This document shows, one piece after another, positions 1 to 64,000 of a DNA stretch of 64,000 nucleotides; position 1 is the first letter of the stretch, and each line of letters starts with the position of its first letter. This stretch comes from Marsupella aquatica (Eukaryota > Plantae > Marchantiophyta): NCBI GenBank assembly GCA_973895155.1, contig OZ316894.1, positions 2,310,457 through 2,374,456 on the forward strand. The letters run 5' to 3'. Under the pieces are notes generated by a model, which saw only the letters and a list, made by a program, of their open reading frames with translations, made no database searches and was not told the origin of the DNA. Position numbers and translations under genes: made by a program.

Positions 1-370
1 TTTTTCTAGTTAGGTTTCTAATTCTTGGAATGAAGTCTTTTGACGGTGCAGCATACTAGACGTGCATGATAAATGTTTTTCCCTGGAAACTTAGGTTTTG
101 CTCTTACTTATTGGTTTGATCCATTCCGTTGATTTTCATTCTAAGGAATATGAAAGATCTGCCTGGTTTTTCTGGATTTCGTGTCATTTACTAGTAAGGA
201 GTCAGATGATTCCAGTTCCCTTATTTGTCTGCAAGTAGGTGACGTATTTGCCAAAGTTGTTTTAATGTTCATATTTTGTCTAAGCAGTTGTTCAACTCGT
301 AAACGATCTGGTTGCCAAAGCAATTGTGTAAATTGGTTTCTGATGTGTCCTTAGTATGTATCATATGTAG

Positions 371-586
371 GGTATATTCTCCGCCAAGGTTGAGCAGCAG
401 GGATTCAACCCAGCGTTGATAGTATTAATGGTGGTACTCGGGACAGTGCTACTATTTGTGATTGGAAATTATGCTTTGTTCACGTATGCAAACAAGACCA
501 ATCCGCCAAGGAAGAAGAAGCCAGTGTCCAAGAAAAAGTTGAAGCGAGAGAGACTGAAAGCAGGTGTTGCTCCTGCTGGTGACTAG
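371..586 (+). CDS. S1FA: Terminal coding exon of an S1FA-family small DNA-binding protein; the first exon lies upstream of the window
   Basis: Acceptor TATGTAG ends at 370 (alternative AAG at 386-388). The exon reads [71 protein letters not shown]. The GxNPxLIV hydrophobic stretch followed by [12 protein letters not shown] is the S1FA signature. Confidence 0.92.
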
Positions 587-2280
587 GATTCTTACTTCTT
601 TAATCCATTTCCTTACTGGGTGGATGGTTGGTATGACTATTGTTCGACGTGGAATTCAGCAATTTTCTAGGGAAACAAGCTGGCAGTTGAGAGAATTTTT
701 TCAGATATTTTGCAGCTTTAGTAAGAGCTTGGTGCTTCCTTCCCCAACGACAGTTAACGTTACCTCCGTGTATATGACAAGTTGGGTCCTCGGTATGAAT
801 GAGCAACAGCAGTGTCTTCTATGTGCAGCCGAATTGGTTGGCTACCAAGATGAATTCCAGATGATTTCTGTTTTGAGACAAGTTAGACTGCATGTAGTTT
901 TGTTGTTGTGATGTGGGTACGACTGGTTGAGTTTCCCTCGGTGAAGATTTTGGGAGTTCGGTTCCTTTCCACAGTTGTCGAGCTTCTTAGTTTTCCAGTT
1001 AAATGAGCCCTATTTCTCGGGGTGGACTCCTTCACATTGTAGTTTAGTGATGGTGAACAGAAAACGCGTCGACAAAAGGAACCCAGCGTCAGGACTTCAA
1101 ATGTGATGTCGTAAGTTCACATTGTTGCGTACGGATTAGGGGTCTATTGCCCTGCTTGCACCTTGTCTAACCCCCTGGAGTACAGGTTTCGCACAGCGAC
1201 AGTTTCTGCTGTTCTGCCAGTTGCTCATTCCTCTTTAGTGTTTTCGATGATCGGAACTCCTACAAGCAACAGAGGCTACAGTCTCTGACGCATGACAGGC
1301 TCAGGAGAAGTCGATTGCATCAGCAGATATTACATCGCAATCACTGAATAAATTAAAGATATTGGTAGGTCAAATGCATTGGTACTCCATCAAGTGACCA
1401 AAGTTGTAGATTGTAAGTATAAAAAGTGATTTACTGCTATCCTCAGATCCCAACACCAAATTTCCATCATAAGGTGAAAAGATGGTCTTGAACTTTCTGC
1501 AGATTTGATGAAATGACCAATTGAATTATGGTCTGCTCCACCTGCACTTAGAGATGGATTCCAATACTAGAGTGCACGTAGCATCATCTTTATGTTGTAG
1601 ACCTGATGCCAGGAATTTTCCGCCTTAGGGTTGAGTGGAAGAGATCATGGAAAAATGAAACCAGCTCGATCTTTTCGCGCTGGCTTAATTCATCAAGAAA
1701 TACGTCACTCTCCAGGCTCCGATCAACAATTAATTACCACATAGAAGATGCAAAATGACCCGGGACAAGAGTTTGTGATATGTGCTTCAGAAGAGACTTC
1801 GTTCGACTGATCCAAAAAGTATCAGAGCCAATGCTTAGACGTTGCTCTCAAACTGACTATTCCTGATTTAGGACTTGGAACAACTAGTAGCTCCTCCGAT
1901 GGTAGAAAGCTTTGCCCTCACATCCGGCGTCCTAAGGGATTAGGGTCCTAATTTGAGGCTGGATGTGGGTGATTATTTTTTCGAGGGAGCTCAGAAGGAC
2001 CGTGCAGAGTGAATCTGGTATGCTGATTGAGTCAACCATGGCAAATCGGTGGATTTCATGTCTGTAGAAAGACTGAAAGAATAGCATTTTGAAATGAATC
2101 AAAAGGCAGAACCAGAGCCAGGGTAAATAGGGATATTTAGTGAACCCCATGGGTGGTGTCCTTGCCTGTACCATCCTGAGTTGTGGTCTAGCCAAAATGC
2201 ACCTCGAATGAGTACCCAACGTCCTTAGCTGAAATATGTAGTTTAGAACACACAATGGACCAACTCAAATGATAGGGAAC

Positions 2281-2676
2281 AAAGGTTACCGGTGTGTACT
2301 GATTTCTGGAAGTCTCTGTTATATCCATAATCTCATGCCTGGAAAAAAGGTTACTGGTGTGTAATGATGATTTTTGGAGGTTTCTTTTATATCCATAATC
2401 TGATGCCTGGAAAAAAGGTTCTAGACTCTATTTACATACCATAAGGACAGCTCGTTCCCACATTGCCCAGAAAAGCTTCTTAGCTATTGCCAATCAACTT
2501 TTCTTCACTTTTTGGTCACAAGATTATGACCTAGTTTCCAGACTCTATTTACATGCTATAAGGATGGTCTGGGGCGGGTTCTACATTGAACCTAGTTCCC
2601 AAATTGCCCAGAAAAGCTTGCTAGCTATTGCGAATCAACTTTTCTTCACGTTTTGGTCACAAGATTACAACCTAGT
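2281..2676. repeat. Two adjacent local tandem duplications (~66 bp x2; ~115 bp x2)
   Basis: AAAGGTTACYGGTGTGTA...ATATCCATAATCTSATGCCTGGAAAAAAGG occurs at ~2281 and ~2346. AGACTCTATTTACAT...GCCCAGAAAAGCTT...TTTTGGTCACAAGATTA occurs at ~2423 and ~2540; the second copy has an extra ~25-nt segment. Confidence 0.85.
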
Positions 2677-3717
2677 AACCCTGTGCCCAAACCGTCATTA
2701 TACTATTCATAACATTGGAGGTCAAAGACTGGTAAACAAGCTTGTGCCAAAAGAAGTTTGACCTGAAAAACTATACATCAAACATTGCAACACCCTATCC
2801 CACCAAAAAGGAGTTATGTTCTATTGTCCGTTTTAACAAAAGAGGAAAAAAAATACTAGTCCTTCTTCGGGCGCCCAACAAAAGGGGGAGGCCCGGAGGG
2901 GCAAGAACCAAGAAGAAAGGGGTAGGGGATACCCATGGACGGGGAAAACGGGGAGGGGGAAGCTTGATCCTGGCCCCTGTCCTGGCCCCCCGTCCTGGCC
3001 CCTTCCCTCCCACTCATGGATGGGAAAAGGAGGAGGAGCAAGGATGAGGAGGACACAAATCTTCCTTGATTCTCTGTGCTTGCCCCTCCCATTTCCCATG
3101 CAGATACTCCCTTTTTCTCCTCCCATGTGAGAATGGTAGTTTTCTACTGAAATGAATGAAGACTTTGATCACCCTGTGTATTATCTTCACTTTTCAATGT
3201 TAACTATGTTTTTTTTCACTTTGTACATTGTAATCTCTTGCATGCAAATTATTTTTTACTGAACCACATCTTTTGCACTGATACAACTTTTACATAATTT
3301 CCATGTATGTAAAGAGAATTAGCATGTCTTTTACATAATGAAACCCTAACACAACCTGTATTGTAGAACGACCGCTTTTATGCAACTTCTTTTACATAAT
3401 GACCGACATCTTTTCTCAGCAGTCCACCTTAAATCCTTAATTGTGTCCCTTCATTGCCACAGTAGTTCCTTTGGATTTTCCAATTTGTTCCCTGCCACCA
3501 TGGCATGACTCAGACATTTCTTATAAGTTGGGCTTTCTGGATCAAATAAATTATTTGCCAAATACAGGTCCTAAAACACATGCTGGGATTAATCACATTG
3601 TAGTTGAATGCCATGCAACTATAGTCGGAGTTAAATGGATGTACATTCACCGAGTGACAAGCTAGCTACTTGATAGATACTGAGGCAGCTTGATGCTATG
3701 CAGCAATAAGAATGGGT

Positions 3718-3998
3718 TTGACAAGCTTGATAGAGCAGTGGCAGTCATGTACTATTGCAGCCAGAGTGCCACGGTCACACTCTAAGTAAACTCTTTACCA
3801 ACAATAACTTAGCTGCACTACAGTGCTATTGCCTTAGTTTCTTTTTACTCTTTCTCAATCACAAGCTTGTAGCAAGTCATCTGTCTTTTGGTATATTTTC
3901 AACTACCTGAGTAATTATAGTATTGCTTCAGTTTCTTGTTACACTTGCTCTATCACAAGCTTGTCTAAAGTCCTCTGTCTTTTAGTACATCTTCAATG
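3718..3998. repeat. Inverted repeat plus tandem duplication, probably a MITE relic
   Basis: GACAAGCTTGATAGAGCA at ~3720 is nearly the reverse complement of TGCTCTATCACAAGCTTGTC at ~3947. Segments ~3825-3905 and ~3920-3998 are diverged direct copies. Confidence 0.55.
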
Positions 3999-4011
3999 CT
4001 GCCTCTTTTCA

Positions 4012-4530
4012 TTAAAACACCACTAGCCATGACAAAGCCTGGATCCACCAGGTTTCACAATTAATAGTACACTTTTTCCTGAAATTGTGGAGCAGAGTGG
4101 CACCCTAGAGGCGAGGAATGTGAAAAAGAGATAAGTCTTGGACCCTTGCCCTTATATATGTCTGGTTTAACAGCTAGAGGAAAGGAACATGAAAAAGGAA
4201 GGGAGAGTGGCACTGTCAATGAGAGTATTGTGAAAAAGAGAGAAGTCTTGGACCCTTCCCCTTATATATGGCTTCTTTAACAACTAGAGGAAAGGAATGT
4301 CAAAAAGGGAGAAGTCTTGGACCCTTCCCCTGATATGTGGCCAGTGGCAGTTTAAAGCGCCACTGTCCATGACAAAACCTGGATCCACCTGTTTCACCAT
4401 TTTTAGACTTTATTTCCTGAAATTGTGGAGCAAAGTGTTCCTCTTCCACCAGGTTTCACCATTTTTAGACTTTATTTCCCAAAATTGTGGAACAAAGTCT
4501 TCCTAGAGGAGAAAAATGTGAAAAAGGGTT
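4012..4530 (+). mobile_element. Head-to-tail cluster of a ~150-bp MITE family (TIR core CACTAGCCAT...ATGGCYAGTG), with internal duplications
   Basis: CACTAGCCATGACAAAGCCTGGATCCACC...CCTGAAATTGTGGAGCA...GAAAAAGRGAGAAGTCTTGGACCCTT is repeated here. Homologous copies lie at 18811-18960 (reverse) and ~21052-21197. Confidence 0.75.
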
Positions 4531-6114
4531 TATCTGCCCATATAAAAAGCTCCATGTAGTAGAGAAGACATGGTAATGTGGCATATCCATGAACCTGTGC
4601 CTTCCGTGGGCTGCTCTCTCTGCTGCTTGCTCTTCTCGGCAATCTCCAGCCTTTGAGCTAGGGTCAGAGACTGCATTGCGTATGGCGGATCAACGTGATG
4701 GTTTTGCACCAGATCAGCTGCGAAGGCCCTCCCAAGATTACTCATTGCAATCGATTATTCCAGTGGCCGAGAACATCTCTTACCGGCGAGTGTAAGTCCT
4801 CCCCTGCATCTTCCAAGTGGAAGAAGTTCGCATTGGCGTCCTCTGTCCCTTCCAGTAGCGGAATGTCGTGCAGCTCCATAAGCACTTGTCGTCCTTTCTA
4901 AGAAAACCACCGAACTTAAACCCTGCTCAACAACCCCGTTGCCAAATCCTTGCGGCCACGAATTCTAACAAATAGTCTCTGGGCAGTGAGGGCTGCTCTA
5001 TGCATATCACCTTGAAAAGTCTTATTCTCGTAATTTCTTTACTCCTTCAAAGGCAAATCTATCAAATATCCGCACGCCAGTTTAGAAAAAGTTCATGCCA
5101 TCAGTAATCTGTGACAACTTTTAAGGCAACATCAAGCGAGAAGTTTCGTTGGCTGACGCGGCAACTGCCTCCCCAGATCTTTGAGTAGATCTGCCATTCA
5201 CAACCCAGTGAATTAGAACAAAAATTAAATCCTGTAATACCGTTTTTCTTCCAAGCAGATCAAGTAATCTCAAACCTGATGACTTCTTTCTCTGAGAATT
5301 AACAGCAAACTCTAGTATTACAAGTACGGTAGTTCTGTGCAAGAGTGAAGTAAAGGATATGTTGACCCCACGATAATTGATATCAGGTATGAAAGGTTAG
5401 TGTGTGACTAATCAAAATACTTCTTTTATACACCCGTTAAGGTACAAATAGATCTAGAGTCCACATCTCCAAGCACAAAAAATATGTCACCGGTTTTAAA
5501 CTACTATCGCAAGACAACTAAATAAATCTTTGAAACACAAGCTACTGTACTGAAAACACCTGGGAGGTAACACACCTTGTAGTCTTCATTTATTTAGTTG
5601 TATAGTGGTTTTTCTTCTTCAAATTGCCACGATCAGCTCCAGAATAGCATTCAGCTAGAAGAACATGGATGGGCTGAGGTTTTGCCTGTACAATGTGCAA
5701 GATGCGATAAGATTTCTCTATTTCTCAAGAGTAAAATAATACATCGTGCTTATTTTCCTTTTTGAGTCTGACTAGAAACATTCCATCCGCGGTTTCTTCA
5801 ACAAGCTTAGGCGGCCCTGCCATTGAAAGACCGTCAAAATAAATTCCTCAACTCCAATACACGCATCTCAGGATGGAAATGTTAATGTCCATGGAAATCA
5901 TAATGCTGAAGACCACTATTAATGAACTTATGACGTTGCGTCCTGTTCTTGTATCCACATGTTGCATGGCTCAATAAGCTCACCTTGCCCTTCATAGGCA
6001 GAGGTGATTGCTTGCTCCTCGTAGCTCACATTCGGTCTCTCTCTTGTTGCACTGATTTGCAATTTTCGTTGTGAGTGCATTTCCCTTGAAAAATGAAGGA
6101 CTAATAGAAGTTGC

Positions 6115-9100
6115 TCACTCTCCTTCTCCACATTCGCAATGGCAAATAAGTCCCCTCAAGCACTCCAGACAGTCCACCTGAGAATTCGCTTTGAATCTGT
6201 TTGTACCAGTGTTTTCCTGGACATTAATTTTTTGTGGAAATCTTCCTTGAACGTCATAGATCTCAGACGAGAAGAATTGGTCATCTAAATTGGATGCATC
6301 AGTATCAGAGCTATTCTCCGAGAGCATTTCACATCTTGTAAGAACCTCATTTCCACTGCGTCTGGCAGTGAGTGCTTGAGCTTCTAGTTTCAACTGTAGT
6401 TGTTCAACACAAATGGTGACCTCGTCAAGGGAAGGTCTTTGAAGTGGGTCACGGACAAGTATGAATTTTAGTAAATCCACCACTGGCCCGTAGTTGTCAA
6501 GTTTTGCGGCTTTCTCTTTTGAGATCAGCTCCTGTAAAAATATGGGCAATCAACATGAGCTCTGACTTCAGCTTGGCTTTGAAGAGGTTTTTGAGGCATT
6601 TTGTTCGTTGAGAAAGTTCAGTTCTTTACAAACAAAATACAGATAAGTCACAGAACTAAAACAAACAAAAAACAAAAACTACAGTAGAGTATGCATTACA
6701 GTTCAGCAATTATCATTAAAATACATGCATTACCTGGACCTTAAAGCTATCTACATGGGCGAGGAACGGAACGCGGCGAGTCTATCAAGAAACAGATATA
6801 TACAAAATGTACTATTAAGGGAATAGGAAAAGCAAACCTCAGATGGTAATGTCACCCGCATAAAGAATTGAAGCCAGTCTTCGTCATAGAAAAGGTACTC
6901 CCCGGTTAATAGCTCATAGAGCAAGCAGCCTAGGCTCCAAACATCGACTGCTTTTCCAACACCTTCATCTGTGGTCCTCAAATTGAAATCCGAATCCCTT
7001 TGAGATTGACTACTCAATAACTTAAGCATCTCTGGGCTCTTTACATATTCTGTTCCCCTGTTCCGCACCGTACATTCTCCTCCTAGATGACTTGATGCCT
7101 GTTCCCTCGTGACCAAAGCTTTCAGAAGAATGTGAGTCGCCTGCTTAATGACATTACATAAAAGCAAGAACTACAAAAAGAGAATTGTCAATTTCTCCTG
7201 CTCTTTGGCGCATTTGGTGCTTGTGTCGTTCGTTCCTTGGCCTATTTGTGGATCTATGGAGTTTCAAATGTATTCATTGAGTCTGCATTTAAGGCATCAA
7301 TATCAATTGTGTCTGCTGCCATGGGGGGAATCACAGGCATTAAATTTAGAAATCAGAGTTCTGGCAATGAGGACTAACCTTGCTTTGCCCAAAGTCAGCG
7401 ATGCAGATACGGAATGGCAAAGGTTTTGATGCATCTGCGGGTGGCCATTTGGGGCTCCAGAACTCTGACTCCAAGCCGGAAGAGTCTAGAGGCTCTAGAA
7501 GAATGTTATCACACTTGAGATCATAGTGCACAATATTTTCAATTTCCAATTTCTTGACCTGGAAATAACCATAGAAAGCTCTTGTAGTGAAAATTTCCCA
7601 TGCACCATACTTTTGAAGGTCACCTACTCTTTAATCAGACATTGGGTTTTCAAGGTTGGGACATCACTTTTGCCTTGTGCCCTGTTGAGGTTATAGTGAA
7701 AGAGATAATATCAAGAACCCTCGTGCAAAAGCTTGAGTTCAGTAAGACATGTATATTTTACAGACACTGGTTGAAGCCTCACCGCTTGAAGTATAGCAGA
7801 ATACACCTCCAAATAGAGTGGTAGTTTCTTTAGAGCAAACTTTGAAGCTGCTCCAGCTCTTTGGATCTCAGTTGGTGAAAATTTCTCGTCGCTAGAATTT
7901 GCTCTATGTCCTTGTCTCCATGTATACAGACTACATTTGTAGTGTTTCAGAACCAGAATGAAACTCTCTGTGTCCACGCCATAGTCCAATATTTGGCATA
8001 TTGCAGGCTCGCCCAAAAATTTCTCCAAAATCTCCACCTCGGAATAGACATCAAAAAATTTACAAGGATCGAAGGGTCCTTTAGGAACATCTACAATCTT
8101 TAGCACAACAAGCTCGTCTGTCACGCCCTCCGGTTTGGAAGAGTTTTGCTTTACCTTTGCTGTGTAAACCTGAACAGAAAACTCAGCATATTTAAAGAAA
8201 ATTTCAGGACGTAAACCTTCAACGCTATGAGAAATGATTGAAGAACACTATGCAATTATTGGTCTACTCCAAAGATGCATAAAAAGACCACAAAGCACTT
8301 GCCTGGGCTTTTCTAGAGGAACTTCCCAAAAAATGCAGCCTTGCTAGATGAGTTGCTAGACCGACCTCTTGACCAAAAAGCGCACATCAGTAATGTTAGA
8401 ATACTTTGCTAATATCGGAGACAAGGAAGATCCAGATGGAGCTTCAAACTAGACCCCAAATTGGTTTTTAGTGCATTCGAGGCAACACCTGAGATGCTGC
8501 ACCGCGCGCAATATGAACTCTGTTTGTGTAGATCTTGGGATTAAACAATGCCCTCCAGGTAAGCTTCAAGATTCGGAATGCCCCAGGTTTGAAGTCCTTC
8601 ATCCTCTTACTCAGGCTTGGCAACAAGTAAACATTTGCAACATGATTCAAATCTGGTGGGTTTGATCAAGTTCAGGAAAACAGCTCTCGAAATCATTGTC
8701 ATATATTTTAAAGATACCCATATGAATATCGCCACTTTCGTTAATCTATTCATTCAATAAAATTGGTTAAGCTATCCTTGTGGAAAGCCATAGACAATTT
8801 CCAAATCTCCCAGAGATCCAACCCGAGCCTTATGCAGCTGATGCGTTGTTAAATGATTGGTAGGATACGGTAGGATAGAAAGAATGGAGCATTCAACTTG
8901 CGATTCTCCATCGGATACCTGTCACTGTAAGACGTCTCCAATGTTCCTCTGCAGTTGAAAGAGAGAGAGTTCCTTCAACATTTGGCTTGCACCAGAAAAT
9001 GTCTTGCACGACAATTAGTCATTTATTTCATTATGGCCAACAGTGGTGCTTCGTCGTTGTAAGCGCTATCGTATAATGTTAGCCCATTCCGAACGGCACT

Positions 9101-12100
9101 CTCGCATGGAAAAGTTCTGCTCTCGCCAAGAGTTCATATAAAAAAACAAAAAATGCCACATATTATACACAACCTAGTCCCTTCGGGGACATCCGATTAT
9201 ACACAACCTAACAAAACCAAGGATAGGATAACTAACTGGGGAGTGAGCATCAACGAGAAAAAGAGCTCCAACAGGAGCACGTGGAGGCCTGCATGTCGAT
9301 ATAGACGCCTTTGAAGACACCCACTTTCATAGGTGGCACCAATTTCCCAGCTCTTGTCACTGCTTGAACTAAAAACCTCGTTTTGCAACTCTCGTTGTAA
9401 TTCACGAATTGCGTTTGGCCTGTACTTAGAATCATCAGGTGTTGTGGTCGTGGAAGGAAGAAACTCAAAGTCTGCAGTAGTATCTGATTTGATAGCTGGG
9501 CCACCCTTGCGGACTGATTTGGAAAGGTTCAGCCTTGGTATTGCAGGATGACTTGGTTTTCCTTTCGATCTGATGCCAGGCCCGAGTTCTAAGGATGACT
9601 CCGAGCCACAAAATTTCTTAGAGGTGCCATTGGTTGACATTTTTGGATCAAGTGCAATTAATTTTGGGCCGGAATCTAGGAGACTGCTTTCTTCTTGTAT
9701 ATCATCCAGTTTATCAAACCATGTACTTGGTGAAGTTTCATCACTTTCTTGAGAAATACTCTGGCAATGTGAAAATCCTTCTTCTGCCAGCTCTCTCTCT
9801 ACCTCCTCATTCAAGTCAAAGAATCGTCCAGTATATCTTACTTCTGTGTGGATTGCAGCTGCATCAACTTCCCTTTCTTGCTCATTCTCTTGAGCCTGGT
9901 GCAGACCCTGACCATCTCTGGTTTGGTCCATAGTGATGAGTTTGGAGGTGTTTCCTAAATAATTGCTAACTTCTGATCCATCTTTCCCTGTACGAGATTC
10001 AACAACCCTCGCTCTTGAAAATCTCAAGCCATTCTCCTCTTTTTCTTCTGTGATCCTGCCTGATTTGTCAAGTACTTTTCTTTCAGACGAAGCCTGTGTT
10101 CTGGACACTTCAAGCTCATTGGGGCTGCATACCTTAAACATGGTGTGGTCCTTTTGTTCTCCAAGAGGCACAAATGCGTTGAGAACCAGCTCTTTCTGCA
10201 CACGAACTAGGTTACACTTCAGTTTCATGTTGTTTGGACATGTAAAGAAATAAGTTTCTGCATCTTTTGCAACAAATACTCGATTTAATGCTATCTTATA
10301 GATATGTTGACCTTCCTTATTTAACTTTTCAGAAGTCAATTATTAGCTATTTTGGTCACCTCACTTGTCATTTGTTTTTGAGCGGCTATTTAATTTGCCC
10401 TTATCTTCCTTGAGATTCTTTCCAAAAGGCAACTTAACCAAGCTGCCCTAGTGGAAGGATCCTCTTTCAACAGCTGAACTCGTATCTGTTGGAGAGCAGA
10501 AACCAAGACTATCATGACAATCATGTAGGACGGATCCTACCATGAGAGTATGGATGCAAAGCCTTACGTGGTCCAACGCAGTCCTTGACGTCAGTGACTT
10601 GCTCAAGCTTGTTGGACACTCGTTGCTCAACAGCACAGCTGATCTGATTGAGTCCTTAGCGAGTAATCCAAGGTTTCCAGCAGCAGATTCCATAGCAGCT
10701 GTCTCCATTTTGTGCCCTTGTCCCGCAATGTTGCCCACAGGTTCTTTGGGCAGATCAATCTGTTCACTCTTATGAGGGAGAACACCTTTTGACCTCTCTC
10801 CAGTCCAAAGAAGCCCTGCTATCGATGTTCCAAATTCACACCCCTGAGAGTCGATACACGGAAGTTGTTGTAGAGATGTCTCAGTTGTCATCCCTCCTAC
10901 GGGTAGTGCAACGTCTCTTGGTGTGGCCACTTGTGATATCTCATACTCCAGACCAATTTGTTGCACCAAAAATTTCATGACCCTTACTTGCTGAAAGCTC
11001 TGATTTACATCTTCAGTCTGGTTTTGAGCTAATGCCCTTAGCACTTGACCGTAAGTCAAACAGGCTACGGAAGAGACCTTGTCATCTTGGCTACAGCCTG
11101 AGCACAAGACACCGTCATCGTCATTTCTAGTCAAGGATGGCGTGTCATGAGTCGATGATCCATCTCTCGTCAATGTACACCCGCGGAATGGTCGACCACT
11201 ATTGACTGGTGGTGTAGAGTGCCCCGAAACACGTTGGGTCCAGGGAGATATTGCTGATGATTCACTAGACTCAATACTCTTGTTATAATACTTCAGAAAA
11301 TAGAAGTAGACAATCTCTAAAAAAGGGTGGACGTACTTCCGAAAGAGAAATGGGTTTTGCTTCCTTGGATTTATGCAAAGATTGTCGAATTCATCATGGT
11401 GATCGAAAGACTTCAGAGAAAATATATCACCTAGAATCCCAAGACTTTCTTTTCTCAGGTAGGATGTAAACTTGTATGCACAACTTGCAGCACAAGGTGT
11501 GCTCGGACACTTTCTACAACTCTCGTGCATATGGTTTGAATACAGATTGTCATCAAGCATCATATCTTCACGAATGCTAGAGACATGACACTCCCTTGAG
11601 CTTTGTAGTATATTTGCTGAATTTGAAAGATTGAGAGCCTCAGTTTGGCTCTCTGATTTATTTGATTTGATGCACGGAACTGGGCTCCTGATAACATTCA
11701 TTAGGATCCCCTCTGCAGGATTCATGAGGAAGTCCAATAGAAATAGCAATCTCTCCATAAATAGTGTTGGGCACGATTGACTTATCTGGTTTTGGCACTT
11801 TAGCCTCTTCTTCATCATTAGAATACAAACTCTGAGGAATGAAAATATGCTCCTCAGTGTTTCCACTCCATGGCGAGTACATTCTGAATCCTCTCCTGTT
11901 TTACAGTTGATACACTCACCTAGCATATTGTAGTAGATCTCCAACGGCTCCCAAAGGACTTTTTGATAGCCCTCAAACAATTTCTTGAAGCATCCCTGAC
12001 AGGATTTCATCACGATCCAGGTTGTAAAATTCTTGACACAGTTCCAATTCAAGTCATTGACAAAAAGCAGCTGCCAAAAGAAAGTATCAATCTCACTCCA

Positions 12101-15100
12101 TGCTTGCAACTCTGGTCTCTTCTCCAACACAAAGCTCTTCATGCAAACTGTGAGCAATTTTACCAAATGCTCCATGGTGAGAATCTGAGCGAGACTCCAG
12201 TTGCTCTTACTGGAATATTCAGCCAACAAACCCAACACACTCGCAAGCTCCTTTCTGCAAGAGTTCAATACACATTGCACAGAATCTCCCTCTGGCCATA
12301 ACACAAGGAAGTCAACAAGGGCCCTCAGCAAAAGTCCAATGTCGACCCATAAATTTAAAAGGTGCCCACTAGAGATAGCACGGTTCTTAAGCAGAGGATC
12401 ACGATCTTCCACAGCCCCCATTGTAGCACAAAGTTCCTTTTTGTTGCAATTTGCCTCCCTTAAATTTTGGGATGTAGCTAGCATGTTCCCAAGATAACAA
12501 AGTAAAGTTCTCAAACGTTCTGAAATTTGCAGCAGCAAACTGTCAGCTAATCTCTTGGAACCTGAGAAAGGAAGTCCCTGGCCAACTTTGCAAGCCAGCA
12601 CCAGGGCCCCATCCATTCTCCTCCCAAGTGAGCTAGAAGTCTTTTCCTTGCCGGCTGGTTTTTGGCCACTCTGTAGTAATGACATGACTTCCAATAACAT
12701 TTTTTTTGTTCTTCTACTTATGTTATCAGGTACAATTTTCAAAAAACTGCTCACAATGTCTGGCAGAAACTGAAGGGCCAGATAGTCTTCGTCCTCCTTT
12801 TGGAACTTTTGAAGTAACTTTCTTCTAGATAAACGAAGGGATTGGCTAGAATTTGAGAGCAAGCAAATCATTGTTTGGAGAAGCTCAACTTTCACATCAA
12901 AAACAGCATTGAGAATGTCAAACTTTGAAGTAGAAGGTCGAGTATCACTTGAAAGCTGGCACAAGCTAGGTTTTGCAGGAGCGTGCAATGCTCCAATGTC
13001 CTTGGACTCTACCTTCGATGGCCCGAATCTCGAGGTGGACCTTCTTAAACTACTCAATGGCAGTCGGGGGACAAAAGGCCTTGCTTGTTTTGGTTTATGG
13101 AAGGCTGCAGTACCTTCAGCCTGAGAGCCATCCTCGGTATCATGGTTCATAGGAACAGGAGAAGAGCATCCGTATTCTACAGTAGAGTCTATGTCGGATG
13201 AACTGAAGTACCCCTTACTAAGAGCAGAAGCACATGTAGTTGATTGATAAGACTTATAAGACTCGTCCTCTTTTGCAATCTCTGGCTTCAGATCAAAATC
13301 ATGGGTCCATCCTGATTTTCCCTCAAGAGAACTGCCATTAGTTGGCGTTTCATTAGCATTGCAATGATTGTGGATTGGAACATTCTTGAAGGGATATAAC
13401 AATTTCCAATCAGAAGTGGGGGGCCATGCAAAGTCCACCTTCTCTGTCTTTGGGGACATGCAGTGATCCATGAGGCATGCTTGTGCAAACCCGCTTATAC
13501 AGGCACGTGGAAGTATGCAAGGTAAGACCTTCAGAAGTGTGTTCTGGCTCTTGACAGCTTCCCCTGGAAGAACCTCTTCCAAACTCTTGCATATACCTGC
13601 AGGATTGGAGAGGACTCCAAACCTTAGATTTATTGGAAATCTCTTCACAAGACAGAAATACAAGTCCAAAATGAGATCGAGACCTCCTGATTCAGCAAAG
13701 GGACCACCGAAAAGGGGCGATTGGGATGCCAAAAGAGACAACAGCTTGCAGAACCTCAGCACTTTCTCCACCATATTCTGAAGACTTGGAATTTTATGCT
13801 TGGTATTTGAATGAATGCTCGGTCTACAATATACTGGTCTCCCCTCTGTTCTTCTCTCGCTCACGTTCAGTTTAAGGTTTAGATTCAGTTTCGTAAAATC
13901 TTCACAAGTCTCCTGCAATGATACAACCAGTAATTTTGCAAGCTGGGAACTGCCTTCTTTGGGCACCAGCTCCAATACTCTAAGACAGGCCTCCAAAGCC
14001 AGGTCACTATTCAAAACTTCACCGGTTTCCGTACCCTCAACTTTCCTGTCTCCACTCTTGAAAATTGCTCGATCCAGGAGGACTTGCAGGAAACCACAAT
14101 TCAACCAATCCATGATTTGGAAGGGCTCAACAACATGCCTAGTTTGAATGTCATTTTCCTGTAGCAAAGTGTCACTAATGCCTTCTTCCAGCAAACATGT
14201 ATCGAGCCCTGCCACTGCACCACAACAAATAGTATTGAGACCGGAATTGAACGATTTGTTTGACCCCAGCCCTAGAAGCATATTCAACAAGACATCAAGG
14301 CCTCTTCCCTTCAACTCTTCAGAGCTGCTTCTCAAATGAGAAAGTGCACACTGTTCCTTCAATGAGATGCCCTTGCTACTTCGTCCGGGAGCTAAGATAG
14401 TTTCAATATCCTTACTCGCTGGCGGTGAGTCATAGTCCAACTGTGCTGGAGAACTGAAAAGTGATTTAAGAGAGGTAGTCTCTGTAACTGGAAGGCTATC
14501 CTCACTTCCAAAAGCATCAAGGAGGAGCCGTATCAAAACCTTCCCATTCTCAACAGGTACTCTCGAGATCTTCCAATCCAAGTTATTGGCATTCTTCTCA
14601 AATTCTTTCTCTTGTGCTTTGTCCCCATACGAGACAATGTTTTGCCCCCACCAACTGATTCGAATACCAAACCCTTGGCTGCTGGTTCCTTTATTTCGAA
14701 ACACTAGCTCAAGGTCATCGAGATCTTCACCAGTAGTGGACTTCACAAGCCCCTCACCGAAATCGAACCTGAGAACAACCCATCGCAAACCAGAGAGCCC
14801 ATCTCCTCTTCTCACCACCAAAATATCACTTCCTTCCAGAAAAGCTGCAAATGGGTGCTGTTTCAACCACTTTTGAAGATCCAATAGCTGGAAGTCCAGG
14901 TCTAGAAAGTTGGAACTCACCACACACCTCCTCAAAAGTTCCTGATATTCCCGAATGATTCCACCTGTAGAAACCATTCGAACTAGCTGCCTGTAGGCCT
15001 TCTCTGGTACAACTAGGCCTACGGAGTTTTCGTTCTCTCCAAACCCTCCTCCTACACTTGTGGCTATGATGGGGCTCATCTCTCCAATTGAATTGGAACT

Positions 15101-15634
15101 AGCAGAAGATGAAGTCCGTATTTCAGGCTGCAGTGTTGAACTCGAGCATTTTGACCCCACCAAGCTCTTTTTCTTCACGGTGTGCGCCTTCCTCAACCTC
15201 CCTTCTCCGTCCCTATGTGATTCTCCTGTTGGGGGCGACATCTCCACCATAGTTCCATTTAAGACAGGCACAAAGTTGAAACTGTTCTCTGAATGAAGGC
15301 GGTAGATGAGTTTGAGCTGTCTTGACGGAACTTTCCCCCATGCATATTGTGAGAAATCCTCAGCCTCGGCCCACATGCAGGAGCTGCCTGGGCCAGACTC
15401 TCTCAACCACCGTTCGATATTCTCTCTCGAGCCAACCAGAATTCCCACAGCAGGAGAAAAGGAATTGGACGTGAAATGTCCGCTGATTGAGCTCTGGCTC
15501 CTACGCCGGAAGAAATGAGCCTCTTTCTGTTTCTTGGCCGTGATAAAACCCTTCGAAAGCTCACCATTGAGCAAGGCTCCACTTTCTTGAGAGAAAGCAA
15601 GACTGGGAACCGGAGGAGGGTATGGTTGTGACAT
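6115..15634 (-). CDS. Giant (~2,500 aa) Ser/Thr protein kinase with a very long N-terminal region and a C-terminal non-RD kinase domain; the true 3' end is uncertain
   Basis: Inferred exons (minus strand): 15634-10568, 10195-9237, 8948-8869, 8652-8489, 8169-7783, 7558-7379, 7140(or 7098)-6838, 6531-6115. Phases are consistent. Kinase motifs: ARGAASQ|VY (Gly loop), VVLK, SEVEIL, HYDLKCDN, DFG, RGTEYVKSPE, DVWSLG, DPLQRP. Confidence 0.85.
8653..8868 (-). other. Candidate U12-type (minor spliceosome) GT-AG intron, 216 nt
   Basis: The donor is GTATCCTAC. The branch-like TTTTCCTGAAC lies ~18 nt upstream of the CCAG acceptor and there is no polypyrimidine tract after it. Splicing restores the frame ...APFFLSY-H-LNHVAN... 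Confidence 0.7.
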
Positions 15635-15673
15635 CCTTTTTGATGAGCTGCTTGTAGGGTGGTTCTTCCTAGC

Positions 15674-15943
15674 TTACTCATGGCCCTTGGACATCCACTT
15701 GGGAAAAGGCCCTCCTCTTCTTCTTTTAACGCTCTGGACATTGTGAAGAAGAGAAGAACCACCCACAATCGAACCATTCGTGATTGCCCACCATAAATCC
15801 CCCAACCATTTCTTTGTTCCATGTCTCCCCTTTGTCACCCGGACATCGAGGGACAATTTTGTGGAATGCACTTCAATGCTACTGTTCGCTGACCAGTAAT
15901 TCAGTTGTGCTCCAGTCTTCTTGGCTGCATGAAAGAAATCCAT
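15674..15943 (-). other. 89-codon upstream ORF in the same frame as the kinase, separated from it by one TAA
   Basis: 15943-15634 = 309 nt, a multiple of 3. The frame reads ...MSKGHE*ARKNHPTSSSSKR-MSQPY... Confidence 0.5.
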
Positions 15944-16600
15944 AACTGACCGACGCTCCGCGTCCCTTCCAAGGTTGGGAGAGCACAGGTTAGGTCACAC
16001 TGCAGATCATATGATCAAAGTACGTTCCTCTCATAATTTGGGCATGCTCCGCATAATTTTGATTACTTTCATGAAAGCACTCTGAATGCAGAATTGAACA
16101 GTTCGGTGCCAACACCAAGTGCAATCAGTAGAGTTGTCCATAGTAGGACAGATGTCGGGTGACTAGTCTTCGGCGGAAACAGCAAAATGATCCCCCTGAG
16201 TTACCAGGACATTTTCATTCTGGCCGGGTGCGTCAAGCGAGAGCAAACAAGGCAAAACGGAGAGTGGGAGGCCAAGCCTGTGGCAGCGCTAGCAATCGAT
16301 ATTGAGCTTGTCACTGAAGCTCCAAATTGCGCACGAATCCCAGCCTGTGTCAGTAATTTTGTTAGTAGTCCGCCACCGGGTGAATATATAAACAGAATTC
16401 GTCCTTCGAGTGCTATATTGTAATCCATTCGTCCATTTGTTCTCTCGAGCGCTAGCTTGATCTCCGTGCTCTTTGAATGACTTTCGCATCCATTCTTGGC
16501 CTCTCCCTGCCGTAGCGGTCACCTATGGGCGAAATTATCGAAACTCAAGTAATCTCGTCAAAATTGGAGTTAAAGGTCAAAGAGAAGATTTCTAGGCTTC

Positions 16601-16682
16601 ACAATCGAAACCAGTCAAGATTTTCATAGAATTCACAATCGAAACAACCAGTCAAGAGTTTCCTGGATATACAATCGAATTC
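16601..16682. repeat. Short tandem repeat (~34-37 bp, about 2.5 copies)
   Basis: ACAATCGAAAC(AAC)CAGTCAAGA at 16601 and ~16635; partial ACAATCGAA at ~16670. Confidence 0.7.
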
Positions 16683-17099
16683 AGCTTCTCTAGTAGAACT
16701 CGGAGCGCAAGGGCCACTTGGTTGCAGACATATCGCATCGGCAGGAAAACATAACGAGGCCGAATTCATACTCACAAAATTTAGAGCTGCAATTAGCGGG
16801 CTGATGAAGTTTGCCAACAGTAATCCAGTCCTGTTCCACGAAATTTACAGGTGTAATTTCTGTTCGCTAGCTTTGCCTTTCATTGCTTTCAAAATGGCAG
16901 CAAGGGTGTTTGGCAGTGGAGCGATCGAGAAGCAAAGGAACACCCTCACAAGGGCTATGGAGCAAAGACGTCGGTGCTGCGCGCTGCAGGGCCAACCAGA
17001 GCACATCATGGTCGTGTCTCGACAGCTAACCAAAACACCTCCTGGCTAATTTACCAGATGCTTCCCAGGTTAAACACTACCAGGGGAGGTTTACGGTTA

Positions 17100-18430
17100 G
17101 AGGAACTGCATCCGGCATTTTAGGCAGAGTTTTGAACCTTCTAATAAGTGTGCGGACGATTACTGCCCCCACGCAGCACAAAGCGAAATTAACTCTCTGG
17201 AAGAACTGCTTTTGGCATTCTCCCCAGAATTCTCAAATGCAGGTGTGGACGGTTGTAAATCAACCTCACCGAGCCAGAGAGTGATTCCTGGAGAAACTGC
17301 ACCTAGCATTCTAGCCAAAATGCATCATGGCAAGCATGGCAAGTGTGAATGACTCCAATCCGAGTCAGGGCAAGGCAATTCAATGCCATCCCTTAAAAAA
17401 CCTGCATTTTGCCATTCTATTGGCCAGAGTTTTGCAATGCAGATGTGAAACGGTTTCAACCTAGACTGGAACACCTGGTCATCTATAGAATCGCGGGAGT
17501 TTCTGCATCTGCCATTCTATTTGTTGTCTTGAAAGGAAGTGTAGAAGATCACGAGAACTTCGCTCCGCAACCCAATAGGGACATACATGTAAGGCAATGA
17601 AATGACCCCACTCTAGCCAGAATTTTCAATGCCGGTGAGAACCATTACGGTCCAAGCTCACCTGACCCTTAATTCCTGCCACAACTTCGGAGCGCAGGCG
17701 TGAATGATTCGAGTCCAAGCTCACCTGGCGTGCAGTGATTCCTGCAGAAGATGCATCCGGTATTCTAGCTAGAATCTCATAATGCAGGAAAAAACTAACA
17801 GCCAAGATGCCATGCAGTGTTTTCTGGCGAATTTGAGTCCAAGCTCAGGTGGCCAAGCATTGAAGGCCAAGCATTGAATCCAAGTGGAGATGCATCTGGC
17901 ATTCGAGTTAGGATTTCAGAATGCACAATTCGAGTCCAAACTACGATGCCGTGATTTTCTGGGAGTGCATGAGGTGTTCTAGCTAGAAATTCAGCGTGCA
18001 GGAACGAACAATTCTGGTCCAAGGTGGCATGTAATGATTTCTGGAGAATTCGAGTCCGAGCTCATGGACTGATTCCTATAGAAAATGCATCTGGTACTCT
18101 AGCTAGAATTTCTGGATGCAGGACTGAACAATTCTGGATCAAGCTGCCGTGCAGAGATTTCTGGAGAATTCAAGTCCGAGCTCACCATGCAGTGATTCCG
18201 AGAGAAAATGCATCTGGTATGCTCTTCAGGCTAGAGCAGGCTACAATTTCAGAATGAAGGTATGAACAATTCTGGTCCAAGCTGCCACTGACAGTCGTTT
18301 CCAGAGAAATGGCTTCTGGCATTCTTACCAGAATTTGTAGATGGTGGTGCAAACGATTGCAGACCCCAACCTAGTTGAGCAGGCATTGATGACATCTTGA
18401 GAAAGATTTGGCATGCTGGCCAGAGTCAGG
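17100..18430. repeat. Degenerate tandem array of ~14 units of ~75-140 bp
   Basis: The core GAAAATGCATCTGGCATTCTAGCCAGAATTTCAGAATGCAGG...AATTCGAGTCCAAGCTC recurs at ~17103, 17203, 17293, 17398, 17500, 17600, 17680, 17747, 17887, 17962, 18081, 18204, 18306 and 18400. Confidence 0.75.
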
Positions 18431-18637
18431 AAAATCTACTCAGGAGACCATCTGGACATTCTCAAAGTTGGCTTATTTTGGCTGTCTTATTTGGTCTAGC
18501 AGAATTGCCAGTGATTTAGAGTAACACACATCCCAAAGTCCTTTGGCAGTTTGGGCCATATTCAAATCCTCAGTAGTTTCAATTGAGAGACAACACTCAA
18601 CTCACCTGTGCCTAAATAAAAGTAGACTCACCCTGAT

Positions 18638-18742
18638 TTGGTCACAGTACATGCAACTATTTTGGCCCATATTACGCTTTTGGTCACATTATATGCAACT
18701 ATTTTGGCCCATATTACGCTTTTGGTCACATTATATGCAACT
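18638..18742. repeat. 42-bp tandem repeat, about 2.5 copies
   Basis: TTTGGTCACATTATATGCAACTATTTTGGCCCATATTACGCT repeated. Confidence 0.9.
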
Positions 18743-18810
18743 CTTTAGGTTGCCACTAGCCATATAAAAAGGGGGAAGAGTCCTTTTGGCCATACTACGC
18801 TTTAAATCAG

Positions 18811-18960
18811 CACTAGCCATATAAAAGGGGCAAGTTTAGAGTCCAATACTTCTCCTTTCTACTCATTCCTCTACTCTACCCTCTATTTTACTCCATAATT
18901 TCAGGAAAGGAGTACTATTAATAGTGAACTTGGTGGATCCAAGGTTTGTCATGGCTAGTG
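18811..18960 (-). mobile_element. MITE (CACTAGCCAT family), full copy with perfect 10-bp TIRs
   Basis: CACTAGCCAT at 18811-18820 and ATGGCTAGTG at 18951-18960. The internal sequence is the reverse complement of the copy at 4021. Confidence 0.8.
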
Positions 18961-20681
18961 GTAGTCTAAGTTAAAAAAGAAATGCATATTTCCTGTAATA
19001 TAGGAGAAATTTTCAATTCTCTGAGCTAGTAAATAAGAGAAGTTGGGCTTCCTGCCTCCTCCTTTTCCAACAGCAGAAACTTAACAAGATAATAATAGTC
19101 CATGTGACTTTCATTTGTCATTTTGGATGACAGTTCAATTCCCATTGCATACGCATTTAGGCATTGGGTGGCCACTAATCTATCCTTCAAGTCAAAACAG
19201 AGTAGTTTTACAACTACTTGCAAGTGGGGCAAGCATTACATGTAGCAGATCACCATCGCCTTTAGGATTCATAAACATTGTATTCATGCACAGAGAAAGT
19301 TTTCAGAGAAAAAAAAGGAGAGGGAGAAAGCTGTCAGGCCACCCTGCACTCCACTCTCGTTTAAAGAACCTTAACTAAATAAAAAGTTCCACCAAAGTTT
19401 ATAAACCAGGAAAAAAACAAAGTACAATGAAAGGAAAGAAAAAGTGGTCCGAAGAAAAAGAGGTCCAATGAAGACAAACACCAAACAAGGAAAAAGAAAA
19501 GCAATTGCAAACCTAAAAACTGAAGAAAATAAAGGGAAGAGTGTCAAACACTGCATGAATGCAAACTCAAGGACTAGTGTCCACATTGGAAAATGTGACC
19601 AGAGCTAATAGACCACACTCAATGTCCTAATTAAATCAGCAAGTGGGACAAGAAAGTCCTTTAGGTAACTAGACCATACTTAACTTCTAGGAACCACAAC
19701 CCGCAAAACCTACTCCTTGGTAAATCTTCTTTTCTGAAGAAACAATATTTGCCAATCTCAGAAAAATGAGAGCAAAATTGTGAGCTTGTTGGATCTCCAG
19801 CCCTTTCTCTAAAAAACATTATGAGCTAACATTTGTACCACCTCCACGCTAGTTGGCAACCCACCCTCTAAACTATTTCATTGAATTTTTTCTTCCTATT
19901 TGCGTGAGATGTCGCAAGCCATAACCTGTTCATCTTACTAATTAGAGACTAAAGAAACTTTCTTTGTTCTTTCCTAAATAAATAGAAATTACTAAGAACA
20001 TAGCAAGCTTCTAATTATCTAATAAGTTACTAATTAGAGACTATAAAAACATAGCAAAAAGTGCATTATTTTGTCCTAGCTCCCACGGGTTCACGGATAG
20101 TGGTGGCTAACGCCATGTTTGGAATTTTCCTTATGGAGAGCAGAGTGTTCAAGGAAGAAGTATGAGCTAAAATGCTGTAACAGAATGCCCTCAACAGCAT
20201 GTAAAGTGTCCAATTCTAGCTAACTTTAGAATATTCCTGTTGACGGAAAGCACGGGAGAGCTCCCAGGCATTCATTTTGGAGAACAGGTTCCTGGCGTTT
20301 CTAGGTTTGTGATGTTTGCATAATTGGCCCTTTTTGAGTTTGGTGTTTGCCCTTTTCGGACCACTTTTCCTTTTCTTCGGTTGTACTTTGTGTTACCTTT
20401 TTACTACATTGGTCCTTTTCCCCTTAAGAAATGGCCAGGCAAAAATGGAAGAAAAAGTTGTTCTCTTGAATGGGGGGGGGGGGGGGTCTCCAAGCTTCAT
20501 AGTTGCAGGTAATGACTTTTGGCCATAATGTTTTCCACAGGGTTGGGTGACTGTTTTTCTTTCCCACTGGCCTCCATAGTGACTTATTGCCATGGTCTAT
20601 GATAATTCTTTACAGCAAATTAAAGGTTTTGAATAATGAAGTTGGCAGTCAATCATTTTCTCTCCCTGGAAACTTAACCTA

Positions 20682-21042
20682 CGGTCTTCCCCCCAACACA
20701 GCGTCCGGCTTGTTTTTGAAAATGGATTTTGTTAGATCTCTGTACAAAAAAGTATTTTTTCTTCAAACACAATGTCATGTTAACACAACGCCCGGGCATT
20801 GTGTTTGAATATTGGCGTTGTGTTTGAGATTTGACTCTAAACTGTTCTACATTGAGCACAAATAGTAAATATCAAGAATCACATGACAATGTCAATATTC
20901 AAACACAACGTCCTGCAAATACAAAAAATGAAAACACATAGTCAAAACACAAATACAATGCCCCGGTCGCACTATTCCAATAGAGTGCCTCATGGTCCAC
21001 TATTCAAATACTAGGCCATGGCGTTGTGTTTGGGGAAAACAG
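20682..21042. mobile_element. Tc1/mariner (pogo-like) MITE, ~361 bp, TA target duplication
   Basis: Left end TA|CGGTCTTCCCCCAACACAGCG; right end CGTTGTGTTTGGGGAAAACAG|TA. The internal motif AAACACAAYGYC is repeated in both orientations. Confidence 0.75.
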
Positions 21043-21051
21043 TAGTAGTTA

Positions 21052-21197
21052 AGGAGCCACTAGCCATGACAAAAACCATTTAAAGTATTTTTTCTTGAAA
21101 TTGTGGAGCAAAGTCTTGGTAGAGGAGAGTAAGAGTAATATGAAAAAGGGAGAAATCTTGTACACTTCTCTCTTGATATGGCCGTGGTGGTTTTAAG
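21052..21197 (+). mobile_element. MITE (CACTAGCCAT family), internally deleted copy
   Basis: CCACTAGCCATGACAAAA...TTGAAATTGTGGAGCAAAG...GAAAAAGGGAGAAATCTTG...ATATGGCCGTGGTGG. Confidence 0.7.
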
Positions 21198-21442
21198 ACC
21201 AGCTCCAAAGGTTAGTGGGTTTGGTTATTGTAACGAGTAACACCCAGATTGACAATCCCCATTTTTAGTTTATTTCTTGTAAGCATGACAGAGTAGCAGC
21301 AGCTCAGCTCAGCTCTATATAGTAGCTATTATAGTATGCTCATCCTGGAACTGTTTCATTTTTTTTGTTTTTTAGTGATATACAGGTGTTCTAATTAAAA
21401 CATAAACAGGACATTGAAGGACATTGACTAGGAAGATGTACA

Positions 21443-21553
21443 GTCTATGATATTGAAATTTGTGCTTGTGCACATAAGGTACAAAAATAAAAGTACACTC
21501 TATGATATTGAAACTTGTGCTTGTGCACATAAGGCACAAAAATAAAAGTACAC
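21443..21553. repeat. ~55-bp tandem duplication
   Basis: TCTATGATATTGAAAYTTGTGCTTGTGCACATAAGGYACAAAAATAAAAGTACAC occurs twice. Confidence 0.9.
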
Positions 21554-22432
21554 ATGTAAAGAAAAATAATAATGAACAGGAAAGTTTAAGTTTATGGTAT
21601 TGGGATAATGTACATAAGTAGAGATACTTATATACTTACTTTAGATAATGACAATCAAAATAATTAAAAACATAAATTTAGGACACAAAACCGTGAGTAG
21701 TATTTAAAGACATAAGGTGTGCACGTTATTTAGATCATTTCTTCTGTATTCATGAGAATAAGGGCTAGAAATTCAATGAGCTTTGTTACAGGGTGGATGA
21801 TCTTAAAATATAGCAAAGATTTTTTAAAAAATTAAAGGGGTGCCAGAATAAATTGGAAATAAAAAGTATGCACCTTGGTAAGACACATTTAAATAAAAAT
21901 ACATAACAAAAGAAGTTTGAATAAGACAACATACTGAAAACCATATTAGCAGCTTCAAAACAATCAGCTCGGCTCAGCTCTGCAATCATCACTCGATCAA
22001 TCAGAACATCAGACGTGCCCGACTGACCCACGACGCAAAATTCCCAACTCACAGAACGAAGAACCGATCGAGAAGAAGGAAGGAAGCGCAATGATCGGTG
22101 GGACACCTTATCTTCATGCTCACCCGCCTTCCAGCTCCATTCCATTCCATTCCCATTACTGTAGGCTGCACAGCTTTCTTGCTCAATCGGTCCCCCCTCC
22201 TGTCCTCTTCTGGACCAGGTCTCATCCAGCCCACCTCCAACCCACAAAATTCTGCTGCTAAAAGCTCTCGAGTCCCGACATTGGTGTGAGATCCCGAGAT
22301 CGCGAGCTCATCCACATTCCAGAGAGTTTTTCGGAGTCCTTGTCAATCCTTGCGTCACTTCCAATCTACCACTGCATTTGCTCCGTTTCTGAGTTGAGGT
22401 TGCTCTGTTTCTGAAAGGAGAGAGGAGAAACG

Positions 22433-23848
22433 ATGGGGTCGGTGGCGGAGTGGGGAAATGCGTCCCTCGAGGAGGTGGACACGGAGATTTTCAACCTCAT
22501 CGAGCACGAGAAAGGGCGTCAGTACAAGGGCATCGAGCTGATTGCATCCGAGAACTTCACCTCGCAGGCGGTCATTGAAGCCCTCGGCAGCGCCCTCACG
22601 AACAAGTACTCGGAAGGGCTCCCGGGGGCTCGCTACTACGGTGGCAATGAGTTCATTGACCAGATCGAGAACCTCTGCAGAGCGCGAGCTCTCAAGGCGT
22701 TCCACCTCGATCCGGAGAAATGGGGTGTCAATGTGCAGCCCTACTCTGGATCCCCTGCCAATTTCGCAGTCTACACCGCTCTCCTGCAGCCCCATGATCG
22801 GATTATGGGCCTGGACTTGCCGTCGGGTGGCCATCTCACGCACGGGTACTACACATCTGGTGGGAAGAAGATCTCTGCCACTTCCATCTACTTCGAGAGC
22901 TTGCCCTACAAGGTGAATTTCGCCACCGGGTACATTGACTATGACAAGCTCGAGGAGAAGGCTCTGGACTTTAGGCCCAAGATGATCATCTCGGGAGGGA
23001 GTGCCTACCCGAGGGATTGGGACTACAAGAGGTTGAGATCTGTAGCTGACAAGGTTGGATCTCTGCTGATGACTGATATGGCTCACTTCAGCGGTTTGGT
23101 GGCAGCTCAGGAGGTGAACAACCCGTTTGAGTACTGTGACGTTGTGACCACTACGACCCACAAGAGTCTGAGGGGTCCCCGAGCTGGAATGATCTTTTAC
23201 AGGAAGGGGCCTAAGCCACCGAAGAAGGGGCAGGCTGAAGGGGCCCAATATGAGTATGAGGACAAGATCAACTTTGCCGTTTTTCCTTCACTTCAGGGGG
23301 GTCCTCACAATCATCAGATTGCTGCACTTGCTGTCGCTCTGAAGCAGGTGGATACTCCGCTTTTTAAGGAGTATGCCAAGCAAGTGAAGGCCAATGCCAA
23401 GGCTGTTGGAGAGGCTTTGATGAAGAAAGGGTACAATCTCGTGACGGGGGGGACAGATAACCATTTAGTGTTGTGGGATTTGAGGCCGCTGGGTCTCACC
23501 GGAAATAAGGTAGAAAGGGTCTGTGAATTGGCCCACATTACCCTCAACAAGAATGCTGTCTTTGGGGATAGTAGCGCTCTTGCACCCGGCGGCGTGAGAG
23601 TGGGTGCACCGGCAATGACATCCAGGGGGCTGAAGGAGAAGGATTTCGTTCAGATTGCTGACTTCTTGGAGCAGGCAGTGAACATCACTCTTGCAGTCCA
23701 GAAAGAGCACGGAAAGCTGCTTAGGGATTTCAACAGAGGTTTGGTGGACAACAAGGATATTGCGGCCTTGAAGGATTCTGTAGAGAAATTCGCATCCTCG
23801 TTTGACATGCCCGGGTTTGATGTCAAAGCCATCAAAGTTCCAGTTTGA
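22433..23848 (+). CDS. SHMT: Serine hydroxymethyltransferase, cytosolic clade (SHM4-like), 471 aa, intronless CDS
   Basis: Motifs [39 protein letters not shown] (PLP lysine), LQGGPHN and [13 protein letters not shown]. There is no transit peptide. Confidence 0.98.
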
Positions 23849-24958
23849 AGTTGTGACTTCGGTGGGCAAGTTTAGGTTTAGTTGTGCTCAGGTCTCTCCC
23901 CCCCACAATTGATCAAATCCTTCTCATTCTGTGTCCAGAAGAGGGCCAATTTTCGTATTATATAGCGGGGGAGTATTGTAGTAGGCAGCGGATACTATTT
24001 TTATCTCCCTGTGTGGAATACCGTTTAATGTTAGGGATTCTTGTCACACTGCATTTCATATGTAGCCGGTTGTCCAGTCCGAAATGGATGTTTTCGCACT
24101 AGTCGTACTCATTTCAGATGTCTGTCTTGTCGTGCTATTCGGTGTGAATGCAATGCTAGTGAGCTTCCACTCCTGTAGATTATCGCGGATGAGAAATTTA
24201 TAGAACAAGAATGGATGAATGCTGAGAATTCAGGGCCGGAGGTCTATTGGGGAGCTCTCATTCTAGGAATCTTAGAGAGTGGGTTGACATGACGTTCTCA
24301 ATTTGATGGGGAAAATTACTTCCGCGAAATAATTGAGCGGAGAGATATAAGGCACGAAGTTCCCTATGATCGTAGGGACGAATGCTCCTTGCATTCCAGC
24401 AAAACAGCTTAAAGATATGACGTCGTTCAGTAAAGAGGAACGCAGAAGGCTGTGGGAACCCTGACAAAGTGAGATGCCTTAAATTCCTGATGCGATTCAG
24501 CTTCGTCCTTGTATGTTCTAATGGGATTTCAAAGATCAAGTGAAAGTTACTTATTCCGAGTAGACTGTTACCGAGGAATGCAATCGATACGCCCGGCATG
24601 ATTTTGCCATACACTCCCCGAATCACGGACCCAGTTGCACTGAATGACTCCTGTCTCTTCAGTATTTTACTCTTAACTCCCAGTCCGAGTAAACTAGGAA
24701 CAAATCCATTAGTCTTGCATCCTCCGAAAACCCTTAACAGTCAAAACTATTCGAACTAGTCACTCTGGAGGCATTCTGAATCTCAGGGAAACGCTTTGAA
24801 TCTGATGGCTTGATAGGTGCATTTGCACTGTCTAGTATGAGCTGGAGTCCATCTCATTGGTCGAATGGTATCTGTTCCTCTGAATGATTTGAACAAGATG
24901 ATTGTTAAATGAGGGTCCTACCAGGATACTCCACAGCATGCGGAGGGGAATCCAGCAA

Positions 24959-25045
24959 AGTAGACTCGAAAGGTAACCGTTTCTGATTTCCTTTGAGGGG
25001 AATCCTGCAAAGTAGGCTCGAAAGGTAACTGTGTCTGATTTCCTG
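24959..25045. repeat. ~52-bp direct duplication
   Basis: AGTAGRCTCGAAAGGTAACYGTKTCTGATTTCCT occurs at ~24959 and ~25011. Confidence 0.75.
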
Positions 25046-26546
25046 TGCTGAAGCTCGACATTTATTGATCTGGGGGACGCTAAGGACCATAGATCTATCG
25101 AACGACTGTCAGCTTTTCTGGTGTGAGCGAAAAAAGTTAGTTATTTGCGTGCCGAAGATTCTGCTGTATAGCCTATACGTTGCATTATTTCATGCAGGTT
25201 GGCATCGAACTGTAGTTCTGGTATTCAGAATGAGCAGATACGGTCTAGACTGCACCAAGCCCACCCAAACTTCAATCAATGAATGTCAGCCTCAAATTGC
25301 ACTTGGTGGGCCCAGTCTCGTTACGACCTGCTCCTCCAAGGTGAGCCCACCATTAGGAGAGCAAAAGTTCAAGAGGTTACGTACCATTACTGCAGCTGAT
25401 GGATTTGAGCCTCTAACCGTTGTCAACGGTGCATAGATCTTTACAAAACTTAGCTTAACACTAGCACACCACCACTGCAGCACCCGAAAGCTCGTGCTAT
25501 GTATATCCACTTTATATAGATGTACAGAGCAAGGGGGTAAGCCTGCCTTCGAGCCCCTTAATTGAAAACAAGTGATCCACAGCCATGAAAACCTTCTAAA
25601 GTTGGTTGTCCAGAAGTGTTTACTTTAGATACAAATTGCTGTTCATGGGGCTAGTTCACAGGAATGACTAAGACACACGAAAGTACCTGAACATATATAT
25701 TGTCTACTCTTTTCGTCCGATCCTGCAGGCCTGCATTTTCAAACGTTTTCCAGGGTTCACCTAGAATTGGACCCTTCGTTGTTCCAAGTTTCACCTTTTG
25801 TTTTAATTGGTTTAGAACAAAAGTGTTACAGCAGAGCGCTTGAGAAAGTTCCTTTAAAGACTCAGAATTGATATGAAGACGAAGCAGAATTTAAAACATA
25901 GTGGCCAAACTCAGAGACAACTTGATAATTGATCATTTCCTTGAAGACGGAAGACACTTTTAGAGATACAAATTACAAGAGAGAAGGACGTAACATAGAC
26001 CTTGGTTCATACAGTTTGGGACTACGTAGTATCACGCTTCCGTCATGGCAATTTCAATCATTGCAATTTTATCTCCCTTGAGATTGTGGAATATTGCCTG
26101 GTGGGTCTCCAACTTCATCTTACTACAGTTATTATTAGTCGCACATGGTACGCAGAAAATCCAACTACATACATGAGAATGACTAGAGACTTGATAAAAA
26201 CTTCTTTTCCAATATGACAATAAACGGTGTTTCCCGTCAACAATTTCCTAAGTATGCACCCAGAAAGATTTTGCTGCTAAATCAGCTTTGCTGACATGTC
26301 CCACGGCAATCCCACGAGCCACAAAGGTCAACCAAGCTACGATTGAATACAACGAAAATTTCAGACTTCCACAATACCAAAATCCGCTGCTGGAAGGGCC
26401 TCATTTTTTTAAGGAACCAATCTACTCCTTCAGAAGAATGACATGGTTACAACGAATGAACTGACGGCTCTAGAGTATTGAGTACGTGCCGTTGTTCGAT
26501 TCTTTTCCCTGAATCCTCACAATCCACAATCACGACCATAGCTGTT

Positions 26547-28298
26547 CTACCAGCACCCAGGATCTTTAATAAACTCTGTAGGATTGTCAAACAATCTGTG
26601 CTTGGGTGGGAGACAACCTCGTCGATGCCACCAATCAACCAATGTTTCTTCCAGTCTTCTCACCTGCGAATTTGCACAGACAAATTTAATATCAAAGGGG
26701 AGTGAAAGTTCAGTGCTGACCATTCTGGGAAATTGTGCAACTTATTAGAGTCACGACTCTGGAAGGTATTGTGGTTGAGGCCTTACCCGCTTCACCATGA
26801 AAGGTTCTCCACGTAAAGTTAGTGGAGCTAGACGAATTGTCAACAAACCATTATTATTTCCGTAGACAACGTCAGTGAAGTACCTATCTCCAACCTGAGG
26901 CAAAGACAGTCGTCGAAGTGCATTAGATTTCATTTCTTCCCACTCGAAGAACGTAAAGGGAAACTCCTTATGAAGGGACTTCTATCTTTAAGCAGGGTGT
27001 GTCCGTCCACTGAAGCAAATGTCAACGTGATCTAGTAGACCATGATCCAATTTTGTAGCAAAGGTGACGACATGCATCCAACAAAGAGCTCACCATGACC
27101 AACATGGAAGGGTCACAACTGAAGTAGTTGGAGACAGCAAGTGCATTCCCAGCAGGCTTTTTCTGACCTGCGCTTTCCAGTAAAAGTAGTAAGGCTCTAC
27201 AGTAAACTGAACTGAGCTATTCACTGTCCATACAAAAATGCAACCTCACATTCGTTTGAACAAGCTCTCAGCTACTTGGAAGCTTCTTCATCTTTTGTGG
27301 CGGTTTTCCTAATACGTCTCCAATCCCCTGAATCTCTCCCACGGTTCTTAAACTCAATTCGAAAAACAAACAGCTCCAATTCTGTAAAAGATACCGGGCT
27401 AGCTCTTCTTCACAAACATAAAGAGTTTCATGAAAAGGTACCATGGCGGATCACTGGGATGCCAAGCCTATTCTCCACGAGCTTTGCTTCAGCTCCATCC
27501 GGATCATATTGGTATAGACCTGCAAACCTAACCATTCAAAATTTATATCACGAGAGGAGAAGATCTAGCCCTGTTTCGTGGCAGAAAACTGAAAGAAAAC
27601 CTGTCTAGAAGGTGATAGCACGACTAATTTTACTCAATCAGTGGCTTCAGGCAAAGTAAAACAAAGACTCGCAGAATGAATTCAATGTGGTTTTGCACCA
27701 TGACCAAAGACACACAACTCCAATCAATCAAGTTAACCTCAATCCGAGTCAATTTAATTCAAATCTCTAAGCACAAAAATAAAGCAAATCATTCATTTGT
27801 TTCTCTATACTTTTGGTGCTGAGGGCAGATATAAAACCAGATATGACTACTGTAAGGGCATTCGTTCCTTTATTTCTCTCAACTTCTGTATGGCTATTCG
27901 CTTTAGGTCCCTTCGTCCGAATGACGCAAATTCTCCAATTAGGCTGATCAGAAAACCCACCGGCAGAATTGCTCAGCAAAGCAATGCGCCCTCCGAAAAC
28001 CTCCCTACATTCCTCCAAAGAATCAGTGAGAGGGGGCCAGATGTTCTGCCCAAACGGAGCTGTAAGAGTATTGTCTTTGTCGAACAAAATGCCCTCGAAT
28101 CCCCTGATTCGCAACGCCTTCCAATCAATCCAAGAAATATCCGGCACGCTGACATGCGGAATCGCCAAATGCCGGTCCTTGACGATCACCCTAGCTGAAA
28201 AGGATACCCCTGAGACATTGACATTCTGTGCCAACTTTCTCCACAAGGACTTGCCTTCCATGCTGCTTACAGGATCTGCATGAGGACCATCAGCATTG

Positions 28299-28380
<82 letters not shown>

Positions 28381-28723
28381 CACTAGGCTGCTGGGCTTCG
28401 GTCAAGAATTCCTCTTCCTTCAAACTGGCATAACACCCAACTCCTCCTATTCCCCAAAGACCATCAGCAAACCTAGATTTCAGCCCCTTTCTAGAATTGG
28501 CCGCACCATCCACCCTTCCGTCCAATCTAATCCCCTTTCCGCCTCTGGTGCGATCTCCTATCAATCCTCCTGGTCCTGTTAAGCCTCTACCATGGCTCTG
28601 ATACTCAAAAACTGCTGCAGTGTTGTTGCAGTGCTGCAAGACAGGGTTTAGAGTAGAAGAGGACGACGAAATAGCAGAGGATGTGAGAATAGAACGTGAG
28701 ACAACAGCGTGGTGAAGGAACAT
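26547..28723 (-). CDS. PGPP1: HAD-superfamily phosphatidylglycerophosphate phosphatase (PGPP1/Gep4/YqeG-like) with an organellar targeting extension
   Basis: Exons: 28723-27961, 27519-27442, 27167-27094, 26894-26787, 26663-26547. Motifs: FDKDNTLT (DxD motif I), LLSNSAG, RHGQKKP, MVGDRYFTDVVYGN; the protein ends ...FIKDPGCW*. Confidence 0.92.
28297..28380 (-). repeat. Compound microsatellite (AGC)n/(AGT)n encoding a poly-Ser tract in PGPP1
   Basis: On the plus strand, a run of (ACT) repeats is followed by a run of (GCT) repeats. It translates as SSSSSSSSSRSSSSSSSSSSSSSSSSS. Confidence 0.95.
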
Positions 28724-29374
28724 TGCTGAATCCTGCCTGAACGGTAGCAGAACGTCTATACCAGCCAAGCTAGGAGCACACCCTGTCCATGTTGAAGGAC
28801 ATTGCCTGATACTTACGTTCCTGACCGCAGATGTTCCTGAATTTCCTCCTCGGCCCACATGAACTACCAACTACCCAACAACTGGAAACGAATTGCTGAA
28901 AGAACGCGTTCTGAAGTCCAAGATCTCCCAAAGAAGACGAGAAGAGGAATTGGAAGAGGAATTGGAAGAGGGAAGAAGAAAATCTATCCACTTTCAACCG
29001 ATGCTTTTGGTTTTAGGGAGACGGGTCTCGTTGAGGGAAATGATTTTGGAAGAGTGACTTGTGATGAGTCAAAGCTGTGGACACATGTGCCAAAGCTTCG
29101 CGAGTTCTGCAAGAGATTGCACTCGAGCGATGGAGAATTGGAAACGGGACTGCCAGAGTAAGGTAACACACATGCAGACTGGGATTGACTATGGCTATGA
29201 GCAAGCTTGTGACAGAATAACAAGCCAATTTGGGGAGCACAAGCTTGGATAGGATCTCAATCTCTAAGGTCACAATGGATGATCAAAAATGTCCATTTTC
29301 AAGTTGAGTAATGCTAGAGAGAGTAGTCTTAGTGACCATCGTGTACTGTTTCGTCACACTCCTATGGAGTTTTC

Positions 29375-29642
29375 TCCTCAACTTTACCAGACACGAGCCT
29401 TAATGCCCATTATTTGAATGACAATTTTGTTCCTCAACTTGTCCAGACACGATCCTTAATGCCCATTATGTGAATGACAATTTTACTCCTCAACTTTTCC
29501 AGACACGAGACTTAATGCCAATTATTTGAATTACAATTTTACTCCTCAACTCTAACAGACACAGCCTTAATGGCCATTTATTTGAATGACAATTTTACTC
29601 CACGAGACAAGAGCCTTAATGCCCATCATTTGAATGACAATA
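29375..29642. repeat. ~56-bp tandem repeat, about 5 copies
   Basis: The unit CCTCAACTTTWCCAGACACGAGCCTTAATGCCCATTATTTGAATGACAATTTTACT is repeated; a partial extra copy lies at ~29846. Confidence 0.9.
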
Positions 29643-29899
29643 GAATGGTAACAAAAATCAGCATGTATGATCATCATTTTGACATACCATACATTCCATT
29701 CTGCTCTCCATCTATATTCATTTTATTGGCCCTAGAGTTACAGTCTAGAGTTTCACTCTAGAAGCCTAGGCCCCCACTCTAGCTTCTATTTGCAAATAAG
29801 TGGTAAGATTTCAGTTTAATGTTGAGTGGAGTGCTAGTGTAGTTCCCCTCAACTTTACCAGACACTTGCGTTTACTGTTGAGTAGAGCTGTAGTGCCCT

Positions 29900-30040
29900 T
29901 GCTGGTGAGGGGCCCTGTGAGGGGCACTCTCTGGCTTTTTGGCTCTTTGGTCTAACCCAGTTTTTTCTTTGTATTCTCCCCTTTAGTGGGTCTCCTGCCT
30001 TTGGGATCCTTCTCCACGTTGGCAGTGTGTTATATATAAG
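29900..30040 (+). mobile_element. Dispersed repeat, probably a 3' end fragment of a non-LTR retroelement; related copies at ~52285-52455 and ~52920-53050
   Basis: All copies share GGCTC...GGTCT...CCCTTTAKTGGG...CCTTTGGGAT. The first two end in TATATA. Confidence 0.5.
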
Positions 30041-30401
30041 TTGAATGACACATGATTAGAGCAAAACAGCTTTACTGTAACACTTCTTTTGTATAGACTA
30101 AAAATGCACTTTGTACTTTATATGCAAGTCAGGTGGCAAAAACCAGAACCTGCCAAAGCAAGCTTTAATTACTGTTACACAAGGAGCATGTTAGCGTCCC
30201 ATCCGAGTAAAGGTTTAAATGGAGATCCCATCCAACCTTAATAACTTGGAATCATAGTGGAGTCATTGATTTATAGGTTGTCTAGTTATAAGAGGTCAAG
30301 TACTAAACACCAAGTCCAGTGATGTAACCTTCCAGCGCAACTGTTTTAAGTTAGGTAGGTCACACCCTATTTCATTGTTTTCCCATTACTCTTTCCAGGA
30401 A

Positions 30402-30433
30402 GAGAGAGAGAGAGAGAGTGAGAGAGAGGAAGA
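30402..30433. repeat. (GA)n microsatellite
   Basis: GAGAGAGAGAGAGAGAGTGAGAGAGAGG. Confidence 0.9.
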
Positions 30434-32289
30434 GCAACCAGCAAAAAAAGGAAAGGGGATTAAATGGCATTCCCTTCTCGAATTGTTGAAGGCTATGTAC
30501 CATGTGTAATAGGGGCTGGGTGATCTCCAATTTGGGATGGGAGTTGGTGTTTAAGGTAGCCACATGCAGGCAATTTTGAACATGGGGAGAACGCTTGCCT
30601 CTGCATGCAAGCTGACATCACATGTTATGAGCACACTAATTTAATGTTTGAGCATTGGATGGATTGTTCTTGCAACAGTGTGAGTGGGGCAGGATGCAAT
30701 GGGTTTAGGTTGGGGAGTGAGTTGGAGAGGGGGGAGGAGTAGATGCTACTTTGAAATCTAGGGTAGGGTCTGGGCACAGGAAGTAGAAGTTTAATGTAAG
30801 GACATGTTGTTAGTGTAGAAAACCACTTGGCACAAAATATGGTTTGCAGAAAGAGGCAAAAATAAAGATTTGCAAGAGTTGACATAGCAAAATGCAGTTT
30901 TTTTAAGTTTAGTTCTTTTGCCCTCTTAGTGGACTCCAGGCTTTGTGGCTCTTTCTGTCATCCTTGGGTTTATCCATAGTCCCCCACAGCCATTTTTTGG
31001 CGGGCAAAATTTAGTCTATCATTTACCTAAACACAGGCAGGCTAATGATACTCGGGCTGAAATTTTAAACATTATGTTTCATTTGCCACCACCTAATGCA
31101 CTATGGGGGAGTGTTAGGCAGGGAATTCTCTACAATAGTCAGAAAGTACTCTATGATTGAAAGAAATACTCCATATTCAGACATGTGCTTGTCTGTAGGG
31201 TAATTTAGTAGCCACTTTGGCTAATGTTTAAAAACAAGAAAATAATGGCTGGTCGCCCCCTGAGGGGAGTGTCAGCACCACCACCTATTGCACCAAAACA
31301 CAATATTGCTGTTGATCAAGGATGTTGTCCACTTTCCAAAGTAGAATCGACTAGTTTCATGGTGATGGATCACCATGCTTAAAAATAAGAAACAATATGC
31401 TAATCCAGAGTTGCTCTCCTTCCAATCCGCAAAGCTCCTGTTCTCAGCCACATAGTCAAACAAAGTTGCCCCACAAATTTGATGGGTTCCCACTTTTCTT
31501 GGCTTCAATTCGGATGGCATTGCCTGCCACGTCCAGAGCAGCTTCCAGCGCTCTGTTACTCTACAAATAGTCAAGCTACTACTGTACAGTTCAGATCTCA
31601 AGAAGAAAGTGTGATTGCATGGTGACCTACAGTTTCTGGCTGATTGCCCACAACAACCTCTCCACGGAAGTATGCTGATTTGGCGCTCTGCCATGTTGAG
31701 CTACCACCGCTCCGATACATTCCTCCAACATTTTCTATGCGTGTCTCATGATTGAGATCCGCCCTCCCCACCCAGCTCAACTTTACTCAACCAACTATCT
31801 CTCTTTCTCTCCCGCTCTGTTCCTCTCAGGATGAAATCAATTCAGTAGTCTACTGAATTGTAGCTCCACCACCGACATTGGCAGGATGACAGTGTTGCAA
31901 CTGCTGAAGTGGCAGCCTAATGTGGGTGTTTGAGTTTTGGAGTTTGTCTGCAACCTTACTAGCACCTAGTGTGGCTGGCATTGGATTCCAAGCTGGGCAT
32001 TTGTTTGAGAGCGATCGAGCCAGGGCAGAAGGCTAGAGGTAGAAGAAGTCCGTCTTGGCAGCTAAGTATTTGGAGACTAGTTTTCGGCCCGGATTGAGAA
32101 GAGATTGTGAACTCAGATTCATCTTCAGTAGAGGAGAATTGCAGTTTAGGCGAAAGAGTAAGAGATCAAGAAGCAACAAGTTTCACTTGCGATTGAGTTG
32201 AGATTCCTGAAGCAAGGAAGGGGAGGAAGGAGGAGTGAGTGGGTTGGTTGGTGGCCTGGACGGGAGGTCCGACTAGCGAGCTGTTCAAC

Positions 32290-35200
32290 ATGGCGACGTC
32301 AAAGTCCATGATCGTGATGCAAGCGAGGAACGATCTGCCTCACGTCTGGCGCGGCCCCCTCATGTCTGTACCGCTGGAAGAACCTCTCTGTACGTACCTG
32401 TCCTCTTCTTCCCTCCTCTTCCCTCGCCTTCCCTCAGCTTCCCGTTCTAGCTCTCCCCAATTCCCTCTCCCCAATGTGCTAAATACATCAAAATTGTCGA
32501 AATTCTAAATTGCTAGTCAATCTGGGGAAGAAGCAACTTCACCAAAAATTTCGCACATTTACAGGTCTGGCCAGTTTTTCCGTGACCAACGCTTTTTAAA
32601 GGGAAGAAGGAGAAATGATTGGGTCTTCTTTTGGCCCAAACGGTGCAATGGTGCACCGATTAGCCCACAACGATGAATTCTCTCTCTCCCTTTATTCGAT
32701 TGTATGCGAGGAGGATCACGGAAATCCCTAAAGCCATTTTCGTTGGAGCTATTCAAAGACTCGGCCTAGATGTACAGTAGCTGACGCGCCTCGCTAATCA
32801 CATGTTGGCACTGCTTTCAGTCGTGGTGGTGGGAGGATGGTCACGATGAAGTTTTGGTTTATTGGAAAACGGTTCACTTGTATAGCGGGTAGTCAAAAAT
32901 CATTGGGAGACGTAACATCTCGCGCCTTTCAGTGACGTTTCATACGTCTATCTCCTCTCCATGAGATGATTGGCATTGTCAAAGACTTTTTTGTTCCGAT
33001 GACCTCCTTCAAGTTAGCTTTTCAGTTGAACGCGATGAAAAGGGGAAACTGTGCTCAGGAGGATATTCCCCAAATTGCAGGTTTTAAGTTTCTAGTCCAT
33101 CCGAATGGGCATGTGGATCTGTCACATCCCCCCGTAACCTTATCATATCTCCAGAAGTAAAGCACCAACTGGTTCCCGCCCACAGCCAAACTGGTTGATT
33201 CACAATTCAATATTCAGCCGAATGGGTCACTCAATTCTCGACTTTGAGGCCTTCTTGTAGTGAATTTTGGTACGCTGCCCTGTCAGCTGCATTAGGGCCA
33301 AAGTGGAAGGTATCCCCCAGAGAATCGGTGAATCTCTGAGTTTCAGAAATTTCCTCATGCAACTTAGCCAATCACTTTACACACAACGTCCAGGCTGGAA
33401 ATTTCAATCAAAAACTCGCCCTCCTCACTTGTTCTCAGGGACACGAGCAGGATTGAAGGATATTGCCCCATACGATATAACCAGACCGAATTCTTTAGAG
33501 AAAGAAATTGAATCCTTAAGGTTTGAGCGCTTCTTCAGGCGAGGAAGGCAAGCAAAAAGATAAAGCTGACATGGCGTCCCGTCAACAGCTGGTTCAATGT
33601 GATGCTCGGAAGAACCTGCCTAATGTGTGGAGATCGCCTCTGGCATCCACCTTTCAAGATGCTCCCTTGTGTGCGTGTCTAATTCTCTTCTCTTGTTGCT
33701 GTACACTCTCCAAGGCGGTCCTGTCACTAGAAAGCCATACTTCCAAGAGTTTTTATTAAGTTTGATGGATAATAGGCAGCGCTATCGCAAAAAGACGAAC
33801 ACATTTGTCGTCCAAAATGTGGTAGTTTCAGTAAAAGTATACAAAATTACATGTCTTGAATGAATCAGGAAACAAGATTCAAGGCCCGATCCTGAAGCCT
33901 ACTGAGATCTTTTCAGACGTCAGATGTAGACTTTCCTATCTTCTAAACAGGAGCGCCATTTTTTTATTGCCGGCCCGTATGGGCATCATGGGTATGGGTA
34001 TTTCTGGGATTTTTGTCTTCCTGCCACACGATTGGAAATTTCATAAAACAAGAATGGTGATGGATGGAGCTCTAACCCTTCGACTGAGGCTAGGGTTTAA
34101 GACCGGAGGATGATTACTCTGCTGTCCTCCGTGCTCAATTTAGAGACCTCGCGTGTTGAGGAATCTTATTTTTGGACATTTTTAGCCACGGCAAAGAGTT
34201 TGCCAATTGAATCTAACCCAATTCAATGACCGTATTGAGCAAAATCTTATCAACCGGGGTCTGGGACACCATTTGTTTGGTCAGCGTCAATGAACTCAAA
34301 TTGGATTTTCAAATAGATTTTCATGGAGCATGGTATTTTGAGTTTCAGTAAAGCTATCCTGATCATGTCTCATGAGCTATCTTCCTCGAGTAGTGTCAAT
34401 CCTTAAGTTGCAATCTTAGAAGCTTCACATGTTTGGGAGAGCTAAGTTGTAATTTGCTGATGTCTGTTCCATTTTGATTATATTCAAATCACGAAACCCA
34501 CTATGTGAAGAGAAAGGGAGAGTTGTGTCACACCATAATATAGGTCTCACTGGGACTGTTTGCCCTTCACACTACATCTGTATTGTCAGTGGCAACAGAT
34601 AGCAAGAAAATCTTAATCTAATTGAAGGCTGTGTTTTTATGCTACAGATTGCTGCTACACCGTTGTGTGGTGCGTTGACAAACCAATCTCAGCGAGCATA
34701 TTCAATTCATCTCCTTTTCAGCATGGCACCTTCATTAGCATTGCATGCATTGATTGCCAGTTGCATAAATGTTCTTGTGTGGAGTCCCTCCAACTACATC
34801 TTCTTGCGGGTCCTCTGCGCATTACCTAGGTCAAGAACGTAGAAAAGGCATTTGAATTCTGCTATATCTCACTGAATTTCCCTGTCAATGCAGCCCTTAC
34901 TGTGCTGCATACCAGCTGCGGGGCCGGGCATTACGTGGAGATTGGTCCCGGTTAGTGTTTTCACTTGTTTGAGATTTTAAACTACCGTTCTGTCTTCTGA
35001 GTGCTTCTGGTCCACGTTGGAAGGTTGTCTCATGCTCCCGTTTGTGGTATTCTCGCTTTCAGATTCACTTGCTGTGGAGGCTCTATGCCCTGTAGTGGAA
35101 GTTGTGGTGAATCAGAATGTCCCAGATTTTGTGCAGGTGTGGAGGTAAGTTGCAGTCCTAGTCATAACCCCCAGTTCTCCAAGATCGTCTCGCTACCCTT

Positions 35201-37234
35201 CAATTACTTTCTTTGTGGTTATTTGCGGGCATGACTCTGGCTTTCTGCTCTTTTGTCTTTTGTCAGGCATACTGACCCTCGTTTTCTGTCGATTGTGGAC
35301 TCTTCAAGAATGACTAGATTGCGATTTGCGTGCCTTTAAAAGGCACTTCGTGAGATTTCCTCTGAATTTCCGCCTCCTTGTCAGGGAACATCCTTTGTAA
35401 GGACTCTAACGACGTCTATGGTGCAGGCTGTGCTTTGCTTCCAATTTTCAGTAGCTACAACAAGGTTCCAGCTACAAGACCAGCTTCGAATTCAGAATAC
35501 CAAATGCGACAATTGCATAATTGTACATTCCACTGCTACTCGTTACATCCATGGATTGCTTATTCCATATCAACAAAATCTTCTTGTCTGTTAATTGATT
35601 TGATTTCGTGTTTCTTGGGGGTAGTGTCTTCAGGAGTAGTAAGTGCCAAAGCTAGAGTGCATTAGCCTTTCGTGTTTGTGCAGCTATATGAATTTTGGTA
35701 AACTTGGATATGATGTTGGTGAATTTGCGCCTCTTTTGGCGCAAGTCACTGCTCTTTTTGGCCTTGGACAAGCATAAGTAAAACAGTACGAAAAGAAGGG
35801 AGTTCAAGGAACTAGTCCCCAAGCGCACCACAATCAGAGCGCCCGGGTGAGAGCAAGTCTCTGCTGTTACTGTTACGGATTTCCTGTCGTGGCAGTCCAG
35901 AAGGTTTTTGGTACTAACTTTGATGTACACTCTCACTTGTAATTTTATCAATGACACTGTAAATTTCTGGTATCTACAGGGGACCATGTTCTGGTTACAA
36001 TACTTGAACTGTATCTGCTCAATAGTTGCGTGCTTGACTGACAGTCCAATCATCGATGAAGCGTCCATCATTACGGATAGAGTAGCAGACATTGCATACT
36101 GCAGGTAATACCAGATTCTGATGGCAGCTTTGCTAAGAGACAACAAATGCAGTTTGATTTTTGTTCTCAATTGGTCTGAGTAGCGCAACCATACTTCATC
36201 TGTTTGACCCAGTTTGGATTGGAAGCAAAGTATCACGTAATTCAAAGAAGGGATTGCATTATTCCCTGCAATTTCCTTCTCTTGCTCTTATCGTAGATTC
36301 AAGCAGGTTTCCATCCTTTGCTTCAACAGAAAAGGTTAGAATTGAAAGTTCAAAAGTTACTAATATCAGGGGTGTATCCCAACCAAGGACTTAAGTGTAG
36401 ACAAGTTTTCGATGAGTTGAGCACTGACATTTGCTGTCATGTTTTGATGTGCTGTGCAGTGTATGTGCATGTATGCAGGTAAGCACCAATTGCTATCCTC
36501 TTGTGACCATAGGAACAATTACACTAGTTTCTCTGGAATTGTGCTTTGCCCTTTTGACTGCACTGTTCCAATTCATGGAGTAGGCATGTCATAAACCCCT
36601 GTGGTGAATTTTCGTTTGTTAGTCCGTGTAAGGTTCTCAGGCAATACCCTGCGGGTCTGTCCACGGAACCCCTGTGCTAGCCTAGCCTGGGGATTCTCAA
36701 ATTTGAATGAGAACATGCAAGTGGCAAACAATTAGTCAGACAGTTTTGCAGGGTAAGAGTGAACTGAAAGTTTTCAAACTTCACTTGGGGCCTTACCGCA
36801 CGGTCACTCATCCCCACTTGGGGATCATGGCCTGTAACCGCCTCTTGCTCAACGCCTTCGGGGATTCCATCCCGTTACCCCCTCTTGGGGATGGGTTACC
36901 CTACACATTATTTCTCAGTGATTTGTCATTGAGATTGATATGAGGTCATCCTCCTTTGTCTATGTGCGTGAGAATACAAACAACACTGGCCCAACTACAG
37001 GGTACATGCATTGCTGTTCTTGGCTCTGCAATGCTGTATATGCTCCTATACGTCAGCCTTATCATTTAGTAAGACTGAAGATGCAACTGACTTGAAAGCT
37101 CTGTGGGTTGCTCTGATTGTGTCTGATGGCAGACTCAACACAAGTTGCAGATGGATGAGAGAGATGGATTAATTCCTCCCGTCCAAGGAACAACTATCCG
37201 GACACCTCCCCCTCCAATGGAGATGAGGAAATAG
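32290..37234 (+). CDS. PLAC8-family cysteine-rich protein, isoform using distal first exon 1a
   Basis: Exons: 32290-32389 (1a), 34648-34669, 34894-34950, 35063-35144, 35427-35522, 35980-36104, 36460-36478, 37133-37234. Spliced sequence: YCCYTVVCPYCAAYQLRGRALRGDWSRFTCCGGSMPCSGSCGESECPRFC...TRFQLQDQLRIQNTKCDNCII...VCACMQTQHKLQMDERDG. This matches the plant PLAC8 subfamily with the CCxGxMPCSGxCGE motif. Confidence 0.88.
33571..33670 (+). CDS. Alternative proximal first coding exon (1b) of the PLAC8 gene
   Basis: MASRQQLVQCDARKNLPNVWRSPLASTFQDAPL, then T|GTGCGT donor. It is exactly 100 nt and phase 1, like exon 1a. Confidence 0.85.
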
Positions 37235-38898
37235 AACTTTTTGTCCGACACGTTTTCGCGATAATATCTGTGCTTTAGACTGCAAACGTAGTTGTTTTTT
37301 GGAATTATCATAGGCCGTAAACATCCTGTGCTAAATTAGCAAAACTACCAGATTTTGTCGGATGTTTATTCTCGCGTGTGCTCTTAGAGTTTCTTAGAGT
37401 TAAATCGCACTTTTATTCTCGTCTTGGTTCCTAATTGCACAGGTTCTCAAAGATAAGTTTGGCTGAAAGTTTGCATCCTTCCCATTCTCACGTCGCCATG
37501 CATTATTCCATTATAGCTTATGCAGCGTGGTAAAACTTTTGCATTTATGTAGTAAAGAACTAGTTATACACCATCCCAAATAGGCTGGGAAAGATTACTC
37601 TACGTGAAAAGACGACGATGTTTGAGAGCACTCACCAAGACTGGGCAGCTCCGAGAGGTACTAAGTGCGAGCTCCAAGCGGTTGGAAAAGTGCATATGTT
37701 CTACTAAACTTTTGCGGCAATTTACCAAAGCTTACCGTACACACTTTTCAAGTCGGCTCTGTTTATACAGTTCATGGTCCTGTTGTTTGACGAACATTCC
37801 GACAACTTGATCGAAATGGAGTTATCATATTCAGAACTACGGTCAAAGTTGCATCACCCTAGTATTATATTATATTACAATTGCATTACATACATATGAC
37901 ACCTTGACAATTTCTATTAGCGGAATTAACGTGTACGGAGCTACGTCTACATCACACCTCAACTTCGCTGACTTGCTTCTAAAGAACATTCACTGGCAGC
38001 ACCCGTGGAAGCCTTCCGTGTTGCCACATTGGCACAGACTTGAGTTTGCCTTGAAGTTGGGAAGATATACAGCTAAATTTCATGGTTTTACCTCAGTAGG
38101 CTTCACCAGAGTGGTTCTTGAATCTAAACGATGTCTAAAGGCAGAAGTGTTTGTTAGGATATGAAAGGAACTGTCTCTGCCAACCCAGCCACAGAAATCC
38201 ACCCAACATTTCTGATATAGCACCCTGAGTTGGAGCATGCGCTGCAGCACATAATAACAACATATTCAAGTGCATGTAACAGGAATGCCCACTGGAGGTC
38301 CCCACTTGGCGTGACAGCAGGGGGTTTTCAAAATTTGGCGCTTTTGCACTGGCAATCAGGCAGATTATGGGAACGTGACTTCCCCTTGCCACTTCCCAGA
38401 TCTTATTTTCCTGCAATTAAATCATGAAGCACAGCAGAAATCTTACTCAATTTCACTAGGTACATCAATTATATCAGCTCATTTTATAACCTGCTCCTCT
38501 TTACATTTCTCTGCGATGAATCCGCAATGAAAATATCCTTCGCTCAAAATTGGTCTACAAAGAACTTTGGGAGAATTGAAAGTTCGTCGTACACAGCTGC
38601 TACCAGCGCTGCTATCTGGCAGATCGCTTCCGATGCATTCGTCCAGCATTAAAGCAAGGACTTCATCCATGGATGGGTACACGTGTTTAAGCTTGTTACA
38701 ATGCTCTTCGTCCTCAGAACTAGCGTTTGAAATAGGGTGACTTGAAAGAACTGGTTGTCGAACTCAACCTAACGCAGACTAAGCTTCACGAGTGCTAGTC
38801 GACCGGCTACCGGTAAAAAAATTAATTACAGATCTTGAACCCAAAAGACTAATATAATCCAAGCCAAGGCAGGAACCTTCTTTAAGGTTCAGTTCTGA

Positions 38899-41800
38899 CT
38901 AAAATGTTCTTGAATATTTCTTGATCTCATACATGATGGTGGAGATAGAAACTACATCTTTGCCAAGCTCAGCTGCCCCAGTGACACGCTTCAAGCAATC
39001 CGAAAGACGTGTGTAATAGAGAAGGAGCTGGGTGAGTGCTGCCCTTAATATTTCCATCCCGCAGACAAAATTACTGAACGAGGTAATTACGTCTTTGTGC
39101 ATCAATTCTATAGCTCCTTTCCAGCGAACAGCAAAATCTTTCACTAGAGGTTCCACATCCCCCAATGTAATGAGCTGTTGATTGCTGCCAGAATCTTCAC
39201 CTGCCCAGTTACTTTGCATATCAGATAACCTCGACGGCATGAGACATCCACTGTGACATTACCACTACATCACAATGAACTGAAAAGAACAGCATTTTGC
39301 ACTAGAAACCATGTTGAAGAATTGTGTACCTGCCCTGGTCTTGACAAATGATATTAATTTCTCAAAATGCTCCCGCAGTTCCTCCTCCTATCAGAACATA
39401 CGTCAGAAACCCCCCCAGACCAGTGAAATCATGCATTAAGGGAATAACACTTACCAGGATCAGTTGAGTTACAAGACTACCTAGGTAACCTGAATTCGAC
39501 CATGCAGCATCAGGCTTACTTTTACCTCTTGTGAATCTGATCTTAGCGGGATACATCTCAACTAGTTTATCAAAGAGTTTAGAAAATACAGCACGTGCAA
39601 ATACATGGAAACTCTCCGGTGATTAGACTCATTCTAGGCTATATTGAAATCTCCGTTCTGTACGAATATTTGAGAGGTGCACTGGGAGCAGTTCATACCA
39701 CAAATACAGTAGAACTGCTTTTGAGGAGCTCCTCAAACTGCTGTTGTGTCTTTCCCCCATCAACGCCAGTTTCCTAAAGAGAAAGAAAGCTTCTGAGACC
39801 TTAGAATGCACAACGCCATGCAGCTTACAGACGTAACTTACGCAACGAATTTGGTCAAGAGTGAAAACATTAAAACTAGTGAAAACAAGCATAAGACACT
39901 ATCAGGATAGTCGGACCCCAAACCCATAATAGGATACAGAGAGCTTAGGGATGAGGGAGACCTTCAGCACAGCTAGAACCATGTCATAATTGTTGATCAA
40001 AAATATTGTTTGCTGTTTCTGTTGTCGGAACATCCGAGCAAGTTTTACCAACAAATCATCAACCGCTATTCGTAGCCGTTCCAAATTCAGATCTAGCTGC
40101 ATTTTTCCAACCTCGAATTAGGAGTTCATTTAACCTTCAATCCAAAACTGATGCTAAGTATCCTACGCGTACCAGGAGGCCGAAATTACGCTCATTTGGA
40201 CAACAAAATTTAGGGACTGCATGGTCGAATTCAGAGACTACAATTCCGAAACCAAACATAGAAACTGATCTCCTGATTGGCTCAGTTTACGAGAAGAACT
40301 AGACATATTTGTCAATACGTACCACTTGACCATCCCCGTAGTCTTTGTTGAGATACAATAAACTAGCAGCAAATTCTGCATACCGTCGAGTGACATAATG
40401 TGGTCGGACATCATCTTCCCAAAGAGTCCGGACATTGGCTGAACGGATACTGCTGAGGTGCATGTCAAACACCAGCTTGAATCGAGGCCAAATCAATAGA
40501 TTAAGCTGCACGTAACAATCAGATAGGACGGTTTCCAGATTTAAAATTCAATCGGCAGAGATTGCTTAGAATAAGAGCAACCACTTACATACATCCAAAT
40601 ACCACAGCCTACAAGTCCACACATTATACAAAACATCAGAGTCAGACATTCAAAAAGGAGGATCTCTGGTGCACCTGAGCGACGTGAGTTCTACTTTTAG
40701 ATGTGCACGAAAAATATTTATTATTATATTCTCATTCAAAAAAGTTCATTTAAGTTACCTTATCAAAGTATGAGTCCAAACAAGGAACTCGTCTCCTTGA
40801 CATGACAAGCTGAACAGGAAACAAACGTCCAGATGTCAGCTTCACTCCTATTCTGGTAAGCATACCGAGAAAACCTGGACAGGAAACTGTACAGTATGCA
40901 ACTGTGTACAAGACCGTCAAGGGTCGACACTCGCACAAAATGAAAACAGAAAGATGGAATGCGGTAGGAGTTTCAACAATTCAAGCCCAAGACGTACCTG
41001 ATGGTGGTAAGTGAGGCGAATCGTGAGCATGAGGCCAATGGCATCAAAACTATTAGGTAGCACTATATTCAAGTGCTCATTGATAACTCCAAACGGGCCT
41101 GCGAGTGGCTTGAGTCAATTAGGCCATATTATATGTACGATCAGTACCCTAAAGTGCTAAATATAGAGTGCCCAGTCACATCCTCCAGCAAGAAATCACT
41201 TTAGAGCTGAACTACGAGGCACATAAAATATACAAGGAAAGTATCGAGGGCACGACTGACGTTTTGGACAAACTTAGTTTCAACGTCATAGCAGAATAAT
41301 TCAAAAAAAGGTTGGAATCCCACAGAGTGTGGATGCTGAATTCAAGAAACTGGCAACAGAATGGACTTAGGGAGAATACCAACAAATATGTCGTAGAATA
41401 TAGCATCTTCCCCGAAGAAACTAGAGCAGAAGAGATACCTGAGACACAGGACGATGTACAAGTTCTCAATCTTAAAATGTCTCAGTCAGTGACCATAACA
41501 TGAACATAGTGGTAGTCCAAACTCATTTAAGGTGCCCAAACTGGAAAATCCAAGGTTGAGATTTGAAATCTTGATGCAATATAAACAGTAATTCCAAGGG
41601 GAAAGAACGTGCAAAGAAGCTGTTCTAGGAGCGGTGCAATTATTACTCAAGAAGATATCTGGACGCTACATATGCAATCGGAAGAAGAGCCACTACTAGA
41701 ATGACAGCAATTCCTGAGTTCCAGTTTCAGAAGATTACTCTGAAGTGGCTGTATCCATCAGCAACTTGTGCAAACTCCGAAAAAGAACCTCGTATGGGAA

Positions 41801-44800
41801 TTTTGTGCCACTTCCTTCCGCGATGTGAGGGATTATCGCTGGTTCATCAACATCCTGAAAAACGTCCAGCAACCACAGACAATCATGGATCTGGAAACAG
41901 ACACAATAGGAAGTTTGGATAGTTCACTCAAGATCACTCTCCTCTCTTCATAACAAGATATGATACTGCTTACAGCTGTCTTATCGATCTGATCCCATAC
42001 CTTCAGAACCAACGCACGGTCTCCAAGAGAAAACACAGCTGCTTTGTTCTTCAACGGCTCTTTGGCTCTAGAAAAGAGCCCTCCGCTCCTTTGGACAGCA
42101 TCCTCAACACCAAGCATATCATTCCTTGTAACAATGTCCAACTGCAACCTTTCAAGGGCTTGGATATAGCTACGAAAGTGAGCACTAAGTACCTGTAGTT
42201 CGGTAAGTGTTTCCAAGTTAGGGAAGGTGAGCAGCATTGATAAATCATCTTACCAAGTAAATACGCGGAAACTGTCAAGTTCCCTACCTTGCTCATAGTG
42301 TCAACATAAGCCATCCGAATCTCTGGGTACACTTCTTTACCATGTTCTCGTAAAAAGGTCGCTGCATATCTGCACGGAATAAAACACAGCATCAAATTCA
42401 AGGACGTCGTGTGAAGGACTAAATGTCAAAAATCAAAATCCCCGTCCAAGTCCTTCGCTTTATGTACAGAGAATACCAGTGTTGCTATCACCATCATGGC
42501 ATACCGAATGAGTCAATGACGAATGCTTAACTCTATAAAGCTCTATGCAAAAACCAGTTAGATCAAATCTTTCTGCCCTGGTAGACTGATTTTGAAAAGT
42601 CTACCATAATCTGTTGATTAGGATTCCCAGCTCGTGACCTCGTTACAGGCACTGCGGATTCCTGATCAGTAGCAATACTATGGAAATGTACGGAGATGTT
42701 TACACGCAAATCAATGAAGATAAGCAGTGACAATGTGCTTACTTGTACTTCAAAAGCACATTCTGCTGCAAAATTTGGATATTAGTCTTAGGCCTCCTCA
42801 AAGCGTATAACTTCTGCAACAAAAACTCACGAGTCTGCCAGTAGAAAGATGAGAAGGTCATGTCGGTCATTTTACTTATCGCTACATTACTCCACATCCG
42901 TACTGAAGCAAATACTTTGGTGTAAGGAAGGGGAATCAATCTAGGAAGTCACCTTGGCAAGGGCTTTGGCACGAAGTCTCTGAAGTTCAGGTGCTACATC
43001 TTTTATAGCTGCTGAATCTTTAGATACAGAACTATCCGCAAGGTATTGCAGCTTCTTACTCAAAACCTTGAGGACATTCAAATACTCCTCATTCACCTGC
43101 AATTTCCGTTTACTTCACTTAAGCTACAAAACATCAACGATAAGGCAGTTCCGATAAACAAACCAAACAAAAGGAAGAGAATTCTATCCATGTATCTCAA
43201 TCGCTTCTTTGAGCGTGTCCTACTTTGAGATCGGCATTCTGTAAGCAAATCACAATTTGCAATTGTCGTAGCTAAAGTCACTGAAGGACCTCAAACTTAG
43301 ATGCTTGAAAGAAGGGATGCTTACCTCGCCATCTACAATTGTGTCGATCATGTTTGGAGAAACCACTACTTCTTCTATAAATTGCGATAACTTCAGTTCA
43401 GCTGCCTGCAAAACACCACCTTCAGATATGCTAGATGGCCCAAAATGATTTTTTAGGCAAGAATCCAGGAACGAAAATAAAAACGGACGAAGAAAGAAGA
43501 AGAAAGATAAAACGAACAGAGAGCAGAGAGCAGAGAGCGGAGAAAGAAGAGGAATAACGGTTCTCGTTTCGTCAAATTATTAGAATTTGAGGAAGCCATA
43601 CTGAATGCAAGGATAGCTCAATAGTCGTGGCTGCGATAATAAACTGGCTAATTAACGGGCAGAGAAACCACTAATGTCTGACCTAAGACGAAGATTAATT
43701 GAAAAGGAACTGCTGAGAGTACAAATATGCATAGTTGGTGGCAGGAAGCCTAGGTAACAGAAATGACCTTGTAAAAACCTCAACCGTTGCCCTTCTGTAA
43801 TAATGAACGTAACGAGCAGAAAACGTAACGAGAAGATCGAGGCGGTATCGGGAAGGTGGAAAAACTCATACCCGACGATTCTTCAGTTTTAACCCCATAC
43901 TCATCGATTGTTCTTGGAGGCTTTTGATCTCAGAACTGATTGACCCCAAGTCCGCCTCCAAAACAGAAATGATCCATCAGCGCAATTTTGTAATGAAAAT
44001 AACATATAATATTGGCTCTCCCTCCAACTAAAAGGTAAGAAGGATGGCAACGAGATCTTCCAAGTAGTGAAAACCAAAGGCGCCATACCTGAAAACCTCC
44101 TAACAGTGCTTCCATTTCGGTCAGTATAGTGTCACATTCTCGTATCTGAGTATGAAGGGACACCAGATTGTCGCTCTCCTTCATGTAGTCCTGAAGAAAT
44201 AAAAGTAACAACTATTACCAACGCAAGAAACAAACGCATAAAGACAAACAGCTCTTGATCGGTTCTCTGCAGCTAGCGAATGCTCATTAAGCTCATCTTT
44301 GAAACTCTTTCGAAAAAGTCCAATGGTCCAATTCTAATATTATCCATCTGATGTAGCGGTCGATTCTAAGCGCAAATGCAAGACTTGAACGTTGCATATA
44401 CCTAAAACAGTGATAGGCATAATTGTCCCCAGCGTCTTCTTAGATTTAGTATGTTGTCAGTACATCAAAAATACCTGTATAGATTCCAGTTCCACAAGCC
44501 GGAGCTTCTCCTCAACATCTCGGGCATAGTCTCTAAGCTGACTCCCCTGCCCTAATATGTTGGCCACTATCTGCACGTACCAAAGAAAAGTTTTACTCCA
44601 CACATGCATCATGACATCGATCAATACCCATTCAGAAATGTGAGGACAAGTTTTGGGAGATAATGCGATGCCATTCTGCAAGATCAATTTGCTAGTACGT
44701 CTAATTTGCTGAAAAGACCTAAGGACTTCATAATCTGTGTTTGTGTTTGCTTGAATTCACAGACTACAAGCACACTCCCCTTGGTCCTGGCATACCACAA

Positions 44801-45492
44801 TGCCATATCATGAAACATCAGATTACAACAGGCTATCTCGATTTCCGTAAGGCAGATTTGTATGTCTACACTGAAATTCCTCGTCGACAAGAGCCAAATT
44901 GCCAATTGAAAGTTTATTCACAACATCTCCAAAGAGAGGACGAACTTATAATACTCGTTCACACCTGCATTGTTGCTTAACCTTTCTTTGTATACAGGTC
45001 TGTGAAACATCTGGTGCTGTCCATTCCTTGCCAGTCGAAGGCCTACGTGGAAACTAGAATTTTCATAAACTTCGCTTTAGTTGTTTACTGCATTGCTAGA
45101 CAGAACCTCTGCTGCTGGTGAAATAACTAGTTGCACCAAAGAGTAGAAAAATTCCTGAAAGAATTGCAAACCTCTTGCCCTTGCAGCTTCTCCAACTCCT
45201 CCCGCAATCCATCGAGGGACACCTCGTCACTGTTAAATAATTCTCATCAGCTCATTCGTAACCCCTCGCCATACAGGTGCTCATCAATTGGATAGCTTTA
45301 CACAAAAATAAACTGATCCCAAAGAGCCGAAAAGACGACATTCTTCAAAAAAAATTCTCTCTTTGAGAGCTGGAGAGGGAACAGCCACCTGTCAGAGTGA
45401 TCCCCGAAAGTGAGATCACCACCAGTTGAATTAAGATCCGCGGCTCGTTGCTGATCTTCGCCTAAGTTGCCAAGTATCTCCATGAGCTCCAT
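38899..45492 (-). CDS. VPS52: Vacuolar protein sorting-associated protein 52 (GARP/EARP complex subunit), ~19 coding exons
   Basis: Successive GT-AG exons translate to ELESIQ|DYMKESDNLVSLHTQI, GGFQ|ADLGSISSEIKSLQEQS, KTNIQILQQNVLLKYK, FPYEVLFRS, LIWPRFKLVFDMH, RPHYVTRRYAEF, FLINNYD and LTQLLLYYTR...YEIKKYSRTF*. Start ATG is at 45492 (or 45483). Confidence 0.97.
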
Positions 45493-47902
45493 CTCATAAC
45501 TCTCCCGTTCCCCGATCCCTCGCAAACTTTGGCGAATCGACTGAGCAATCAGAACAATTCAGAGAAGAGAAAAGCGAAGAAAAGAAGCGACGCTTTTGCT
45601 CTCTGTGAAGGGGGCAGCAGGGAGGGACGGAGGCCTTCGTCGCGCCCCAGACCAGCCCTCCGAGCACTCTTTCTACTCTTTCTTCAGCAAAATACGAAGT
45701 TTTCAACCGATGTCGCGGGATTTCGATTAGGGTTCGAGCCCACTGGACCCCACGGCTGATTCATTCTGCCCCGATGTCTCCTCGTTCTCGCCCAGATTCC
45801 TCCATAGACTGGACCTCCTTCACTGCAGTCGATCGCCCATCAATCGCCTCATTGCAGTAAATTCATGTCCAGAACTGACTTCATATCCACATTTCCGAAG
45901 CTGGTGAGTGCCATGATTTTTCCCACCTTCTCAATCAACGAACGAGGGAAATGGCACCGCGGAAGTGTGCATCGAGAGAAGTTCCTCGGGATCGCACTCG
46001 ACACCGAGAAATGCTATTTCTTTAAAGCCCTCGAACTACAGTCCTTGCATCTGCGCTGTAAAGCTCTGCTGTAAAGTTCTGCTGCTGTTGATACAATTAA
46101 ATGGGAAATTGGGAATGCTACACTAGTCTCTGAACTCTCGTATTTTGTGGAAGGAAATACACTCTAGAGGTGTATAACTTGCTATTCGCATAATCATTTG
46201 CCTGGAAGTAACTTTTTTGGGGATAACAATTAGGTACTATAAATTATGAATGGTTGTTATGTGAATATTATGGTTGGAAGGTCAAATTTGTGAAATCATT
46301 TCTATAAAATTATGTTGTTTAATTCATTTCAAAATGTATTTTTATAATTTATTTTCATTTTTTCTAGGAAAAACAAATTCCCTTGTGCAGAAACTATTCA
46401 AGAAACAAAATGTTATTTAGTAGAGGTCAAAAAATGGCTCCAAGGAGTGAAATTGTGCATGGGAGATACATGTTGTAAATGATCAAGAAGGTTAATTATA
46501 GCATGCTCATCTTAGAAAAACATGCTTGATTTTTTTGTATTGTAGTGATCTGAAAGTAAATAAAATATGAGAGCATAGCTAGAAAGATAAAATAATGCAA
46601 GTAAAGTGTCTGCCAAGGAAAACACACTGACCAATGGAAAGTACAGTCAAGTTTTATGACAACCATGTTACTATTTGTGCACTTAATTAGATGTGCCTTA
46701 TGAATAACACTCATTTCAATAAAAACCATAAACTTTGGAAAGAAAGACATGAGGGGAACTTAAGACACTATGTGTTCATATTATTCAGAATCATTTCTCT
46801 CACTCATGAGAATATTTTGTTCAAGTGGTGGAGCAGTTTCATGTCTAAGAGATCACAAACTTTAAAAGTTATAAGGGGGCTGCCAAAATAAGTTCAAAAT
46901 ACTCTAGAATACCTAGAATTAAAGAGACCTAAAAATTACTAAAAATGTATAAGATACAAAGGCTGCCCAGAGATAAGGCACATTGAAATAAAAATACATG
47001 ACAAAAATAATTGAATAAGACAAAATCTGAAAAGTGTATTCACCATATAACAGTTCACAAATACAATTGATTCCAATGCTATTGGGAAATGACCAGGGAA
47101 ATGACACCAATTTCTTTGAAGTGAGGCTTTGTTATCTCTAGACTTACATTATGGGTGTAGTACAATATTATGAATATTCATAAATATATGTTTGAGCTCA
47201 GTTGGCTGGTTTTATCCCAAAACCAAAGCCCGGAAGGATGGGAAGGTTGTCCCCATCATCCCCATGGACTATGGCAGATAAGTTGAGCACTTTACCACGT
47301 AATGATGAGAGAATCTAGATAAGAAATGTTTCATTTACTCTTTACCTATATTTCAATTATTTTCAGGAGATTGTGTGCACCTAAAAGTGAATTGGAAAAT
47401 TCATGGAATGGACTGAAAGTTTACATTTAGTATTGTATTTGAAATTTTTGGTAGCTCCACAAGGGCAGAGTACTCAAAGCTCTTATTGTAACAAGAGAAC
47501 TTGATTTCTTGGAGCACCAAAGTGAAAAAATTACTTGAAACTCTCATTGTGACAAGAGCAACGCACTCTCAAAAATGGAATTTCCACTGAGTTTTGTACT
47601 TCTAGTGCATTTCTCATACTCCAAATGGCTACCCAGTTAGCTAGCCAAAAGAGGAGTCCCTCAATTGGGTATTGCTAACCAGGTTTTGGTTAGCTACAGT
47701 AGGGACTTTGTTAGTGAAGCATTATTTTTCTCATATTATGAAAGGTTTTACTATTTGCTAGCACTACAATGACCCAAATTATTAATTTGTAAGCTGCCCT
47801 GTGTTTCATATTCAACCCACATTCCAACTCTTTGAGTTATATATGACAATCCTATTCCTTATAAGCAGGCAATATAGAAATTAAATTAGTTTTGAGGGCA
47901 AC

Positions 47903-48640
47903 TTAGTCATTACGGACCCCACTAGAGGTCTCTTCCAAAATTTGAGACTTCACAGCACGCCACGTCATCGAGATGCGCTGCAAACAAGTACGGATTGGTT
48001 TACAAAATAAAATTGCTTCAATATTTGTGTCTGTGGCATGATTTTGGTAAAATTGAGGACGTCATGCTATAAACCGTGATGTAAAATTGTTTTAAAAATA
48101 ACCATTTTATTTACCCTAGGTAACAGACTGTTCAATTAGTAGGAGGTCCACCTTCCGTTTTTTTACCCTCAGTAACCGCTGTCCACTTGCATTCTGAATT
48201 ATGTTTCAATTGAATAATAACTAAATCTCTCTCGGCAAGTTGATCTGATGACAAAGTAATTGTGACAATTTTCTTGACCTTCTGCTGTCACGAAGGAAGA
48301 AGTGGACATGATTCTAATTTTGGATCACTTAGCACTCCTTTCCATGGCGTCACCATTGCAGTTCCTAACTCGGTGATGCCTCTCGCTATTGTTAGATTAT
48401 CCAACGCATGAGGCACGAGCGAACGAAAGAGAAGCAAGCTTAGCAAGGTTCAATAAGGGCCTCGTCTACGTGCAGATGGTGTTAAAGAGCCTAGGCATGA
48501 AAGAAGGACATAGTTATAAGAAGTGTCAGCAGATGATCAAGGGAGTCAATGCAGACGTTAATGGGAAGGTGAACTTTCAGGAGTTCAAGGAGTTGATGTC
48601 GTCTGAAGCTTTCCGTTAATAGGGGGTCCACAAACTAATT
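47903..48640. mobile_element. Putative non-autonomous TIR element (ends ~TTAGTTTGYGGACCCC / GGGGTCCACAAACTAA) carrying an EF-hand gene fragment
   Basis: Left end TTAGTCATTACGGACCCC at ~47903; right end GGGGTCCACAAACTAATT at ~48623-48640. The left ~60 bp resemble the element starting at ~53092. Confidence 0.5.
48470..48619 (+). pseudogene. C-terminal EF-hand fragment of a calmodulin-like (CML) gene
   Basis: VQMVLKSLGMKEGHSYKKCQQMIKGVNADVNGKVNFQEFKELMSSEAFR* matches the CML pattern VLxSLGxKEG..C..MI..VDxDGxGxVxFxEFKxMM, with degenerate Ca2+-loop residues. No upstream EF hands are visible. Confidence 0.75.
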
Positions 48641-48800
48641 TTATTAAATTTTGGGTGTGTCCATTGTATAATATTATGGTGTGTGCTCTGCCCCCTATGG
48701 ACGTCAGTTGATTTTTTTCTGCACCCTTTGATCTTTGTCACTTTATTTTGGAATACATTGGGCGCACTGTCATCTTTTAATTAATTATATTTTCAATAGG

Positions 48801-48907
48801 AACAAACGGATAGAAAACTATGCTATCTGAATAAAATGGTACCGTTATTTCTTAGATAGTAGCAAATGGATAGAAAACTATGCTATCTGAATCAAACGGT
48901 ACCGTTC
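48801..48907. repeat. 60-bp direct duplication
   Basis: CAAAYGGATAGAAAACTATGCTATCTGAATMAAAYGGTACCGTT occurs twice. Confidence 0.85.
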
Positions 48908-49154
48908 CAGAATGGTTGTGTGTTTAATGGTCCATCCCAGCATCTTGTCAAACGTTGGAGCCCACGGTTTCCTTCGCGCGTTATTAGATCTCAGTGCGTT
49001 TGAAAGTTCGACGACCTCCAAAAGACTTCACAACGAGTTGAAGCTGATTCGGAAGGAAGCTGAATGGGAATTGGGAATTGGGAATCGGAAGAAGCGGAGG
49101 TCAGCAATTTTCCATCCGTCAAGTCGGTTGCTTGAGGAAGAAAGAGAGCGAGCG

Positions 49155-51050
49155 ATGGAGCAGCAAAGCAGTGTCAATGATGAACTGTATTTCCGTCATC
49201 ACCCTTTCACGAAACAGTTCACCGAGGCCGTGCATTGTCTTCTCATCTCCTGCTCCCGTCAGGTGGGTGGTTTGGGTTGCGTCTTGCAAGGGTCCAGCAG
49301 GACTGCTAGTCCCTTCAAGGGATGTAAGGAGTGAGTGGAATGGGGAGTCTTTTATGGAAGCTAAACTGGAGTGCCCAAGTAAGCTCAAATGTATAGACTT
49401 CTTGATTTTGTTGCAGGAAGTTTTGAGCTACTTTTCGCACTTTAATCCACGACAGCAGGATTTTCTCTACAAGGTCTTCACACTTGTAAGTCTCCATCCA
49501 TTCCCCGAGAACCTGTTTACTGAAGCCTTTGACCTTTCCTTCAAATTTCTTACCCTGAGATTATCGAGTCTGTCTTTTAAGACGCTTCCCCCCCCGCCTT
49601 ATCATGAAAATTATTAGAACAGGATTGTTTACGTGCGAGAATTCTTCTTGTGCGGCACGAACTTGGTACTACGAAGCTGACGCGGTGTTGGATGTGAGTG
49701 ACAGACTGTGACGCAGATTTATGAAAATTGTGTGGTAAGCAATGCTAACTCTCATCCCTGCTGTTAGGTTACTCTGTTCTGAGAGGAAGTTTTATCTTCC
49801 TTTCTCGCATTTTGTAATTATCCCTGAACGAATGAATCGCCTGAGTTTCGTCCAGTACTCGATCTTTCCTGAATGCTTGTGCAGCTACTGAGACACGGGT
49901 TATTCATTGATTGTGGTAACTAGTTAGGCTGAAAGGTGCAACTATCACGCCACCAATTTAACACTAAGCACTAAACACGTCTATTCTTCTTTTCCAATTT
50001 AAAAGGAAAATGGTTGAATGTGGAGAAATCGTTGGATTCTGTTTGTGACTAAGAGTAGTGATATGTCAGACAGTGTTTGTGACCTACAGTTTCCAGTTAA
50101 AATAAGGAGACTTTGACATTCCCGGGCTCTGTCATTCATGCAGGCTGAGTTTCGGTCTATCTGCAAGAAAACACAGGTAGGACTCTCTACAAGTACTCCT
50201 CAAGTTGCTGCTTCTTCCAAATCGCTGCTGTACAATCAATGGCAGATGACAGAGGGTCGTGGGATTTAGACGAAGCTGAAGGGATTGATCCATCCTGTCG
50301 TCTGACCAACGTGGATTTATGTTTTGCGCAGGTCTTGGAGGCTCTTGACCACGTCAACAGCGAGGAATTCCTTCTTCCAGTAGATATCAGGTGATTGTCC
50401 ACCAGGAGCGGTCCTGCAATTCAATATGAGGGGTGGATGAGTGCAGGGTGCAGTTTCTTTGTGTTTATTTGTGATGATGGAATATTCCGAATGAATTGGA
50501 TTCAGGGACTCAATTTCTCCCAGAGACGTTGTTCGAGAGGTTGCTGTCAAGAGAAAGCAGGAAGAATTGGCTCTTCTGAAGCAAACACTGCAGAAGGTAG
50601 TCTATTGCTGTCCTCAGTTGTTGGTGGAGATCGTTTTCTCGCCTTTGTTTTGTACTTTCCCTAACAATAGCTTGCTCCCCATTTCCCGTCAAAAAGTCTC
50701 AAAGACTGCTCTGAATGACTGGTGTAGACCGAAGAAGAAAATAGCTCACTTGCAACTCACCTGGAGGGACTTCGAGAAAAGGTCAATGAAGCTAAAGACT
50801 TGGTATCTGTTGATGCAGTCATCGAGAAGGTATGAAGTGATTCTAAAGTGCAAGAGTTCCTTTTTATGAGTTCCGTAATCAATACACAATTGTTCCTGGA
50901 AGTGTCGTGAACAATTACTTACTTGGCCTCTCGTGGACAACGCAGATCAGGAATATCAGCTTGAAGCTGGAAAAAGTTATCAGCGGAGATACCATTTCCA
51001 GTAGAAACTTGCGAAAGTACCCACACGCCTCAACTAACTTTGTAATTTAA
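49155..51050 (+). CDS. NNF1: Kinetochore MIS12-complex subunit NNF1/PMF1 homolog, ~198 aa, 8 exons
   Basis: Exons: 49155-49262, 49417-49485, 49705-49734, 50144-50176, 50332-50390, 50506-50596, 50728-50829, 50946-51050; all are GT-AG and phase-compatible. The protein reads ...LLISCSRQEVLSYFSHFNPRQQDFLYKVFTLTVTQIYENCVAEFRSICKKTQVLEALDHV... followed by a coiled coil. This resembles plant NNF1 (EFxxIC.xTQV..xLD). Confidence 0.8.
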
Positions 51051-53091
51051 GTGCTCTTTTAAAAACATTGTAAATAAATCATGGATACCTTTTGGCTCTT
51101 GCCCACATTGCAAGTTTGAGAGTGCCTACTGGCCCTTGCTTTTATTTTAAGGTTTTAAGAAAACCTCAAGTTGCACACCAGCTCGAGGGGAAACTCTAGG
51201 GTTCTTTATTTTTTAATATGATCTAAATCTAAACTAAAGCTGCTACTGCTAATTGAGACACTAAGGTCAGCATGGGCCCAAACTAAGGCCCCAGAAACAG
51301 AAGTGGAGCAATGCAATGGGGGTAACCAACGAGAGGTCAACAATGCTAAATGCATCCCTAAATCTTTTAGGTAACTACTGTAGAGTTTGTAGTACCACGA
51401 CAACTAAGACAGTGAAGTGGATAATCGAAGTAGTGTAGCCGGGGTTGAATGGTAAAGAAAGGTAGAGGTGGAACCTATGGTCTCCGTTGTTGAAAAAAGC
51501 CACAAAGCTACTCTGAAACATCCAACATGGCTTGAAACAGAATCTGGTTGGTTAATGGGTGAGATGGGCTACAGGGGCCGCGATTATTGGTTCTGTGAAT
51601 GTTACTTCCTTGAGAATTTCATGCCCATAGATTATCTCCACAATTAGAGAACTAGTGAAACCTCGTTTTCTTAACCACCTGAGTTGCTCTTCTTAATCGT
51701 GAATCTATTTCGGTCTTCAATGGGCCTGTTGACAAGTACTACATCTGATAGTAGATTGCCTTCGGGTGCTGGATTTTTAATATCTGTTTGGTTCGCTCTT
51801 TGTACACTAAACCCCTGTTCCATGCAGGAAGAGAGTAGAGCCGAAGTAAAGTAGAATGATCTGTTTGGTAGGAAATCGAACGTTAGACCTGTTGAGGTTC
51901 GCAACTACTGAAGGTATTTTGAAAAGGGAGCACCAGTTGTAGACTTGGAAATGATGTTTTCTACAGCTTTATGGATTGAAGAAGGTACCCAAACGCTGTT
52001 CTGTTCTATTAGCCTACATTATGATCTGCGATCACTACCATATATAACACTATTCTAGGTAATCGCATGTGGTGGACCATATATCCTTTTTGGTGCCAGA
52101 TGCGCCTTGTTTTTCTTATGGACTTCCCAATTTGCATGTTATGTTATGTGATATTATAATTATAATGGTAAAGAACAGTTTGGTCTACAATTGGAAAAAA
52201 AAAGAGTTTGGTGTTCATATGAAATACTTTTCAAGGCAAAGGAGTTAGCTCTCCACAAAATTATTTTAATCTTAGAGATTACATGTTGCTCAGTAGGGCC
52301 CTAGCCCGTTATAGTTCTTTGGCAGGCTTTTGGATCTCTGGGCTTGTTGGCTCTTCAGTCTTCCCACTTGTTTTCCCTCCTTTATTGGGCGTCTCACCTT
52401 TGGGATCCTGTCTCCCCGTAAGGCACCTTGTGCTCTTTGCAATTTTTTTATATACATTGCAGTAGTGGCGTATCCTTTCCAAATACCATCATTGGTACGA
52501 ATTTTGAGCGCATGGAATGTTGGGCTATAGGAAGTGTGAGTGAAGGAGTTTCTTTTGTCATTCTTTATTGTATAAAAAGCACAAACCACACCTTGCCTAG
52601 GAGTCAGTTCTTGTCAGATTATCATGAGCTGCTTCTTTATTTTGCAAATAACCAGTTTTGGCTCTCAGTGGCTTTTCTCAACAATGGGTGTCAGGTGCTC
52701 TACAACAGAATCAGGTGTTCACTAGCTTCCCTCAGGCCAAGGTGGTTGGTTTTATGGCTTCAGTCTAGTCAAATTCCTCTCCTATGTGTAGTTGATCTAC
52801 AAGAGGATCAGGTATTCCCTATCTTTCCTATTGACAAGACGATTGGTTTTATGGCTTCAGTCTAATCAAATTCCTCTCCCCATGCCACTAATCCATAGCC
52901 CCAACAAGCTTTTCAGTATGCTGCTCAGTAAGGCACTAGTTCTTGTTTGTTGGCCATTGTTTGGGACTCTTGGGCTGGCTTCTGGCTCTCTGGTCTTCCA
53001 CAAATTTCCTTTGTTTTCCTCCCTTTATTGGGTTTCTTGCCTTTGGGATTGAACTGTCAAACAACTCAGTGTGACAATCTTAATTGTTTAT

Positions 53092-54248
53092 TTTATTTGC
53101 GGACCCCGTGAGGAGTCTCTTGCAAAATTCCTAGCATGTGGTTGCACCACATCAGCACTTTTTGCCACAACTACAAACAATAATATTTGCAGTGACAAAC
53201 AAACATGTCCATTCATGTTAAACCTGGGAGAAGTAAAAACTTAATAAAATAGAAACATAACATGTCCAATAACAAACAGTAACCACTTGTAACCGTTTTA
53301 TTTACTTTTTGAATGGTAATGAAGAATTTCTTTGTATCTAATTGATTTACTTAACAAACAACAATGCCTAACTCTAGCCGTTCGATCTGACAGATCAACA
53401 AAAACAATCAATCAATTGCTAACAAAGTGGACGGTGGACGATGGTGCACAACCGTCACAAGAAAAGGTGCATGTAGTCTGCACGTTGTTGGATTTCTTAG
53501 ATCCACAAATGAGATCAAATGTTGATAATTAATGGTAGCAACACTTTAGAAAAATGATACTTTAAGTTAGTTAGTTGTTCTCTTGTGGTTTTCATGATGT
53601 AGTTTCAATGCTTCTAGAGTACGTTAGCATCCTAAGATGCATCAAAATAGTTTTTTAGCCATAATTTTGTCTCAAGCCTGTTTGGACTGACTTTTTATGA
53701 TGCTACCCTCCCTTTACCTACTTAATACATAAATTGAGAAAAGTGGATTTCCCAAAACTTTGTGATGACCCTCATCAAACCAATCAGATGAAAGTGATTG
53801 AAGGGAATGAAACAAAAAAAGACATGAGATAGGATTGGGGACCAAGAAAACAGATGGAAGGTTGGGTGGGCAAGAGGAAGAAAAATTTGGGGTTGCAACA
53901 TAGGTTTAATAAATACAATATAATTCTCTCATTCAACCGCTAACAACAGCCCAAGAGTAAACATGATCACGGCATAATTTTTGGACCAACCTCTTGCTTG
54001 TCAAGCTATTCTTGAACTTGGGTGTGACCTCATCTTGATGGTTTTAGGAAATGTTTGGCTTGAAGTGCCACCGGATCACATCAAGGCCTTCGTAATAAGG
54101 TACCAAAAAGGTCTACTCAGTTTGCATCTGTGGTATAATAAAGGGTGATGCTTGAGCTAGAGTGAAAAATGAGCTTCAATAACCTTTGTGTGAAAACATG
54201 TATTAGTTTAGTCACAAGCATAAAAGCACGGGTCCACCATCTAATATT
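53092..54248. mobile_element. Second putative member of the GGACCCC-ended TIR element family
   Basis: Left end TTTATTTGCGGACCCCGTGAGGAGTCTCTTGCAAAATT; right end GGGTCCACCATCTAATA at ~54230-54246. Confidence 0.4.
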
Positions 54249-54899
54249 ACATTGAGCCATAATGTGCAAAATGTATTCTAGGACCTCTCCAAGAAAACCA
54301 ACAAGGTCCAGAGAATGTTACAAAAATTATATTTTCCATCAAAAGATCAATTTGCATATACCCACTTCTACAAACATCAGCTTTATCACATGCGACACGT
54401 GGCAAGCTATTTCCATGTAAGTACAGCTGGGAGGGTTTCATTGCTGACAAGTGTTCTGTTTAGCTATTTGAAGAGGTAGCCTTAATAACTAGTTGAGGAG
54501 ACTAGCAATGACCTTTTTCAATGTGCGGAGCGCAAGGGAAAGTCTTTAATTAAGTGGAGGTTATCAAATAGAACTCGTGACAGGACATAGGCTACTAGTA
54601 GCTCCAGTCTTGATTGGGTATGCAAAATTGTTGTCAAGGCCAGAGTAACTCCAATGAGAATATCTGCAAGACAACACAAGGCAGATCATCAAAATGTTGT
54701 CACATGACTCTCTTCGTGATCAGGCTATTCCCTCGGCTATTCCTTATAGAGAATTTTTGATGCCACAGCTTCTGCTTGCCATGCAACTGGTATTTACTAT
54801 GATGGAATCAAAACCCGACTTAATGTTTTCGCAACATAGCAAACAGAAACAGGTAATCCTTTGATGCTTTCGAATACTTTCCTTGAAAATGTTTTTAGT

Positions 54900-57800
54900 T
54901 TATAAAATAAGAGCGACAAAAACCCCGTGGCAGGGGAGAAACAATCAGACCAATCACAGCCACCGATTAAGACATCACCAATGAGGGGGCAGCAAGCAGA
55001 GCCAAGGAAAACTGATAATCACATCCCAATCAACCCAGGTGACCTCACCCGAGTACAGCAAAAACTACACTGAAGTAACGTCCACCACCAACTGCCTAAA
55101 AGAGTACCCACACTCCAATTCTTTGGATCAACCGGAGGAAATCCACAAATTGTGGCTATGTAAGCATGCAATTCTTTTCTGATTAATGAGTTCTTTCACC
55201 CGTAGCAGTCTAGTGTGTCGTCGCCCAGGGGCAAACACAGGCCAACAGCTGTCACATGATCAGCAGCTTCTGATAAAATAAATATCAGATCAAATTTCCT
55301 GTAGCCGTTGGGTTGAAACATCTGTGCAAACCCAACCACAAAGACCAGAGTATCTGATAGAAAACAAATACTTGTGTCACCCTGCCATGGTCTTTTCTCA
55401 TAATCAATTCCTTCATCTCCAGTAACTTATCACAATAGTCCACAAATGTGGATGGAAGCAACTAGCCCCCAAGGCCCACCATCTCCTAGCATGCACACAT
55501 TGAGCAAAAAGGTGAGGGATTGTTTCAATAACCCTGGTGCACAACTTGTAGTCACCATCTCCTTTGCCAATACGAACTGCTCTCGCTCCAGTGAAGAGCC
55601 CAAATGCCAATATCCTCCATATGAACGTCTTGGCACATGACGATAAGTCTGAACACCATAGACAAGTCCAGCTGGAGTTCCGCTTCTGTTTTGTTACTGC
55701 CCCATGTATGATTTGGCTTACCATGGTCTCCTATTGAGGGGTGCAGAAGAATATATGCCCTCCATTGTTGATCTTTAAGACTTTCAGGGCATCAAGCCAT
55801 GCTAGTCCACCCAACACCAACAACAAGATTTGGGCACAAAATCCTTGTTGCAACCTTCAGTTTCCCTGATCTTCTCCAAAAAACCTCTGCAACAGTCCTT
55901 CTCTCGTAGGGTGAAACCTCTGAGTTGCTCAATTTTGTCATCCATGTTGCGCCATTCATTCGAATCCCCAGACCACGGGTCTTGAATGCAGTGAATGCCC
56001 ATCCTACCACACAATACAGTGACCACCGTGTAGTCCTCATTGGGCCACGCCTACAGGCCCTTTCGGCAGCAGAGAGTATCATTTACAATCTATCTCCCGG
56101 GCATAGATGTTGGGATAGAAGTAGTAGGCAAAAAGATCAGGTGTGCCCGACATTAATTAATCCAGGCTTCCACAGCCCACCAGTGTATGCTAATCCATTA
56201 GAAAAACAAGGACAGCATAAGCGCATTTTTATCTTGGAAAGAGTACCGATTCCTACGAATCATCTTCAAGTTCACCCATCCAACTAGTCTCAAATTTTCA
56301 GTAAACAGTCTTGCCCAATGCCCAAGTAAACCACTTAGATAAAAGAGCACCCAAATGGCAACGGAAGTCCTTGAGTCCCCAATCGTCCTCCACTCTATGT
56401 CGAGCCATCCTTGCCCATGAAACCAGAGGAGGACTCCCAGACCTCCTCCACTCTATGTCGAGCCATCCTTGCCCATGAAACCAGTGGTACACATTTTCCT
56501 CCCTCTGGATTGTAACCCCACAGGAAATCTCTGCGGAGCGCTATCAGTTTCTTAGCCAACCCTTTTGAGGCTTTTAGAAACATGGAGTGATAAATTGGAA
56601 TGGCCTAAAGTACGTGACATACAAGTAGGATTTGTCCTGAAGATGATAGCATTTTGTTAGCCCAGATGAGAGCCGTGCTCCAATCTTATCCGGAACAAAC
56701 CGGTACAGTTGATCTATCCAATATTTCACATTTGATTCGAAATATCCCACTTGCCTGTGGGGTTGAAAGGTCCACAACCAAGACAAGTTTGCATACATAG
56801 ATGCTGGTAATGACAATCAAAAAGCATTGCTACATCAGTAAGTTAAACAGCCTCAGTTATTTCTAAGACGGGTAGGTATTGATAATGGGTCAAAAATTCC
56901 ATCATACCCTCCATTGGCACAGGAAATGCTCATCTAAACGGATCACAATGCATACTTGATTCATGAAGTTTGAAGGAATATACAACAAGAGAGATTAGTG
57001 ATGCAACAAATAAATTAGAAACTCTGTTCTATCATCCAAATTCTTGGGTGTTATCACATCGCTATCGACTATCAAAACCAAGTTGCATGCCACAACAATG
57101 TTGGAATCCGTATTAAATTGATGGTTAATCCTGACATTTGTGCAAACCAAGCTTGAGGCTATGGCCTGTAATTATTTTCCGCTGATGCTGAAAACCCTTC
57201 TGAATTTGCTGATTATGCGGCTTGTGTTGCTGTTGCAGCCAGTGATGGTTCCACTCTAATAGTTGCAAGGTAGACATCAACATTGTCAAAATCTCACCAT
57301 CTAGGCTTGTGCACCAACTACAAAGTTTGGCAAAATAATGACACCGCGGCTAAGTACCGACTTCCACGAGGAGACTAATTGATAACTTGAACAGCTTGTA
57401 GCCTGGCTAATTCCAAGTGCTCCATACTTCCTCCTCAAACCTCCAACACCTCCGGCACAAGCATGAGTAATCCATGCTTAGCAAACTAACTTTCTTCAGA
57501 GAGATCTAAAGGTATCTGACAACACTTGTCTTAGAATGCTGCTATGGTCGTCACACCTAGATTTGGATAAAGGAGTTTGTCATTAACCTCTAAAAATTAA
57601 GCACCCTATAGATATAAAATTTGTAGCATGCATCCTACATTCCTGAAGCCCCAGCCTATCTGAATTCCTTCACTCCAGCCGGACAGAAAAATTGAAGGGC
57701 TCCAATAGGTTGGTACTCCAACACAAAGACAAGTTGTATACCATTGGTAATTGATAGCTTCAAGGTCCTACTAAGGTCTGTTTTCCTTTCCTGAATGGCT

Positions 57801-59650
57801 GATATTGACGATCTCATCAACTTGATGCAAACCAACAATTGGTCTTAAAATCATTACATCAAGAATTCAAGGCCCTCCACTCTTCATATATTTGCGGGAT
57901 TCATGTATCATCTTTCAGTATGTATTTGGCCAAAGTAAGCATGGGTAAAATACAATGAGGTTACAAAAGGAGCCTGTCTTGAGAGAGAATACACAAATCA
58001 GATCTAAGGACCAAGCTTCGGTCAAATGGTCTCCATTCATGAAAATTCATGTTAAAAGGATTTTGATATTATATGCTCAAGATTTACTTTACCTGTAGAA
58101 CAAATGGGCTTGGACATTCCGTGTTGTGGAGGGAGTGCATTGTTGAGGAAGGGATGCAGCACAAGCTACATTGAAGTCTGCCAACAGGGTTTAGGCTTTA
58201 GGAACAGACCAAAGCAGAGCTCTGCCTGCTGCTGGCAGTCCCGGAAATCCAGGTTGACTCAGGCAAGGCTCTAACCATTGGTGCGAGGTCTCACTCCCCT
58301 GCTATTCAGAATCTCCTCCACCGGATGCCTAAGTCAAATCAAGTACCAAGTAAGCAGCTGTTGGACCCAAAATTGCAGAGCACTTCACTCTATTTGATGG
58401 CAGAAACTTTGAGGCTAGTACAAGAAGCTAGTCCACTGATACAAGAGACCGAGTTGGTGGACAGGTAACAATTTAATAAGTAATGGAAAATTCCTTTTTG
58501 AGTCATGGTTTACTCATGAAAAGCAAAGAGAATGGTTGTTACTAACCTGGTCTCAGGCACCTTTTTTGGAAATTGGTCACAAGGGGGTGAAGAGGCCACG
58601 CCCTCATCTTCAAAGAGATCAATTGGTTTCACATTAGGAAGAGAATTGTTCACTAGGTATGCCCGGTCCATCACCTTTGTCAGATGGGAGTCCAACACAA
58701 CACCAATCGGGCCTACAGGACACTGGGTTGTCACAACCATGGCTGTATCTATTGTGCACCCCCACCCAAAGTTGTGCAATTGATTGCAAGACGACATCAA
58801 TGACAGTCCTCACTTCTCTTTGAGAAATGCCTACCTCTTTCTGGATAGTGAGAGCTCTCTCAGGTGAGGCCTCCTGCAAAGTCTTCCGCTATTTCGCAAG
58901 GCCCCAAGACAATGCAAACGACTACGTACAGGTGCTCTTCATAGTTGGATTAATGGTTTAGCACTAGTACGATCCAAAGTGCTCCAAAAGTGCACCAGGA
59001 AGTTTTTGCCATGAGCCTCCGACATCCGAGTATTAGGAGAACTTCAGCTCGTCCATCTTACCACAGAAGTGATCCACAATGTCATTCCAAAGAGTTCTTC
59101 AATGTGGAAACCACCATCCAATCTTGAGGTCACAAGGTCTGGGGTTTAGGGCCCACACCTTCTACTGCACCTGAATTTCCATAAATCCTTGCAACTTCAA
59201 ACTGAGCATGGTGCATTAGTCTGTAAGGTTTAAGGGCTACAACAAGCCTTCAATCACAATGCGCCTCTCAGGTCCCAGAAATCCTTGACAAATTCATCTA
59301 AGTTGCTGTACCATGAAATGATTACAGAGGGAGACAACCCCTGTCAAAACCTCGCTAATCCCCACACTTGACACATCGCACATTAGGGTTCAAGATGAAG
59401 ATTCTCAGTGGTCCATCTGCATCCGTAGAAAAACCCCAACATGCCATATTGGCGGAAAATCCCAGAGTGACACTCCGAATAGCTTTTGACTACGGTAGGC
59501 CATGAGTTAAAAATGAGCTGACATGCAACGTTCACAGAGAACTGCATAGCTCACCAATGCATCACTCAATCATGCGGTCCAACCCCTCATTCTATGGGGG
59601 AAGAAAGCAGGACCACGGAAGGAATTAAAAAAAACAGGTCTCCTCAAGCT
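54900..59650 (-). mobile_element. Degenerate L1/Tx1-clade LINE retrotransposon
   Basis: The post-RT region DKIGARLSSWANKMLSSSGQ..AIPIYHSMFLKASKGLAKKLIALRRDFLWG..LVSW..GLKDF..ALLSKW (frameshifted) lies at ~56300-56700. The zf-RVT-like FIWRI..GLFTG..LCTRVIETIPHLFAQCVHARRWW lies at ~55470-55640. Many stops and frameshifts are present. ORF1/endonuclease relics are upstream; the 5' boundary is approximate. Confidence 0.85.
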
Positions 59651-61901
59651 CTACGCTTTGGAACAATAGAATGCCTTCCAAATCATCATTGACCCTCAAC
59701 CAGACAGACCTCCAATGCCAATCCCAGATTTCTCAATCATGCAGACTCCCCAATTCTTTGGAAAAGCAAGCAAGAGTAAAATTGGTTAACCAAGCAACAG
59801 TCCCATGTAGGGAATTAAAAAACAGATCTCCTGTGGCTCTTCACCTATGAACAATAAGACGTCTTCCAAATCGTCACTGCCTCATGTTGTCCACTCCCTA
59901 ATATTTTGGGGAAGCAAGCAGCAGCAGTTGCAAGGAGGGAACTAAAAAAACAGATCTCTTGAGGCTCTTTGCCTCTGACCATGAAGTATATGTCTTCCAA
60001 ATTCCCAAGAAGAGGGGAGCTGACCATTAAAAAAAACTCAATTTTGGTCAAGTAAATTAAATCTATTATTTTATGATTGAAATAGATCTAATAATTTTGG
60101 AATTGGAATTTGAGTTTATCTACGATCACATGTAAATGCCAGTGCTCAAATGAGCAGGAGATGTGGCTGCAATAACAATCAATTAAGTACTGTAGCCCTC
60201 ATTACGGTGTGCAATTGCTCCATTGCTTCCAATCACCAAAGTTCATCACCCCAGTTTCATACCTCAGGCTAAGTATTGACATCATATGTGCTCTTGTTTA
60301 GATTTAACTTTATACTTATATAAATCCATCTAAAAATGTATCAATTAAGAACTCACTTCGATCATGGCCCATTGCTCAACCAGTATTGAAGAACTGTTAG
60401 CCAAAGAATAAAAACTGCTAGACCAGACTAATCTCTGCATGCTACGCTCCGAGTTGCTAAATTAAGGTGTCTTTGTTTACTGTATGATTGATTGTGGAAA
60501 CAACTCAAACTGCCTTGATCATGTCCAATCACATAAATCACTATTGAAAAACTGTTTGAGAAAAACAAATTAAAAACTGTTTGACCAGTCTAGTCCGATC
60601 ACGAGTCTTCCTCACAAAGGCATGGAATGATATATGCATGGCAGCAGCTTGATGTCATATTTACTGCCATTGTGGGCCCTCCCCTTGCCTTCCCGCCACA
60701 CCTGGCCCGCCCACAGGGCCCAGCCTGCAATGCCCCCTTTGTTGTGGTGGGGCTTACCACGGAAGACCCGGAAGAAGTACAGGCCCACTGGAGACTGGCT
60801 CAACCCCAGGGGCCTCACTGCATAAGCTTAAAAGGTAGTCTTTTTTTAGGTTGCCGTATATAACAAACATTACATGTCAAAAAGCAAGTTCCCTGGTTAT
60901 TGGGGTTTTTAGTATCTCCTGACAAATTTACCCTTGGATGCTAATCATTGGATCTTGGACAGTCAATTGGCTATAGAGTGGCTCATATACAAACCCATTA
61001 ACCAAAAAACAGATTAAGGTCAGAAATGAATAGGGTTAGAGTAACCCATTGGGGTTGCCTTCTTTGTTGAACCTTACTGGGTTTGGTCAACATAGCATCA
61101 TAGTAAATCAACCCAGCAGGAGATGCTCCAAGGCGAGATTTTTTTTGTGGGTAACAATGCTCTAACATAAGAATTAAATTACTTTTTACTCCTAACTTTT
61201 CCCAAATATTTTTGAGAAATTCTATAATTCTTCTAATTCTCACAATCAGATTAAAATACTCCTAATGCTCTTCCACATAAATTTATATGTCTTCCACTAA
61301 ACCCAATAATAAAACTCTTTATTTATTTGTGCATGATGGGCAGTAAGAAGAAAATAAGTGAGGACCTTGGGGGCTCAACAGATTGGAGGATGGATAGTCA
61401 CGGCTCTCAAATGGAAAGGTCTCTTTGGTGTGCTTTTCCGGACCTTAAGTCAATTACGTTGCCTCTTTTAACAAGCCTTGTAATTCACAACACACAATGA
61501 GTCGTCACTAATTATTGTATATTGTCACACCATTATGACTAGTAGGATAGCACATCATGCCATTTAGGTTTAGGGCTTTACATGTGTGCTATGTAAGTAG
61601 TTAGGGTTTGGTGTGTGAGGGTTAGTTATCCCTTTGTGTCGGCTTGAAAGGTCATCTTTTGCTGTCAAGCCTTTAAGCACAAGTTTTGGCGGTGATGGTG
61701 TGGCTAGTGTTGAGCAAATGACTGACACTCATAAGACAACATGTACATGTGCAAATCCAACACACACACAAGTAGTCAATGTTGGAGATATGTGATTCAT
61801 CATACCAAAGGCTATGTCCACAGGAACACACAAGGTAGATTTATTGAACTCTAACTTTGTTGGCCATATTGAGTGCTCCATATTGAGTGCATATAGTAGT
61901 A

Positions 61902-62283
61902 CACTGTTCACCGTAATTAGTGTTATGCAAGAATTAGTGTTAATACAAAATTAGTGTTACTAACACTAATTTTGGTAAAAATGATTTTGAGTCCAAGTAA
62001 CACTAATTTTTATCGGTTTTCAAAATGAATTTTTTTCAGTTTAGTTTAAATTGCTTGTAAAAAATGGATGATCTCTAGTCCAAAGTAACACTAATTGTTG
62101 TGGATTTTTTAAAATAGTTTTTTCCTTTGTGTTTTGCCACTTTTAAGACCATAGTAACACTAATTCATGTGTGCGAATATAGTGTTAGCACAAAATTAGT
62201 GTGACTAACACTAATTCACGAGTAGACCCTGAAAATGGGCGCTCTCGAATCAGTGTTAGTCACACTAATTACGGTGAACAGTG
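61902..62283. mobile_element. Tc1/mariner (pogo-like) MITE, 382 bp, perfect 21-bp TIRs, TA target duplication
   Basis: TA|CACTGTTCACCGTAATTAGTG ... CACTAATTACGGTGAACAGTG|TA, with about ten internal AATTAGTGTTA/TAACACTAATT motifs. Confidence 0.92.
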
Positions 62284-63099
62284 TAGCACATCTGAACGTA
62301 ACCAAGTACTTGATTATGGAATGATTCATTATGGTTACATTAACTTTAGACCTTAGAGTAGATGCTTAACAAGTAGCAGGTTGTATGTGTATAATGAGGA
62401 TTCCTTGAAGCAGGATACATGTGCATTTGGTTTGCCATATAAATGGGATGAGATTGAGTATTCAACATTGGTTGTTCAAATGTGAAAAGGATTATTGTGT
62501 GTTAATTTTGTACATGTGTGTACACAAGTTACATATGTATTACATTCTCTTGTGTTTGTGATGTAAGATTGTGCCTATATGTGTGACAAAGGATGTATAT
62601 TTGGTAATGATTTCTAAGGGCATGACAGCCTCCTCTCTCTTAGTGCACAATCTCAAGAAGAGACTGGAACCCTCAAAGAAAGAGTTTGAACTACATGTGC
62701 TTGAACCTACTTGCAGTGTTTGATAAGCGCACTATTGACAGTTGTGCCCTTATTTAAATGCTACAATGACCTCATGCTTCTTCAGAGTATACCCTATTGC
62801 ATAAGTGCAAAGATATACACTGACAAAAGTGCCGGCAATTATGGATAACATTTGTGTACCATTAACCATTCTTCTCGATAAATATGTATCTGCACTCTTG
62901 TGTATATTTTGCACTTAAATATTTGTATGCACTAATGTTCTGTTGCAGAGCATTGTGGGATATAATGTCCCCAAGAAGGAGAGCTACTCAAGTTAATGCT
63001 CTGAAAGCGGTACCTGATAATTGATACACCTACTGTACATGCCTGAGAGATTTTCAGTAAAAGTAGAATCTTACTATGTGATCTCTCCGAATGCAGACA

Positions 63100-63310
63100 T
63101 TGTGGAAACTCACGAAGTGCATTACCCTGGAAGGGCACTAAGTCGTCTAAGACGACCTCCAAACACTTGTAAAAGTTAAAAATCTGAAAAGGTTGCAAAG
63201 CCCATCGGACCTCCAAACACTTGTAAAAGTAAAAATTCTGAAAAGGTTGCAAAGCCCATCACCAGATAATGCACTTATGGAGGTGCACCGAGGCAGAGCC
63301 AACTGTAGCG
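63100..63310 (-). pseudogene. Possible leucine-rich-repeat gene relic containing a 55-bp tandem duplication
   Basis: The minus strand gives LQLALPRCTSISALSGDGLCNL.. and, after frameshifts, FxFYKCL / LRRLSALP, similar to plant NLR-type LRRs (LxLxxCxxLxxLP). GACCTCCAAACACTTGTAAAAGT...GGTTGCAAAGCCCATC is duplicated at ~63153 and ~63208. Confidence 0.3.
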
Positions 63311-63884
63311 GGGTCCTACCATGAATGATGACGAGGGAACAAACTTTACAAACCCACCGAGGACGCAAACTATGGCTGCCGACAAAATCGGTCAGCCCCC
63401 GGTTGTCTGCCGGCAAGCCCCTTTACAAACGCGGCCCGTCTCCCGAAAGGGAAACCGAAATGATGCTCGGGCAAATGCGGGGCCGCTTGCCATCGGTCTC
63501 TATCGGCAAAAGCTATGGTCCAGGGGTGTCCTGTAGGTGGAGATGGAGCGGAAGCTACGGTTCAGTAGCTGGGTGGACAAGGAGATATGGTTTGATTACG
63601 ATAGCCCAGCGAAGGAGCCGACGAGATGGCGTTGGCGCAGATGCTTAATTGATGACAATGCTGGGTGCGTCCATCACAATTACACTGGGAGCAAACCCTT
63701 TCTTTCCCATTCAGCAGGTACACTCCGATCTCGAAAGCGAGCTGGAGAGATTGAAGAGGCTCCATCATTAAAATTATTCCAGAGCTGCTGGGAAAGGCTA
63801 TCTGAAACTGACTAGTACAAGAAATGGCTACCCTTCCGGGTTCACAATCGGAGCTACTTGTTCGTCCATTTCGAGGACCTCAAA

Positions 63885-63940
63885 CCCTGAGGTGAAGAAT
63901 ACCTTGCAAGTAGGACCCTGAGGTGAAGAACACCTTGCAC
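63885..63940. repeat. ~31-bp tandem duplication
   Basis: ACCCTGAGGTGAAGAAYACCTTGCA occurs twice. Confidence 0.85.
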
Positions 63941-64000
63941 GTTCTATCAACACTACTGCTGTAGATAGTGCGTCGTTGTCACGAGCTGGTTGTCCTGACG

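What the first reader, a model, noticed from the sequence alone, without database searches (positions are those of the whole stretch)
32290..34669. PLAC8 gene with two paralogous, mutually exclusive first coding exons (swappable N-termini)
Seen: two ATG-initiated exons 1.28 kb apart, each exactly 100 nt and ending in phase 1 at a good donor (T|GTACGT, T|GTGCGT). They encode alignable but strongly diverged peptides, MATSKSMIVMQARNDLPHVWRGPLMSVPLEEPL and MASRQQLVQCDARKNLPNVWRSPLASTFQDAPL (shared MA..AR..LP.VWR.PL......PL). Only one set of downstream exons exists, starting with a 22-nt microexon at 34648, and either first exon joins it in frame. Known: this segment corresponds to the conserved N-terminus (..R...xxW...L) of this PLAC8 subfamily. 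Inference: an old exon-plus-promoter duplication kept under purifying selection (no indels or stops, many substitutions), giving two tissue- or stage-specific isoforms from one locus.
Basis: partly seen in the sequence, partly recalled or inferred. Interest (0 to 1): 0.8.

Follow-up and report, generated by a model that had tools for sequence, protein, structure and literature searches.

The report
Liverwort gene with twin first exons
A liverwort gene for a PLAC8-like protein carries two old, diverged copies of its first coding exon in front of one shared gene body, as does a predicted protein of the leafy liverwort Calypogeia, and likely uses them from separate promoters to make two proteins with different front ends, a design well known in animals but seldom documented in plants.

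Summary
Observation confirmed. Exons 1a (32290-32389) and 1b (33571-33670) are both 100 nt, start at ATG and end in phase 1 at GT. They share 14 of 33 residues, and each joins one set of seven downstream exons into an open 200-residue frame. Synonymous sites are saturated, yet both exons stay equally close to single-exon orthologues, which points to long purifying selection on both.

New evidence: a Calypogeia fissa gene model holds a 1a-like start followed by a 1b-like exon. The copies pair by type, not by species (7 sites to 0; AU p 0.02). Marchantia and the moss and Selaginella proteins show one such start. The duplication therefore predates the split from Calypogeia.

Limits: no RNA was available, so junctions, promoters and tissue specificity are untested. 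Only 18 residues of the Calypogeia upstream copy are visible, and it may be decaying. The PLAC8 label is below Pfam's cut-off.

Best reading: alternative promoters on duplicated first exons (0.70), not mutually exclusive splicing in the strict sense. The kind is known (39-40 human cases; 26 predicted exons in Arabidopsis); my searches found no liverwort case.

The parts
32290..32389 (+). First coding exon 1a (33 codons + 1 nt), upstream copy
   Evidence: ATG, GT donor, open frame; keeps 11 of 15 positions conserved in 12 single-exon orthologues; 10 of 18 identical to the start of Calypogeia model P0154
33571..33670 (+). First coding exon 1b (33 codons + 1 nt), downstream copy, with Cys10
   Evidence: ATG, GT donor; keeps 12 of 15 conserved positions; 19-20 of 33 identical to Calypogeia P0154 residues 45-77 and P0021 residues 1-33
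34648..34669 (+). Exon 2, 22-nt microexon, shared; encodes the start of the Cys-rich motif
   Evidence: AG/GT ends and open frame; matches the Marchantia protein P0001
34894..34950 (+). Exon 3, shared
35063..35144 (+). Exon 4, shared
35427..35522 (+). Exon 5, shared
35980..36104 (+). Exon 6, shared
   Evidence: 88% identical to Mp5g00340 over 41 residues
36460..36478 (+). Exon 7, 19-nt microexon, shared
37133..37234 (+). Exon 8, coding part with stop codon, shared
31798..31829 (+). Pyrimidine patch ending in CAG upstream of 1a: candidate core-promoter patch or acceptor of a leader intron (untested)
   Evidence: sequence; patch found; three ATGs (31831, 31886, 31920) lie between it and 1a
33417..33480 (+). 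Pyrimidine-rich tract ending in CAG (33438) and a TATA-like ATATAA (33475) upstream of 1b: candidate own promoter or acceptor (untested)
   Evidence: no ATG between 33439 and the 1b start

Best explanation
The gene holds two paralogous first coding exons before one shared body, and each is likely transcribed from its own promoter and spliced to the 22-nt exon 2, which would give two 200-residue proteins that differ only in their first 33 residues. Shown: the exon pair, the single body, both open frames, saturated silent sites with a conserved protein pattern, and a Calypogeia gene model with the same two copy types in the same order. Inferred: the ancestral single first exon (kept in Marchantia, mosses and Selaginella) was duplicated in tandem after the split from Marchantia and before the split from Calypogeia. 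Also inferred: a transcript started upstream of 1a removes 1b inside its first intron, and one started between the copies contains only 1b. Predicted from a model of the Marchantia orthologue: the exon-1 peptide is part of the folded domain, so both copies keep the structural residues (R13, L16, P17, W20, L24, P32) and differ most in the N-terminal helix (residues 4-11). There 1a is more hydrophobic and 1b is polar with a Cys shared with Calypogeia. The likely gain is separate control of expression, possibly with different membrane attachment or partners; both are untested.
For: Exon pair and chance test. Open frames, single body, pS 0.90 (saturated) against pN 0.45. Equal closeness to 12 single-exon orthologues, mean 15.5 of 33 for each copy; 11 and 12 of 15 conserved positions kept. 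Indels in non-exon DNA occur at 11 per 35 substitutions, so a copy that was neutral for 0.2 changes per site would stay indel-free with probability about 0.002. Calypogeia model P0154 begins with 18 residues that are 10 of 18 identical to 1a and 6 of 18 to 1b (0 of 100,000 shuffles reach the score), then has a 1b-like exon. Of 18 columns 7 group by copy, 0 by species and 1 crosswise. AU tests reject species-wise clades, p 0.024 and 0.017. The gene body groups with Calypogeia at 100/98. Met1 of 1b is kept in both species, and the second Calypogeia model P0021 starts there. Model of P0001: helix 4-13, mean pLDDT 78-85 over residues 11-30.
Against: No transcript was seen for either junction or either start. 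The Calypogeia evidence is one ab initio-like protein model without DNA. Its upstream copy is visible only to residue 18, has a long branch (0.74 against 0.12) and has lost three conserved residues. Its next residues can be read as the 1a continuation in a shifted frame at 5 of 6 positions (367 of 20,000 shuffles, window chosen after looking; 6 of 15 is not significant), so that copy may be frameshifted. Alleles in two related DNA runs show one silent and one replacement change in each exon, which gives no sign of constraint at this depth. No promoter similarity between the copies is detectable. The exon tree has only 33 columns, and neither copy pair is starred (90/79 and 94/91).
Confidence: 0.7

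Rival explanations
1. 1a worked for most of its history but is now silent or decaying; only 1b is used.
For: The Calypogeia upstream copy is fast-evolving and may be frameshifted. Gene model P0021 starts at 1b only. No RNA is available.
Against: In the window 1a has its ATG, donor, length and frame intact, and is as close to the outgroups as 1b. Start and donor are unchanged in the alleles of two related runs. Loss would have to be recent.
Confidence: 0.11
2. One promoter and a shared non-coding leader exon lie upstream; 1a and 1b are internal exons chosen by true mutually exclusive splicing.
For: Each copy has a pyrimidine tract ending in CAG upstream (31829 and 33438), which could act as an acceptor.
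Against: Such patches also fit plant core promoters and leaders (own knowledge). The 31829 site would put three upstream ATGs in the 1a leader. 1b has its own TATA-like element at 33475. The 1.2-kb spacing gives no steric exclusion (inference), and no convincing long pairing arms were found.
Confidence: 0.1
3. 1a is spliced onto an acceptor in front of 1b, so both are in one transcript, giving either a protein with a doubled N-terminus or an upstream frame that regulates translation of 1b.
For: 5 of the 10 in-frame AG sites between 33300 and 33570 give an open frame through 1a, 1b and the body, the best at 33539. The Calypogeia model P0154 is drawn this way. Joining to 33439 gives a 74-codon frame that ends just before the 1b start (sequence).
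Against: The linkers show no similarity between the two species beyond the last residue. P0154 holds only 18 residues of 1a. Met1 of 1b is kept in both species. All other orthologues inspected carry one copy of this segment. The predicted fold has room for one such segment (inference).
Confidence: 0.07
4. The upstream copy is an assembly artefact or a chance likeness.
For: None found.
Against: The copies are only 46% identical in DNA. One contig of run X1 covers 31222-34493 without a difference, though X1 may be the source sample, and two runs of another study cover both exons. Chance tests gave 0 of 100,000.
Confidence: 0.01

Closest known systems
[quoted passage not shown] GCNT2, KCNAB1; PMC8373072 and PMC9741552, passages read)
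   Same: Duplicated homologous 5' coding exons before a shared body, giving homologous alternative N-termini by promoter choice; 39-40 of 236 human events are of this type, and most events are old.
   Different: Those have annotated transcripts; here use is inferred. This case is in a liverwort and the swapped part is only 33 residues.
Clustered protocadherins and UGT1A (PMC8373072, passages); chelicerate sDscam (PMC4835542, search listing only)
   Same: Variable first exons spliced to constant downstream exons.
   Different: Those have 9-21 large variable exons that encode whole domains; here there are two 100-nt exons.
Predicted homologous initial exons in Arabidopsis (Kassiopeia, PMC3923563, passages)
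   Same: Same design in a plant: 26 predicted initial exons, 4 of them annotated, ascribed to multiple promoters.
   Different: Those are preliminary predictions in one species; the passages read give no cross-species conservation. Here the two copy types are traceable in a second, distant species.
Marchantia polymorpha Mp5g00340 / MARPO_0078s0034 and its moss and Selaginella orthologues (short PLAC8-like subfamily without the Pro-rich tail)
   Same: Orthologous gene body, 79.5% identical to Marchantia over 166 residues; same 33-residue first segment.
   Different: One such first segment only. The second annotated Marchantia protein (P0002) has a short, non-homologous start, probably from the intron before the microexon (inference).
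PLAC8 / FWL / PCR family (Pfam PF04749)
   Same: Cys-rich motif after a W-x3-L segment; weak Pfam hits over residues 20-122 in relatives; UniRef names the relatives 'PLAC8 family protein'.
   Different: Scores of 15-17 bits against a cut-off of 34.4; 19 of 85 relatives hit at E<=0.1 and the Marchantia and Calypogeia orthologues do not. No function can be transferred.

Membership tests
Duplicated alternative first coding exons (N-terminal tandem exon substitution) | Two homologous 5' coding exons in tandem | tested here: met
   14 of 33 residues, score 74 against next best -4, 0 of 100,000 shuffles
Duplicated alternative first coding exons (N-terminal tandem exon substitution) | Each has its own start codon and a donor in the same phase, in frame with one shared body | tested here: met
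Duplicated alternative first coding exons (N-terminal tandem exon substitution) | No separate gene body for the upstream copy | tested here: met
Duplicated alternative first coding exons (N-terminal tandem exon substitution) | Both copies conserved across species | tested here: inconclusive
   Both types present in Calypogeia model P0154, but the upstream copy is visible for 18 residues only and may be broken there
Duplicated alternative first coding exons (N-terminal tandem exon substitution) | Transcripts with each exon alone, from separate start sites | not testable with these tools
   No RNA holder listed; only DNA-like contigs could be laid
Mutually exclusive exons, strict sense | Internal exons flanked by a shared upstream exon, chosen by splicing | tested here: inconclusive
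   Candidate acceptors at 31829 and 33438 exist, but no leader exon can be identified without RNA
PLAC8 (PF04749) | Score above Pfam's gathering cut-off of 34.4 bits | tested here: not met
   Tested on orthologues, not on the window's spliced protein: P0001 and P0154 no hit at E<=1; P0004 14.9 and P0073 17.4 bits; 19 of 85 hit at E<=0.1, best 2.5e-4
PLAC8 (PF04749) | Same fold as PLAC8-domain proteins | tested here: inconclusive
   Atlas: TM 0.43 to a PF04749 cluster, feature score 0.87 to a cluster with 26% PF04749; no solved relative found
Short bryophyte-lycophyte PLAC8-like subfamily (Mp5g00340 group) | Gene body groups with Mp5g00340 and apart from the long Pro-rich subfamily | tested here: met
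   Liverwort group 92/88; the long subfamily forms its own clade at 100/99

The most novel reading that the evidence does not exclude
A switchable N-terminus that arose once in the ancestor of a large group of leafy liverworts and still works in many of them: two promoters put either a hydrophobic helix (1a) or a polar, Cys-bearing helix (1b) on the same Cys-rich protein, sending it to different membranes or partners in different cell types or generations. It would be one of the few plant cases of a deeply conserved homologous-exon swap.
Probability: 0.3. Interest if true: 0.7.

Novelty: new member of a known kind. Interest (0 to 1): 0.5.

Why it matters
Homologous-exon swaps are the class of alternative isoforms most often found to be old and translated in animals (PMC9741552, PMC8373072; passages). 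In plants they are known mainly from predictions (PMC3923563; passages). A liverwort case with cross-species support shows that a plant gene can diversify by duplicating only its first exon, and it gives a simple test case: two junctions, two starts, 19 differing residues. It also shows that automatic annotation misses the design, since the Calypogeia models either fuse the copies or drop one. The protein's function is unknown, which limits the payoff for now.

Tried and rejected
No whole genome is held for this window. RNA search: no RNA holder listed, 4 DNA-like runs from 2 studies; their contigs show no splice joints, as expected for DNA. A metagenome scan with a liverwort-type exon-6 pattern gave 1 match, which is not a homologue (best tblastn E 0.17). 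A protein search with the first 110 residues of P0154 returned only P0021 (1 of 2 candidates), so no third liverwort could be examined. A local scan of all 307 proteins then held found the 1b type only in Calypogeia (top 40 rows per query inspected). Fold searches of the Marchantia model: no Foldseek match at E<=0.001 and best Z 7.8 to generic helical hairpins; the profile search of solved structures found only a Pro-rich tail match. The repeat scan of 31300-34700 gave no convincing pairing arms or duplicated promoter. Literature: 0 papers hold 'Mp5g00340'. Searches for PLAC8 with Marchantia, exon duplication in plants, duplicated alternative first exons in plants, Calypogeia fissa and liverwort duplicated exons listed no report of this gene structure; I read only listings for most hits. 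Supplements of three Marchantia reproduction papers: no entry in two (one long file each, possibly cut when stored), and both transcripts listed without significant change in the third. A link to motile sperm was considered from the subfamily's range but found no test. bioRxiv supplements were closed and may hold expression data. Earlier findings by sequence, by relatives and by words gave nothing on this gene.

Full report
Observation. Exon 1a spans 32290-32389 and exon 1b 33571-33670. Both are 100 nt from ATG to a phase-1 GT donor. They share 14 of 33 residues and 46 of 100 bases without gaps; identity by codon position is 15, 23 and 7 of 33, and the flanks are at background, 25 of 100 and 24 of 101. 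Of the 30 stop-free ATG..GT stretches of this length in the window, 1a scores 74 against 1b and the next best scores -4; 0 of 100,000 shuffles reach 74.

Gene model. Seven downstream exons follow: 34648-34669, 34894-34950, 35063-35144, 35427-35522, 35980-36104, 36460-36478 and 37133-37234. Either first exon gives an open frame of 200 residues with them (my first coordinates had small errors in the later exons, corrected there). Nothing like exons 2, 3, 4, 5, 6 or 8 lies between 1a and 1b (exon 7 was not tested), so 1a has no body of its own. The neighbours are a PGP-phosphatase-like frame on the minus strand near 27.8-28.9 kb and VPS52 exons on the minus strand near 41.8-43.6 kb (4 of 23 frames scanned had clear Pfam hits). 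No plus-strand coding gene was found close upstream that could own 1a.

What the gene is. Exon 6 is 88% identical to Marchantia polymorpha Mp5g00340. The shared body is 79.5% identical to Marchantia and 70.7% to Calypogeia fissa. In a tree of 26 proteins chosen from those I held, the body groups with Calypogeia at 100/98, with Marchantia as sister. Earlier notes on this genome also call it a leafy liverwort (unchecked notes). The gene belongs to a short subfamily with mosses and Selaginella. The five angiosperm rows in the tree, a fern, Mesotaenium and a second Calypogeia gene form a separate clade at 100/99. Databases name the relatives 'PLAC8 family protein', but Pfam gives no hit for the Marchantia and Calypogeia orthologues and only sub-threshold hits for 19 of 85 relatives. 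It is PLAC8-like, and no function can be taken over from PCR, FWL or MCA proteins.

Selection on both copies. Between 1a and 1b the silent sites are saturated (pS 0.90) while pN is 0.45. Against 12 single-exon orthologues both copies average 15.5 of 33 identities, and they keep 11 and 12 of the 15 positions conserved in those orthologues. In two related DNA runs the non-exon part of 32230-33760 shows 35 substitutions and 11 indels in 1331 bases. At that ratio a dead 100-nt exon would stay indel-free over 0.2 changes per site with probability about 0.002. So 1a was coding for nearly all the time since the duplication. The alleles themselves are uninformative: one silent and one replacement change in each exon, no indel in either (1.65 expected), starts and donors unchanged.

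A second species. Calypogeia fissa has two models of this gene in the collection. P0021 starts with a 1b-type exon, 20 of 33 identical to the window's 1b. P0154 has the same 1b-type exon at residues 45-77, but begins with 18 residues that are 10 of 18 identical to 1a and 6 of 18 to 1b. That score (51) is not reached by 100,000 shuffles. Among 1031 ATG-started 18-mers of the window, the best after 1a itself (90) and 1b (34) scores 16. Of the 18 columns, 7 group by copy, 0 by species and 1 crosswise. Trees that force the two window copies together, or the Calypogeia copies together, are rejected (AU p 0.024 and 0.017), though the alignment has only 33 columns. One duplication before the two lineages split is the simplest reading. 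Marchantia's annotated proteins show one such exon; its second protein has a short unrelated start. The moss and Selaginella proteins inspected have one copy, but their DNA was not seen, so unannotated copies are not excluded.

The main caveat. The Calypogeia upstream copy is known only from a predicted protein. It breaks off after residue 18, just where the next codon (Val, GTN) offers a false donor, which would fit a whole exon that the predictor cut short (inference). The following residues can also be read as the 1a continuation in a shifted frame at 5 of 6 positions (367 of 20,000 shuffles; not significant over 15 positions), which would mean a frameshifted copy. Its branch is long and three conserved residues are lost. 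The duplication is old either way, but 1a may not be working in Calypogeia.

How it most likely works. Each copy likely has its own promoter. A pyrimidine patch lies at 31798 upstream of 1a, and a TATA-like element at 33475 upstream of 1b; neither is evidence of function. A transcript from the upstream promoter would splice 1a to exon 2 and lose 1b in the intron, and one from the inner promoter would carry 1b only. An AlphaFold model of the Marchantia orthologue (mean pLDDT 81, pTM 0.75) shows a helix at 4-13, a short strand at 18-19 and a helix at 24-30, with block pLDDT 78-85 over residues 11-30. The exon-1 peptide is thus predicted to be part of the domain, which explains the shared R13, L16, P17, W20, L24 and P32. 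The copies differ most at residues 4-11: mean hydropathy over 4-12 is +0.59 for 1a (+2.19 in Calypogeia) and -0.69 for 1b (-0.7 to -0.9 in Calypogeia), and 1b carries Cys10 in both species. Different membrane attachment or partners are a reasonable guess and untested. No solved structure resembles the model beyond generic helices.

Rivals. 1a may have fallen silent recently (0.11). A shared non-coding leader may be spliced to CAG sites at 31829 or 33438, making true mutually exclusive exons (0.10). 1a may be spliced in front of 1b, for which 5 of 10 in-frame AG sites give an open frame, or may act as an upstream frame (0.07). An artefact is excluded by contigs and chance tests. No RNA run was listed, so these cannot be told apart here.

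Comparison with what is known. Duplicated 5' coding exons with alternative promoters are an established class: 39-40 of 236 human tandem exon substitution events are N-terminal, and the protocadherin and UGT1A clusters are larger versions (PMC8373072 and PMC9741552, passages). By strict definition they are not mutually exclusive splicing. In Arabidopsis 26 such initial exons were predicted and 4 annotated (PMC3923563, passages). Two reviews of plant splicing gave no plant example in the passages matching my terms (PMC10095807, PMC6581706). PMC8049495 (passages) counts PLAC8 proteins in Marchantia and does not name the three Arabidopsis identifiers I recalled for this family. No paper in the library holds 'Mp5g00340' in its main text, and searches listed no report of this structure in a liverwort; the library lacks most subscription papers.

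Verdict. The feature is real, old and under selection, and it is a new member of a known kind. It is weaker than claimed on use and regulation, which are untested, and the protein's function is unknown. Interest 0.5.

Noticed in passing
window 22415-23848 (+): A 477-codon uninterrupted frame with a full serine hydroxymethyltransferase match (E 1.5e-191), GC-rich, in a genome whose neighbouring genes are intron-rich.
   Followed up: no
window 27767-28870 (-): Frame with a PGP-phosphatase match (E 4.6e-18), on the opposite strand and head-to-head with the PLAC8-like gene.
   Followed up: no
window 41833-43576 (-): Exons of a VPS52 gene, converging on the PLAC8-like gene.
   Followed up: no
window 31030-31255 and 36660-36910: Two short high-copy repeats (contig depth 20 to 100 times the flanks), one upstream of exon 1a and one in the last intron; some contigs join the two, so they may belong to one element family.
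   Followed up: no
window 32204-32228 and 33531-33555: A 25-nt purine-rich stretch 72% alike in the leaders of both exons; may be a trace of the duplicated leader or chance.
   Followed up: partly
window 32230-33760, runs X3 and X4: Each run holds contigs identical to the window and contigs about 2-3% different at the same places, as expected of a hybrid, polyploid or mixed sample.
   Followed up: no
window 34648-34669 and 36460-36478: Two microexons (22 and 19 nt), both encoding Cys-rich motifs; Calypogeia model P0021 ends at the point where the second should begin, so annotation likely misses it.
   Followed up: partly
tree: The short subfamily holds liverwort, moss and Selaginella proteins, while all five angiosperm rows tested fall in the long Pro-rich clade; this range resembles that of plants with swimming sperm. 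Untested.
   Followed up: partly
window about 7500-7600 (-): A translated stretch that looks like a protein-kinase catalytic loop appeared among weak tblastn rows (motif recognised from recall).
   Followed up: no
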